A stretch of DNA of 64,000 bases from Sulfolobaceae archaeon (GTDB taxonomy: Archaea; Thermoproteota; Thermoprotei_A; Sulfolobales; Sulfolobaceae), in NCBI GenBank assembly GCA_038893355.1, contig JAWARQ010000005.1, positions 96,001 through 160,000 of the forward strand, given 5' to 3'. Position numbers and translations under genes: made by a program. Shown here piece by piece: positions 1 through 64,000 of the stretch (position 1 is its first letter; every line of letters begins with the position of its first letter). Below the pieces are notes generated by a model. That model was not told the origin of the DNA, searched no databases, and saw nothing but the letters and a program-made list of their open reading frames with translations.

Positions 1-307
1 ATTTTCTTAATTTTTTAACATTAGTACATAAGTTTTCATTTAGAGATTTATCATTAGTTGCAGTAACTATTATATCAAATCTTTTTAAGAACTCCTCTGA
101 AAGGTTTCTTGCATCATATATTACGATATCTAAATTTTCCTTGTTCTCTAATAATTCTTTAGAAACATCTAGACTAATTACAGTAACTCTGGAACCATAA
201 TTTGCAAATTTTAGAGCCCTTTTACTTCCTACCTTACCACCGCCTATTACAAGTACCTTAAGGCCTGTAGCCCTTATAAATATTGGAAGGAATCCAGAGT
301 TCTCCAC
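1..307 (-). CDS. sirC: Precorrin-2 dehydrogenase/sirohydrochlorin ferrochelatase (SirC/CysG N-terminal type), runs off the window
   Basis: Not in ORF track. Manual translation from GTG at 307: MENSGFLPIFIRATGLKVLVIGGGKVGSKRALKF, matching the P-x-F and GGGxVG NAD-binding start of SirC/Met8. Confidence 0.85.
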   Translation of the reverse strand, partial: MENSGFLPIFIRATGLKVLVIGGGKVGSKRALKFANYGSRVTVISLDVSKELLENKENLDIVIYDARNLSEEFLKRFDIIVTATNDKSLNENLCTNVKKLRK

Positions 308-336
308 TATTTCTCTTTACCATCAGAGTTATTAAT

Positions 337-1401
337 TTATAACCACATATCTAATCCAGTCTGCTTGCTAGCCTGAATTGCAAATCTTATTCCCCTTTCT
401 AACCTACTTATACCATTGCTAACCCTCTCCTCATTAAAATCATGCTCTTTCACAAGAATCTCTATAATTCTTTTATCATCTATGGTTCCTAACTCTAACT
501 TTTCTTGGGGAATTTCCACTGGTGGTTGTAAGAAAAATCGTCTAATTTCTTCAAAATTAAAGTCTACTTCGTGTTTAGGTATTGCATTTCTTTCTAAGGC
601 TTTCTCTATTGAACCATATTTTTTAATAATCTGATATGCGGTCTTTGGACCTATACCCCTTACTCCATCAGGATTATAATCCGTTCCTATTAGTATGCCT
701 ATGTCAATTAATTGCTCCCTAGTAATTCCTAACTTTTTCAAAACAGTTTCTAACTCAATAAGTTCTGGTTTTATTTCTACATAAGCTTCCTTTCCAGGGA
801 GTTTCCTTTTACCACTTACTGTTAAATTTCTAATTAACCTTATTGCACCAAAGAGTAATGAGTCATAATCTTGACTCCCTGCAGCATAAGAATAACCTTT
901 TTGATTTAAAAATGCAGCCTCTGCCTCTCCTTCTGACGGTGCTTGAACGACTGGTATACCCATTGCTTTAAGCAATTCTTTAGCTTGATTGACCATTTCA
1001 TTAGTTAAAGAGATTGAGGCTTGAGCATATTTCTTTAACTCGTGCTTATATACTGGTAATTGTTCTGACTTAATTTGTTCCATTTTCTTTCTAGCCTCTT
1101 CTCTGGCCTTTCTACGTTTTTCAATCTCTTGCATTTTGAATTCGGGTGGTTTACCATCAAAGACATATATTGGAATAATACCCTCTTCTAGAAGATTAAT
1201 AGTTCTATAAAATACCCCACTTAGATGGCTAGTAATATTACCCCTTCTATCCATGAGAGGAGTCCCATCAGGCTGTCTAATTGCGGCAAGAAATTGATAT
1301 AAAGCGTTGTAAGCATCTACTGTAATTTTCTTTCCTTTTATCTGAGAAAATGATATTTCCCTCTTTATATCTTCAATAAGTTCAGATAAATTTACTCCTA
1401 T
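337..1401 (-). CDS. fen: Flap endonuclease FEN-1
   Basis: VFDG, EGEAEAA, SQDYDSLLFG and GTDYN motifs; C-terminal PIP box QTGLDMW. The frame is open 49 codons upstream of the track's ATG (1254) through xGVNL...VDAYNALYQFLAAIRQPDG, implying an ATA start at 1401. Confidence 0.97.
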   Translation of the reverse strand: MGVNLSELIEDIKREISFSQIKGKKITVDAYNALYQFLAAIRQPDGTPLMDRRGNITSHLSGVFYRTINLLEEGIIPIYVFDGKPPEFKMQEIEKRRKAREEARKKMEQIKSEQLPVYKHELKKYAQASISLTNEMVNQAKELLKAMGIPVVQAPSEGEAEAAFLNQKGYSYAAGSQDYDSLLFGAIRLIRNLTVSGKRKLPGKEAYVEIKPELIELETVLKKLGITREQLIDIGILIGTDYNPDGVRGIGPKTAYQIIKKYGSIEKALERNAIPKHEVDFNFEEIRRFFLQPPVEIPQEKLELGTIDDKRIIEILVKEHDFNEERVSNGISRLERGIRFAIQASKQTGLDMWL

Positions 1402-1628
1402 TCTTTTTCACCTAAATAAGTTATCATTCTTTGCCCCTCTTTAATTAATGTTACTGATATAAAACCGCTCATTTCAAGGCTCATAATAGCCTTTAGAAAT
1501 TCACCATAAGAAAATTCGTACCTAACAGACTCCTTAATTTCTTGATATAGGTCAGTATCTTTTATTGGTTTTCCTAACTTTCTTATCCTTTCAAGTATAA
1601 CATACTTTAAAGGTACTTCTCTCCACAT
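1398..1628 (-). CDS. Small winged-helix-like hypothetical protein
   Basis: 76-aa ORF between cdc48 and fen with a helix-helix-wing pattern (LMxLExxGxI); its stop overlaps the fen start. Confidence 0.7.
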   Translation of the reverse strand: MWREVPLKYVILERIRKLGKPIKDTDLYQEIKESVRYEFSYGEFLKAIMSLEMSGFISVTLIKEGQRMITYLGEKE

Positions 1629-1632
1629 ATTC

Positions 1633-3939
<2,307 letters not shown>

Positions 3940-3989
3940 GACTTAATCCCAATTAGAAATTATGTAAATAAGGTTATAAGAGATTATGG

Positions 3990-4265
3990 CTAGAAGCCTA
4001 ATCTAGTTATATTAATAACTTCAGCATGACTAACTCCTTGAACACTATTCACTAGTTCTTCTAGTTGTTCAGTTCCTCCTTCAGTTTGTTCTGGTAATGT
4101 TATAAACAAGACTAAGGCTTTTAATCCAAATGCAATCGGTTCTGTTTCAGTCTTTATTATCTTATACTCCTTTGGTAATTTACTCGAGATTTCCTTTACT
4201 AAGTCATCTAATTTTACTTCATCTCCTTCTGGAAATACTTTTAAAACTACTAATACCTCTGCCAA
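3990..4265 (-). CDS. ef1b: Translation elongation factor aEF-1 beta
   Basis: EPIAFGLKAL motif; TTG start 6 nt after a GGTGA SD. Confidence 0.95.
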   Translation of the reverse strand: MAEVLVVLKVFPEGDEVKLDDLVKEISSKLPKEYKIIKTETEPIAFGLKALVLFITLPEQTEGGTEQLEELVNSVQGVSHAEVINITRLGF

Positions 4266-4279
4266 TGCTCTTCACCTTG

Positions 4280-4480
4280 TTAAGGCCCTTCAAAACCACA
4301 TTTGGGGCAAATATACGTTATACCCTGTTTTCTACAACTAGCACACCTTATTATCTCTATATCACCACAATTAGGGCATCTAAACATAACTGATTTTTCC
4401 CTTGGATGAATTATCTTTCCGCAACTTGAACATATTAGTGGAAGTATTTCTTCTTTTAGACTGAGTTTTATCCCACTCAT
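4280..4480 (-). CDS. Zn-ribbon RNA-binding protein (DUF1610/HVO_2753-like)
   Basis: Four CxxC motifs ending CPKCGFEGP; usual position upstream of ef1b. Confidence 0.9.
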
Positions 4481-4519
4481 TATTAAATCCTCATAGTAAA
4501 GTTACATATTGGTTAATAA

Positions 4520-4879
4520 ATGAAAATGGTAATTGTTGTTAGGCAAGATATCGAGATGGGTAAGGGAAAAATTGCAGCGCAAGTAGCCCATGCAGCAGTT
4601 AACTTAATTTTAGAGATTATGGAGGGGAATGAGAAAGAATGGAAGAAATGGCTAGATGAGTGGCTTAAGGAGGGGCAACCTAAAATTGTGCTTAAGGTTA
4701 GTTCTCTAGATGAGCTATTAAGAAGGTATGAAAAGGCGAAAGAGAAAGGTCTCCCAACAGTAATTATAGAAGATGCTGGAAAAACTCAATTAGAACCAGG
4801 GACTATAACATGTATTGGAATAGGTCCTGCACCGAATGAAGAAGTAGACAAAATAACGGGTGATTTAAAATTACTCTGA
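4520..4879 (+). CDS. pth2: Peptidyl-tRNA hydrolase Pth2
   Basis: MGKGKIAAQVAHA, DAGKTQ and TGDLKLL motifs. Confidence 0.97.
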   Translation: MKMVIVVRQDIEMGKGKIAAQVAHAAVNLILEIMEGNEKEWKKWLDEWLKEGQPKIVLKVSSLDELLRRYEKAKEKGLPTVIIEDAGKTQLEPGTITCIGIGPAPNEEVDKITGDLKLL

Positions 4880-6009
4880 ATGTTCATCAGATAGATATAT
4901 CTATAGGTATGGAAGTATATTACAGAGAAGATTGGGATGAGATAAAGGATGCAAGGATTCCTAGACCGGAAGGTTTTGAAGTAATCGAGGAAGTAAATGA
5001 TAAACCTTGTACTGAATGGAAAGGAGAAAGATTAGGAAAATATGCTGTATTCTTATTAACTAAGAGAAGTGCTGAACATTTTTATGTAATTCAAGAATTA
5101 TCTAAGTTATTACAAAATAGAGTACACTCGATTGGGATAAAGGATACTAATGCAATAACACATCAGTTAGTTTATGTAATTACTAATGGGGAAGAGCCTA
5201 AAGTAAAAGAATATGTTCATAATAATTTTCAAATAAAATTTTTAGGATTTTCAAATAAAAAGTTTTATCATAATGGTAATACATTTATAATAAATATTGA
5301 AACTAGCCAGATAGATGAGATAAAAAGAAGAATAAAGGAATTATCAAAGGATCCTTTCCTTCCTTCATTTATAGGTTACCAAAGATTTGGTACAGTAAGG
5401 CCTACTACACACTTAGTAGGAAAAATGATACTAGAGAGAAGATGGTGTGAAGCTTTGGATCTAGTATTATCATTTCCATATTTTTCTGAATCAGAAATAA
5501 TGAGAAAATTTAGAAAATTAGTATCTGAAAGAAAATATGAAGAGGCTCTAGAAATTTTACCAAATAAATTTAGACAGGAAAGAATTTTATTAAAAAATTA
5601 TATTAAATTTAATAACTGCTTTAAAGCACTAAAAACTAGTACAATACCACTAAGGTTTTATGCTGAAGCTTATCAGAGTTACTTATTTAATAAATATTTA
5701 TCAAGAAAAATTGAAGAATTACGAAAAATAGAAAATAAAGAAGATAAAATAATAACTTTGCCAATATACTTTAATGAGTGTGACGAGATTTGCAGAGAGA
5801 TTTATATTGAAGAAGGGATAGAGAGAGACTATTTCAATTTAAAAATATTGAAAATTAAACTCTCGCCTATTAAAAGAAAAGCTTTTATGAGAATAAAAAA
5901 CATAAAATATGATGAAAATAATAAAATTATATTTAGCTTAGATAGGGGAATGTATGCTACAGTAGTTATTAGAGAATTAATTAAAGGGGATCCTAGAAGG
6001 TTTACTTAG
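4870..6009 (+). CDS. truD: tRNA pseudouridine synthase TruD/Pus7
   Basis: [18 protein letters not shown] and RGMYAT motifs. Track start is 4909; the frame is open from 4864, with ATT (4870) or CTG (4876) as candidate starts. Confidence 0.92.
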
Positions 6010-7295
6010 GGTACTAATCTTCTCTTATCTCGTGGGAACAATACTATTTCCTTAACATTTTGTAAACCAGTGAACATGAGCATTAGCCTAGCCAGTCCCA
6101 TTCCAAATCCAGCATGTGGTGGCATTCCATATCTAAACCATTTTAAGAAGAAATCGAAATTCTCAGGATTTAATCCCCTTTCCCTCATAGCTTTTTCTAA
6201 GACTTCTCTTTTATGGTTCCTAGTACTTCCTGACGCTATTTCAACCCATGTATATATTAAATCAAAACTTTCACTTAAACTTGGGTTATCGTCCTTTGCC
6301 TTAGTATAGAATGGCCTAGTAATTGTTGGCCAGTCTATAATAAAGTACAACTCTTCGTTTAATTCTTTGTGAATTATCCTTAACTCTGGAGTCCCTATAT
6401 CATCACCGAACTTCACATTATAACCTTTATTCTTTAAAATTTCTAACGCCTCACTATATGTTATTCTCTTAATAGGTAATTTGACTTCAGGGAGTTTATG
6501 ATTAAGTATACTCAATTCTTCTTTACATTCCTTATTCACGTTATTTACCATATTATATATTATCTCTTCTAAAATCTTCATTACATCATTATAATTTGCA
6601 AAAGCCATTTCAACGTCCATGCTTATAAACTCTGACAGATGATAAGGAGTATCTGATTCTTCTGCCCTCCATGCAGGTGCTATTTCGAAAACCCTTTCTG
6701 CTGCACCAGCTAGTAACTCCTTATATAACTGTGGACTTTGTGCTAAAAATGCAGTTTTCCCAAAATATATTACTGAGAATAATTGAGCACCGCCTTCAGT
6801 TGCTGCTGCAATTATTTTTGGAGTAAAAATTTCAATAAACCCGTGTTTATATAAGACCTCTCTAAATGTTCTTACTACAACATTTTGTATTTTTAATACA
6901 GCTAACATTTCTAACCTTCTTAAATCTAACACCCTCTCCCTCAATCTAGTCTCTAAATCTGCCTTAACTTTCCCTGAAACGTCTAGCGGCAATGGAGAAT
7001 CTGCAAGATTAATTACTTCTATCTCTTCTGCATGTATTTCAGCACCTCTAGGCGCCCTAGGATCCGCCTTAACTTTCCCTTTTACCACTATTACACTTTC
7101 TTGAGTCAGATCTTCAACTCTCTCAAATGATTTAACACTTTTATCTACAACTATCTGACCAATCCCACTCGCATCTCTTAATATTATGAACTTTTTACCG
7201 CCTAAGTCTCTAATTAAATGAACCCATCCAGCTACTACTACTGTTTCTCCATTTAGTTCTGGTTTTATTTGAGATATAAAATGAGTCTTAAGCAC
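6006..7295 (-). CDS. aspS: Aspartyl-tRNA synthetase (archaeal, probably non-discriminating)
   Basis: OB-fold anticodon domain, LAQSPQLYK, motif 2 WRAE, motif 3 [12 protein letters not shown]. Confidence 0.97.
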
Positions 7296-7802
7296 TTAAT
7301 CCACCTTTATTCTTACTTGAACTGAATGAATCTTTGATAATGCTGACTCTAAAATATTTGAATCTGCCGGAAGTAGTCTCCTTTCATTTTTAGAGATCCT
7401 TACTACATACTGTACAGTACCGTCTGGTAGCCATACAGTGTTTACTCCAAGTACTCTAGCTGGAGTTAATAATTGGGTTGCAGTGTCCTTAATATTACTT
7501 GTCCTTTCTAATATTCTTACCTTTACATTATACTTTTCTTGCAATATTCTCGCAATCTTTATCCATTTATATTGAGTCATAGAAGGACCACTAGATACTA
7601 TTATTATCAATAAGTTATCTACCTTGTAAGCCTTATGATAAACTGAGTCCCTTAATTCTTTAAATTCTTTTTCCTCTAACTCCAAAAAAGTTTTTAATAA
7701 ATCTACTTCAAATTGCTCTACCTGACCGCTATTTACAAGAGATTCACAGCGATTACATAAAAGACCACTCCTCACGCATACATAATCAAGTGGTATTTTC
7801 AT
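7296..7802 (-). CDS. NusA-like KH protein with Zn-binding N-terminus (crenarchaeal NusA paralogue)
   Basis: [19 protein letters not shown] start (ATG 7802) followed by KH-like regions. Confidence 0.8.
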
Positions 7803-7869
7803 GTTATTCGCACTCCATAACCGCAATACTTTTGAATTGAACTCATATATATGATCAGGGGTTAAAAAA

Positions 7870-8040
7870 ATGCCACTTACTGATCCAGCAAAACTTCAGA
7901 TAGTACATCAACGAGTTTTTCTCAAAAAAGTATGTAGAAAATGTGGTGCTTTAAACTCGTTAAGAGCAACTAAGTGTAGGAGATGTCATAGTAAAAATTT
8001 AAGGCCAAAGAAGAAAGAATTGCCTGCAAAGAAATCATAA
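7870..8040 (+). CDS. rpl40e: 50S ribosomal protein eL40
   Basis: Below track cutoff; manual translation [56 protein letters not shown]. Confidence 0.97.
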
Positions 8041-8050
8041 CAAGTTTTTA

Positions 8051-8617
8051 TTACTCCTTCGGTCTTATTCCTACTATAATCAATCTATCCCTTATACTTT
8101 TAGCATTTTCTTCAAACAAATCTACATTAGACCATAAATACTGTACATCTATCTTAAGTTTACCTTCACTGACTAAGTACACAATAGTTCTTAATTCATC
8201 CTCGTCTTCCTCTCTGAAAGCATTAGCTTTAAGTAAAATATAATCTTCTAATCTAACACTTTTAAATTCCTTATTATCAATTTTTATTATTATTGAATTA
8301 TCTATTATTTTTTGAGGAACATAAAAATCTTGGAAATTTTCGTAAAAATCGATTTGAATTTCGTAATCATCAAAATTTGCTATGATTCTAGGAGTATCAA
8401 TTGGAGTTTTTCCAAAATCCCAACCATTTTTATATGCAAATTCTCTAATCCTATCTTCCTCGAAAATAGGACTAATGGATAAGGTAAATATATCCACATC
8501 ACTTTCAGTTCCCTTTCTGCCCAAACTTATATCAACTATAGTATCTCCAATTATTACAAAATCCGTAAGTGTCTTAACTTTTTCTAAAACCTCGCCAATA
8601 ATACTAAACGGTATCAC
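8051..8617 (-). CDS. Putative nucleotidyltransferase (Pol-beta superfamily)
   Basis: hhIG...TxxDVD motif and C-terminal LLKA..R..D. Confidence 0.7.
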   Translation of the reverse strand: MIPFSIIGEVLEKVKTLTDFVIIGDTIVDISLGRKGTESDVDIFTLSISPIFEEDRIREFAYKNGWDFGKTPIDTPRIIANFDDYEIQIDFYENFQDFYVPQKIIDNSIIIKIDNKEFKSVRLEDYILLKANAFREEDEDELRTIVYLVSEGKLKIDVQYLWSNVDLFEENAKSIRDRLIIVGIRPKE

Positions 8618-8663
8618 TTACACCACCATATGTTTTTAAGGTCAGATTACAAATTAATAAATT

Positions 8664-8752
8664 GCCGGGGTGGCCGAGTGGTCTAAGGCGGCGGGCCGCA
8701 GTACCATTGCCGAGACCCGTTATTTTCGCGGGTTCGAATCCCGCCCCCGGCT
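8664..8752 (+). tRNA. tRNA-Cys(GCA) with 13-nt intron (8702-8714) at position 37/38
   Basis: Acceptor GCCGGGG/CCCCGGC, U73, T-loop TTCGAAT, anticodon stem GCGGG/CCCGT, GCA at 8698-8700; position 33 is C. Confidence 0.9.
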
Positions 8753-8784
8753 TTGATTTTAATAATAATTGATCCAAAGTAAAA

Positions 8785-10413
8785 ATGATGAGTCAACCAA
8801 AAAGGAAAGAGGAAACGTTAGGTAAAGAAATGTCAGCAGATGAAGCAATAGCTTACGTACTTAAAGAGTATGGAATAAAAGTAGTACACTCTCCATATTA
8901 TGTACCTAATGTAATTAAGGAAAGATTTAAGCAATATGATATAAATTTTAAAGTCATGCCTACTAGTAGAGAAGCAATAATTATGGCTGATTCTTTTGCT
9001 AGGTTAAATAACGAATTAGGTGTGGCATTAATAATTCCCGGCTTTTATGTGCTAGAGGCTATGGATATAATAGCATTAGACTATCAAGATTCCATACCAT
9101 TATTAATTATATCATCGGTAAGGAATAGTAGGGATATAGGAAAATCAAGAATAGCAGAAACCAGGACACAAGATGATCTGAAAATATCTTTATCGCCTTT
9201 TGTAAAAACTTCAGAAAGAGTAACGAGCATTGAGGAAATAACCCAAGTTATAGAAAAAGGTTATAAAGAAGCATTAAGCAACAGACCAAGACCAGTACTG
9301 ATAGAAATAGGAGAAGAATTGTTTAGAATGAAGGCATATCCATTATCTACAGCAGGACAAAAACCAGAGAAGAAAACCCCAGATAAAAATACTGTAGCAA
9401 AAGCTGCTGAAGTGTTATTAAATTCAAAGAATCCAGTAATAATAGCTGGATATGGAGTTCTTTCAAGCTCCGCCACTGATGAATTAATTCAACTTGCAGA
9501 ATTATTAGATTGTCCCGTAATAACTACGATAAGGGCAAAGGGTGCAATTCCAGCAAGGCATCCTCTTTTTGCCGGAGAGGGTCTGGGCTTACTTGCAACA
9601 GAGATCTCTCATAACTTACTTACTAACTCAGATACCGTATTAGCAATAGGTACTAGATTTCCACAGCTATCATTAGGTACTACCAATATAAAATTCAACG
9701 GCTTTATAATTCATAATAATATCGATGGGGAGGAAATTGGAAAAGTAGTTATGCCACATTTACCAGTAGTTGCAGATACTAAGCTATTTTTGCGAGAATT
9801 ACTTAATATTATAAAATCTAAAATAAAAGAACCAATAAATAGAGGTGTTAAGGAGTTAATAAAGAGCAGTAAGAAAATAATAGAGCCTTCTAAGCACGAA
9901 GGTATATGGCCAGTTGATGTATTATTGTTACTATTAAATAACTATGAATACTCTAAAGTAGGGTTTGATATTAGTGCACCAACATTAGACTTAATAAGAC
10001 TACCAATAAATACCCCTGGGTCATGGATAACTACTGAGACTATGTTAGATGCTGGAATAGGAATAACTTCAGTATTATACTCAAATGATGAAAAGGCGTT
10101 AGCAATAACTAGTATTTCATCTACCCTCAAAATGCTATCAATATTACAATCTAACATTGATAAAATTAAGGGAAAAATTCTCATACTTAATGATGATAAC
10201 TCATCATATATAGACACTACTAAATCAGAGTCAATTCAAATAATTAAGAGTGGTTCTTATCAAAATTATGATACTATCCTAGAACGCACCTTAGGTGCAA
10301 TTACCGTAAAAGATGTATCACATCTTAAAGAAGCCTTATTAAATGAATCAAAATCAAAGGTAATAAATGTAAAAATCTCTTATGATTATAATTCAATAAT
10401 ATTAAGAAAGTAA
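8785..10413 (+). CDS. Acetolactate synthase large subunit-like (ThDP-enzyme fold) protein with degenerate catalytic motifs
   Basis: PYR, middle (PVIIAGYG, KGAIP, IGTRF) and PP domains are recognisable; the catalytic Glu and GDG motif are absent. Confidence 0.8.
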   Translation: MMSQPKRKEETLGKEMSADEAIAYVLKEYGIKVVHSPYYVPNVIKERFKQYDINFKVMPTSREAIIMADSFARLNNELGVALIIPGFYVLEAMDIIALDYQDSIPLLIISSVRNSRDIGKSRIAETRTQDDLKISLSPFVKTSERVTSIEEITQVIEKGYKEALSNRPRPVLIEIGEELFRMKAYPLSTAGQKPEKKTPDKNTVAKAAEVLLNSKNPVIIAGYGVLSSSATDELIQLAELLDCPVITTIRAKGAIPARHPLFAGEGLGLLATEISHNLLTNSDTVLAIGTRFPQLSLGTTNIKFNGFIIHNNIDGEEIGKVVMPHLPVVADTKLFLRELLNIIKSKIKEPINRGVKELIKSSKKIIEPSKHEGIWPVDVLLLLLNNYEYSKVGFDISAPTLDLIRLPINTPGSWITTETMLDAGIGITSVLYSNDEKALAITSISSTLKMLSILQSNIDKIKGKILILNDDNSSYIDTTKSESIQIIKSGSYQNYDTILERTLGAITVKDVSHLKEALLNESKSKVINVKISYDYNSIILRK

Positions 10414-10426
10414 AAAATAGTATAAA

Positions 10427-10479
10427 AGTCAGAATTTCCAGCGGTCTTCATATCTCATGAGACCCTCTTTTCATCATCA
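10427..10479 (-). ncRNA. Box C/D methylation guide sRNA
   Basis: Minus strand reads ATGATGA (C), AAAGAGGGTCTC, ATGA (D'), ATGAAGA (C'), CCGCTGGAAATT, CTGA (D); canonical spacing with two 12-nt guides. Confidence 0.85.
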
Positions 10480-10514
10480 AAAAGATTAAAAGTTTCTATT
10501 GTTTAATATTACTT

Positions 10515-10590
10515 GCGGCCGTCGTCTAGTCTGGTCTAGGACGCCGGCCTCCCAAGCCGGTAATCCCGGGTTCAAATCCCGGCGGCCGCA
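10515..10590 (+). tRNA. tRNA-Gly(CCC)
   Basis: GCGGCCG/CGGCCGC acceptor, anticodon arm CCGGC-CTCCCAA-GCCGG, T-loop TTCAAAT. Confidence 0.97.
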
Positions 10591-10597
10591 TTGTGGG

Positions 10598-10840
10598 CTG
10601 AATTCTTTTTCCGCATTAATAGAAATCTCTTTATATTTGTTTATGTTACATTTCTATGACGAAAACGATCTCTCATACCGATGTGGGTTATGCCAAAAAG
10701 GATGAAAGTCGCGGAGATGTAAGCCAAATGTCGTTTAGCTGAAGTAGCCTCACGATCCACCTATAAGGTGGTTGAGGGCTAAGTCCCTACACTTAATGAC
10801 AGTGTCGTCATTAGGATATAAATTTATTAATTAGTGAGAA
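10598..10840 (+). repeat. Diverged tRNA-linked non-coding element, copy 1 (structured RNA or MITE-like)
   Basis: Collinear similarity to 53793-54037; hairpins at 10748-10777 and 10792-10815; TATA-like TTTATA near 10630. Confidence 0.65.
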
Positions 10841-11380
10841 CCCCCCATAAAGAGTAGATTCCAGATAAGGCTTTTGTATACCTTAGCTAGATATAAAAAT
10901 TTACATAATTATGACATTATGTACTATCTTCGTTCTAATCCCATTGAGAGGATAACGAGGTCATAATTTAGGTCAGAAAGATGACCCGAACATAAATAGT
11001 CCAATAAATATTACATGATAGAAATACTATATTAAAATTTTTATAATTAAAAATTATTTTATCTTTAATATAAAGAAAAATTAATATTTTATTATAATAT
11101 AAGATAATTTATTATAGAGAAAAACTGAATTTAAAAATATACTCTCATCTTTTATAAATTTATTTTTTCTTAATTCCTTATAAGTACTACTCAAGTTTTA
11201 ACTTAGATTTAAAATTCAAAACCTCGCAGAGTTTATGCTTACTTTTGAATAACCATTTATGAACTTGTCTATAGGTTTATTCAATTATTTACACTCGGTA
11301 CATTCTCTAGAGCTATAGTTTTAGTAATACCTAGAAATTATGATGGATTATATTAAATTAGTGAGAGCTAGGAGAAATAT

Positions 11381-11758
11381 ATGGCATGTCCTTATTACAA
11401 GTCAGGGTACTGTGTTTCACCATTACTTGAGAAGCCTGATAGTAATATTACTAGTGCATCTCGTTGTATCTATAACTTTAAGACTTGTAGATATTATGTT
11501 AATAATAATGAAAATGAAGGTGGCGTACTTGGAATGAATTCACAAGATTCTAAGAAGCAATATAAATTTAACTTTTACGCGGCAGTTAATAAATTAGATG
11601 AACAGCCTAAAAGTGGTTGTGAGTTCTTTACAACATTTAAGAGTAATGGTGGTTATGTAGTAAAATGTAAAATTCTAGATAGACTAATTACTTCAACTCA
11701 AATCCAACTGTGCGTGAAGTACTGGACGAATTGTCCGCTTAGAAAAATGGTAGAATAA
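11381..11758 (+). CDS. Cys-rich hypothetical protein (two 4-Cys repeats)
   Basis: CPYY..C..C.x6.C and CEFF..C..C.x6.C modules. Confidence 0.75.
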   Translation: MACPYYKSGYCVSPLLEKPDSNITSASRCIYNFKTCRYYVNNNENEGGVLGMNSQDSKKQYKFNFYAAVNKLDEQPKSGCEFFTTFKSNGGYVVKCKILDRLITSTQIQLCVKYWTNCPLRKMVE

Positions 11759-11776
11759 TCAATCATCATTGTTCTA

Positions 11777-14524
11777 TCATTTGTTAACTATAAATTTCTT
11801 AGCCCTTAGAAATTTTCGTTCTTCCTCTATTAGAGCCTCATAGAACTTTTCTTCCCCTTCCATTAATTTATGAATTATTCTGCCTAAATTATGAGGCCCT
11901 ACTCCGTTAGTTACAAGCCCTATTACGGCCCATCTTTTATAATTTGCAAATAAGTCTGCAGTTAGCTTTAATTCATTAAGTTTTTCCCTCTCACTTCTAT
12001 TTAACTTTTCGCCTTTTATATTTTTATTAATTATATTTATTGCATCTAAGTCATCATGCCGAGTTACTGCTAGGAAAACTGAACCGCATTTAGGGCAATT
12101 CTCTACTATATCACTTACTTTAAACTTTTCACTCCATCCACATATAATACAAATAAGTCTGACTTCCTTATTTAATAACCTTCTTTTAAATACTTCCAGT
12201 AATATGGGTAGATCTTCATTAGATTTTGAAATTATAAATAATTTTTCTAAAAATAATTGAGATAGAGGAGAGGGTGATGGAACTTCTAAAATTTCTATAT
12301 CAAAATCTTTAATCTCTTTTAAAGCCTCTATATCATATTCTTTTGATATTATCTCTCTAATAGCTTCTTCACCTACTAAAGTATCTCTAAAAAACCTTAG
12401 GATGCTTAAAATTTTCTCTAGCTCTACATCATGGTCTACAGCACCAAACCTTTTGGCTTCTATTACTAGCTTCCATTTATACTTTGGACTCTGAACTGCA
12501 GCTTTTTTTAATATATTAAATAGTGATGCTTCATCAAGTGATTTAATTAAATTCATTGCATCCCTTATCTTTTCCATGGAGAATAGAAGTGATGATGCTA
12601 AGATGATATGATAGGCGTCAAATTGATATGAAACTTTAACAGAACTTGACGATAGAAGCTGTGAAAGTATTGCACCTAAGGTATTATTACCTCTAGTTCC
12701 TAGAGGGGAGTGAATAATTACTAAGTCTTTTAAAACCTCTATCACAATTTTATTAGGAGAAGGTAAAGGATAACCCCTTCTAACATGTTCATTAATTTTA
12801 CTCTTAATTTCCTCAATAGTATTCTCATCTAAATCTAAATTATTATAATTATTTAAGTATATTTCATATAAATATTCATAAACATTCTTTGCTACCTCTT
12901 TTTCAACTGGAATTGACTCTCCAAACCAAGAGGGTAATACTCCACTCTCTATTTTTGCGTTCTCCACATAAATTTTACCATTCTCTATAGAAACCACTTT
13001 CCAAATCCTTCCTGCGAGAACAAATACAGAGTCCTCGTCTAATGATGTCACAAAATCCTCATCCAGTACTCCTATTTTGGTATTACTTACATAATCTATG
13101 ACTAGATAACTTTTAGAAGAGTCTGGTATCATATTCACGTTATAATAATAACTTATTGTACGTGAGTATGGTCTTATTGATTCTCCATCATATTTAACGA
13201 TTTTTATTTCGCCTAAATATTTTATTATACTTTCAAACTCTTCTCGCTTTAAATCTTTAAAATAATATACAGACTTAAATAGTTCAAATAGTTCATCAAA
13301 CTTATATTCATTAATAAGAGAAAGACCCGCAGTAAGGTGTGCAATAACATCATAAGGTTTAAATTCTACAGTGGGTTTCTCTAAATATCCCTTATAAGCC
13401 AGGTTCTTGATAGATACACATTCTAGTATATCAAAGATATCAGTTGATGGTATTATTATTCCTTTAGATTCCCTGTCTAATGAATGACCACTCCTTCCTA
13501 CCCTCTGTATAAGCCTAATAACTTGCCTTGGCGACATGTATTGTATTACTAGGTTTATCTTACCGATATCAATTCCTAGCTCTAGACTAGAAGTAGCAAC
13601 TACTGCATCAATTTCACCTTCTCTAAATTTACTCTCTACGGTAGTTCTTATTTCTCTAGATAATGAACCATGGTGGGAATATACGTTTAAACCGTATATT
13701 AAGGCTAACTGGCTCGATAAAAATTCTGCAGTATCCCTAGTATTTGTAAATATGAGAACTGGTCTATTGTTAATTATAATCTCTTTCAGTCTCTCGAGCC
13801 TAGCTAACACCTTTGGGTCGAGCCTTACTTCAGGGTACTTTAATGCTAATTCCTTAGTAGGCCTAGGAATTTCGAGATTAATTTTTATTGATTTTATGAT
13901 ATCTACCTTAATTATCTCAACATTCCCCTCTGGATCGAGAAAGTATTTAGCTATCTCCGTATCCCCGAGAGTTGCGGATATTCCAATTAATTGGATTTTA
14001 TTTATACTATTTCTCCTTAAAAATTGTATAATAACAGATAATTCTATACCCCTCTTTTCATCTATTAATTCTTGGACTTCATCTACGATAATCCACTTTA
14101 AATTTCTAAATAACTGTAAATATTTTTTATTCGTTATTAGATATAATAAACTTTCAGGAGTAGTTATTAATAAGTCAGGTGGAGATTGTAGTATTTTCTT
14201 ACTTTCTTTTCTCGGTGTATCTCCGTGCTTTAAACTTACCTTAATATCAAACTTATTCGCTATCCTTTGCAGCCTTAGCTCTATGTCCCTATTTAGCGCC
14301 CTAAGTGGGGTAATATATAATGCAGAAATTTTCTCTGGCTTCTCGGTATAAATTTTGTAGAATATGGGAAATATTGCAGCTTCTGTTTTACCAGAACCAG
14401 TAGGAGCAATAATTAGCACATTCTTCCCTTTTATTATCTCAGGAATAGCTCTTTCTTGAATAGGGGTAAGTCTACTGTAGCCTAATTCAATTAGTCTCTT
14501 TATAAACTCTCTAGAAGCTGTCAT
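11777..14524 (-). CDS. lhr: Lhr-family SF2 helicase
   Basis: Q motif, APTGSGKT, DEVQ, SAT, HHGSLS, LELGIDIG, QRVGRSGH; C-terminal CxxC-CxxC. Confidence 0.93.
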   Translation of the reverse strand: MTASREFIKRLIELGYSRLTPIQERAIPEIIKGKNVLIIAPTGSGKTEAAIFPIFYKIYTEKPEKISALYITPLRALNRDIELRLQRIANKFDIKVSLKHGDTPRKESKKILQSPPDLLITTPESLLYLITNKKYLQLFRNLKWIIVDEVQELIDEKRGIELSVIIQFLRRNSINKIQLIGISATLGDTEIAKYFLDPEGNVEIIKVDIIKSIKINLEIPRPTKELALKYPEVRLDPKVLARLERLKEIIINNRPVLIFTNTRDTAEFLSSQLALIYGLNVYSHHGSLSREIRTTVESKFREGEIDAVVATSSLELGIDIGKINLVIQYMSPRQVIRLIQRVGRSGHSLDRESKGIIIPSTDIFDILECVSIKNLAYKGYLEKPTVEFKPYDVIAHLTAGLSLINEYKFDELFELFKSVYYFKDLKREEFESIIKYLGEIKIVKYDGESIRPYSRTISYYYNVNMIPDSSKSYLVIDYVSNTKIGVLDEDFVTSLDEDSVFVLAGRIWKVVSIENGKIYVENAKIESGVLPSWFGESIPVEKEVAKNVYEYLYEIYLNNYNNLDLDENTIEEIKSKINEHVRRGYPLPSPNKIVIEVLKDLVIIHSPLGTRGNNTLGAILSQLLSSSSVKVSYQFDAYHIILASSLLFSMEKIRDAMNLIKSLDEASLFNILKKAAVQSPKYKWKLVIEAKRFGAVDHDVELEKILSILRFFRDTLVGEEAIREIISKEYDIEALKEIKDFDIEILEVPSPSPLSQLFLEKLFIISKSNEDLPILLEVFKRRLLNKEVRLICIICGWSEKFKVSDIVENCPKCGSVFLAVTRHDDLDAINIINKNIKGEKLNRSEREKLNELKLTADLFANYKRWAVIGLVTNGVGPHNLGRIIHKLMEGEEKFYEALIEEERKFLRAKKFIVNK

Positions 14525-14568
14525 AATTGCTTATTATCTTAATATATTCGGTAGTTTTAAAAAAGATT

Positions 14569-16257
14569 GTGAGAAGGAGTCTAACTCATGGAATATACTT
14601 CACGATATTAATTATTGAAATGTATTTAACTAACTTTGTAATGACCTCAACTTCTTATCTTCCTTACTTTTCTTACTTTATTATTTCAGGATTACTATCA
14701 ATTAATATTATTATATCATATTTAATATTCAATTCATTTATAATATCACTAGCTTACACATTAACATATATTTTTTTATATAAATTAATAAGAATAAATA
14801 TTGATTTAGTTACAACTATTTCTTTTGTTTTACCTACTATTTTCCTAATACTATTAATTAATTTGATTATAAGAAGGGAAATAAATGAACCTATCTTAAA
14901 TGCTCTTTCGAAAAGGAAAATATATAATAGGGATTTAAAATTATATTTCATTATTCTAATTATTTCATTATTATCAATTATTTTATATTATTACGAATTT
15001 AAAGATTTTTTTAGCATAATATCAATTGTAATTAATTCTATAATAATATTGTTCTATGGAGAGCCTTACCAGATCCCATTAATACTTTTGTCTTGGATAT
15101 CTACCCCGTACCTATTAAGTACCTTAGACGATGTTTTTTTGAGAAATGGAGGAATATGTATAGGAAAGTTAAAAGGTGTGCTTAGAAAAGACGGTGTTCG
15201 TTCTGTTATAATGACCTCTTCAAAATATAAGTGGAAGAGAATAGATAATAAAGAATATTGTTTCGATTTTTCAAAATTAAGATCTCCACATGTAGTGATA
15301 ATAGGAAGTAGTGGTTCTGGCAAGTCAAATTTAGCTAAGTTAATAGTTAAGAAGCTAGATAGTTTTATAATATTTGACATTCATGGTGAATATAATATAG
15401 ATAATGCGACTAAAATAGACCTTTCAGATTATCATATAAACCCGTTCTCCTTATTTTCGACTTCACCGAAGCAAAGGGCTTTAGAATTGGCGTTTACCAT
15501 TAAAGAACTATTTAATCTCGGTAACTTACAGATGACGGAGCTTTACAATCTATTTCTTGAAGCTTATGCAGAGAAGGGAATTTTTGAAGAGGATAGAGAG
15601 TCTTGGAAAAATGAACTACCGACTTTTTCAGATGTAATATCATTACTGATAAGAAAGAAGTCTCTTTCCTCTAATACTCAAGACCTACAAAGATATTCAT
15701 CTATAGAACCTTATATTCTATTTCTATCTAATGAGATTTTTTCAAAAAATGATATAGAATTCGAAAAAATTATGAATGGAAGGGTAATCTTAGATTTCTC
15801 AAAGATTACTATACCAGAAATAAAATATTTAATTATCGAGACTATTTTAAAAACTATTTATTCACAAATAGTTACCTTTAATAAGAGTGATAACATTAAA
15901 AAGATAATAGTAATAGATGAGGCACCATTTATTTTATCAAAGAAGTCTGGATTAACGTTAGTAGAAAGGCTAGTAGCTGAATCACGTAAATTTGGTATTG
16001 GTTTTCTAATAATTTCACAAAATACTGAATATATACAAAAAATTTTAGCAAATTCTGAATTAATATTTATATTTAACCTTATTGAACCTAATGATAGGGA
16101 ATATATATCGAGAGTTATAGGAAGTAATCAAAGTGAAGAATATAAAGCAATATATGAAACTCTAGCAAAATTAGATAGAGGTATGATGATAGTAAAAGAT
16201 AAAATTTTAGATGAGGTGTTATTAGTTTACACTCACAGAGGTGAAAATATTGTCTGA
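14569..16257 (+). CDS. Membrane-anchored HerA/VirB4-like (DUF87) ATPase
   Basis: About six hydrophobic N-terminal segments, then GSSGSGKS, FDIHGEY, IVIDEA, SRKFG and ISQ. GTG 14569 preferred to the track's 14527 on TATA spacing. Confidence 0.85.
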   Translation: MRRSLTHGIYFTILIIEMYLTNFVMTSTSYLPYFSYFIISGLLSINIIISYLIFNSFIISLAYTLTYIFLYKLIRINIDLVTTISFVLPTIFLILLINLIIRREINEPILNALSKRKIYNRDLKLYFIILIISLLSIILYYYEFKDFFSIISIVINSIIILFYGEPYQIPLILLSWISTPYLLSTLDDVFLRNGGICIGKLKGVLRKDGVRSVIMTSSKYKWKRIDNKEYCFDFSKLRSPHVVIIGSSGSGKSNLAKLIVKKLDSFIIFDIHGEYNIDNATKIDLSDYHINPFSLFSTSPKQRALELAFTIKELFNLGNLQMTELYNLFLEAYAEKGIFEEDRESWKNELPTFSDVISLLIRKKSLSSNTQDLQRYSSIEPYILFLSNEIFSKNDIEFEKIMNGRVILDFSKITIPEIKYLIIETILKTIYSQIVTFNKSDNIKKIIVIDEAPFILSKKSGLTLVERLVAESRKFGIGFLIISQNTEYIQKILANSELIFIFNLIEPNDREYISRVIGSNQSEEYKAIYETLAKLDRGMMIVKDKILDEVLLVYTHRGENIV

Positions 16258-16576
16258 GGATGAAGTTATTTCTAACGAAATTGAAGAAGAAAAAAGTATA
16301 GAGGGTGAAGCTGAGGAAGAAGAGGAAGATAGTGAGCTAGTATTTACAAGCATTGAGGATATAGAATTACTAGTTAAAAATACTGAAGTGTGGGACAATT
16401 TATTACAAGGTAAAATCAGTCTAGATGAAGCTAAGAAGGCTTTTGAAGAAAATTTCCAACTAGTACTTAAAGGGGAAAAAAGAAAGAAGAAAAAGGGTAG
16501 TAAAAAAACTAAAGCAAAGAAAAAGAGAAAGAAGAAAAAGAAAGAAGAAGAGGAGAGTGAGGAGGAAAATGTTTAA
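16250..16576 (+). CDS. rpo13: RNA polymerase subunit Rpo13
   Basis: Acidic N-terminus, SIEDIELLxKNTExWD core, Lys-rich tail; GAGGTGA SD before TTG 16250. Confidence 0.92.
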   Translation: MSEDEVISNEIEEEKSIEGEAEEEEEDSELVFTSIEDIELLVKNTEVWDNLLQGKISLDEAKKAFEENFQLVLKGEKRKKKKGSKKTKAKKKRKKKKKEEEESEEENV

Positions 16577-17321
16577 GATTATCTATAGGAATGCAAAGGA
16601 ATTTGTGCAATTTCTTTCTGCTGTAGGAAAAATAAGCGATAATATAACCATAAATTTAACTGAAGAAGGGATGATTAGTAGACATTTAACTGAAGATAAT
16701 TCAATGATGAGCGTAATTAATATTTCAAAGGAAGTCTTTGACGAATATGTTATTGAAAAACCAGTATCAATAAATATGGATATAGCCTCGCTAAAAAAGG
16801 TGTTAAGGAAAGTAACAGGTAAGAAATCTACTATCGAAATTTCGGAGTCAGAAGTAGGAATAAGAGTTACTTTAAGAGACATGTCAACTGGTATAAAAAG
16901 CACAACTTATGTTAAGACAGAAAAGAGTTATAATTTACAAGTACTTAAAGAACCAAATGTTAGTCTTTCTGTATCTTTTACACTTGAAGGAAAGATATTT
17001 AAACATATAGTTGATGAAGCTTCTTTAATTGGTGATCAACTTAATTTTAAGGCAGAAAAGGATTATATTGAAATATACTCTGAAGGTACGGGTAAATTAT
17101 ACAAGGCTACCTTAAGATCAGAAAAACCCCTTAAAGAACTAAGAATAGATTCTGAAACTGAGGCTGCATATAATATGGAGCACATGAAAGATGTTGCAAA
17201 GGCCATTGGTAGTATGAAGATAATTACAATTGAATTCGGCAAGAATACACCAATTAAAATATATAGCAAGGGAGAGACAGGCGGTTATATAGGATTTTGG
17301 GTAGCACCAAGAATTTTATGA
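16569..17321 (+). CDS. pcn: PCNA sliding clamp subunit (PCNA1-type)
   Basis: MFKIIY start, PCNA fold, C-terminal FWVAPR. Confidence 0.9.
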   Translation: MFKIIYRNAKEFVQFLSAVGKISDNITINLTEEGMISRHLTEDNSMMSVINISKEVFDEYVIEKPVSINMDIASLKKVLRKVTGKKSTIEISESEVGIRVTLRDMSTGIKSTTYVKTEKSYNLQVLKEPNVSLSVSFTLEGKIFKHIVDEASLIGDQLNFKAEKDYIEIYSEGTGKLYKATLRSEKPLKELRIDSETEAAYNMEHMKDVAKAIGSMKIITIEFGKNTPIKIYSKGETGGYIGFWVAPRIL

Positions 17322-18406
17322 ATTTTACCCCTTTTTATTAATGCGACATATTTATTCCTAGCCTCTAATACCTCTTCTCCCTCTACAAGTAAAATAGTAT
17401 TAAATTTTCTACCTTCCTCAATAGGTTCTAAGTTTTTTATCATATCATAAGCGTTAACGGTTGCAGCTTTTAATATCTCTTTAGAGTAGTCACTTAAAGG
17501 ATCTTCAAGCCTGGAAATATATAATGCAAAAGACATTTCTTTCCAGATATCTGCATCATTCCATGCTGCATTATCTGTACCTAAAAGTACTTTTACATTA
17601 TTCCTAATTGCCGATGCAATTCTAGGAATTCCTACTCCAAACCATAAATTACTTCTAGGACATAAAACAAGCGGAATTCCTAATTCTCCTACCAGTTTAA
17701 GTTCGTCTCCAGATAAGTTAGTGCCATGAATGATTAGATTGGGTTTATAAGTCTCAATTAACCTCTCAAGATCATTTCGTAGCCATTGTCTTACTGTTTC
17801 TGAAACATGTACTGCTCTTATTTTATCTATGAATACTTCCCTAATCTTTATTAATTCTCCTTCGGAGTAAAATGTAATACTTGATACATTAAAACCATCT
17901 GTAATACTATATAGTTTTCTTAAATTATCTATATTAAATTCATGTAATTCTAATCTGCCTAAAATAACATATTTTACACTATCAATATGTGGCTTTATTG
18001 AATTTGCAAGCTGGCTACCAATTAATCCCTGCTCCCTAAAGTCTATAACTCCAAATATTCCAAATTCTTTTGACTTATTCAAAAACTTTAAAATCCATGT
18101 TTTAATTGTAATCTCGTCTAATTTTGACAATACTTCATATTTTAGACTATTAGGATCTCCCACGAGTTCTTTAATACTTTTATTAACTCCTTCCTCTAAC
18201 ATAACATAATCAGCTGTATGAGTATGTGAGTTAACGAGTGGTGGTATTGCAATAAGTCTTGAGTAATTTAATCCGTTATTTACGAATCCTTTGCCTATGT
18301 GTTCTATTACTCCATTCCTAATTACTAAATGCACATTCTCTACAAATTCAAGTTCTTCCCCTACTAATACTCCACCAATATTTAGTACGACCTCTTTATC
18401 AACCAT
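17285..18406 (-). CDS. Metal-dependent amidohydrolase/deaminase, last gene of the rib operon
   Basis: NSHTH, HVSE, IHG, CPRSN and LGTDN motifs. Confidence 0.88.
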   Translation of the reverse strand: MVDKEVVLNIGGVLVGEELEFVENVHLVIRNGVIEHIGKGFVNNGLNYSRLIAIPPLVNSHTHTADYVMLEEGVNKSIKELVGDPNSLKYEVLSKLDEITIKTWILKFLNKSKEFGIFGVIDFREQGLIGSQLANSIKPHIDSVKYVILGRLELHEFNIDNLRKLYSITDGFNVSSITFYSEGELIKIREVFIDKIRAVHVSETVRQWLRNDLERLIETYKPNLIIHGTNLSGDELKLVGELGIPLVLCPRSNLWFGVGIPRIASAIRNNVKVLLGTDNAAWNDADIWKEMSFALYISRLEDPLSDYSKEILKAATVNAYDMIKNLEPIEEGRKFNTILLVEGEEVLEARNKYVALIKRGKIHKILGATQNPI

Positions 18407-19077
18407 AATCTTTCCCTATTTCTTCTAATTTCGTCAAGAGCTTCAGCTGCAAGGCTAACAGCCTTTACTGGTGTCTTAGCAATTCCAATACCTATTTTTA
18501 AATTATATTTTATTAAAGTTAAAATTTCTTCTAAATTTGTTTCATTTAGAAACCCTAAAATATTATCACCGCCTAAATATTGAATTATACCGCCTAAATT
18601 ATATATGAATTTAGCTATTTTTACATAAATATCCATCATATAAATGAATGTATTATAAATTGAATCTTTTCTGGAAATTTCCGTAAAACCGTTCAAATCG
18701 AAATGTACCGAGACTACGTTTTCATCTTTATATTCTCTCAATACGACATCTTCACTAGACTCGTTTAAACATCTTGATGCTTTTTCTTGTGCCTCCCTTG
18801 GTGTTTTACCATACTCAAGGCAAGCTTTTACTCTAACCGGAGATATCATTTTAATACCATCAATAATTCTTAGTATATCATCTTTTGAAACACCATCAAC
18901 AATAACTAGGAAGGAATCGTATCTAAGAGGTAAGGGAAATGCTTCAACCTTATGACAAACCTCCATAAGTGATCTAACTAGACTACTTTGTACAATCTGA
19001 ATTTTCCATTCTCTATCATAACCTAAAGACTCTGTCCATTCTCTATAACCTATTAGACTTACTCCAAGAATTTTCAC
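18382..19077 (-). CDS. gch3: GTP cyclohydrolase III
   Basis: [17 protein letters not shown] and YLGGDN motifs; within the rib operon. Confidence 0.9.
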
Positions 19078-19544
19078 TCTATAGTCACCGTTTCACCTTC
19101 TTTTATCTCTCTTACACTCCTTAAGCTCCTCAACCTTCTCCCTAATTTTACAGCAGCTTCTACTGCCCTTACAGCATATTCTTCAATTCTCTCTACAGCT
19201 TGTTCATGAGTTGCCCCAGGGCCTATAATACCTAACGTTACAGGTTTACCAAATTCTACAGCTAGATCCATTAATTTTCTTGAAGTTTGGGTTGCAACTA
19301 TTTCATCATGTTTTGTTTCACCCTTAATTACTGCACCTAAAGTTACTACTGCATCTATATCTTCCCTTTTTAATAATTCCTTTACAACTACTGGCATATC
19401 ATATGTTCCTGGAACCTTCACTACTATCTTAACATCTGAGCCTAGAAATTTTGCATGGTTTAATGCCCTTTGAAGCATTAAATATGTAATATCATAATTA
19501 AATTCTGAAACTACTATCCCTAATCTAATCGATTGGGCCTGCAT
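19074..19544 (-). CDS. ribH: 6,7-dimethyl-8-ribityllumazine synthase
   Basis: SEFN, VPGTYD and [11 protein letters not shown] motifs; ATG 19544 likely. Confidence 0.96.
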
Positions 19545-19992
19545 CTTTATATCCCTGCCTAAGACCTTTTCCTGCATAAGGAGTTAATGAATTCTTTCCA
19601 TCCCTAACAAGAAGAACCAAATTTTTCGCGTGCTTCTTTGCACGATCTAGTGCTATTTCTTTTAATTTTTCCTCACTTTCAGCCTCATCTTCATGAACCG
19701 TAACATCTATTATATGTTTAGAAGTAAGTAACTGGGCCGTAATTATTCCTATACTTGCAGCTAAGTAGCTAAATTTATCGAGTAAAGTCTTTCCTACCCA
19801 TCCTAATGTTATTACACCATCACAACCTTCTTCCTCTAAGAGTTTCTTAGCTGCAACTGGAATATCCTTTATTCCTGGCACGGTGTACCTAATTATTTCT
19901 GAATCTGGGTCTTCTCTCTTTATCGTTGAAATTACTATAGATGCCATGTCTACTCTAGAAAATGTAGTATCAACAACTCCATACTTACGCAA
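19525..19992 (-). CDS. ribC: Archaeal riboflavin synthase
   Basis: [21 protein letters not shown] and GLRQG motifs. Confidence 0.95.
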
Positions 19993-20653
19993 TTATTCCG
20001 ACCTCCTTTAAGATTTCTTTCCCTTCAATAAATAACAGACCTTCACTTCTTGCAAACTTCAACGCGTCTTCTTTACTTAGACTTTTACCTACATCAAGCA
20101 TTTCAGCAATTACCATACTCCTTTCTAGACCTAATAGTTCAGCCAAAGTTGAAACTAGTTCGGTATGTCCTTTTCTCTTATTTATCCCTCTAGAGATTAA
20201 AATGGGAACATGTCCTGGTGAGTAGAATTCTTGATAAAACTTTTTCTTAGCTTCTTCTTGATTAACTTTAATTAATGTTATGACATTATGTAACTCTCTT
20301 ATTGTCTTTGCTCTATCATAATCTGAAATTCCAGTTTTAGTTGAGATGTGATTTACCCAAATCGAAAATGCTGGCTCATCACCATAAGGAGTTCTTTTTA
20401 CTAGCTCACTGTAACCAAGTAGCTTTAGCTGTTCAGTTAAGAATGATAATCCTAGTATTTTAGCCTCTTGATGTCCTGTAACATAGCAAATTAATCCCCC
20501 TGCCTTTGTTCTCAGTATATAGATTGATTTCCAGGATACCGTACCAGCATAGAATACCATATCTACTTCTTCTTCTCTTCCATCAAAATCGTATATAAGA
20601 ACCGGCAGACCGGATTCTAAATTTTTCCTTATTTCTGTTTTATTAATTAGCAC
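19985..20653 (-). CDS. ribB: 3,4-dihydroxy-2-butanone 4-phosphate synthase
   Basis: YDFDGREEEVD, TGISDYDR, PGHV and GHTE motifs. Confidence 0.95.
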   Translation of the reverse strand: MLINKTEIRKNLESGLPVLIYDFDGREEEVDMVFYAGTVSWKSIYILRTKAGGLICYVTGHQEAKILGLSFLTEQLKLLGYSELVKRTPYGDEPAFSIWVNHISTKTGISDYDRAKTIRELHNVITLIKVNQEEAKKKFYQEFYSPGHVPILISRGINKRKGHTELVSTLAELLGLERSMVIAEMLDVGKSLSKEDALKFARSEGLLFIEGKEILKEVGIIA

Positions 20654-20688
20654 AAAATATTCGACATCGTAAAACTTTATAAGTGTAT

Positions 20689-21186
20689 TTACTCAGTTCT
20701 GCGTAGTATTTTAATTAAAATTGATGATACTATCGATATTATTGAAATTATTATCATTAGTTTTAATGGATCTATAGCCCATATGGGGCTCGTATTATTA
20801 TTTATTCCAGTATTATTATTATTTACACTACTTAATATATTTCCCGTGCTAGATTTGTTTAAAGGTGGTAGTATTATAATTTGTATATTATATGACTTGT
20901 TTTGAAGAATTATTTTTATAGTAGAATTCAATAAATATATAGGTATTATAATTTTATTATAAAATAAATTTATATCTGAAATATTAGAAGAAAAATTAAA
21001 TTTTGAAAAATTTACCTCTGATTCAATTACAAGACTAGAAGGAGTTATTTTTATAGTAAAATTTATTGGTTTTTCACTATATGTCTCAGAAATATATATA
21101 TTCACCTCACCAAGAAGCGGTATGTTTAATGTTGTGAAATATGTAGATGTAAGTAATAATAGTACTATTATTTTCCACACACTCAC
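20689..21186 (-). CDS. Hypothetical secreted/membrane-anchored protein
   Basis: Signal-like N-terminus, many N-x-S/T sequons, C-terminal TM helix with basic tail. Confidence 0.6.
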   Translation of the reverse strand: MSVWKIIVLLLLTSTYFTTLNIPLLGEVNIYISETYSEKPINFTIKITPSSLVIESEVNFSKFNFSSNISDINLFYNKIIIPIYLLNSTIKIILQNKSYNIQIIILPPLNKSSTGNILSSVNNNNTGINNNTSPIWAIDPLKLMIIISIISIVSSILIKILRRTE

Positions 21187-21225
21187 ATTTTTATTGTAGT
21201 AGCATTATTAAGTATTGAATATACT

Positions 21226-21978
21226 ATGTCCTCTTCAGCAACGAATCCATATAATTGGAGATTCGTATTAATTTCACAAGTAGGACTATTTGTAATATCT
21301 TTCGTTCTTAGTATATATCCTGAATACTTTTTACCAGTTTATATTTTATATTTAATAATAATATTTGGAGTAACTAGTATAATAACATATAGATCTAATC
21401 CAATACTACGAGAGAGAAAATATATTTCAGAAATAAACTCATCTAGAGTGTTATATGAGCAGAAGAACGTTAAGGAGATAATGGAAAAGGATACTGAATA
21501 TCTACAGTACATAGCATCAGTAGCATCTAAGAATCTCAGGTCAATGCTAATAATGTTTGCATATACAATATTTATTTTATTATTTTATTCATTCTATTTA
21601 GTAAAGATAATTGAAAATATATCAGAAGGTTATATAAAATTTATAATATATATAATATATTTTGAATCATTATTCTTGCTAAATTTCTTCTTAATGAGAA
21701 GATATATAAATATTGCTCAATTTTCAATAGTGGCTCCTATGAAGTATAAAATAACTGAAAAGGGTATCCTAGGTGATGCAGGTACAGTATTACATTCAAG
21801 GCATCTTCTTAATGCAATTATTACTCCAAATTATCAAAAGAATTACGTAGAAATTGAGGCTAAGAGTTCTGGTTATCCTTTTAAAATTAGACTATACACA
21901 GATAACGTTGATAAGGTTAAAGATATACTTGATAGGGTAAAAAGGTTAGAAATGAAAAGACAGTCAACTAACTCTTAG
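21226..21978 (+). CDS. Membrane protein (DUF2208-like)
   Basis: Four hydrophobic segments and a soluble C-terminal domain (YKITEKGI). Confidence 0.7.
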
Positions 21979-23283
21979 CTTTATAGAACTAAAGTGAAAA
22001 TGAGAATACGTAGCTAAGGTATTATTTAGTATTACTCCTTCAAAACCATTTATAATACCCTTTCCTCTTTCTACCTTAAATGCAAATTCTTCCTTTCCTA
22101 CTCTTACCGGTTTAGATATATGAAATTCGTGACCTCTTACCTTCTCTCCAGATCTTGAAATTATATTATCCTTAATCGAGAATAGCTCAGTATAACCTAT
22201 CGTTAGTTTTGGGTTTTCCACACTTATATCAATATCAAATAAATTTACCATATTATACTTCTTTCCGTCAGAATAAATTGAAGAAGATAAATACATGAGA
22301 CCTCCACACTCTGCAAAGATATATTTTGAATTGTAAGATAAATCTTTTAACCATTTTTTTGTAGAATTAGATTTTTCTAGTTCATCTAAATGCAGTTCTG
22401 GATAACCTCCTCCAATGTATACAAAATCAGCATTGTCTACTTTTTCATTATTAATTGGGCTAAAGAAATTAATTATAAAATATTTTTTTAATATATCAAT
22501 ATTTTCTTGATAATAAAAGGAAAATGCAGAGTCCAATGCTATTGCTACAATCTTTTTATTATTAGCAGTTATTTCTTCAGTTTCTAAATAATCTTCAGTA
22601 ACCTCTTCTGCACTTGTAGCAATTTCTAGTATCGAGTCTATATCGACAAAATTTTCTACATAATTTGAAACTAATGAAATTACTTCTTCTACCTTAGTCT
22701 TGTAATCATCTATAGTGATTAAACCCAAATGTCTTGAAGGTACTGTTAAATCCTTAGAGTATGGTATGTAGCCTAAAACCTTTATGCCAGCAGGAATTGA
22801 TCTTTTACAGTATTCATAATGTGAATCAGAGCCAATTCTATTAAATATTACACCTTTTATTAAACTATCATTTTTAAAAGTATAAAGACCATGAACTATA
22901 GCACCTACTGTAGATGACATGCCTTTACAGTCAATAACAAGAATTACTGGAGACTTAGTTATCCTTGCTACTTCATATGTACTAAAACGGAAATCAATAC
23001 CGTCATAATAACCCATTACACCTTCAATTATACTAATATCATAACCCTTTGAGTATTTTATTAGACTTTTTTTGACATTTTCCTCGCCCATTAACCAAAG
23101 ATCTAAGTTTATTGATGAAGAACCAGTAGCTATACGATGATAACCTGGATCTATGTAATCTGGACCTATTTTAAAAGGTCTTACTTTCATTTTTCTAGAA
23201 ATTACCCTCATAATCCCTGAGGATATTAATGTCTTACCAGAATTACTTCTATCCGAAGATATAACTACACGGTTTAATTTCAT
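21964..23283 (-). CDS. cbiA: Cobyrinate a,c-diamide synthase
   Basis: [30 protein letters not shown] and GHEFH motifs. Confidence 0.95.
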
Positions 23284-23330
23284 GCTAAATGTTAAATTCG
23301 TTATAGTCCTATTTAATTATAGGGTTAAAG

Positions 23331-24071
23331 ATGAAAGTAGCATATAATGATGCGAGATCTATTAAAGCAATTATTGAGACTTTAGCTAAATTGGTAGATG
23401 AGGCTATATTTAAGTTTAAACCAGAAGGGATAGAGTTAGAAGCGCTAGAGAGGGCTCATATTGCATTTATAAAGCTTTCTTTACCTAAAGAAATGTTTAA
23501 TGAGTATGAAATACAAGAAGAATTTAATTTTGGATTTAACACTCAATATTTATTAAAAATCTTTAAAGGAATAAAGAGAAAAGAGGGAATTATAATTGAA
23601 AGTGAATCACCAGAATTAGTTTCCCTACAAGTCTTAGGATCTGTAAATAGAGTATATAAGATAAAGAATTTAGATGTATTGCCCCCAGAAATTCCTTCGT
23701 TTAATCTGGAGTTCGAAGTTACTGCATCTATTACAAGTAACGGATTTAAAAAGGCTATTCAACAAATAACCTCTGTAAGTGACTCTGTTAACTTTTCTAT
23801 ATCTGAAGATGCACTAATATTAAGGTCTGAAGGTGAAAATAAAGTTGAGGTTGAATTTAGCAAGGAGAATGGTAGCTTACAGTCTATAGAATTCACGAAA
23901 CCAGTAAGTGTTTCTTATGCAGGAGATTATTTAAATGATATTTTATCGTTAACCAAATTATCGGATTATGTTAATGTAAGCTTTTCAGAAAATAAACCTC
24001 TGCAGTTAGAATTTAATATGGAGGGGGGCGGAAAAGTTAATTATATCCAGGCCCCTAAGGTAGTTCAATGA
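23331..24071 (+). CDS. pcn: PCNA sliding clamp subunit (PCNA3-type)
   Basis: LVDEA...ALERAH, PCNA fold, C-terminal APK. Confidence 0.92.
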   Translation: MKVAYNDARSIKAIIETLAKLVDEAIFKFKPEGIELEALERAHIAFIKLSLPKEMFNEYEIQEEFNFGFNTQYLLKIFKGIKRKEGIIIESESPELVSLQVLGSVNRVYKIKNLDVLPPEIPSFNLEFEVTASITSNGFKKAIQQITSVSDSVNFSISEDALILRSEGENKVEVEFSKENGSLQSIEFTKPVSVSYAGDYLNDILSLTKLSDYVNVSFSENKPLQLEFNMEGGGKVNYIQAPKVVQ

Positions 24072-25039
24072 AGATACAAACTGCAGTAGTTGGAAGCTAC
24101 CCTAAGCCTATAAGGCTAGCTAAGACTCAATCAAAATTTTTAAATAAAAAAATAGATGAGAAAAAATATCAAGAAACGTTATATAATTTTACAAAAATTT
24201 TTCTTAATAAAATGAAGAATTTCAATATAGATTATGTTACTAGTGGTCTCTTAAGATTTGATGATATAGTTGATATAACTTTCAGCTACTTAGAAGGGGC
24301 AGAAAAATTCGAGTTAGTGAGATTTTTTGATAATAATTTTTACTATAGAAAACCTTTAATTAAAAATAAACTAAAAAAGAAAAATACTATATACCTTGAG
24401 GATTTAAAAATGGCTAAAAAAATTCTTGGTGAAATAGAATATAAGGCTAAGTTAAAGGCAGTAATTTTAGGTCCCTTAACTTACTATAGATTAAGTGATG
24501 ATAGTTACTATAATGATGAAATAGAACTTATCATGGATTATTCTAAAGAAACAAATTCAGTAATAAAAGATACTGAAGGTATTGTCGATGCGGTAGAGAT
24601 TCATGAACCTTCTATATCTGAGAAAGGTTTACCTAAAAAAATAATAGAAAGATTGCCTGAAATTTATGATGAGTTATTAAAGGGAGTAAATCTAGAAAAA
24701 CATCTTATTACTTATTTTAAAATAAATAATGTAAAGATATTTAATATTGTAAATAAAACTAATATAGATATCATAGGTTTTGATGCTATAGAAAATAAAA
24801 AGAAATTAGGAATGATATATAAATATTTAAAAGAAAAAAACTTATATTTAGGAGTTATAGATTCAAGAAATACTAAATTAGATAAAGCGACATTTATAAA
24901 AAATGTTATAGAAACGGCTTCAAAATATGGGATAAAGAGAATGATTATAGGCAATTCAAGCTTATTAGATTTTATACCAGAAGTTGTTGTTGAGCGAAAA
25001 TTGAAAATTTTAAGCAAGGTGGTGAAGACTTTTGAATAA
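24068..25039 (+). CDS. Split MetE, N-terminal (folate-binding) subunit
   Basis: [23 protein letters not shown]; no Zn ligands; coupled to the catalytic half. Confidence 0.8.
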
Positions 25040-26030
25040 ACTCCCCTTATTACCAACTACAGTAATTGGCAGTTATCCTAGGCCTAAGTGGTTAAGAGAA
25101 ACAATTAGATTATATAATGCAGGAAAAATTGGTGAAGAAGATTTAAGAGAGGCATTTGATGATGCAGTAATAACGGTATTTAATGAGCAATATAGAGCAG
25201 GAGTAGATGTACCTACTGATGGTGAAATGAGAAGAGATGAAATGGTTGAATTCTTTGCAGAGAGAATAAAAGGATTCAAATTTTATGGTCCAGTGAGAGT
25301 ATGGGGGACTGCATATTATAGAAAACCTGCAGTTGTAAGAAGATTAGAATATGATAAGCCAATGTTATTAGAAGAGTTCCTTTTCGCAAAAACTGTATCT
25401 TATACTGAAAACCTAAAGATAACGATAACTGGACCTTACACTATTGCAGAATGGTCATACAACGAGTATTATAAAGATAAGAGAGAACTCGTATTCGACC
25501 TTGCAAAGATAATTAATCAAGAAATTAGGAATTTAGTAGATGCAGGTGCAAAAATAATTCAAATTGATGAACCTGCACTTCACACTAGAAAGGAAGATAT
25601 TGAATGGGGGATCCAGGCTGTAAATGAAGCTGTTAAAGGAGTTAATGCAAAGTTAGTTATGCATATTTGCTATGGTGATTATACATTGATTGCACCTTAT
25701 TTAAATGAAATAAAAGTTGATCAAATAAATTTTGCATTAAAAATTTATAATTATAAACCTTTAAAGTTATTTAAAAAATATGAATATGAAAAAGAAATTG
25801 GAATTGGTGTAATTGATGTACATAATAAAAGGGTAGAAACCCCTGAAGAAGTTGCAAAAGATATAAAAAACGCATTGGAATTCTTCCCACCAGAAAAAGT
25901 TTGGATAAATCCAGATTGTGGACTTAAATTACTTCCTAGAAAGATAGCTTATGAGAAATTGGTTTCAATGGTAAAAGGTACTAAAATAGTGAGAGAAGAA
26001 CTTAAAAAGAGGGGTTATAATGTAGAATGA
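25032..26030 (+). CDS. metE: Methionine synthase, catalytic (split MetE C-terminal) subunit
   Basis: [18 protein letters not shown]; Zn ligands in HIC and NPDCG. Confidence 0.93.
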
Positions 26031-26049
26031 AAAAGAAGGGGTTATAATA

Positions 26050-26514
26050 ATGAACAAGAAGAGGGCAAAAGGAAAATCTCATTCTACAAGACCAGCTAGG
26101 GCAGGTGCTCCAAAATGGGTTAGATTTACTAGAGAAGAAGTTGAAGCACTAGTTGAAGAATTAGCAAGAAAGGGATATACTCCTAGTATGATTGGTTTAA
26201 TCTTAAGGGATCAGTATGGCATACCATTAGTGAAACAAGTAACTGGAAAGAAGATTACCAAGATTTTAGAAGAAAAGGGCTTATTACCACAAATCCCAGA
26301 GGATTTATTCAACTTAATCAAGAAAGCTGTAAATGTTAGAAGGCACTTAAGAGAATATCCGAAGGATAAGGTAGCGAAAAAAGGTTTAGAGGAAATTGAA
26401 TCTAAGATTAGAAGACTGGTAAGATATTATAAATCAATAGGTCGATTGCCACAAGAATGGCAATATGATCCAGAAAAAGCTGAGCTATTAATAGCTGGAA
26501 GTGTTACCTCTTAA
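26050..26514 (+). CDS. rps15: 30S ribosomal protein uS15
   Basis: [28 protein letters not shown]. Confidence 0.97.
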
Positions 26515-26879
26515 ATAACACTCTTAATTCTATCAACTAATACTTCTGCTATTCTTTTATCTACACCTAAGGGATCAGCTATTACAACCTCAATATCTTT
26601 ACCATTAAAATTTACCTTTCCATCTTTAATTCTTAGCTTTTCTGGAATATCCTTTTTAAAATGAGTTCCTGCAGCAAATAGTAACGGAACAACTACTACT
26701 TTTGTTGCACCATCTTTTATCAATTTTTCTAAAGCTTCCCTAATATCTGGCTTATTTATTTCTAAGAAGCCATATTCTACTAACTCATAGTAATTTTTTA
26801 ATAATTCCTTATAGCCTATAGCAGTATTTACCCATTCGCTAACTTTACTCCCGTGTAGTACAAGTAGTATTCCTATCAT
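26511..26879 (-). CDS. cbiX: Sirohydrochlorin chelatase, CbiX(S)/SirB family
   Basis: HGS, FLE..P, PLL..G.H...DIP. Confidence 0.88.
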
Positions 26880-26945
26880 ACATTTAATTAATGTACCTTG
26901 ATTTTATATATTTGTTCTAAGTACAATGCATAGGTGTAATCTTAT

Positions 26946-27587
26946 TTGCCAGATTTTAAGATTGTAGTCTCTGATCCTGCAACGAAAACTAATAATAAGG
27001 TAAAGGTTAAAGTCAAGGCAGATGATAGTGTAAAATCTATACCTGGTGAAAAAGATAATAGAAGTTTACCTATCGCCAAATTGAATTATAAATTAAAAGA
27101 AAAATTGAATTTGGATAATTTTGTGACAATAGAAACTACTAAAAAAGAAGGAGAAAAGGTAATTAAAGTTAAATCTCACTTTAAAATAGAAATTGATAAT
27201 TCAGTACCAGAGAATGAAATTTGGATCAGTAAATCTATGTCGGAAAAGTTTGGAAATCAAGAATTTGAAGCATTTGCTTATAGGACAAAGAGTTTTCAGC
27301 TCCTAGTTGATCAAAATAAGGTAAATATGTTAATAGGTATGAAAATAGGCGATACATTTGATGGTAATGTAATTGGAATTCCATATAAGCTAAAAATAAC
27401 TGGCGGTTCGGATAATTCTGGATTTCCTATGCGGCCAGATGTTCAAGGTGCAGCTAAGAGACAAATATTACTTTCTGGTCCACCTGGATTTTGGCCTAAA
27501 GAAGATGGAGAGAGAAGAAGGAAGACGATACGAGGTAATACGATAAGTCCAGAATTAGTACAAATAAATACAGTAATAGTAAGGTGA
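26946..27587 (+). CDS. rps6e: 30S ribosomal protein eS6 (long Sulfolobales form)
   Basis: [29 protein letters not shown]; ~90-aa insertion. Confidence 0.95.
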
Positions 27588-27591
27588 TGAA

Positions 27592-28836
27592 TTGCCCTGG
27601 CCTAAGGTACAGCCTGAAGTAAATATAGGTGTAGTAGGCCATGTAGATCATGGTAAAACTACACTAGTGCAAGCTATAACTGGTATATGGACATCTAAAC
27701 ATTCTGAAGAGCTTAAAAGAGGAATGACTATAAAATTAGGTTATGCAGAGGCATCAATAGGAATTTGTAGCAGTTGTAAGGTACCAGAAGCCTATACTAC
27801 AGAACCTTCATGTAAGCATTGCGGAAGTGATGAAGAACCTAAATTTCTTCGTAGGGTTTCATTCATTGATGCACCAGGTCATGAAATATTAATGACAACA
27901 ATGCTTTCTGGAGCCGCTTTAATGGATGGTGCAATCCTAGTTGTTGCAGCTAATGAACCATTTCCTCAACCCCAAACTCTAGAGCACTTTATGGCATTAC
28001 AGATAATTAACGTAAAAAATATTATAATAGTTCAGAATAAAGTTGATGTAGTAAGTAGAGATGAGGCTTTTACACAGTATAAAAAAATGAAAGAGTTTTT
28101 TAAAGGAACTATAGCAGAAAATGCGCCTATAATACCAATAAGTGCATTGCATAAGATAAATATAGATGCGGTATTGGAAGAGATTGAGAAGAATATAAAG
28201 ACGCCAAACCGAGACTTATCTAAGACTCCACTTCTATTAAGCATTAGAAGCTTTGATGTAAATAGGCCAGGTACGACATTTGATAACTTAAAGGGTGGAG
28301 TAATAGGTGGAAGTATTATTCAAGGAAAGTTTAGAGTAGGACAAGAGATAAAGATTTTACCCGGTATAAGGGTTGAGAAAGGCGGTAAGGCTGAGTATAA
28401 AGAGATTTACACAGAAATTGCATCTTTAAGATTTGGAGATACGGAAGTTGAAGAAGCTAAGCCGGGTGGATTAGTAGCAATTGGTACGTATTTAGACCCA
28501 TCTATAACTAAGGCTGATGCACTAGTTGGAAGCGTAGTAACTGATGCAAGTGCGAATTTTGAGATCTTGAATAGAATTACAGTGGAATATAATCTGTTAG
28601 ATAGAATTGTAGGAATTAAGGATGCGGTTAAAGTGGAGCAGATAAGGCCAAGAGAAAAGCTTATCATAACTGTAGGTTCAACAACTACACTTGGCGAAGT
28701 TACTAAAGTAGGAAAGGATAGTATGGAATTAAATTTATTAAAGCCAGTAGTTTTATGGGATAAAAGGTTAAGAGTAGTTATAAGTAGACAAGTAGGCGGA
28801 AGATGGAGATTAGCAGGATGGGGAATAATTCAGTAA
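27592..28836 (+). CDS. eif2g: Translation initiation factor aIF2 gamma
   Basis: [26 protein letters not shown], Zn knuckle. Confidence 0.97.
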
Positions 28837-29261
28837 CAGGAGTTCTATTAGATACTAACTTATTACTTTATGCATATGATGGATTAGATATTTTTGAAAA
28901 AATTTTAAATTTTCTAGATTATAAACCTTTATTTTTTATTCATAAAAGAGTATTAGATGAATTAAACAAAATAGAGAATAGTAATAGAGGAAGACAATTA
29001 ATATTAAATAAAATTCGTGTAGCTAAGATTCTTCTAGAGAAATATAAGAGTTGGTGGAAGATAATTTCAGAAGATTCTGATGAGTATAAAAAAGTAGATG
29101 AGGTTTTAATAGAAACATCGATAAAATACAAACTTTGGCTTGCTACTAGTGATTATAAGTTATGTCAGATAGCACTTAAGAAAGGAGTAACTGTATTATA
29201 CGTTACTAAAAATACAAATAGGCTAATTCTTATACACCCAGATAGAGTAAATAAACTTTAA
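28818..29261 (+). CDS. PIN-domain nuclease (Fcf1/Utp24-like)
   Basis: LLDTN, V..EL, VD..L and ATSD motifs; usual position between eif2g and rpoE1. Confidence 0.85.
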
Positions 29262-29292
29262 TCCTAGACTTACTTTTGATAATTGATTGGTA

Positions 29293-29832
29293 ATGTATAA
29301 ACTCATTAAAGCGAAGGGTATTGTAAGAATACCTCCCGATCTCTTTGATAAACCTTTAAATGATGTTACTTTGGAAATCTTAAGGAAGGAGTTCCAAGAA
29401 AAACTAATTAAAGATTTAGGTCTAGTATTAACTGTAATAGATGCGAAAGTAAGTGAGGAAGGGTTTCTAGTCTTTGGTGATGGTGGAACTTATCATGAGG
29501 TGGAATTTACGATACTAAGTTATGTTCCTCTTCAGCAAGAATTAGTTGAGGGTGAAATAACTTCTGTAGATAATATTGGAATTTATGTAAACATAGGACC
29601 TATTGATGGGTTTGTACACATTTCACAAATAACTGATGAACAATTAAAATATGACGGTAGTAGAGGTATTTTGATAGGGGAAAGGACGAAGAGGATATAT
29701 CAAAAGGGTGATAGAGTAAGGGCTAGAATAACTGCAATATCGCCAGGAGGAGTTAATAGATTACCGAGAGTAGCACTGACTATGCGTCAACCCTATTTAG
29801 GAAAAATAGAAGTAAAAACAGTAAAGAGCTGA
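29293..29832 (+). CDS. rpoE1: RNA polymerase subunit Rpo7 (E')
   Basis: VRIPP, GDGG, S1 domain [16 protein letters not shown]. Confidence 0.96.
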
Positions 29833-29838
29833 ATTTAG

Positions 29839-30048
29839 ATGGCAGAGAAAAAGAGGTCTAAATCAATAAGAGCATGTAAGAGGTGTAGGACAATAATTAC
29901 TGGCAAAGAGGAGGTATGTCCAGTTTGTGGATCAACTGAACTTAGTGATGAATGGAGTGGAGTAGTAATAATATTGAGGGAAGATTCAGAAATTACTGAA
30001 ATATTTGGAGAAAAAAGACCAGGAAAGTATGCGGTGAATGTAAAATAG
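29839..30048 (+). CDS. spt4: Transcription elongation factor Spt4 (RpoE'')
   Basis: ACxxC...CPVCGS, WSG, PGKYA. Confidence 0.95.
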   Translation: MAEKKRSKSIRACKRCRTIITGKEEVCPVCGSTELSDEWSGVVIILREDSEITEIFGEKRPGKYAVNVK

Positions 30049-30578
30049 ATTACTGTTTTTCATTAACGGAAGAACTAAGAAAAAGTCTTGCAAAACCGTT
30101 TGGTATTTTGATTAATAATAGTTATAAATTATTAAATATTTTAGTAAAATTATTTGAGAATAATAAAAATTTGAGAATAATAAGCATAGGGGATGTTACT
30201 ACTGAAACTTTATTAAAATTGAACGTATTGCCCTTTCTAGCAATAATTGATGGTAAGACAAAGAGAAATTTTATTAGAACTATAAGTTATGAGGATAAAT
30301 TTCAAGTGATCAGAATAAGAAATGAGGCAGGGGTAATTAGATATACTGCATTACAAACAATTAAAAAATTATTACAAGAAAATAAACAAGGAAATTATTT
30401 ATTACTAGTCGATGGGGAAGAGGACTTACTTACCATTCCAGTTATATTATACTCAAACGTAAATGATGTAATATTATATGGACAACCTAATGCAGGAGTA
30501 GTGGTCATTAAACCAAATGAAATAATTACATGGATTGCATTTAATATCATAAGTAAAATGATAACTAAATTATGTTAA
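30045..30578 (+). CDS. GTP-dependent dephospho-CoA kinase (DUF359)
   Basis: IGDVT, IDGKTKR, N.AG, DGEEDL and YGQP motifs. N-terminal LRKSLAKPFG lies upstream of the first canonical start (TTG 30108), implying an ATA start at 30045. Confidence 0.88.
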   Translation: MDYCFSLTEELRKSLAKPFGILINNSYKLLNILVKLFENNKNLRIISIGDVTTETLLKLNVLPFLAIIDGKTKRNFIRTISYEDKFQVIRIRNEAGVIRYTALQTIKKLLQENKQGNYLLLVDGEEDLLTIPVILYSNVNDVILYGQPNAGVVVIKPNEIITWIAFNIISKMITKLC

Positions 30579-30587
30579 AAAATTTAA

Positions 30588-30640
30588 TATCAGACCTGCG
30601 CGGGTTCTTCACAAATAAGGCCTTTCGAGCTTCATCATGC
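30588..30640 (-). ncRNA. Box C/D guide sRNA overlapping the apgM stop codon
   Basis: Minus strand reads ATGATGA (C), AGCTCGAAAGGC, CTTA (D'), GTGAAGA (C'), ACCCGCGCAGGT, CTGA (D). Confidence 0.85.
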
Positions 30641-31881
30641 ACCAAATTTTGATGCTCTGTTGGAATAGTTTAACATTATATTAATTAAATTTAATCCTAC
30701 TAGTCTTAATGAACCCCGTCTCACTTCTCTTTCATTAAAGTCGCTTATATTATCTGGAATTATACTATTATCTGGGATATAAATGAGTATGGGCACAGGA
30801 TCGCCAGTGTGCTCCCTTAAATCTACCGGGGTAGAATGATCGCCAGTAAATACTAATATAAACTCATCACTACCTAGTTTATCAAATATGTACCCAATTG
30901 CCTTATCTATCATCTCGATAGCATATACCTTGCCTTTAGCATTACCATCATGTGAGGCAGAATCTGTAGCTTTATAATGAATAAAAACAAAATCGTAATC
31001 TTTCTTAAGAAAGTCAATTGCAGCATCTGCCTTTGCTAGATAATTCGTATTTAAACCCCCAGTAGCACCTTCTGGGGTCACTACCTTTAATCCTATAGCC
31101 TTGCATATTCCTTTGATTAATGCAGTAGCACTTATTGCTGCACCATTAAGTTGTGTATAAGTTTTAAATTCTGGTAGAGGTTCGTACTTTGAAGCACCTC
31201 TTAGTAATACTATATTTGCAGGAGGCTTACCCTTTGAAATTCTCTGCTCATTTATTTTGGACTTAGATAAAATGTCATATATAGCAAATGTTAACTTGTT
31301 AATTATATTGGAAGTTTTTATACTTTGAATTGAATTATCTAATGGTTTACTTTCACTAACTTTCTTACCTACTTCATGAGGATCAGTATCTGACACTTTT
31401 TCGCTTAAATCTCTTCCTGATAATACTACCGCAAGTCTATGCTCAGTACCCTTATAGAACCTTACCTTTATCCCATCAATTTCTTTTAAATTCTCATTCA
31501 ATTCTTTAATTAATAATTCAGCCTCTTCCAGATCCCTTCCAGCTCTCCTATCAATAACTACTAGATCTTTATCTACAGTAGCAAAATTCCCTCTAAATGC
31601 CACATCTCCAAAATCTAACTCTGCACCTGCTCCCAACGCTTCAAACACTCCTCTCCCCTTATAATACCTATAAGGATCTAGACCAAAATATGCAAGGTGA
31701 GAAGTATCACTACCAGGGACGATACCAGGGGATATTGGATCGATCAATCCGGTTAATGAAGATTTTAATATTTCCTTAATATTAGGCTTTTCTGCAACTT
31801 CTAAAGGTGACCTATCCCCTAACTGCTTTGACTTTCTATCGCCAAGACCATCTGCAATAATAAATAAAATTTTATATTTTT

Positions 31882-31885
<4 letters not shown>
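30635..31885 (-). CDS. apgM: 2,3-bisphosphoglycerate-independent phosphoglycerate mutase
   Basis: DGLGD, PGSD, RGNF, DSASHDG, GDHSTP, HTGDPVP. Confidence 0.95.
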
Positions 31886-34092
<2,207 letters not shown>

Positions 34093-34157
34093 AATTATCT
34101 ACTACTAGCTAGATTAGAAATCCTTTAAATAAGTCTTTTTATGATATAAACCTTAGA

Positions 34158-37100
34158 GTGAAGGAATACTCCATACCTTCAATAGTATACTTATCAAGTT
34201 GTCCTAATTGTGGTAGTGAAATTAGTTCAGATAGGTTATTTAAAGGTCTAGCATGTGTTAGATGTCTTAGTGAGGATGAAAAGGAATCAGAATCTATTCT
34301 TGATTTAATAAAAAGACTTAAGCAAAATAATAAATTATTATATTTAAATGAATTTAAAGAAATATTTGAGAAATATAATGAATTTAAAGAAATATTTGAG
34401 AAAGTAATTGGCTTTCCGCCATTAAGTATACAAAAAAGTTGGGCTATACGTGCTATACAGGGAGAAAGCTTTAGTATAATTGATCCTCCTGGTACCGGAA
34501 AGACCACTTTCGGACTAGTGATGTCATTATACCTTTCTAAATACTCTGAGAAATCGATATTAATATTCCCTACAAAGTCTCTCGTGGAGCAAGCTGTAGA
34601 TAAATTAAATCAAATGACTAAAAAAATTAATTATAGCCCAAAAATAATATATTATTTCTCTGGAATCTCTGAAAGTATAAAAGAGGAAGTTAATAAAGCG
34701 ATAGAAAATAAAGACTTTGATATTTTATTGATAAGCTCGAAATTCGCAATAAATAATAAAGAAAAATTAAAAGAAATTAATTATAGTTTTCTATTTGTAG
34801 ATGATGTAGACTCGGTTTTAAAATCTAGTAAGAGTGCGTATAGTATTCTAGAAATAATAGGATATAATGAAGAAGAAATACGTAAAGCAAAAGAATTTTT
34901 GAGGAAGTCATATAGAGAAGATACTGAAGGCCTTAAAGATCTTGATGAAATTAGGAGGGAGAAGCTTAAGAATAAGATTGTAATATTCTCTTCTTCAACG
35001 CTAACTAGAGGAAATCCAGTTATCTCATCTCTTGTAGGATTTAGGCCTGGATCTTCTATTATATTTATAAGGAATATAATAGATGCTTACACTAAACTTC
35101 CAGAGGATCAAGAAGAGGTTTTTGAAATATTAAGAAAGTTATTGAGGAAGTTAGGGAGCGGGGGTTTAGTATTTGTTCCGATAGATAAGGGAATAGAATA
35201 TGCAAAAGAGGTTGAAAGGAAGTTATCCGATGAATTCTCGATAGTTACTATAACCTCAACATCAACTTCAAAAATAGAGAAATTTAAGAGAGGAGAAATA
35301 GATCTACTTGTAGGCGTTGCTACACATTATGGTATTTTAGTTAGAGGGTTAGATATTCCATGGAGAATATCTTACGCAATATTTCTAGGAATTCCGAAAT
35401 TTAAATTTAAAATAGGAGAAATAATTAATCCATTATTATTAATTAGATTACTTTCAATAATTTCGCTAATTGTAAAAGATGAGAAATTAAACAGATTATT
35501 GTTGAATTTAAGGCGTAAGTATAAAAAACTCAGTCCTGCTGCTTTAGCTAATATTGTTAGGGAATTAAAAGAAGGAAAAATACAAGATGAGTTGATAAAT
35601 GAGGGAATAAAAGTTCTTTATGAATATCTCACAAATAAAGAAATTTTGAAAAAAGTAAGTCAAATGAATTATTTTGTAATTACTGAAGATAATTATATTC
35701 TAACACCCGACTACTTAACTTATATTCAAGCAAGTGGTAGAACCTCTAGACTATTTGGCGGAAACTTAACAACTGGCTTGTCAATACTATTAGTTGATGA
35801 TGATAATCTATTTAAAATCTTAACTAATAGATTGAATTTAATATTAGATGAAGTAAAATGGGAGAAATTAGATTTAGAAAATTATACAATAGGTAACTAT
35901 AGCTTAGACGAAATTTCTAAGAAATTAAAGGAAGAAAGGGAGGAGATTAAAAAGATAAGAGAAAGTGGAGAAGTTCAGAGTGTTGCGAGTAAGATAAGGA
36001 CAGTTCTACTAATAGTAGAATCGCCTACTAAGGCTAAAACGATTTCTAGTTTCTTTACAAAGCCAACGATTAAAAGAATTGGAAATGTGATAGTGTATGA
36101 GACAATTGCTGCAGGTAAGGTATTATTAGTAACTGCAAGTAATGGACATTTATTTGATTTGACTACAAAGGATATTGGACTTTATGGAATAGAGGTAATT
36201 CATAAATCTCCAGATATTATTGAATTCATTCCATATTACAATACTATAAAGAGATGTAGTAATGGTCATCAATTTACTGAAGAAACTCCAGATAATTCAT
36301 GCCCGATATGCGGATCAAAAGAAATTTCTAATAAGAGGGATACCATTGAAGTTTTAAAGAAACTAGCAATAGAGGTTGATGAAATCCTAATAGGAACAGA
36401 CCCTGATGTTGAGGGCGAGAAGATAGCATGGGATTTATATATGGTTCTTAGGCCATTTAATAAGAATATAAAGAGGGCTGAGTTTCATGAGGTTACGAGA
36501 AGGGCCATATTAGAGGCAATAAATAATCCTAGAGAAATTAGTATACCTTTAGTTAAATCCCAAATAGTTAGAAGAGTGGAAGATAGATGGATAGGCTTTA
36601 AGCTTTCCGAAAAATTACAAACAGAATTCTGGAGAGAATACTGTACTAAGATCTCTAAAGATGCCATTAATGAATGTAAGGAGATTAATAGAAATTTAAG
36701 TGCAGGAAGGGTTCAAACACCAGTATTAGGGTGGGTGATTAAAAGATATATTGATTATAGGTCTACATTATCAACATATTATATAATATCATTAGAAAAT
36801 AGTGGAATTCCATTCAAGGTTATAGTACCAAAGCAAAAAGGTTTAAGGAAAGGAAGCAAGGTTACGATAGAAATAAAGGATCTGCAGATAGTAACAGAAG
36901 ACATTACACCACTACCACCTTATACTACTGATACATTACTTCAAGATTCATCGAATTTTTACGGAATGTCAGCCATGGAAACTATGAGAATTGCACAAGA
37001 CCTATTTGAATTAGGTCTAATAACCTATCATAGAACTGACAGTACAAGAATTTCTAATGTGGGTATAGGAGTTGCTGAACAGTATTTAAGACAATTATTG

Positions 37101-37880
37101 GGTGAAGGGTATAAGAAGATATTTAGACCAAGAACTTGGGGAGAAGGTGGAGCTCATGAGGCGATTAGACCAACTAGGCCTATTGATTCAAATCAATTAA
37201 GAATCTTAGTCGAGAATGGTGAGTTAGAACTTGCTAGGGAGCTAACGTTTAATCATTATAAAATTTATGATTTAATATTTAGAAGATTCATTACGAGCCA
37301 ACTATCTAAACTTAAAATATATAAAGAAAAAATTGAAATTAATATAATCACTGAAAAAGATAATATCATACAACCAGAACAGAATCCTATTGAAATTCCA
37401 GTTAAAGTTGAAATTGAAGGATTTGAGAATATATTACATGATAAAATATATTTAAATAAAAAACTGTCTGCACCAATTTCTGAATATATTAATAAGCAAT
37501 GTTCAAAATTACCTTGTATTGTTGAAGGTATTATTACCACATCTTTCAAAAGGAGTAAGTATCAATTATATACTCAAGGTGAGCTAATTCAAGAAATGAA
37601 GGTGAGAGGGATAGGAAGACCAAGTACTTATGCTACAATAGTTTCTACATTACTAAAGAGAGGTTATGTAATAGAGACAAAAGCCCTTAAGAAAATGATC
37701 CCAACAGTGTTAGGAATTAATGTATATGAATACCTTACTAAAAATGAGAAATATAGTGAATTAGTTGCTGAAGAAAGAACTAAAAAATTACTCGAATTGA
37801 TGGATGATGTGGAGAAAGGAAAAGAAGATTACTTAAATGTGCTTAAACGATTATATATGGAAATAAGTAAAATAGAGTGA
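34158..37880 (+). CDS. rgy: Reverse gyrase (TopR1-type)
   Basis: N-terminal Zn finger, helicase-like PPGTGKT and DDVD, QASGRTSR, Toprim ESPTKA and DPDVEGE, catalytic ITYHRTD. Confidence 0.97.
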   Translation: MKEYSIPSIVYLSSCPNCGSEISSDRLFKGLACVRCLSEDEKESESILDLIKRLKQNNKLLYLNEFKEIFEKYNEFKEIFEKVIGFPPLSIQKSWAIRAIQGESFSIIDPPGTGKTTFGLVMSLYLSKYSEKSILIFPTKSLVEQAVDKLNQMTKKINYSPKIIYYFSGISESIKEEVNKAIENKDFDILLISSKFAINNKEKLKEINYSFLFVDDVDSVLKSSKSAYSILEIIGYNEEEIRKAKEFLRKSYREDTEGLKDLDEIRREKLKNKIVIFSSSTLTRGNPVISSLVGFRPGSSIIFIRNIIDAYTKLPEDQEEVFEILRKLLRKLGSGGLVFVPIDKGIEYAKEVERKLSDEFSIVTITSTSTSKIEKFKRGEIDLLVGVATHYGILVRGLDIPWRISYAIFLGIPKFKFKIGEIINPLLLIRLLSIISLIVKDEKLNRLLLNLRRKYKKLSPAALANIVRELKEGKIQDELINEGIKVLYEYLTNKEILKKVSQMNYFVITEDNYILTPDYLTYIQASGRTSRLFGGNLTTGLSILLVDDDNLFKILTNRLNLILDEVKWEKLDLENYTIGNYSLDEISKKLKEEREEIKKIRESGEVQSVASKIRTVLLIVESPTKAKTISSFFTKPTIKRIGNVIVYETIAAGKVLLVTASNGHLFDLTTKDIGLYGIEVIHKSPDIIEFIPYYNTIKRCSNGHQFTEETPDNSCPICGSKEISNKRDTIEVLKKLAIEVDEILIGTDPDVEGEKIAWDLYMVLRPFNKNIKRAEFHEVTRRAILEAINNPREISIPLVKSQIVRRVEDRWIGFKLSEKLQTEFWREYCTKISKDAINECKEINRNLSAGRVQTPVLGWVIKRYIDYRSTLSTYYIISLENSGIPFKVIVPKQKGLRKGSKVTIEIKDLQIVTEDITPLPPYTTDTLLQDSSNFYGMSAMETMRIAQDLFELGLITYHRTDSTRISNVGIGVAEQYLRQLLGEGYKKIFRPRTWGEGGAHEAIRPTRPIDSNQLRILVENGELELARELTFNHYKIYDLIFRRFITSQLSKLKIYKEKIEINIITEKDNIIQPEQNPIEIPVKVEIEGFENILHDKIYLNKKLSAPISEYINKQCSKLPCIVEGIITTSFKRSKYQLYTQGELIQEMKVRGIGRPSTYATIVSTLLKRGYVIETKALKKMIPTVLGINVYEYLTKNEKYSELVAEERTKKLLELMDDVEKGKEDYLNVLKRLYMEISKIE

Positions 37881-38746
37881 TAACAGTGCTAATAGCAGTA
37901 TTACATTTACGTTTAAGGGAAATGTCTAAGAAGTATAACCTAGAAAAGGCTAAAAAACTTATAAAACAATCTAGAGAAAGAGGTGCTAAGTTAGTTATAT
38001 TACCATCCTTATTTCCGTTTGGAAATCTTTTAGGAATTTATGATAATGAAAAGAGATTAAGAAGCATTGTAAAAAATCTTGCAGAGAAAATTCCATCAAG
38101 TAGTAGTGATACGATTGTAAATTTAGCTACAGAAGCGGAAGTTCATGTTATATCAGGACCTATATTGGAACAAGCTGGCCCTAAAATATTTTTAACGACT
38201 TTAATAGTTTCACCGCAAGGTGAGATAATAGGAAAATATAGGAAAATTGCTGTTACGGAAAGGGAAATTAGACTTGGAATTGCGTCTGGAAAAGAGCCCG
38301 TAAATATTTTACTCGATAGAAAATATGGTTTAATATCTGAAGAAGATTTATTCTCGCCAGAAATAAATAGATTATTAGCGTTAAGCGGCTCAAATATAAT
38401 AATAAGTACTATGAAACCATTAAGTAGAAAACATGATATTGTAAAATACTTTAGTATAGCTAGGACTATAGAAAATGGCATTCCTTATATAATAGCTGGT
38501 GGGATAATAGAGAATGAGCAAGGAGATATGATAGGTTACTCTCCAACATTAGTTGCAGAACCAGATTCATTAATTTATAAAGAAGCAGAAGATGATGATT
38601 CAATCGTATATGTAGAGAGTAGTGTCTTAACACAATCAAAAAATCAAGATAGAGAGTTACATCAATTATCTACTGTAATATCTGGTTTATGTAAGAATTA
38701 TAAAAAAATAAAGTCTGAGAAAGAAAATCATGAAGAGGCTACATAG
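37877..38746 (+). CDS. Carbon-nitrogen hydrolase (nitrilase) fold protein with incomplete catalytic triad
   Basis: GAKLVILP, G.IIGKYRK and AR.IEN motifs; GTGA overlap with rgy. Confidence 0.8.
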   Translation: MITVLIAVLHLRLREMSKKYNLEKAKKLIKQSRERGAKLVILPSLFPFGNLLGIYDNEKRLRSIVKNLAEKIPSSSSDTIVNLATEAEVHVISGPILEQAGPKIFLTTLIVSPQGEIIGKYRKIAVTEREIRLGIASGKEPVNILLDRKYGLISEEDLFSPEINRLLALSGSNIIISTMKPLSRKHDIVKYFSIARTIENGIPYIIAGGIIENEQGDMIGYSPTLVAEPDSLIYKEAEDDDSIVYVESSVLTQSKNQDRELHQLSTVISGLCKNYKKIKSEKENHEEAT

Positions 38747-39057
38747 AGTGCTACTCTTCTATTTTTAGATACTAATTTAATATTTCCTTGTCTTTCTAAC
38801 TCCTCTAATATCTTTTTAGAAACACTTATTGTAACTCCTAATTTAGTGGATAGGGTATATGGAGTAACTATTTTTTCCTTCTTCAACTCTTCCTCAACTT
38901 TCTTTATAGTCTCTTTATCAACATATACTACATTACTTATTACCTCTTTCCCAGTCTTACTAACTTGCCTTTTAGCTGTTTTCTTCTGTTGTTCTTCAGC
39001 CATTCTTTTTTGTCTTTTCTCCATTGTTGATATTGGTTTCTTAGTCGCACCGCCCAT
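38728..39057 (-). CDS. rps25e: 30S ribosomal protein eS25
   Basis: MGG.KK start, VTPYTL, winged-helix core. Confidence 0.93.
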   Translation of the reverse strand: MGGATKKPISTMEKRQKRMAEEQQKKTAKRQVSKTGKEVISNVVYVDKETIKKVEEELKKEKIVTPYTLSTKLGVTISVSKKILEELERQGNIKLVSKNRRVALYVASS

Positions 39058-39104
39058 TATAACACCTAATAATTCATATATTCCATAATTAGATTTAAAG
39101 ATTA

Positions 39105-39860
39105 ATGAAAAATCTTGCAGTTGAAGACTTGATAAATAAGGTTTCTAGATTTTCTAGCATTCTCGGAATCTCTAGGAGTGAGTTAAAAGTTTATTCACTT
39201 TTACTACTTTATGGAAGGATGACAGCTAAAGAATTGGCTAATAAAATGAATATTTCATACAATAAAATTTATCCTATTTTATTAAAACTAGAAGTTAGAG
39301 GATGGATAAGAAGAATTGGCTCAAAGCCTGCATCTTTTGAAGCAATCGATTTGAGAGAGGTATGGAGTAATATAAAAATACTCATTCAAGAAAAAGTTGA
39401 GCAGTTTGAGAAAGAATTTATAGAGCCTCTAGCATCAATGCTATCTACTTCTTCAACCTTTAACATAATAATTATACCACAAAATAAGCTAATAGATACT
39501 ATAATTCAAATGCTTAATACTTCTTCCTCTAAATATTTAATTGCAATTTCATATAAGGAATTATGCAAAAAAGAAATACTAGATAGTATTAATGCACTAG
39601 GATTAAATAAAGAAGTTAAAATAATTCTTAATAAAGAAGTTTCTTCACAATTTTCTAGCACTAGTATTAAGCCTAGATACATGGATTCTATATTTGGTAG
39701 TGGAATTATAACTGATGATGGAGTACTTCTTATAGTAAAACAGCATAATGATCTTTCTGGAATTTATTCTAATCATAGATATTTAGTAGAAATTGCTAGA
39801 GTTTATTTTGAGTACTTATGGAATAAGTCTTCTCCTTCTATTACAACGAATCAAGACTAA
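39105..39860 (+). CDS. TrmB-family transcriptional regulator
   Basis: G.S..E.KVY..LL, HTH, L.KLE.RGW; C-terminal PLD-like effector domain. Confidence 0.88.
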   Translation: MKNLAVEDLINKVSRFSSILGISRSELKVYSLLLLYGRMTAKELANKMNISYNKIYPILLKLEVRGWIRRIGSKPASFEAIDLREVWSNIKILIQEKVEQFEKEFIEPLASMLSTSSTFNIIIIPQNKLIDTIIQMLNTSSSKYLIAISYKELCKKEILDSINALGLNKEVKIILNKEVSSQFSSTSIKPRYMDSIFGSGIITDDGVLLIVKQHNDLSGIYSNHRYLVEIARVYFEYLWNKSSPSITTNQD

Positions 39861-39926
39861 CAAAGTATTTTTACTAGGCGGATAACTTTATAAGAGATAA
39901 AAGTAACAAGTTTAGTTTCGATTATT

Positions 39927-40082
39927 ATGAAAATAGTAACAGTTAAATTACCAGAAAAGTTACTTGAAGCATTAGATGAATTAGTAGTAACTGGAAAATT
40001 TAGTTCAAGAAGTGAAGTTATAAGAGCAGCATTAAGTGAATTTATTAGTAAGGAACTATGGCTAGAAAAAGTAGAAACATGA
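39927..40082 (+). CDS. Ribbon-helix-helix (CopG/CdrS-like) regulator
   Basis: Below track cutoff; [51 protein letters not shown]. Confidence 0.9.
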
Positions 40083-40129
40083 TGAAGGCTGGTATTTCTG
40101 AATTAGGATGAAAGACACCAGAACTGATT
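40077..40129 (+). ncRNA. Box C/D guide sRNA overlapping the RHH stop codon
   Basis: ATGATGA (C), AGGCTGGTATTT, CTGA (D'), AGGATGA (C'), AAGACACCAGAA, CTGA (D), then a T-tract. Confidence 0.9.
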
Positions 40130-40159
40130 TTTTGAATTTAAATTCTATTTTCTATAATA

Positions 40160-40924
40160 ATGTTAAAGGAAGGCGATGTTGTAGTAATTTGGATAGATTA
40201 TAGAAGAGTATATTTAGTAAGACTTAAAAGTGGAAAAATTTTTGGTAGTGATAAAGGCGCAATACCACATGATAAGATAATTGGATTAGAGTATGGTTCA
40301 GAGATAACTTTATCCACTGGAGTTAAAGCCTATATACTTAGACCTAATCCTCTATATGCCTATTATGGGCTTAAAAGACCTTCTCAAGTATTGTATCCTA
40401 AAGATATTTCCTACATTATCTATACATCAAGTATAGGACCAGGTAGTGTAGTGGTCGAAGCTGGTACTGGCTCGGGATTTTTAACAATAGCGCTAGCAAG
40501 TTATGTAGGGGATAGTGGGAAAGTATATACTTATGAGATTAGAAAGGATATGCAAGATATAGCTAAATATAATGTAGAGATTATGGGTTTAAGTAATAGA
40601 GTTGTATTTAAATTGAAAGATATAAAAGAGGGTATCGATGAGATGGATGTAGATGCTGTAATATTAGATCTTCCAGATCCATGGGAAGTAGTAAATAACG
40701 CATTTAAAGTACTAAAGCCCTCTTCTGCTCTTATAGCATTTGTACCCACTGTAAATCAATTAGAAAAAACATATTTAGCATTGCAAAAAAGTGGTTTTAT
40801 AGATATTCATGCAGAGGAATTAATTCTTAGAGAGTATCAAGTTAAAGAAGGAGCTACAAGGCCAAAAAATACACAAGTGGTACACACTGGGTATATAATT
40901 AGGGGCAGAAAACCATTAAAGTAA
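40160..40924 (+). CDS. trmI: tRNA (adenine-57/58-N1)-methyltransferase
   Basis: Q.LYPKD, EAGTGSG, LDLPDPW, HTGY. Confidence 0.95.
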
Positions 40925-40940
40925 TTCCTATAATACTAAG

Positions 40941-41276
40941 ATGATGAGTGAAGATAAATTTAGCGTTTATTCTAAAAAGGTAATTATATTTGAAGAAGAG
41001 ATAAAAAGGATTAAGAAAGAAGCAGCTGAGGATAGTAAGAGATTAGTAAGCATAGCACAATCGTTTGTAACGGAACTGGAACAAGAGGCAAATAGAACTT
41101 TAGAAGAGATAAAATCTAGCATAAATCAAGAAGTAGAAAGAATTACTCAAGAATTGAGACAAAATTTTGAAAAGGAAAAAGAAAAGAATATTAAACAAAT
41201 TCAAGAAAATGCGAAAAAGAACCTAAATAAGGCTGTTGAATTACTCTTGAATGCACTAGAGGGTGCTTATAAATGA
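40941..41276 (+). CDS. A-type ATP synthase peripheral stalk subunit H (G-like)
   Basis: Charged coiled coil ending AVELLL; coupled to subunit C. Confidence 0.7.
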   Translation: MMSEDKFSVYSKKVIIFEEEIKRIKKEAAEDSKRLVSIAQSFVTELEQEANRTLEEIKSSINQEVERITQELRQNFEKEKEKNIKQIQENAKKNLNKAVELLLNALEGAYK

Positions 41277-42241
41277 GTACTTCAATATACGCATATACTA
41301 CCTCATTAAGTAGAATATTTAAATCACAAATTTCTATAAGTGATATTTTTAATGAATTAATAAATGAAAAGGAATTAAGAAATGTAATAAATATTTTAAA
41401 GAGTAAGGGGTTTATTTCTGAAGAACCAAAAGATTTAAACGACCTAGAATGGGCAATTAGAAAAAAAGGTTTAGAGTTAATATCTAAACTCTTAAATTAC
41501 TCATTATCTTCAAAACTAATAGAAAAATATGCAATGACTTATTTCTATATATTAGCAATAGAAGAGCTTAGATACGTTGTAAATTCTGTATACAATAACT
41601 TAGATATCGATTTTAGGAGGTTTCATATTCTGAATCGATATTTAGATTCACAACCCAGGAGTCTAGAGGAACTTTCAAGCATATTAAAGGGAACAATTTT
41701 TGGTGATGCACTATCTTTTGCACTTTCCAAGGGTTTAAAGGAAATTTCTACTATTCTATCATTATTAGATTATTATTTTATATATAATTTAAATAGAATA
41801 AATCAAGAACTAAAAGGTGATTTTAGAATTTCTGCAGATCAATTAATATGTGGATACAAAGATTATTACACATTATTGCTTGCATTTAAGCATAAAATTC
41901 AGTTAGATTCAGTATGTAAGTTAAGCTCTGATATTGTAAAAGAAGCCTATTCTGCATCGAAAATTAGCGAATTAGTGGATATTTTAAAGAGAAGTTATTA
42001 TTCACAGTATTTAGATTTTTCAGAACCGTATAATACATTAGAATCTATGTATATACTAGCGAGAATAAATGCTAGGAAAAGAGCTCTCGCTATGTTTATG
42101 GGATCGCCGTTTTCACCACTAGCAGCATTTGGAGTTCTAGAGCTAATAAGATTAAACATTGAGGATTTAATAACAATTGTAAATGGCATAAAGCTAGAAA
42201 TGCCAGCTGAAAAGATTAGGAAGTTCTTATCGATAGGATAA
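41273..42241 (+). CDS. atpC: A-type ATP synthase subunit C
   Basis: All-helical ~320-aa protein; L.GT.F, LLDYY and C-terminal EDL.TI.NG pattern of the V/A-ATPase C/d family. Confidence 0.8.
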   Translation: MSTSIYAYTTSLSRIFKSQISISDIFNELINEKELRNVINILKSKGFISEEPKDLNDLEWAIRKKGLELISKLLNYSLSSKLIEKYAMTYFYILAIEELRYVVNSVYNNLDIDFRRFHILNRYLDSQPRSLEELSSILKGTIFGDALSFALSKGLKEISTILSLLDYYFIYNLNRINQELKGDFRISADQLICGYKDYYTLLLAFKHKIQLDSVCKLSSDIVKEAYSASKISELVDILKRSYYSQYLDFSEPYNTLESMYILARINARKRALAMFMGSPFSPLAAFGVLELIRLNIEDLITIVNGIKLEMPAEKIRKFLSIG

Positions 42242-42565
42242 TAATTCTTCAACTAACTTGTTTTCAACTAAATAAACTTCATTATTCTCAACAATTATAG
42301 TTGATTCTGGTATTTTAGGAGGATCAGGCAAGCTTTCTATAGGTTTAGTTTTACCGAGATAAATCCACTTAAGTCTTCCTCCAATTCTTTCTAGTCTGTA
42401 CCAATATTTACCAATATAAATGTATTTCTTATTTTGCTTATACACGGCATGATATGGTTTTAAGTATACACCAGAACCCCTAATACGAGAATTATATTCA
42501 TATACTATCTTCTTAAGCTTATCTAAAATTTCTTCAAACTGTTTTTGAGTTAATTTAATTTGCAT
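42227..42565 (-). CDS. Hypothetical basic protein
   Basis: GVYLKPYH, YIYIGKYWY and WIYLGK; possibly nucleic-acid binding. Confidence 0.7.
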   Translation of the reverse strand: MQIKLTQKQFEEILDKLKKIVYEYNSRIRGSGVYLKPYHAVYKQNKKYIYIGKYWYRLERIGGRLKWIYLGKTKPIESLPDPPKIPESTIIVENNEVYLVENKLVEELLSYR

Positions 42566-42620
42566 TATAGTTGTAACACTTTATAGATTTAAAAACATAA
42601 CCTATTTATGTGATGGTATT

Positions 42621-43604
42621 ATGAAAAATCGAAGATTAGGGAATAAGGATTTATATCTCTCAGAGCTAGGCGTTGGATTATGGAGTATAATAACAGACTG
42701 GTGGGGTGCTGATGTAAATAAGGCTGAAGAAATACTCAGAAAGGCATTCGAGCTGGGAATAAATTTCTACGATACTGCAGATTCTTATGCTGAAGGAAAA
42801 GGAGAAGAAATATTAGGAAAGGTATTTAAAACTAAAAGGGATAAAATTGTTATATTAACCAAAATTGGAATTGATTTCTATCATAGAGAAGGGCCAAGAA
42901 GCAAATTAAATTTTGAAATAGACTATCTAGAGTTTGCATTTAGACAATCGTTAAGGAGATTAGATACTGACTATGTAGATATACTCCTACTACATAATCC
43001 TAAAATGACTAATATAATAGACTCCAAAATTTTTGAGTTTATGAGAAGTTTAAAGAAAGATGGTTATGCCAGATATATAGGGGTGGCCTTGGGTCCTACG
43101 TTAGGATGGGGAGAAGAGGGATTAGAAGCAATAAGGATGGGATATGAAGTTTTAGAGTATATTTACAATTTGATTGAGAGGGAACCAGGTGAAACATTCT
43201 TGAAATATAGTAACATAGGGCATATAGTTAGAGTACCACATGCTAATGATATTTTATACCCCTCTAAATGGGATAAGATTTTTGAGGAAAAATCGCATCA
43301 TAGAAGTTTAAAGGATAATAATTGGTTAAAGTTAGCACTTGATAGTACTAGGGAATTATATGAATTTTGTAAAAGGATGAATATAGATTTAGCACAATTG
43401 GCAATACAATTTATTCTCCATAATAAGAATGTAACCTCTGTAGTACCTAATATAACAAGTATAAAAGAATTAGAGTATTTCGTAAAGTCAGTCGAGAAGG
43501 AAATTATAAATAACGAAATAATAAACTATTTGAATGAATATTATTATAAATATTATAAAGATTTAAATGAAATGAGTATAAAAGAGACTTTAAAATATAA
43601 ATAA
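42621..43604 (+). CDS. Aldo/keto reductase
   Basis: GINFYDTADSY, TK, SLRRL.TDYVD..LLH. Confidence 0.92.
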   Translation: MKNRRLGNKDLYLSELGVGLWSIITDWWGADVNKAEEILRKAFELGINFYDTADSYAEGKGEEILGKVFKTKRDKIVILTKIGIDFYHREGPRSKLNFEIDYLEFAFRQSLRRLDTDYVDILLLHNPKMTNIIDSKIFEFMRSLKKDGYARYIGVALGPTLGWGEEGLEAIRMGYEVLEYIYNLIEREPGETFLKYSNIGHIVRVPHANDILYPSKWDKIFEEKSHHRSLKDNNWLKLALDSTRELYEFCKRMNIDLAQLAIQFILHNKNVTSVVPNITSIKELEYFVKSVEKEIINNEIINYLNEYYYKYYKDLNEMSIKETLKYK

Positions 43605-43612
43605 GAAATCAC

Positions 43613-44173
43613 TTAAGTTAAAAATTCAAAAAGCTTTCTAAAGGCTTTAGCTCTATGGGAAAGTTTATTTTTCTCTTCTATACTCATCTCTCCAAAAGTT
43701 TTATTATAGCCGTTAGGAATAAAAATGGGATCAAAACCAAAACCTCTATCACCCCTTATCTCCCTAGCTATACTTCCTTGCACTTCTCCACTAAATAAAA
43801 CTAAATCTGAACTATTTACAAAAGCAACATAAGTAATGAAGTAAGCGCTTCGATCATCTATATCCTTCATTAATTTCAATATCCCCTCAAGGCCAATTGT
43901 ATTATATACGTAGTTACTATACGGACCTGGAAACCCGTTTAAAGATTTTATAAATAATCCAGTATCTTCTACGACTATTGGGACTCTATAGAGCATATAA
44001 GAGTTAATTGCGGCATATCTAGCAATTTCACTTAGATCTGCTGATTGAATTTCTAACTTAGGTACTTTTAACCACTCAACTTCTATAGAATACTCAGATG
44101 CTAAATTCTTCACTTCCTCAAACTTGTTACGATTCGTTGTTACGAAGTAGACTTTTCTTTCTTTCACTAACAT
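43613..44173 (-). CDS. rdgB: dITP/XTP pyrophosphatase (Ham1/RdgB)
   Basis: T.N.NK, EDTGL, GFPGPY, GFGFDPIF, SHR. Confidence 0.95.
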   Translation of the reverse strand: MLVKERKVYFVTTNRNKFEEVKNLASEYSIEVEWLKVPKLEIQSADLSEIARYAAINSYMLYRVPIVVEDTGLFIKSLNGFPGPYSNYVYNTIGLEGILKLMKDIDDRSAYFITYVAFVNSSDLVLFSGEVQGSIAREIRGDRGFGFDPIFIPNGYNKTFGEMSIEEKNKLSHRAKAFRKLFEFLT

Positions 44174-44798
44174 ATCTTCCCCTTAATCTAATTTCCCTCA
44201 TCTTTTTTAACACTTCATTAACTCTAGGATTTACAGTTTTATATCCCTTAATAAAATTTTCGAAAATATAATCTTTAATTTTGTAATGTACACTTTCTAA
44301 AGATCTCAAAAATACATGAACATCAGTGGCCATATCCTCTATTTTATCACTTCTTTTGGCAAGACCGAAGTCTATCAAAAATAATTCTCCATCTTGAGAA
44401 AGAATTAAGTTATTAGTAGTGAAATCACCGTGCACAATTCCTATAGAATGCAATTTACCCGCAATACTTCCTATCCATTCCCCTAATTTCCCTATATCTA
44501 ACGATGTTGAATCTCTAGTTAAAATCTCTCTTACTACTTCTCCTTCTATATATTCCATTACTATCAAGTAATTATCCTTATCCACATAAAGTATCGCAGG
44601 AACATTAATCCCGTTCTTTAAAGCACTAAACATTAATTTAGCTTCTAAAACTGTCCGTTGAGAATTTATTAACTTATCAAGCTCGTTATTTCTATAGTTC
44701 TTTACTAATCTCTTTTTAAAAATAGAGTGTATGCCTAGAAAATAACCTTCATAAATTATAGCCTCGGCCCCGCGAGCTATTACCCGTTTGATCTCCAT
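44127..44798 (-). CDS. bud32: KEOPS kinase/ATPase Bud32
   Basis: [23 protein letters not shown]. Confidence 0.95.
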
Positions 44799-45781
44799 GG
44801 AATCTCAACTTCATCTATTCGCCATCTCGGTCTTACAATTGAATCCTTTATATCTATAAAGACACCACTTTTTGCTGCGAGTAAACCAGTATATGCTATC
44901 ATAGCACCGTTATCAGTAGCGAATTCCTTAGGAACAATCTTAACGTCTATACTCCATTCTCTACTTAAAGTATCTAACTTTTCCCTTAAGCTAATACTAG
45001 CAGCAACCCCGCCAACTACCATTAATTCTTTTTTCTTTGTTAGAGCTAAAGCCCTTTCTGTAGCTTCAAGAAGCATATCAAACGCTATTTCCCTAACGCT
45101 GTAGCATAAATCCTCCTTCCTCACTTTCCCTATATGCCTTAATGCAGCAGTAAGAAGACCTGCATATGACATATCTTGACCTTTAACTATGTATGGTAAC
45201 TTTATAAGTTGCTTACCTTTTTCTGCACAAATATCTATAACATGAATACCATTTATGATATAAGGTGGAGCTATTCCTATCTCCCTAGAGAATGTATCTA
45301 GCATATTTCCTAACGGCATATCTAATGTCTCACCAAATACCCTAAACTTGCCGTCTATAAAGGTAGTTATTATCGTATTGCCTCCAGAGAGATATAATAT
45401 TAGTGGATCTTTCGCACGAGTGGAGAAATATCCTATCTCAATATGTGCTATTCCATGATTTATTGGAATTAGTTTCTTCTTATATTTTAAAGCCAACGCC
45501 CTGGCTATCGTTGCACCTACTCTTAATGCAGGACCCATTCCAGGTCCAAGGCTGATTGCTATATAGTCTATATCCCTCATCGATAGATTTGCTACATCAA
45601 GAGCCCTTTTTAGAACATCTGAAGCTACAATAGCATGATGCTGGGCTAATTCTGACGGTTTCATTCCACCCTGCTTAGGTACAAAAGTATCCCTTTCATT
45701 AGCTAAAATATATGGCTCCTTATCTTGTACTATTCCTACCCCAAAAGTATGTGCAGTTGATTCTATACCCAAAACTATCAT
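44780..45781 (-). CDS. kae1: tRNA N6-adenosine threonylcarbamoyltransferase Kae1
   Basis: [26 protein letters not shown]. Confidence 0.97.
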
Positions 45782-45975
45782 GATTTACCCTTTATGAATT
45801 CAGTATAATTACACTTACCACAGTGCCATCTTTCAACAGGTTTTAAATGATGAGCCATTACGGCACCACATCTTGGACACTTTTTATTCTTTAATCTTAT
45901 CTTATTGCCCTCTATAATATAGTAAGTTCTTACTATTGCCTTAGGACTTTTGTTCTCCTTTGCCACCTCCTCCAC
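45778..45975 (-). CDS. rps27ae: 30S ribosomal protein eS31 (S27ae)
   Basis: CPRCG..MAHH...RWHCGKC. Confidence 0.95.
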
Positions 45976-46306
45976 CTCCCTTCTTCTGTTTAGTACCTTG
46001 ATCTCTATCTATTAAATATTTTGGCTCAAATTTCATAAGTATCTCTTTACTATTATAAACATGTATCCTTGCATTACTTATACCAGTTCCGTATGTCGTA
46101 AAAATCTTTCTAATTACAATTAAATCTTCTGGCACTGATAAAGCTTTTGCAACTGCAGCCCTAATTTCCTTTCTAGAAGGTGTTCCAATTCCTATATGAA
46201 AAAGCTTTAGAAAAACTTCTTTCCTACCTATTACATTATTTTCAATTAACTTTTCAACTACTCCCTCTACTTTATCACCGATTTTTACTCTAATTTGTTG
46301 TGACAT
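45941..46306 (-). CDS. rps24e: 30S ribosomal protein eS24
   Basis: N.VIGRKE, TPSR, T.YG; adjacent to rps27ae. Confidence 0.93.
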
Positions 46307-46332
46307 CAAAAGTCTAACTAAAATAAGAACAT

Positions 46333-47130
46333 TTAAGAATTACGCAGATCTTTTATGATCTCCTCAGCTACTCTCTTACCAGATAGAACCATAGAACCAA
46401 ATATTGGACCCATTCTAGGTAATCCTTTAACTTCTGTAACTGCCATTCCGGTCACATATAAACCTGGTACAATCCTTCCAGTATGTTCTACAACTAATTC
46501 TTCTGCAATTTCTGTATTAGCGGACTTTTCACCCTGAAGTACTATACTTAGTTCTGGTATTTTTCTAGCTGCCACTGAGACTACTTCAGCATCATGACCA
46601 GTTGCATCAACAACGGCCTTTGCTGAAATAAACAAAGGATCAACATGTAAACTCGCCATTTGTGTAGCTGTCCATTCAATAGCTACTCCAACTATCCTTA
46701 ATGGATTATCTCTATATATTACATCATCTACAGTTACGCCATGAATTATCCTTGCACCTGCATTAATTGCAGCACACGCTAATTTTGCCATAAATTCTGC
46801 AGAATCTACTATGAAAATACCTTTTTCTACTTCCTTTAATCTTATCCCAATTTCTCTTAGAATTTCGTCAGCAGGGCTTTCAATTACCAGTTTATGAAAT
46901 AAAGAGGCACCCCCTCCTATACCACCACCAAAGCTTAATCTCCTCTCAAATACTACAGTCTTAAGTCCCTCTTTAGCTAGGTAATAAGCTGCAGTCATTC
47001 CACTAGGTCCTGCACCTACTATAACTACATCTGATTCAACTAAATCGTACCAATCCTCAAATGTTTCCTTTAGTATATAACGCGTTATTTTAGTTTCACT
47101 AACCCTTTTTATTTGAAGAGCTTCTACCAT
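46333..47130 (-). CDS. thi4: Thiazole synthase Thi4, sulfide-dependent (His) type
   Basis: GAGPSG, GGGIGGG, LHVDP (His in place of the suicide Cys), DATGHD, RMGPIFG. Confidence 0.95.
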
Positions 47131-47221
47131 TACTATTACCTTTCATTACTAACTTATAAATATACTTATCTATTTCAATGGGTGAAAAAGTATATTACGT
47201 GCGAGTGAGGATATTATATTA

Positions 47222-47428
47222 ATGCCATTTCAATTAGAAACTCAAGCAGTATCACTAAGGTGTGATGTTTGCGGTAGGCTAATAAAAGAAAAGCCGTTAG
47301 TCGTAAAAACTTGCTGCAATAATAAACCATGGACTTTTTGTAGTGATAAATGTTATAGGCAGTGGTTATCAGAATGGCTAAGGAAGCAAGAACAGAAGGC
47401 CGGAATGAGAAGGAAACAGTTATTATAG
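47222..47428 (+). CDS. TRASH/MYM-type metal-binding protein
   Basis: CDVCG...FCSDKC motif. Confidence 0.75.
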   Translation: MPFQLETQAVSLRCDVCGRLIKEKPLVVKTCCNNKPWTFCSDKCYRQWLSEWLRKQEQKAGMRRKQLL

Positions 47429-48006
47429 GGATAACCGGTGCTAGTGGGGTAATCTATGGATTAAGGGCAGTAAAAGTACTGAAGGAATATGGATATAATG
47501 TAATTTCAATATATACTAAAGAAGCAGAAAAAGTTGCAAAAGTAGAGTGTAATATTGATATAGAGAATTTTTTAAAGGAGTTTTCTAAAGGGGTCTATAC
47601 TGAAGAAGAAATAGAAGCACCACCCTCAAGTAGTAGTTATATAGTAACTACAAAGGGTATGATAATAATACCTTGTAGTATAAGAACATTAGCGGAAATT
47701 GCAAATGGATTATCTTATAATTTGGTTTCTAGGACTGCTATAAACTTCTTGAGGGTTAGGAAAAGACTAGTACTCGTAATTAGAGAAACACCGCTAGGTT
47801 ATATCGAACTTAATAATGCGCTTAAGGTTGCAAAAGCTGGTGGGATAATACTTCCTGCCTCACCGGCATTTTATATAAAGCCAAAAAATCTTAATGACAT
47901 TATTGATTTTGTTGTCGGAAAAGCATTAGATATGCTTGAAATAGAGCATGAACTATATAAAAGATGGACTAGAGTAGATCGTACTCCTTGCGACCTAACT
48001 TTTTAG
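47374..48006 (+). CDS. ubiX: Flavin prenyltransferase UbiX
   Basis: GITGASG, PCS..TL, RETPL, PAFY. Confidence 0.95.
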   Translation: MAKEARTEGRNEKETVIIGITGASGVIYGLRAVKVLKEYGYNVISIYTKEAEKVAKVECNIDIENFLKEFSKGVYTEEEIEAPPSSSSYIVTTKGMIIIPCSIRTLAEIANGLSYNLVSRTAINFLRVRKRLVLVIRETPLGYIELNNALKVAKAGGIILPASPAFYIKPKNLNDIIDFVVGKALDMLEIEHELYKRWTRVDRTPCDLTF

Positions 48007-48442
48007 ATATCATTTCTTTTAATTTTGCTTCTTCTTCCTCAACCTTCTTTAATTCTTTTTCAATTTCTTCTTCCTCAACCTTCTTTGATACTGCAAATGC
48101 ACATCTATTCCCTGGTAATAATGCCCTCTTCTCACAATATGCATATTGACAATCTCCAGTAATGCACGTATCTCCAACCCATCTACATAATCCTAATTTT
48201 TGTGGTGTACCTTTAATATATCTTACTTGAATACTTAATGCCTTTTTATTACATCTAAAATATGGGCATAAATAGTTACACTTCTCCCCTAATGGTAAGG
48301 GTTTTGGTTCATCCTCTTTAAAACTTATTTCTTTTCTAGCTGCATACTTCCCATCATGGCTTCTGAAATTTCTTGATGATATATCTTTCAAAACTTTGAC
48401 CCTCCTAGATTCCAGCTCAAATATATTTACATTTTCACCCAT
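47969..48442 (-). CDS. Cys-rich hypothetical protein
   Basis: Eight Cys (CNYLCPYFRC...CRWVGDTC...CQYAYC...C) and a charged C-terminus; start uncertain. Confidence 0.7.
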   Translation of the reverse strand: MGENVNIFELESRRVKVLKDISSRNFRSHDGKYAARKEISFKEDEPKPLPLGEKCNYLCPYFRCNKKALSIQVRYIKGTPQKLGLCRWVGDTCITGDCQYAYCEKRALLPGNRCAFAVSKKVEEEEIEKELKKVEEEEAKLKEMISKKLGRKEYDLL

Positions 48443-48978
48443 TTAAAGATTGTGTATCTAATTAATCTTGTCTTAGGGTTAACAAATGCAATTACTAAAC
48501 TCTTTCGAGTGCTATGCGAAACTCTTCCAAATCCTGTTATTAAATTAGGTTTTATTGGTTCTTCAGAGTTTACTACAATTACTAGATATGGGGCATGCTC
48601 TATACCCGGTCCTATTGTATAGACAGAAAAATCTGCTCCATATTTTAATCCAGATCTTACTACGAATCCCTTGTTTCTTAGATCTTCGTAAACTATATAT
48701 AAAAGCTCAAAATTTTCGATATGAGCCTTAGCATATTTAAAAAATTCATCTTCTAAAATTAACTTTTCTTCTAGATTATAAACTTCTAAAATTTTTTTCC
48801 TTATTAAATATAATCCTTCTATTAAAGACAGTTCTAAGGGAGTTTTTATATCTTCGACACTTTTTGGTTTATTAATACCTATAGGCTTTCCAAAAAAACC
48901 TTTAGAGTATATATCTTTTGAAGCCTCAATATCTGGTATAATAACCCTGTTTCCAACTAAATATCCCTTATGAGCCAA
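48427..48978 (-). CDS. endA: tRNA-splicing endonuclease, catalytic alpha subunit
   Basis: Crenarchaea-specific loop GKPIG..KPK; GLKYGADF, catalytic Y/H/K (VY, EHA, TRK). Confidence 0.95.
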   Translation of the reverse strand: MAHKGYLVGNRVIIPDIEASKDIYSKGFFGKPIGINKPKSVEDIKTPLELSLIEGLYLIRKKILEVYNLEEKLILEDEFFKYAKAHIENFELLYIVYEDLRNKGFVVRSGLKYGADFSVYTIGPGIEHAPYLVIVVNSEEPIKPNLITGFGRVSHSTRKSLVIAFVNPKTRLIRYTIFKWVKM

Positions 48979-48981
48979 AGC

Positions 48982-49617
48982 TTAAACCCTCTGGAATATT
49001 AGATAATGTAAAATGTCTGCACAACCGCGTAATAAATCTGCCACATCTTCAAGTCTATCTCCTATATCCTTAACTAACATAACATAAATTAAATTACTAT
49101 TATTTTCAAATAATTTTAATTCAAAACTTCTGTATAATTCATCAACATCCTCTTCTAACTTTATTATACCTCTTACTGAATCTTGTGAAAGTTTAGGATT
49201 AGAGAGTAATACTCTTATTGAGAATTGTAGTTTATCCAAACTCTCCAATATTTTTTCTATAATACTCTTTATTAAACTCAGAATAACTTCCTCAATTACT
49301 ATAGACTTTTGGCGTAGTATACTTAGCCTATATGCAGTAGCATCTATATTCTGAGAAATTTTCTCCAAATATTTTAAAATTTCTATGTAAACCTCTTTAG
49401 CCAACAATCCTTGACTTATTTTTGCTATATACTCACTTAATCTAGTCTTTATTAATTCAACATTACTCTTTATTCCATTAATTTTAATATAAAATTGAAA
49501 ACCATCTTGCTGTGAATTATGAATATACTCTTTTAGAATTCTTACCTGCTCGATTATATTGGAAACTATTTGCTGAAGTTGTTCTTGAATAACCATTTCT
49601 GCAATATCTTGACTCAT
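48982..49617 (-). CDS. DUF47/PhoU-like helical protein
   Basis: LEEDVDELYR and DRLEDVAD motifs. Confidence 0.8.
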   Translation of the reverse strand: MSQDIAEMVIQEQLQQIVSNIIEQVRILKEYIHNSQQDGFQFYIKINGIKSNVELIKTRLSEYIAKISQGLLAKEVYIEILKYLEKISQNIDATAYRLSILRQKSIVIEEVILSLIKSIIEKILESLDKLQFSIRVLLSNPKLSQDSVRGIIKLEEDVDELYRSFELKLFENNSNLIYVMLVKDIGDRLEDVADLLRGCADILHYLIFQRV

Positions 49618-49640
49618 TAAGAAAAATGATGAGAAACAGT

Positions 49641-50045
49641 TTAAAAGCTAAATTGGGATAGCTTTTCAATAAATTCTCTCGCCTCTTTAATATCACTAGA
49701 TAAATCTAAGATGTAGCCATTTTCCCTAGCATTATCCCTTAACTTCTCTAATAGCTCTATCTCATCTGGAATTCCAATTTCCCTTAAGTAGCTACAAATA
49801 CCATATGCCTCTTCTTTTAACTCGCTTCGGGCTAATTTCTGATAATTTTTTAATATAATATCAATACCCTTCTTAATCTCTTTTCTTAACCTCTTTAATC
49901 TCTTAGTAAGTAAATTTGCTTTATCTATATCAATTTGTGGGAAAGAGAGAAGATTTTCTAACCTCTGTAAAACCTCAGAATGCTCCTCTATTATTTGCTC
50001 AAAACTTATTAAGACTCTTGATACTTCAATTTCTTCTTCATTCAT
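49641..50045 (-). CDS. Hypothetical helical protein
   Basis: 134-aa ORF with ATGA coupling in the glyS operon. Confidence 0.7.
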   Translation of the reverse strand: MNEEEIEVSRVLISFEQIIEEHSEVLQRLENLLSFPQIDIDKANLLTKRLKRLRKEIKKGIDIILKNYQKLARSELKEEAYGICSYLREIGIPDEIELLEKLRDNARENGYILDLSSDIKEAREFIEKLSQFSF

Positions 50046-50412
50046 TTAATCGCCCTTATAGTTACAGTACTATTATCTTCTATACCCAATACGGATAAGT
50101 CTGAAGAATTAGCCCATACTTCTAAATAGGGGATAGCGTCCTGTATAATAACCTTTACCCTTATTCTCTTTCCTTTTACAGATATCTCAGCCTCTTCCTT
50201 AGCGCCTATTTCCTCAGCAAGTTTTTTAGAAATTATAATATTCCCTTTTTCTACCTCATTCTTTTTCCTTATCTTAATCCTCTTTTCCTTTACTTGCTTA
50301 ACTTCTTTACTCTTAAGTGCTGCAGCAGGAGGAATTATACTCACCAATGATTTAATATCCCTCTTTTTTTGTTGGTTTTCAGTTTCCTCCTGAGCATTAT
50401 CTTCCTCTACAC

Positions 50413-50416
<4 letters not shown>
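50042..50416 (-). CDS. Small double-psi beta-barrel-like (CDC48-N-like) protein
   Basis: Two internal repeats ([14 protein letters not shown] / [19 protein letters not shown]). The frame extends 23 codons upstream of TTG 50347 to an ATA overlapping the glyS stop. Confidence 0.7.
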
Positions 50417-52146
<1,730 letters not shown>

Positions 52147-52192
52147 ACGCTTTCCGTTAATTTTAAGAATATAAAAGCTCTTTCAACTCTTC

Positions 52193-53098
52193 ATGAACGA
52201 CTATAGATTATTATACCTTAATGAAAACTCAATAAAATTTGCTGGGTTTAACAGAAGTGATTCACCATTCATTATTATTGGAATACCAATGGATATAACA
52301 AGTAGCTATAGGCCAGGGAGCAGATTTGCTCCATATCAAATAAGAAATAATTCACAATATATAGAATTTTACTCTATGCGAACCGGAATAGATATTGGAG
52401 AAATTGGATTTAATGATGTTGGCGATATAATACTACACCCTTCTGACGTAGAGGAAAATTTAAAGAGAATTTCTGAAGTTATATCTTATTTCTTAGAACA
52501 AAATAAGAAGATAATTAGCATAGGAGGAGAACATACAATAACTTTAGGAATAATTAGGGCATTTAAAGAAACACCATGTATAATTTCCTTTGACGCACAT
52601 CTTGATCTCAGGGACGAATATTTAGGATATAAATATGATCATGCTTGTGTAATGAGGAGAATTTATGAGGAGAAGAAATCAAAAATCATAGAAATAGGGA
52701 CAAGGGCAGTAAGCAGAGATGAGATTGAATTCGCAAATAAAAATGGAATATTATATTTTACACCATTCCAAATACGAGTATTAGGCATTCGTGAAATTGC
52801 TAGAAGAATCTTATTATCCTTACAAGATTGTAAAAGTATTTATATAAGCTACGATATGGACGTCTTTGACCCTTCATTTGCACCCGGTGTTGCAACTCCA
52901 GAACCAGAAGGATTAGATCCCACAACAGTCTTAGATCTAGTTAATATATTGCTAGAGAATACAAAATCGAAAATTACTGGATTTGATATCGTGGAATTAG
53001 CTCCGCCTTTTGATCCTAGTTATATTACTATAATATTAGCTTCAAAATTAATTTTAGAAACATCTGCGATAATTGCAAAATATACAAAAATTATTTAA
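52193..53098 (+). CDS. speB: Agmatinase (ureohydrolase)
   Basis: GGEH, DAHLD, DMDVFDP..APG...PE. Confidence 0.93.
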
Positions 53099-53241
53099 AT
53101 AGCTTTAACTACCTTTATCGTTGGCTTTCTAATCATATAAATTACCTTATATCCACAAAATGGACATCTTATCCCTGGCAAGACCCTTAACTGTTCATCA
53201 GTAAATACTTTCCAACATCTCCCGCATCTATAAGTTGCCAT
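53095..53241 (-). CDS. rpoP: RNA polymerase subunit Rpo12 (P)
   Basis: Below track cutoff; [48 protein letters not shown]. Confidence 0.96.
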
Positions 53242-53307
53242 AGTTCTAACTCTAACATTCTACTTTAAATATTTATCATTTCGAAAACTATTTCGTTATT
53301 TGCCCAC

Positions 53308-53374
53308 TAATAATGGCAGAAAATTTGAAAAGGAGTAACTATGAAATAATACATTAATAATGGCAGAAAATTTG
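53308..53374 (+). repeat. Exact 20-nt direct repeat TAATAATGGCAGAAAATTTG (53308-53327, 53355-53374)
   Basis: Read directly; the second copy contains the aIF1 start codon. Confidence 0.9.
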
Positions 53375-53662
53375 TGTGGAGGTCTACCACCAGAAATTTG
53401 TGAACAATTAAACAAAGAAGAACAATTAATAAAGGTAAAATTGGAAAAAAGAAGATATGGAAAAGAAGTCACTATTATTGAAGGACTAAGTAATGATGAT
53501 AAAGAGTTAAAGAAAATAGCCTCTGAGCTTAAATCTAAATTGGCCGCAGGAGGAACTGTAAAGAACGGAAGAATAGAAATTCAAGGTGATCATAGAGAAA
53601 AAGTTAAGGAATTATTAATCAAAATGGGTTATTCAGAATCTAATATTATGGTCATAGAGTAG
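53360..53662 (+). CDS. sui1: Translation initiation factor aIF1 (SUI1 family)
   Basis: [26 protein letters not shown]. Confidence 0.96.
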
Positions 53663-53707
53663 AAGATTAAGATAAGACTTTTAACACCAATTAATAATTA
53701 TTTTATT

Positions 53708-53780
53708 AGCCGGGTCGTCTAGCGGTCAAGGATACGGGGCTTTGGCCCCCGTGACCAGGGTTCGAATCCCTGCCCGGCTA
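53708..53780 (+). tRNA. tRNA-Gln(UUG)
   Basis: A1-U72 acceptor AGCCGGG/CCCGGCT, anticodon arm CGGGG-CTTTGGC-CCCCG, T-loop TTCGAAT. Confidence 0.97.
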
Positions 53781-53792
53781 CTTTTACTAGTA

Positions 53793-54037
53793 CTAAATCA
53801 TTTTTCATGCAAACAGAGATCTTTTTATACTATTTTATTTTGAAATTCTGTTAAAAACGATGAACCCTTATACTAGTATAGGTTATGCCCAAAACAGTGA
53901 GGGCGAAAAGTGCAGAAATATGAGTCAATTTAACTAAAGGTATCTTTCGATCTACAATGACTGAGGCTTAAGTACCTTTTACTGTTACGAATTTAGGTCT
54001 GTTAGGGGCATAACATATAGTGCTACACTGGATCGTA
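53793..54037 (+). repeat. Diverged tRNA-linked non-coding element, copy 2
   Basis: Collinear similarity to 10598-10840; inverted repeat GTTATGCCC (53882-53890) / GGGCATAAC (54006-54014). Confidence 0.65.
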
Positions 54038-54340
54038 GATAATTAAAATAAAAAAGTGTATGGGCAAACCGTTACGTTCCTAGAATCATACATACTTACT
54101 GCTTTAACATCTCTCTATTAAGTAAACATAATATCTTCCATTATCTTCTCTTCAATAAGACAAGTTAGATTATCTTGAAATATAATAATTACTTTTATCT
54201 AATTTTGAGGTGGTAGTTCAAACCTATATTTAGATAATAACGAAAACATTTTATCGTGATCTCAAACTAATTATGTATAGAAATCTTATAGATAAGCTTA
54301 TAAGAATAAAAAGGAAAAGTTTTTAAGTGCTTATTAAGAT

Positions 54341-55303
<963 letters not shown>

Positions 55304-55361
55304 GGTTAAATCCCCGAATTTAAGGAAGGGTTATCTCTATAAACCTAATTATTGATTTACA

Positions 55362-55937
55362 ATGTATAGAGTTCGATTTAAAAGAGGAGATTCTGAGGTA
55401 ATATATTCTATAGAAAATGAAAAAGTAAAAGTTGAAAATAGTTTAATAAATCTATTAAAAAGTATAGGAATAAATATAGATTATTTTCTGAATTTAATTT
55501 TAAGATTAATAAAAAATAAAGAAACAGTACATTCTGAATACATATATTTAGATTGTGAGCCGAATGTAAAGCTAATATTATTTGATCTTGATATAGAAAA
55601 TAATTGTAATAATGAAATCATTGTAATATTATTATGTGAAAATTATAAACTAGGTAGAATAATAACAATAAATTATATTAATATAGATGATATTCTAATA
55701 AGTATTATAAAAAATATTATAAAAGAAAATCAGAAATTAATAAAATTAAAAATCTTTCAAAAATATTATATATTTTTAATATTTAATATTATAAAAAATA
55801 TTATAAAAGAAGTTCATGAGGAGGTTAGGATCAATAATGATAGGATTATCTGGAGCATGAGGAGTAAGGATTTTATAGTTAATTGGCCTCTTGATGAAAA
55901 TCAAGTTGAGATCGTTAAACAAAAAAAGATTTTATGA
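55362..55937 (+). CDS. Hypothetical protein, very AT-rich (Ile/Asn/Lys-rich)
   Basis: 191-aa open frame with no recognisable motif. Confidence 0.5.
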   Translation: MYRVRFKRGDSEVIYSIENEKVKVENSLINLLKSIGINIDYFLNLILRLIKNKETVHSEYIYLDCEPNVKLILFDLDIENNCNNEIIVILLCENYKLGRIITINYINIDDILISIIKNIIKENQKLIKLKIFQKYYIFLIFNIIKNIIKEVHEEVRINNDRIIWSMRSKDFIVNWPLDENQVEIVKQKKIL

Positions 55938-55958
55938 GGGAGATTAATTTATAAAACA

Positions 55959-56561
55959 ATGGATCCCGACGATCTAGAATGGAGATTCAGTAGAATGAAT
56001 GAAGGCTTATCATTCCTCTTAGCAGTCTTATCGCTTGGTATTGGGTATATAGTAAGATATATAACTTCGCCATTACTTCTAATACTTTTAATACTTACAA
56101 CAGCAATAGCAATAGTTCCTCATGAAGTAGCACATAGGCAAGTAGCTAGAATGAATGGTTGTAATTCTAGGTTTGTACTAAGTTTTACTGGCTTTATTGT
56201 TACATTTTTCATAAATTTGGTAATGGGACTTATTGGATTTGGGCCAATAATATTTATTTCAGGCTATACTTCATCTTCTTGTAGGTTTTTTAGTCTAAGT
56301 AAAGATTTAGAGGGTAAGATTGCTTTAGCTGGTCCTCTTATTAATATAATAATAGCAATTCTCTCCATAATTTTGCTCAGATTTACGACTGGAATAACAT
56401 CGATTTTCCTAATATTACTAGTTACATTCAATAGTTTTGTTGCGTTTTTCAACTTATTGCCCTTGGGTCAGTTAGATGGGTATAAGATATTTAGGTGGAA
56501 TGTAGTAATATGGAGTATAATGTTTATAATTTCAATCGTATTAATAATCCGAATATTTTAA
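55959..56561 (+). CDS. Site-2 protease family (M50) membrane metalloprotease
   Basis: HEVAH, AGP..N, FNLLP...LDG. Confidence 0.9.
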   Translation: MDPDDLEWRFSRMNEGLSFLLAVLSLGIGYIVRYITSPLLLILLILTTAIAIVPHEVAHRQVARMNGCNSRFVLSFTGFIVTFFINLVMGLIGFGPIIFISGYTSSSCRFFSLSKDLEGKIALAGPLINIIIAILSIILLRFTTGITSIFLILLVTFNSFVAFFNLLPLGQLDGYKIFRWNVVIWSIMFIISIVLIIRIF

Positions 56562-56653
56562 AATTACTGAAAATAATATTTTATTTAAATATAGTCTTTT
56601 ATTGTATTATTGAGTCTAAAAACTTTAAAATAAAATGAAGTTAGTTAGACTGC

Positions 56654-56818
56654 ATGAATGAAGTCGAACTTCTCTTATTTTTAATAGGTACCGTGCTATT
56701 TCCTTATGGAGTGTATGAGATATTTAAAAGTAATGGTGATAGGTTAATTAAGTGGTTATTGCTAGTAATATCAATATTACTTTTTGTAATAGAAAGTATT
56801 ATAGTCTTTTTATTATAA
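56654..56818 (+). CDS. Small two-TM membrane protein
   Basis: Below track cutoff; MNEVELLLFLIGTVLFPYGVYEIFKSNGDRLIKWLLLVISILLFVIESIIVFLL, TATA-like TTTAAA upstream. Confidence 0.65.
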   Translation: MNEVELLLFLIGTVLFPYGVYEIFKSNGDRLIKWLLLVISILLFVIESIIVFLL

Positions 56819-56827
56819 AATAGTTAG

Positions 56828-57409
56828 ATGATAATATTAGTTACTGGAACGCCGGGTGTTGGTAAAACTCAAGTAGCTAAGATGCTTAGCTCTCAATATA
56901 GCATGGTGTATTTGAATGTATCTGAGTTTGTGATAAATAATAATCTTTTTCTAAGTTATGACGAGGAATATCAGTCCTATATTATTGACGAAGAGAAGAC
57001 TATCAGGGCTTTAGAAGAGTACATTAGTCATAGTGATAAATCAATTATTATAGAAAGTATTTATCCTTCATTAATAACCAAAGCTGATAAAGTAATAGTT
57101 CTTCGAAAAAATCCTTTCAAATTATATTCTGAACTAAAGCAGAAGGGTTGGCCAGAACAAAAGGTCGCAGAAAATGTTATGGCTGAAATATTAGGTGTAA
57201 TATCTCAAGAGGCTAGAGAAAAATTTAATGATAAAGTTTGTGAAATAGATGTAACTAATCTAAATATTAATAAAATATTAGAGAAAATAAATAAATATGA
57301 ATGTGATTATAATATAGATTGGTTAAATCTCGAGAATATTGAAGAATTTATGTTTTCATTAGATAAGATTATAAATGGATCTGAGGAAATAAATATGAGT
57401 GAAAAATGA
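56828..57409 (+). CDS. Adenylate kinase 6 / Fap7-like ATPase
   Basis: TGTPGVGKT, LR.NP..L, KV.EN..AEI. Confidence 0.88.
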   Translation: MIILVTGTPGVGKTQVAKMLSSQYSMVYLNVSEFVINNNLFLSYDEEYQSYIIDEEKTIRALEEYISHSDKSIIIESIYPSLITKADKVIVLRKNPFKLYSELKQKGWPEQKVAENVMAEILGVISQEAREKFNDKVCEIDVTNLNINKILEKINKYECDYNIDWLNLENIEEFMFSLDKIINGSEEINMSEK

Positions 57410-58302
57410 GCAATAACCCTTTTAGGATTTCGCAACCCTCTTCTCCTGGAAGACAGCCAAGGGATCTAAGGAAAATTACACCGCAGCCAATGCAAGAAAT
57501 TGATATTAAAATTAAAGAAAGATTAAAAGATATAAAATATAAAATAGCAGTAATGAGTGGAAAAGGTGGGGTAGGTAAGTCTTTTATATCTTCTAATTTA
57601 GCTATGGCATTAGCTGCTGCCGGTAAAAAAGTTGGAGTGCTTGATGTAGATTTTCATGGGCCATCAATACCTAAAATGCTAGGTGTAAGAGGACAATTTC
57701 TTACTGCAAGTGAGAATGGAATAAATCCAGTAATTGGGCCTTATGGTATAAAGGTAGTTTCTATAGACTTTCTATTACCAAAAGATGATACGCCTGTAGT
57801 CTGGAGAGGTGCGATAAAGCATTCGGCAATAAGGCAATTTCTTGGAGATGTAAATTGGGGAGTTTTGGATTATTTAATTATCGATATGCCACCTGGTACT
57901 GGAGATGAGGCATTATCAGTAGCACAACTCATACCAAATCTTACGGGAATAGTAATAGTGACAATTCCTTCAGAAGTTTCTACATTAGCAGTAAAGAGGT
58001 CTATAAATTTTGCAAAAATTGTAAATACCAAAATTTTAGGAGTTATAGAAAATATGAGTTATTTTGTATGTCCATCTAATGGTAAGCCTTATTATATCTT
58101 TGGCGTTAACAAAGGAAAGGAAATGGCCGAAGAGATGGGGGTTAGATTATTGGGACAAATTCCATTAGAGGAAAGCATAGCATTAGCTAATGATAATGGT
58201 GAACCATTCTTTTTGAAATATCCAGGCACACAAGCTGCAAAGGAGTTCATAAGAATAGCAGAAACCCTAATTAAAATAGTAGAGAATGAGGAGAAAAAGT
58301 AA
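57406..58302 (+). CDS. apbC: Mrp/Nbp35 (ApbC) Fe-S carrier ATPase
   Basis: SGKGGVGKS, D.DFHGPS, VVWRG, DMPPGTGD, ENMS. Confidence 0.93.
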   Translation: MSNNPFRISQPSSPGRQPRDLRKITPQPMQEIDIKIKERLKDIKYKIAVMSGKGGVGKSFISSNLAMALAAAGKKVGVLDVDFHGPSIPKMLGVRGQFLTASENGINPVIGPYGIKVVSIDFLLPKDDTPVVWRGAIKHSAIRQFLGDVNWGVLDYLIIDMPPGTGDEALSVAQLIPNLTGIVIVTIPSEVSTLAVKRSINFAKIVNTKILGVIENMSYFVCPSNGKPYYIFGVNKGKEMAEEMGVRLLGQIPLEESIALANDNGEPFFLKYPGTQAAKEFIRIAETLIKIVENEEKK

Positions 58303-58518
58303 TCAATTTGATTTTAATTTAAAATAAAATTTCTTAAGTTCATAAATAGGATATTTTTCTACCTTACCTTCTCTCACTAATTCTGCTAATGCTTCTCTAA
58401 AAATAAGAAAGTTTATTTCATATCCTCTGTTTAATAACTCATCCCTAATTTCAGTAGAAGTCATTTCTCGTTCTCTCAATAGTTCTATAATCTTCTTCTT
58501 AAGTTCGTCTTTATCCAT
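58303..58518 (-). CDS. Small winged-helix protein
   Basis: MTSTEI...REALAELVREGKV pattern. Confidence 0.7.
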   Translation of the reverse strand: MDKDELKKKIIELLREREMTSTEIRDELLNRGYEINFLIFREALAELVREGKVEKYPIYELKKFYFKLKSN

Positions 58519-58559
58519 ATAGTTAAATTCTACGTTTTTAGGAAATAAATTTAGATAAG

Positions 58560-60302
58560 ATGTTCGAAGAAATTGTAGGAAGATTAAGGGAAATTAAGAA
58601 CATAACTAGACAAATGGTAGATGGTAAAGGTTATACGACAACAAAACTATTCATAGCAGAAGTACCATATGTTAAATATATTAATATAAATTTAGGAAAA
58701 TTAAGTATAATTAATACTATAAGAAACAATATATACTTACTTACTGAAGTAATAGATGTTGTTCCATCTCATAGACTCTATATGGAGATTAACGATATTA
58801 AAGACAGAAAAGAAAGAGAAGAAAAATTAAAAGTGATAGAAAATAGTTTTTACCAATCAAATTCAGATGATGTGTGGCTAGATGTTTATTTAGTACCTAC
58901 TAATTACTTATTAATAATTGAAAATAACTCTTTTAAGGTAAAAAAAGGATATGAAGCACCTATACTAGGCTCAGTAGTTAGATTTTTGAATGATGAGGCT
59001 TATGTTAATTTGATCGGGTCTAAAAATGGAGTACCCATAGGTAAAGTTCTTAATTCTAGGTACTACATACCGATAGATATAATTAAGGCTATAAGGTACC
59101 ATATTGGAATATTCGGGTTTACTGGTACAGGGAAGTCAAATTTGATTTCGATATTGACTAGGAAAATTCTTAACTATACTAATTCTATCAAAATAGTAAT
59201 ATTTGATGTTTCATTAGAGTACAGCATTTTACTTCTAGATCTATTAGTAAATCAAAACTCATTAGTACTCACAACTGATAAAATTCCAAGATCAAGTAAT
59301 GAGTTTGGTAAAAGATTTGTAAGAACACACGTTATACCAAATGAATTGCTAAGTAAGAAGGATACTATTAAATCATTAGCTGAAAAATTATATTCGAATA
59401 ATAAAATAAAGAGAATCGAAGTTCCAGTACTAGAAGAGAAATATATGACATATAATTCACTTATTAAGTTTATTAAAGAACAATTAGAAGAGAAATATCT
59501 TTCAACTTCATATAAACCCCTTCTTTACCTCTTTCTTAAGAAATTAGAAGAATTTATGATAAAAAAGAATCTTTCCGGTGAAGACATTGTAGATGATTCT
59601 ATAGCAGAATTATTAAACGAAATGGAATCTATAGCAAGAGAATTAAGAATAAGAGAAAATACATCCTTTCTTACCTTTATATCTACGTTAAAGGCTTATT
59701 CTTCACTAGCTATTTCAACTATTGAGGATGAAAATTTATTAGATATTGAAAACTTGGCAATACAAATACTAGAAGACGATCTAGAAAGTCCTAGAATAGT
59801 GATAATAGAAACTACGAGTGTTGATGATGCTAGAATAATTTCTTACAACTTATTAAATGAAATTTTTAGGAGAAGAAAAAAGAGTTATTCGACAGATCAA
59901 TTGCTCTTCATTTTTGATGAAGCTCAAGAATTTATACCTTATGATACCAGAGGCAAGGAAGGTAGTGAGTTATCGAGTATTGCAATAGAGAATTTACTTA
60001 GACATGGGAGAAAGTATTATATGAATGGTGTAATTGCAACGCAAAGGCTGGCATATCTAAATACTAACGTGCTTCAACAATTGCATACCTATTTCGTAGG
60101 AACTTTGCCTAGACCGTATGATAGGCAGTTAATTGCAGATACATTTGGTATTAATGAAAATATTATAGAAAGAACGTTGGGATTAGAAGCAGGTCAATGG
60201 TTATTACTTTCTTTTAAATCTGCATTACCACATGACATTCCGATATTTATAGAGGTAGAGAATAACATAGAGGAATTAAAAAATTATCTTGAGAAATTAT
60301 AA
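58560..60302 (+). CDS. HerA-family ATPase (soluble, with N-terminal barrel)
   Basis: GFTGTGKS, FD...EY, FDEAQ, GRKY, ATQR. Confidence 0.88.
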   Translation: MFEEIVGRLREIKNITRQMVDGKGYTTTKLFIAEVPYVKYININLGKLSIINTIRNNIYLLTEVIDVVPSHRLYMEINDIKDRKEREEKLKVIENSFYQSNSDDVWLDVYLVPTNYLLIIENNSFKVKKGYEAPILGSVVRFLNDEAYVNLIGSKNGVPIGKVLNSRYYIPIDIIKAIRYHIGIFGFTGTGKSNLISILTRKILNYTNSIKIVIFDVSLEYSILLLDLLVNQNSLVLTTDKIPRSSNEFGKRFVRTHVIPNELLSKKDTIKSLAEKLYSNNKIKRIEVPVLEEKYMTYNSLIKFIKEQLEEKYLSTSYKPLLYLFLKKLEEFMIKKNLSGEDIVDDSIAELLNEMESIARELRIRENTSFLTFISTLKAYSSLAISTIEDENLLDIENLAIQILEDDLESPRIVIIETTSVDDARIISYNLLNEIFRRRKKSYSTDQLLFIFDEAQEFIPYDTRGKEGSELSSIAIENLLRHGRKYYMNGVIATQRLAYLNTNVLQQLHTYFVGTLPRPYDRQLIADTFGINENIIERTLGLEAGQWLLLSFKSALPHDIPIFIEVENNIEELKNYLEKL

Positions 60303-60304
60303 AG

Positions 60305-60931
60305 ATGGATGTAAAAGAAATTTTAGCACAGCAATTAATGAGTAGAGAACTTATAAATGCATTCTTAAAAGTAAATAGAGAAGACTTCTTGCCAGATAGA
60401 TTGAAAAGGTATGCCTACCATCCAGATTATATAGATTTACCATTACAGATTACTGAAAAATATACTACAACTGCACTCACGCTGGGTCTAAAAATGTTAG
60501 ACCTATTAGAGCTTAAAAGTGGTCTAAAAGTTCTAGAGATTGGAACAGGGACTGGATATTATACTGCATTAATCGCTGAGGTCGTAGGAGAAGAAAATGT
60601 TATAACAATAGAAAAAGATCCAGAAATGTATGAAATTGCTAAGAGAAATTTAAAAAAATATAATATTAAATTAATATTTGGAGATGGTAGTATAGGTTAT
60701 AAAAAGGAAGCACCTTATGATAGGGCAATAATATGGGCAGCCTTACCTACATTCCCTTGTAGTATATATGATCAATTAAATAATGGTGGTATTATTATTA
60801 CCCCAATAGAGGAAAAACGTGGTAGACAAGGATTGTATAAAATAATTAAAAATGATATACCACATGTAATTAGACTCTATGATGTAATCTTCACTAGAAT
60901 AGAGGGTATTTGTGGATTTTATGGAGACTAG
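60305..60931 (+). CDS. pcm: Protein-L-isoaspartate O-methyltransferase
   Basis: V.REDF, LEIGTGTGY, GDGSIG..APYD. Confidence 0.92.
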   Translation: MDVKEILAQQLMSRELINAFLKVNREDFLPDRLKRYAYHPDYIDLPLQITEKYTTTALTLGLKMLDLLELKSGLKVLEIGTGTGYYTALIAEVVGEENVITIEKDPEMYEIAKRNLKKYNIKLIFGDGSIGYKKEAPYDRAIIWAALPTFPCSIYDQLNNGGIIITPIEEKRGRQGLYKIIKNDIPHVIRLYDVIFTRIEGICGFYGD

Positions 60932-60937
60932 ATCAGA

Positions 60938-62716
60938 CTAAGTAAGATATTTTCTAAACCACTCTAACTTCCTCAAGAGTCTATCTTTCATATTATCTGG
61001 TCTACCTCTTCTTGCATGCTCATGACCGTCTCCTTGATATCTAATAAGCTCCGTATCAACACCATTCATTTTTAATGCTACAAAAAATTGTTCTGCCTGT
61101 TCTATCGGGCATCTATAGTCTTCCTCACCATGAATTAGTAGGCATGGTGTTTTAACGTTCTTAACATAATAGATTGGAGACATCTTAAGTAATTTTTCTA
61201 TTCCTTCTCTAGACCATGGATCTTTTACATCCGCCTCAATTGCATTAAACCAAAATCCAATATCACTAGTACCACACATACTTACTAAATTAGAAATACT
61301 ACGCTCTGAAACTGCACATTTAAATCTACTAGTTTTCGTTATTATCCAGTTTGTCATATACCCGCCATAAGAACCACCAGTTACTCCTATTGAATCTTTT
61401 AAATTCTTTTTAGACATTACATAATCTAAAAACTTGATTATATCTTCATAATCAATCTCACCCCACTTTCCGATTACGGCTTTTGCAAAATCTTCACCAT
61501 ATCCTTGACTGCCTCTAGGATTACAATAGATAACATTAAAACCGTTAGATACAAAAAACTGAAATTCTATACTATATGCATAACCATATGCCATATGAGG
61601 CCCACCATGAATGAACAAAATTGTGGGCGAATTAGGATCAACAAATATACCCCACCCTTCGATTCCATCAACTTCAAAATGTTCTGGCTCTTTACCTATT
61701 ACATTAGGATTTGGATCGTATATATTACCCTTAAAGTTCAGTATTGACGGTTTAACTGGTGTAGTATAAAAATACGAGATTGTCTCGTTCTTAACGTGAA
61801 ATCCTCTAACAGAAATTCCTTCCATAGTTAATCGTGTAGGCTTTCCCTCTAAATCTATTTTATACAAAATAGATGAGCCTTTAAATTGACCTATAGTATA
61901 AATAAAATCACCTTCCCATATTATTCTATCAGAAGCACCATCAAATAAATCTGATAATACTTTATTTCCACATGTATTTTCACATGAAAAAATTTTATCA
62001 GCCTCTGGTAGTATTACCTCTAAATTAGCCCATGGTGCTAATCCTTTCCTATGACCTAAATATGCTATTTCCCCATCCCTAGACATGGTTAAAGCAACTG
62101 CTATTCCTTCACCTTTAGTTACCCTTCTTAACTCTCCGTTATCTAAATTGACCTCAAAAACATCTGAAAGGCCATAGTCATCGTTAGTAATACTTGCAAT
62201 AATTGCAACTCTTTTAGAATTTGATGCCACATCAATCACATCAAAATTACCGCTAGTTATCCTTCTTATTCCCCTTTCAGTTACTAGGTAAAGATGTTGC
62301 CTAGACCTTAGAAGTCCTCTTCCATCAAATCTATATTTCAATTTATTAGCAATGAAAGGGGCTTTTTCATCATAAGGTTCCTCAGCGATTACTAATAAAT
62401 CTCCTTTGTAGTACTCAATCTTCTTTATCTTCTTAAAACTTGCTATTATTCGGGACTCGGAAAATCCTTCAATTACTACAATCTCTTCTTTATCCTTATC
62501 TGATACTATATAGTATAGCTTGTCGTCAACATATAATGGACTCCTTTCCTTACCTTTAAAAGTTAATCTATTAACGAATTTACCATCAAAGTAAAATATA
62601 GAACTCTTATACTCATTGTTTTCAATCCATGTTAATGTAAATAACAATCTATTATCATCCTTTATATGCACATCAGAAATTAGTTTTATCGCATAAGCTT
62701 CTTCTGGTGTTCTCAT
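60938..62716 (-). CDS. S9-family acylaminoacyl peptidase
   Basis: Beta-propeller plus HGGPH, GGSYGG, HGEEDYRC and GHEH (Ser-Asp-His triad). Confidence 0.93.
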   Translation of the reverse strand: MRTPEEAYAIKLISDVHIKDDNRLLFTLTWIENNEYKSSIFYFDGKFVNRLTFKGKERSPLYVDDKLYYIVSDKDKEEIVVIEGFSESRIIASFKKIKKIEYYKGDLLVIAEEPYDEKAPFIANKLKYRFDGRGLLRSRQHLYLVTERGIRRITSGNFDVIDVASNSKRVAIIASITNDDYGLSDVFEVNLDNGELRRVTKGEGIAVALTMSRDGEIAYLGHRKGLAPWANLEVILPEADKIFSCENTCGNKVLSDLFDGASDRIIWEGDFIYTIGQFKGSSILYKIDLEGKPTRLTMEGISVRGFHVKNETISYFYTTPVKPSILNFKGNIYDPNPNVIGKEPEHFEVDGIEGWGIFVDPNSPTILFIHGGPHMAYGYAYSIEFQFFVSNGFNVIYCNPRGSQGYGEDFAKAVIGKWGEIDYEDIIKFLDYVMSKKNLKDSIGVTGGSYGGYMTNWIITKTSRFKCAVSERSISNLVSMCGTSDIGFWFNAIEADVKDPWSREGIEKLLKMSPIYYVKNVKTPCLLIHGEEDYRCPIEQAEQFFVALKMNGVDTELIRYQGDGHEHARRGRPDNMKDRLLRKLEWFRKYLT

Positions 62717-62753
62717 AGAAACTTAATATATTCTTTAAAAACAAAAATTTTTA

Positions 62754-62811
62754 GTATGATGAGCGATGGGCGGATAGATAGTTTGATGAAGAAGATTTTC
62801 TCGTACTGATG
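62754..62811 (+). ncRNA. Box C/D guide sRNA
   Basis: ATGATGA (C), GCGATGGGCGGA, TAGA (D'), TTGATGA (C'), AGAAGATTTTCTCGTA, CTGA (D). Confidence 0.8.
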
Positions 62812-62903
62812 AGATATCTCTAGATCGTGAGATAATAATATTAGGAAAAATTGAGCAAATTCTCTTTAATCTATAATTTTATTTTATTATTATATTAATA
62901 TAA

Positions 62904-63035
62904 TGGGCCCGCGGGGATTCGAACCCCGGACCACCGGGTCTCTCCTTTCCAGATTTTATTCATCCCCTAAACAGGGTCAAAAGACCCGGTCTATTATCTG
63001 GAGCCCGGCACTCTACCTGGCTGAGCTACGGGCCC
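62904..63035 (-). tRNA. tRNA-Trp(CCA) with 58-nt intron (62940-62997)
   Basis: GGGCCCG/CGGGCCC acceptor, arm CCGGG-CTCCAG|A-CCCGG, central splice helix CTCC/GGAG. Confidence 0.95.
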
Positions 63036-63115
63036 ATTATCGATCATCTAGTATTACTAATTACTTTTTTCCTCGATTTTATTAATAAGCTTTACCTTAT
63101 GAATTATGTACTGCA

Positions 63116-63967
63116 ATGATATCTACAATTAACTTAACAAAGATATATAGCAATGGAGTATATGCATTAATTGATTTAACTGTAGATATTAAGTCTAAAA
63201 GGGTAGCAGTATTAGGTAGAAATGGTGCAGGAAAGACTACACTCATAAGAATTCTTTCTACTCAACTAAAACCTACTAGAGGCACTGCACTTATTTTTGG
63301 GTACGATATTATTAAGGATAAAGACAAGGTAAGAAAGCTTATTGCTAGTATCCCACAAGAAGCAAGACCTGTTATGATAGCTAGTCCCTACGAACATGTA
63401 TTCATGTATTTAACTGCTAGAGGATATTCTCTTCATGAAGCTAAAGAATTAACGAGAAAGGCACTAAAAGAAATAGGATTATGGGAATATAGAGATCATC
63501 CTACTGAAGATTTGTCAGGGGGTATGAAAAGAAAAGTATTTCTTGCAATGGCTATTGCATCAAATGCTGAACTTATATTCCTCGATGAACCAACAACCGG
63601 TCTTGACCCAGTATCGAGGTTAGAAACATGGTATATTATAAAGAATTTAAGCAGTAAAATTATCTTAACAACTCATTATATAGATGAAGCAGAATCTTTA
63701 AGTGAAGAGGTTATAATACTCCATAAAGGTAGATTAGTAGAGAAGGGTAATGTAAAAGATTTATTAAAAAAGTTTGATGGAAAAGTAAGAATAGAAGGAT
63801 TCGGTAATATTAGAATTGGGAATACAAGAATTAGTTATGTAAATAAGGAGGAAGCTAAAAAGTATATAGAACTGGGTGCTACAATTAAACCTATTACATT
63901 AGAGGATATACTTATTATGCATGGTGTTACTGATGATGAAAATAGATACTCTTCAGAGGAGTATTAG
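63116..63967 (+). CDS. ABC-2 type exporter ATP-binding subunit
   Basis: GRNGAGKT, LSGG, LDEPTTGLD, TTH. Confidence 0.93.
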   Translation: MISTINLTKIYSNGVYALIDLTVDIKSKRVAVLGRNGAGKTTLIRILSTQLKPTRGTALIFGYDIIKDKDKVRKLIASIPQEARPVMIASPYEHVFMYLTARGYSLHEAKELTRKALKEIGLWEYRDHPTEDLSGGMKRKVFLAMAIASNAELIFLDEPTTGLDPVSRLETWYIIKNLSSKIILTTHYIDEAESLSEEVIILHKGRLVEKGNVKDLLKKFDGKVRIEGFGNIRIGNTRISYVNKEEAKKYIELGATIKPITLEDILIMHGVTDDENRYSSEEY

Positions 63968-64000
63968 GTTTATATTCGCATTTTCTATATTTTATGGATA
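63933..64000 (+). CDS. Probable ABC-2 permease, 5' fragment
   Basis: MMKIDTLQRSIRFIFAFSIFYG..., overlaps the ATPase 3' end and runs off the window. Confidence 0.55.
   Translation, partial: MMKIDTLQRSIRFIFAFSIFYG

Follow-up and report, generated by a model that had tools for sequence, protein, structure and literature searches.

In TnpB elements, the 3′ end of tnpB together with the right end of the element encodes the scaffold of the omega (guide) RNA, and the IS607 transposase is usually described as nearly non-specific in its choice of site. IS607 elements have a GG target and GG termini, lack inverted repeats and target duplication, and carry short direct repeats (PMC6188088, in those sections of the paper that were available, in which tRNA is not mentioned). 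An omega-RNA scaffold of an IS607 TnpB is reported to end in ...UCGG (bioRxiv 10.1101/2023.11.20.567912, from an excerpt). SMN1 is a 320-bp non-inverted-repeat MITE of Sulfolobus islandicus, derived from orfB (TnpB) and mobilised by ISC1733 (PMC3718332, from an excerpt). SMN2 was described in 2013 on the plasmid pMGB1 as a relative of SMN1 and termed a 'mobile non-inverted repeat' element, and the accessible portion of that description attributes its mobilisation to an IS200-type transposase and not to an IS607 serine recombinase (PMC3839810). The element analysed here is very probably a copy of the SMN2 MITE of the Sulfolobales and, as such, a deletion derivative of an ISC1926-type insertion sequence (IS) of the IS607 family.

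Two copies are present in the window, by which is meant the whole 64,000-nt stretch of archaeal DNA that was analysed (32% GC, with GC-rich tRNAs, some of them intron-bearing), one behind a tRNA-Gly gene and one behind a tRNA-Gln gene. The features are as follows, where G006 denotes the genome of a relative and the relatives-only profile was built from 40 copies, all of them in other genomes.

10514..10591, + strand: tRNA-Gly(CCC), identified using ARAGORN; Rfam tRNA 65.5 bits at 10515-10590
10595..10797, + strand: SMN2-type MITE copy 1, 3′-truncated; relatives-only profile E 5.3e-41, profile positions 1-214 of 261
10595..10669, + strand: left end of copy 1, as delimited by aligning it with the corresponding end of the full-length G006 IS
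10595-10597, + strand: GG(G) core of copy 1
10599-10610 and 10621-10632, + strand: direct repeats of copy 1, of the RAATYC+T-run type
10630-10637, + strand: TATA-like box of copy 1, a predicted promoter
10656-10658, + strand: ATG of copy 1, remnant of the tnpA start codon
10670..10797, + strand: homologue of the tnpB 3′ end in copy 1, the omega-RNA scaffold region, with helices 1-5 of 6
10798..10916, no strand assigned: unrelated nested inverted-repeat MITE of ~115 bp, which replaced the end of copy 1
53708..53781, + strand: tRNA-Gln(UUG), identified using ARAGORN; Rfam 59.7 bits at 53708-53780
53790..54071, + strand: SMN2-type MITE copy 2; relatives-only profile E 6.3e-14 for 53793-53926

The initial annotation, made from the letters of the window, had listed a series of blocks shared in order by the tRNA-Gly and tRNA-Gln flanks, and this collinearity was confirmed by alignment: the local alignment score of the two flanks was 48, against a mean of 18.8 (sd 2.35) and a maximum of 28 in 500 dinucleotide shuffles and a maximum of 27 for other segments of the window (n=482). 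BLAST alone gave no link between the Gly and Gln copies at E<=10. Since both copies are matched by the relatives-only profile and their alignment score lies above the shuffles, the homology is real. Copy 1 also aligns to SMN2 of the virus SMV1 and to the ISC1926-like IS of G006. The TATA-like motif that had been pointed out is present, at the position given above, and the left ends, which had been placed ~8 and ~13 nt behind the tRNAs, in fact begin closer to them, after 4-5 nt at tRNA-Gly and ~9 nt at tRNA-Gln. Likewise, no transposase or integrase was found near either window copy, as had been stated; the neighbouring genes encode a TPP enzyme, an Lhr helicase, a DUF2204 protein, SUI1, TFB and an arginase. 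Just upstream of tRNA-Gly, on the opposite strand, lies a C/D-box sRNA-like sequence (10427-10481, -) with clear C, D′, C′ and D boxes, whose Rfam sR20 score of 38.8 bits is below the gathering score of 44. The intron-bearing tRNAs occupy 62904-63035 (-) and 8664-8752 (+); in one, 62 nt are inserted after the anticodon stem, and in the tRNA-Cys the insertion is of 19 nt.

The 3′ boundary of copy 1 was located using contigs of other SMN2 copies from two public sequencing runs, which match the Gly copy up to 10797 and then continue into the canonical right end; the breakpoint was therefore placed at the position at which they part. The unit of 10598-10840 proposed in the initial annotation thus had to be redrawn, the family homology covering 10595-10797 and the sequence from 10798 to 10916 being a different, nested MITE. 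One of the two hairpins reported in that unit, CCTCA-CCACC/GGTGG-TGAGG, is a conserved helix of the family, and the other, CTTAATGAC/GTCATTAGG, lies at the junction with the nested MITE and outside the family. The inverted arms of the nested MITE are at 10807-10825 and 10897-10915, and two further copies of it are found in this genome (C7:7987-8100 and C2:181389-181489); searches of phage and plasmid collections gave no match. At its terminus it is similar to the ends of an ~850-bp element at C2:188112-188960, which has inverted termini of the nested-MITE type. The SMN2 left-end stub that follows tRNA-Thr(cgt) (C6:~780) is cut by a terminus of the ~850-bp-element type, and such a terminus also directly adjoins the right-end fragment with which contig C2 begins.

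As a consequence of the replacement, copy 1 lacks helix 6 and the end of the scaffold, a loss of roughly the final 70 nt of the right end, the terminal ...CGG included. Copy 2 can be aligned with the family through to its terminal ...AAACCG, and both of its ends are recognisable; it is degenerate, with an internal insertion and a terminal branch length of 0.40 in the family tree. The Gly copy has lost its right end to a second MITE, the Gln copy has accumulated many mutations, and the pair is best taken as inert relics.

A profile search of the 1.40-Mb, 84%-complete assembly identified ~19 loci of the family, and matches were obtained in 24 of 41 genomes, this one included, with many copies in some, which supplies the copy count in the genome and its relatives that had been proposed as a check. 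An intact copy (C9:15888-16152) matches the feature annotated as 'transposon:MITE-SMN2' in SMV1 (HG322870.1, 33927-34177) with 78.7% identity over 98% coverage (E 6e-54). Plasmid pMGB1 of Saccharolobus solfataricus likewise contains a match to it, and one profile recovers both the window copies and the SMN2-matching copies. A MITE had been among the candidates named at the outset, and it is this candidate that the match bears out. An undescribed non-coding RNA or novel system had also been put forward and has to be given up, the family having been annotated as MITE-SMN2 in SMV1 and described on pMGB1 in 2013.

The ends were examined in 40 copies from other genomes. They start with GGG in 34 of 40 cases and end with CGG in all 40, the abutting duplication is zero in 29 of 40 and never exceeds 2 nt, and a terminal inverted repeat is absent (5.75/20 matches between the first 20 nt and the reverse complement of the last 20). 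In 34 of the 40 copies from relatives the left end carries two short direct repeats ~21 nt apart. The flanks of the 40 copies are unrelated, homology being confined to a unit of ~260 bp with sharp ends; a conserved TAM was sought in the 5′ flanks of these copies and only a mild A/T bias at position -1 was observed. An all-against-all BLASTP comparison of the ORFs within 5 kb of 15 copies yielded no shared family and hence no common neighbour gene. Within this genome the family is old and apparently stranded, and its copies have diverged, their terminal branches reaching 0.65. In three copies of this genome (L008:1501-1805, L007:1504-1806 and C2:197491-197716(-)) an extra segment of ~50 nt, absent from the others, follows helix 2; probably these copies go back to another deletion junction or another parent lineage.

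The position of the copies behind tRNA genes could also be explained if they were leftovers of viruses or plasmids integrated into tRNA genes, i.e. att-site flanks rather than transposon insertions. tRNA genes are the usual integration sites in the Sulfolobales (PMC3718332, in the portion available), and SMN2 copies are carried by a virus and a conjugative plasmid. Against this, no integrase, partial tRNA repeat or viral gene was found near either window copy, the element begins only after a complete tRNA and the tRNA's own short trailer, this trailer is common to the flank of the paralogous tRNA-Gly(tcc) up to the GG, and the homology stops at the sharp ends of the ~260-bp unit. We consider this origin extremely improbable. 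The paralogous tRNA-Gly(tcc) flank is uninterrupted and has a G run at the corresponding insertion point.

The parent of the MITE was traced through its ends, the first ~50 nt and last ~147 nt of which recur ~1.9 kb apart in relatives; the full-length relatives sharing both ends measure 1,925, 1,925 and 1,913 bp. In the G006 element, ORF1 encodes a 213-aa protein with HTH_17/MerR and Resolvase domains, which matches the structure of the catalytic domain of ISC1926 TnpA (6dgc) with an E value of 1.6e-82, and ORF2 encodes a 412-aa TnpB with domain PF07282, for which a sequence search against the PDB gave no match. The tnpA gene starts with GTG 63 nt from the left end, and the tnpB stop codon lies 10 nt before the terminal ...CGG. 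MITE and IS have in common a left part of ~75 nt, with the TATA box and the tnpA start, and a right part of ~190 nt, consisting of the 3′ end of tnpB and the right end. Part of the stretch equivalent to the scaffold falls inside an IS605 ORFB gene of STSV2. As the parent encodes a serine recombinase and TnpB, the IS110 bridge-RNA-like end that had been listed as a candidate was dismissed, the ends matching an IS607-type element instead; an orphan TnpB omega-RNA, another of the candidates, holds jointly with the MITE, most of the element being the scaffold-bearing part of a TnpB element that has lost its tnpB. The identity of the ends is the sole basis on which SMN2 would be assigned to a serine-recombinase IS607 parent, and the tie of SMN2 to an ISC1926-type IS607 element goes beyond the open literature consulted.

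An intact cognate tnpA or tnpB was searched for in this assembly, which is 84% complete, and was not found. The sole trace of a cognate tnpA is at C12:16098-16625, with 91% identity to residues 1-174 of G006 TnpA, and those of a cognate TnpB are confined to C-terminal remnants inside the MITEs. Beyond these residues the C12 remnant is disrupted, and the end of the contig holds an HTH-containing ORF that belongs to another element.

Six helices comprising 40 pairs were assessed in a 45-sequence alignment, in which 93.7% of cells were paired, compared with 34-47% when the partners were slid. Changes on both sides were seen in 11 of the 40 pairs against 4.5 in shuffles, none of 500 of which reached 11; this covariation is modest, and it is to be read with regard to the fact that the helices were taken from the tested sequences themselves and that the rows are kin, kinship inflating the shuffle control. 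With these limits, the pairing and the covariation support a candidate structured RNA. In single-sequence folding, the Gly copy by itself shows the self-folding originally ascribed to the element only weakly (z -1.60, equalled by 15 of 200 shuffles); for an intact copy z is -2.57 (3 of 200). In Rfam searches of the whole window only tRNAs reached the gathering score, and the + strand of 10592-10840 gave nothing at E<=10. In intact family members the scaffold may be placed, by homology, at the 3′ end of tnpB and up to the transposon boundary; in the copy at 10595-10797 the boundary and ~70 nt before it are absent. A frame of ~60 aa corresponding to the TnpB tail is retained in many copies, and it is not under coding constraint, as variation is without codon-position bias (0.39/0.42/0.42).

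Given such a structure, the tRNA-flank copies might be read as a host small-RNA gene family, that is, as exapted omega-RNA-like genes with their own promoter, serving a domesticated TnpB-like protein or host factor. The TATA box and the conserved helices carried by the copies would suit this reading, as would the presence in the genome of TnpB-like ORFs unrelated to the cognate TnpB (four PF07282 loci not detected with G006 TnpB) and the finding that the occupied tRNA-Gly junction is identical in contigs of 4/4 DNA sequencing runs, one of which may be the source sample. No empty site was found in the contigs of these runs. The tRNA-linked copies are, however, the most decayed, with branch lengths of 0.40-0.65 for those at tRNA-Gln, -Arg, -Ile and -Val; the Gly copy lacks the very end of the scaffold that would join the guide; a search of 40 other family genomes recovered the orthologous tRNA-Gly and MITE junction in none of them; and the tRNA-linked copies are scattered through the tree of mobile copies. 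A host RNA family is thus very improbable, and the copies are better regarded as decayed members of a mobile family.

The preference for tRNA 3′ flanks suggested in the initial annotation was upheld for this genome, in which 16 left ends were counted and 7 of them follow a same-strand tRNA at a distance of no more than 40 nt, compared with a mean of 0.008 under random placement (binomial P ~9e-20). The left end is ~10 nt or less from the tRNA end at Gly(ccc), Gln(ttg), Val(gac), Ile(gat), Arg(tcg) and Thr(cgt), the last being a stub of only 20 nt cut by another element, and 33-34 nt past the end of a tRNA with the anticodon CAU. The same arrangement of tRNA and SMN2 is seen at tRNA-Pro(tgg) in the genome G021. 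Metagenome contigs contain copies close to the consensus (branch lengths of 0.014-0.054) that lie 4-11 nt behind tRNA-Ala(tgc), tRNA-Ala(ggc) and tRNA-Leu(gag); added to the seven tRNA loci of this genome and the single one of G021, these three make eleven in all. The pattern scan of the metagenomes gave 43 matches, of which 5 were real SMN2 and the other 38 were chance or unrelated matches without SMN2 similarity; the scan required adjacency to a tRNA and therefore speaks for recurrence and not for frequency. A strict pattern of T-loop plus left end was found in 2 of 47 family genomes. This count speaks against a strong preference across the family, as do the missing tRNA-Gly junction in the 40 other family genomes, the low counts in relatives given below and the scatter of tRNA-linked copies over the tree. 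No report of a tRNA-flank preference of SMN2 or ISC1926 was found in the literature covered, subscription journals and supplements lying outside its scope.

Insertion may have occurred at GG sites anywhere, with only copies in harmless spots persisting in a small, dense genome, so that the tRNA linkage would be pure survivorship. This is quite possible, if somewhat short of probable. It accords with the rarity of tRNA adjacency among the best-matching copies of relatives (1 of 29 loci) and with the occurrence of the SMN2 arrangement at only 1 of 135 tRNAs in three complete genomes, with the fact that several of the tRNA-linked copies of this genome are its oldest, and with the presence of another mobile element, that of ~850 bp described above, 100 nt behind tRNA-Val(cac). 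It is at odds with the precision of the placement, 6 of the 7 left ends starting within ~10 nt of the tRNA end and all 7 being in the orientation of the tRNA, and with the near-consensus metagenome copies behind tRNA-Ala(tgc), tRNA-Ala(ggc) and tRNA-Leu(gag). Nor is the availability of G runs a sufficient cause, since non-ORF GG, GGG, TGGG or GGGG sites, taken as background, predict only 0.03-0.21 of 16.

It is tentatively suggested, as a reading less likely than not, that ISC1926/SMN2-type IS607 elements intrinsically prefer positions 1-11 bp behind tRNA genes, in the orientation of the tRNA. One possible cause of such a preference is that the word RAATCC in the T-arm, which is the same as that of the left-end repeats of the element, may recruit the serine transposase. 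Helical phasing of this word with the left-end repeats was considered and rejected, the hand-counted start-to-start spacing (~24-31 nt) not being constant, and for this reason the T-arm word remains only a lead. A tRNA-targeting subfamily was likewise rejected: 11 rows bear the label and 9 changes are needed to place it on the tree, compared with 10.3 on average after shuffling, where 71 of 500 trials needed no more; the label is unclustered.

Several tRNAs are directly followed by a hairpin module of a G run and a C run, which is seen at C6:68997-69050 and, on C1, behind tRNA-Met(cat) at 67198, tRNA-Arg(gcg) at 88668 and tRNA-Asn(gtt) at 209428. At tRNA-Gly(tcc) and tRNA-Arg(gcg) the module is succeeded by a T-rich stretch common to both, and the tRNA-Gly flank of G006 has the same G-run/C-run hairpin. 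In G021 and at two metagenome loci, SMN2 has C runs on its right flank, as if it had been inserted in the G run of the module. In two metagenome contigs (L161:1-350 and L179:80-400), an SMN2 element follows the same tRNA-Leu(gag), and the right flanks agree. The distance from tRNA to left end is 4 nt in one and 11 nt in the other, and the interiors of the elements differ; the pair may represent strain variants or repeated events at one site.

The origin and working of the element are proposed to be as follows. SMN2 is very probably a ~260-bp deletion derivative of an IS with a serine-recombinase tnpA and a tnpB, made up of two parts: a left end of ~75 nt, which has kept the GG core, two direct repeats, the TATA promoter of tnpA and its start codon, and ~190 nt of tnpB 3′ end and right end, finishing in ...CGG. 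TnpA supplied in trans would move such elements at GG sites, and the retained promoter would transcribe the scaffold into the flank, so producing a guide for TnpB, also supplied in trans. The repeated position 1-11 nt behind tRNAs would result from recurrent, mildly biased insertion together with long persistence where a copy does no harm, and in the orientation observed the T run of the left end would keep a terminator behind the tRNA.

The window elements are new, decayed members of a known MITE family, and the evidence does not support a novel system. An uncultured genome thereby gains decayed copies of an archaeal MITE already described, and a false lead towards a novel RNA is removed. Judged by its ends, SMN2 would be an archaeal, gene-less carrier of a TnpB guide scaffold with a predicted promoter. 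The use of tRNA 3′ flanks as a recurrent site for the family and the tie to ISC1926 are the points that reach beyond the literature consulted. If targeting is true, the family would allow the site choice of an IS607 transposase to be put to the test, and if the preference is intrinsic, tRNA 3′ flanks would be a safe harbour chosen by a prokaryotic transposase.

The closest described element is SMN2 of SMV1 and pMGB1, to whose family the intact copy of this genome belongs and with which the elements found here share a length of ~250-265 bp, the lack of inverted repeats and the occurrence as dispersed copies. Unlike published SMN2, the window copies are relics on the chromosome of an uncultured relative and have diverged, one being truncated by the nested MITE and the other degenerate, and the ends described here point to an IS607-type serine recombinase as the mobiliser, whereas an IS200-type transposase was suggested in the accessible part of PMC3839810. 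SMN1 shares with SMN2 its nature as a non-inverted-repeat MITE of the Sulfolobales with a TnpB (orfB) element as its source and differs, by its description, in parent IS and length. With ISC1926 and IS607 elements, the MITE shares the left and right ends, the GG...GG termini, the absence of target duplication and inverted repeats, and the short direct repeats; it differs from them in being gene-less, tnpA and most of tnpB having been deleted. In its gene-less state, in having kept the ends and the guide scaffold, and in that it would need TnpB in trans, it resembles the PATE-like IS200/IS605 elements of Geobacillus (bioRxiv 10.1101/2023.03.14.532601, from an excerpt). PATE-like elements have a Y1 tyrosine transposase, single-strand hairpin ends and a fixed TAM, whereas the SMN2 family is, by its ends, of IS607 type, is archaeal and has no conserved 5′ flank beyond GG.
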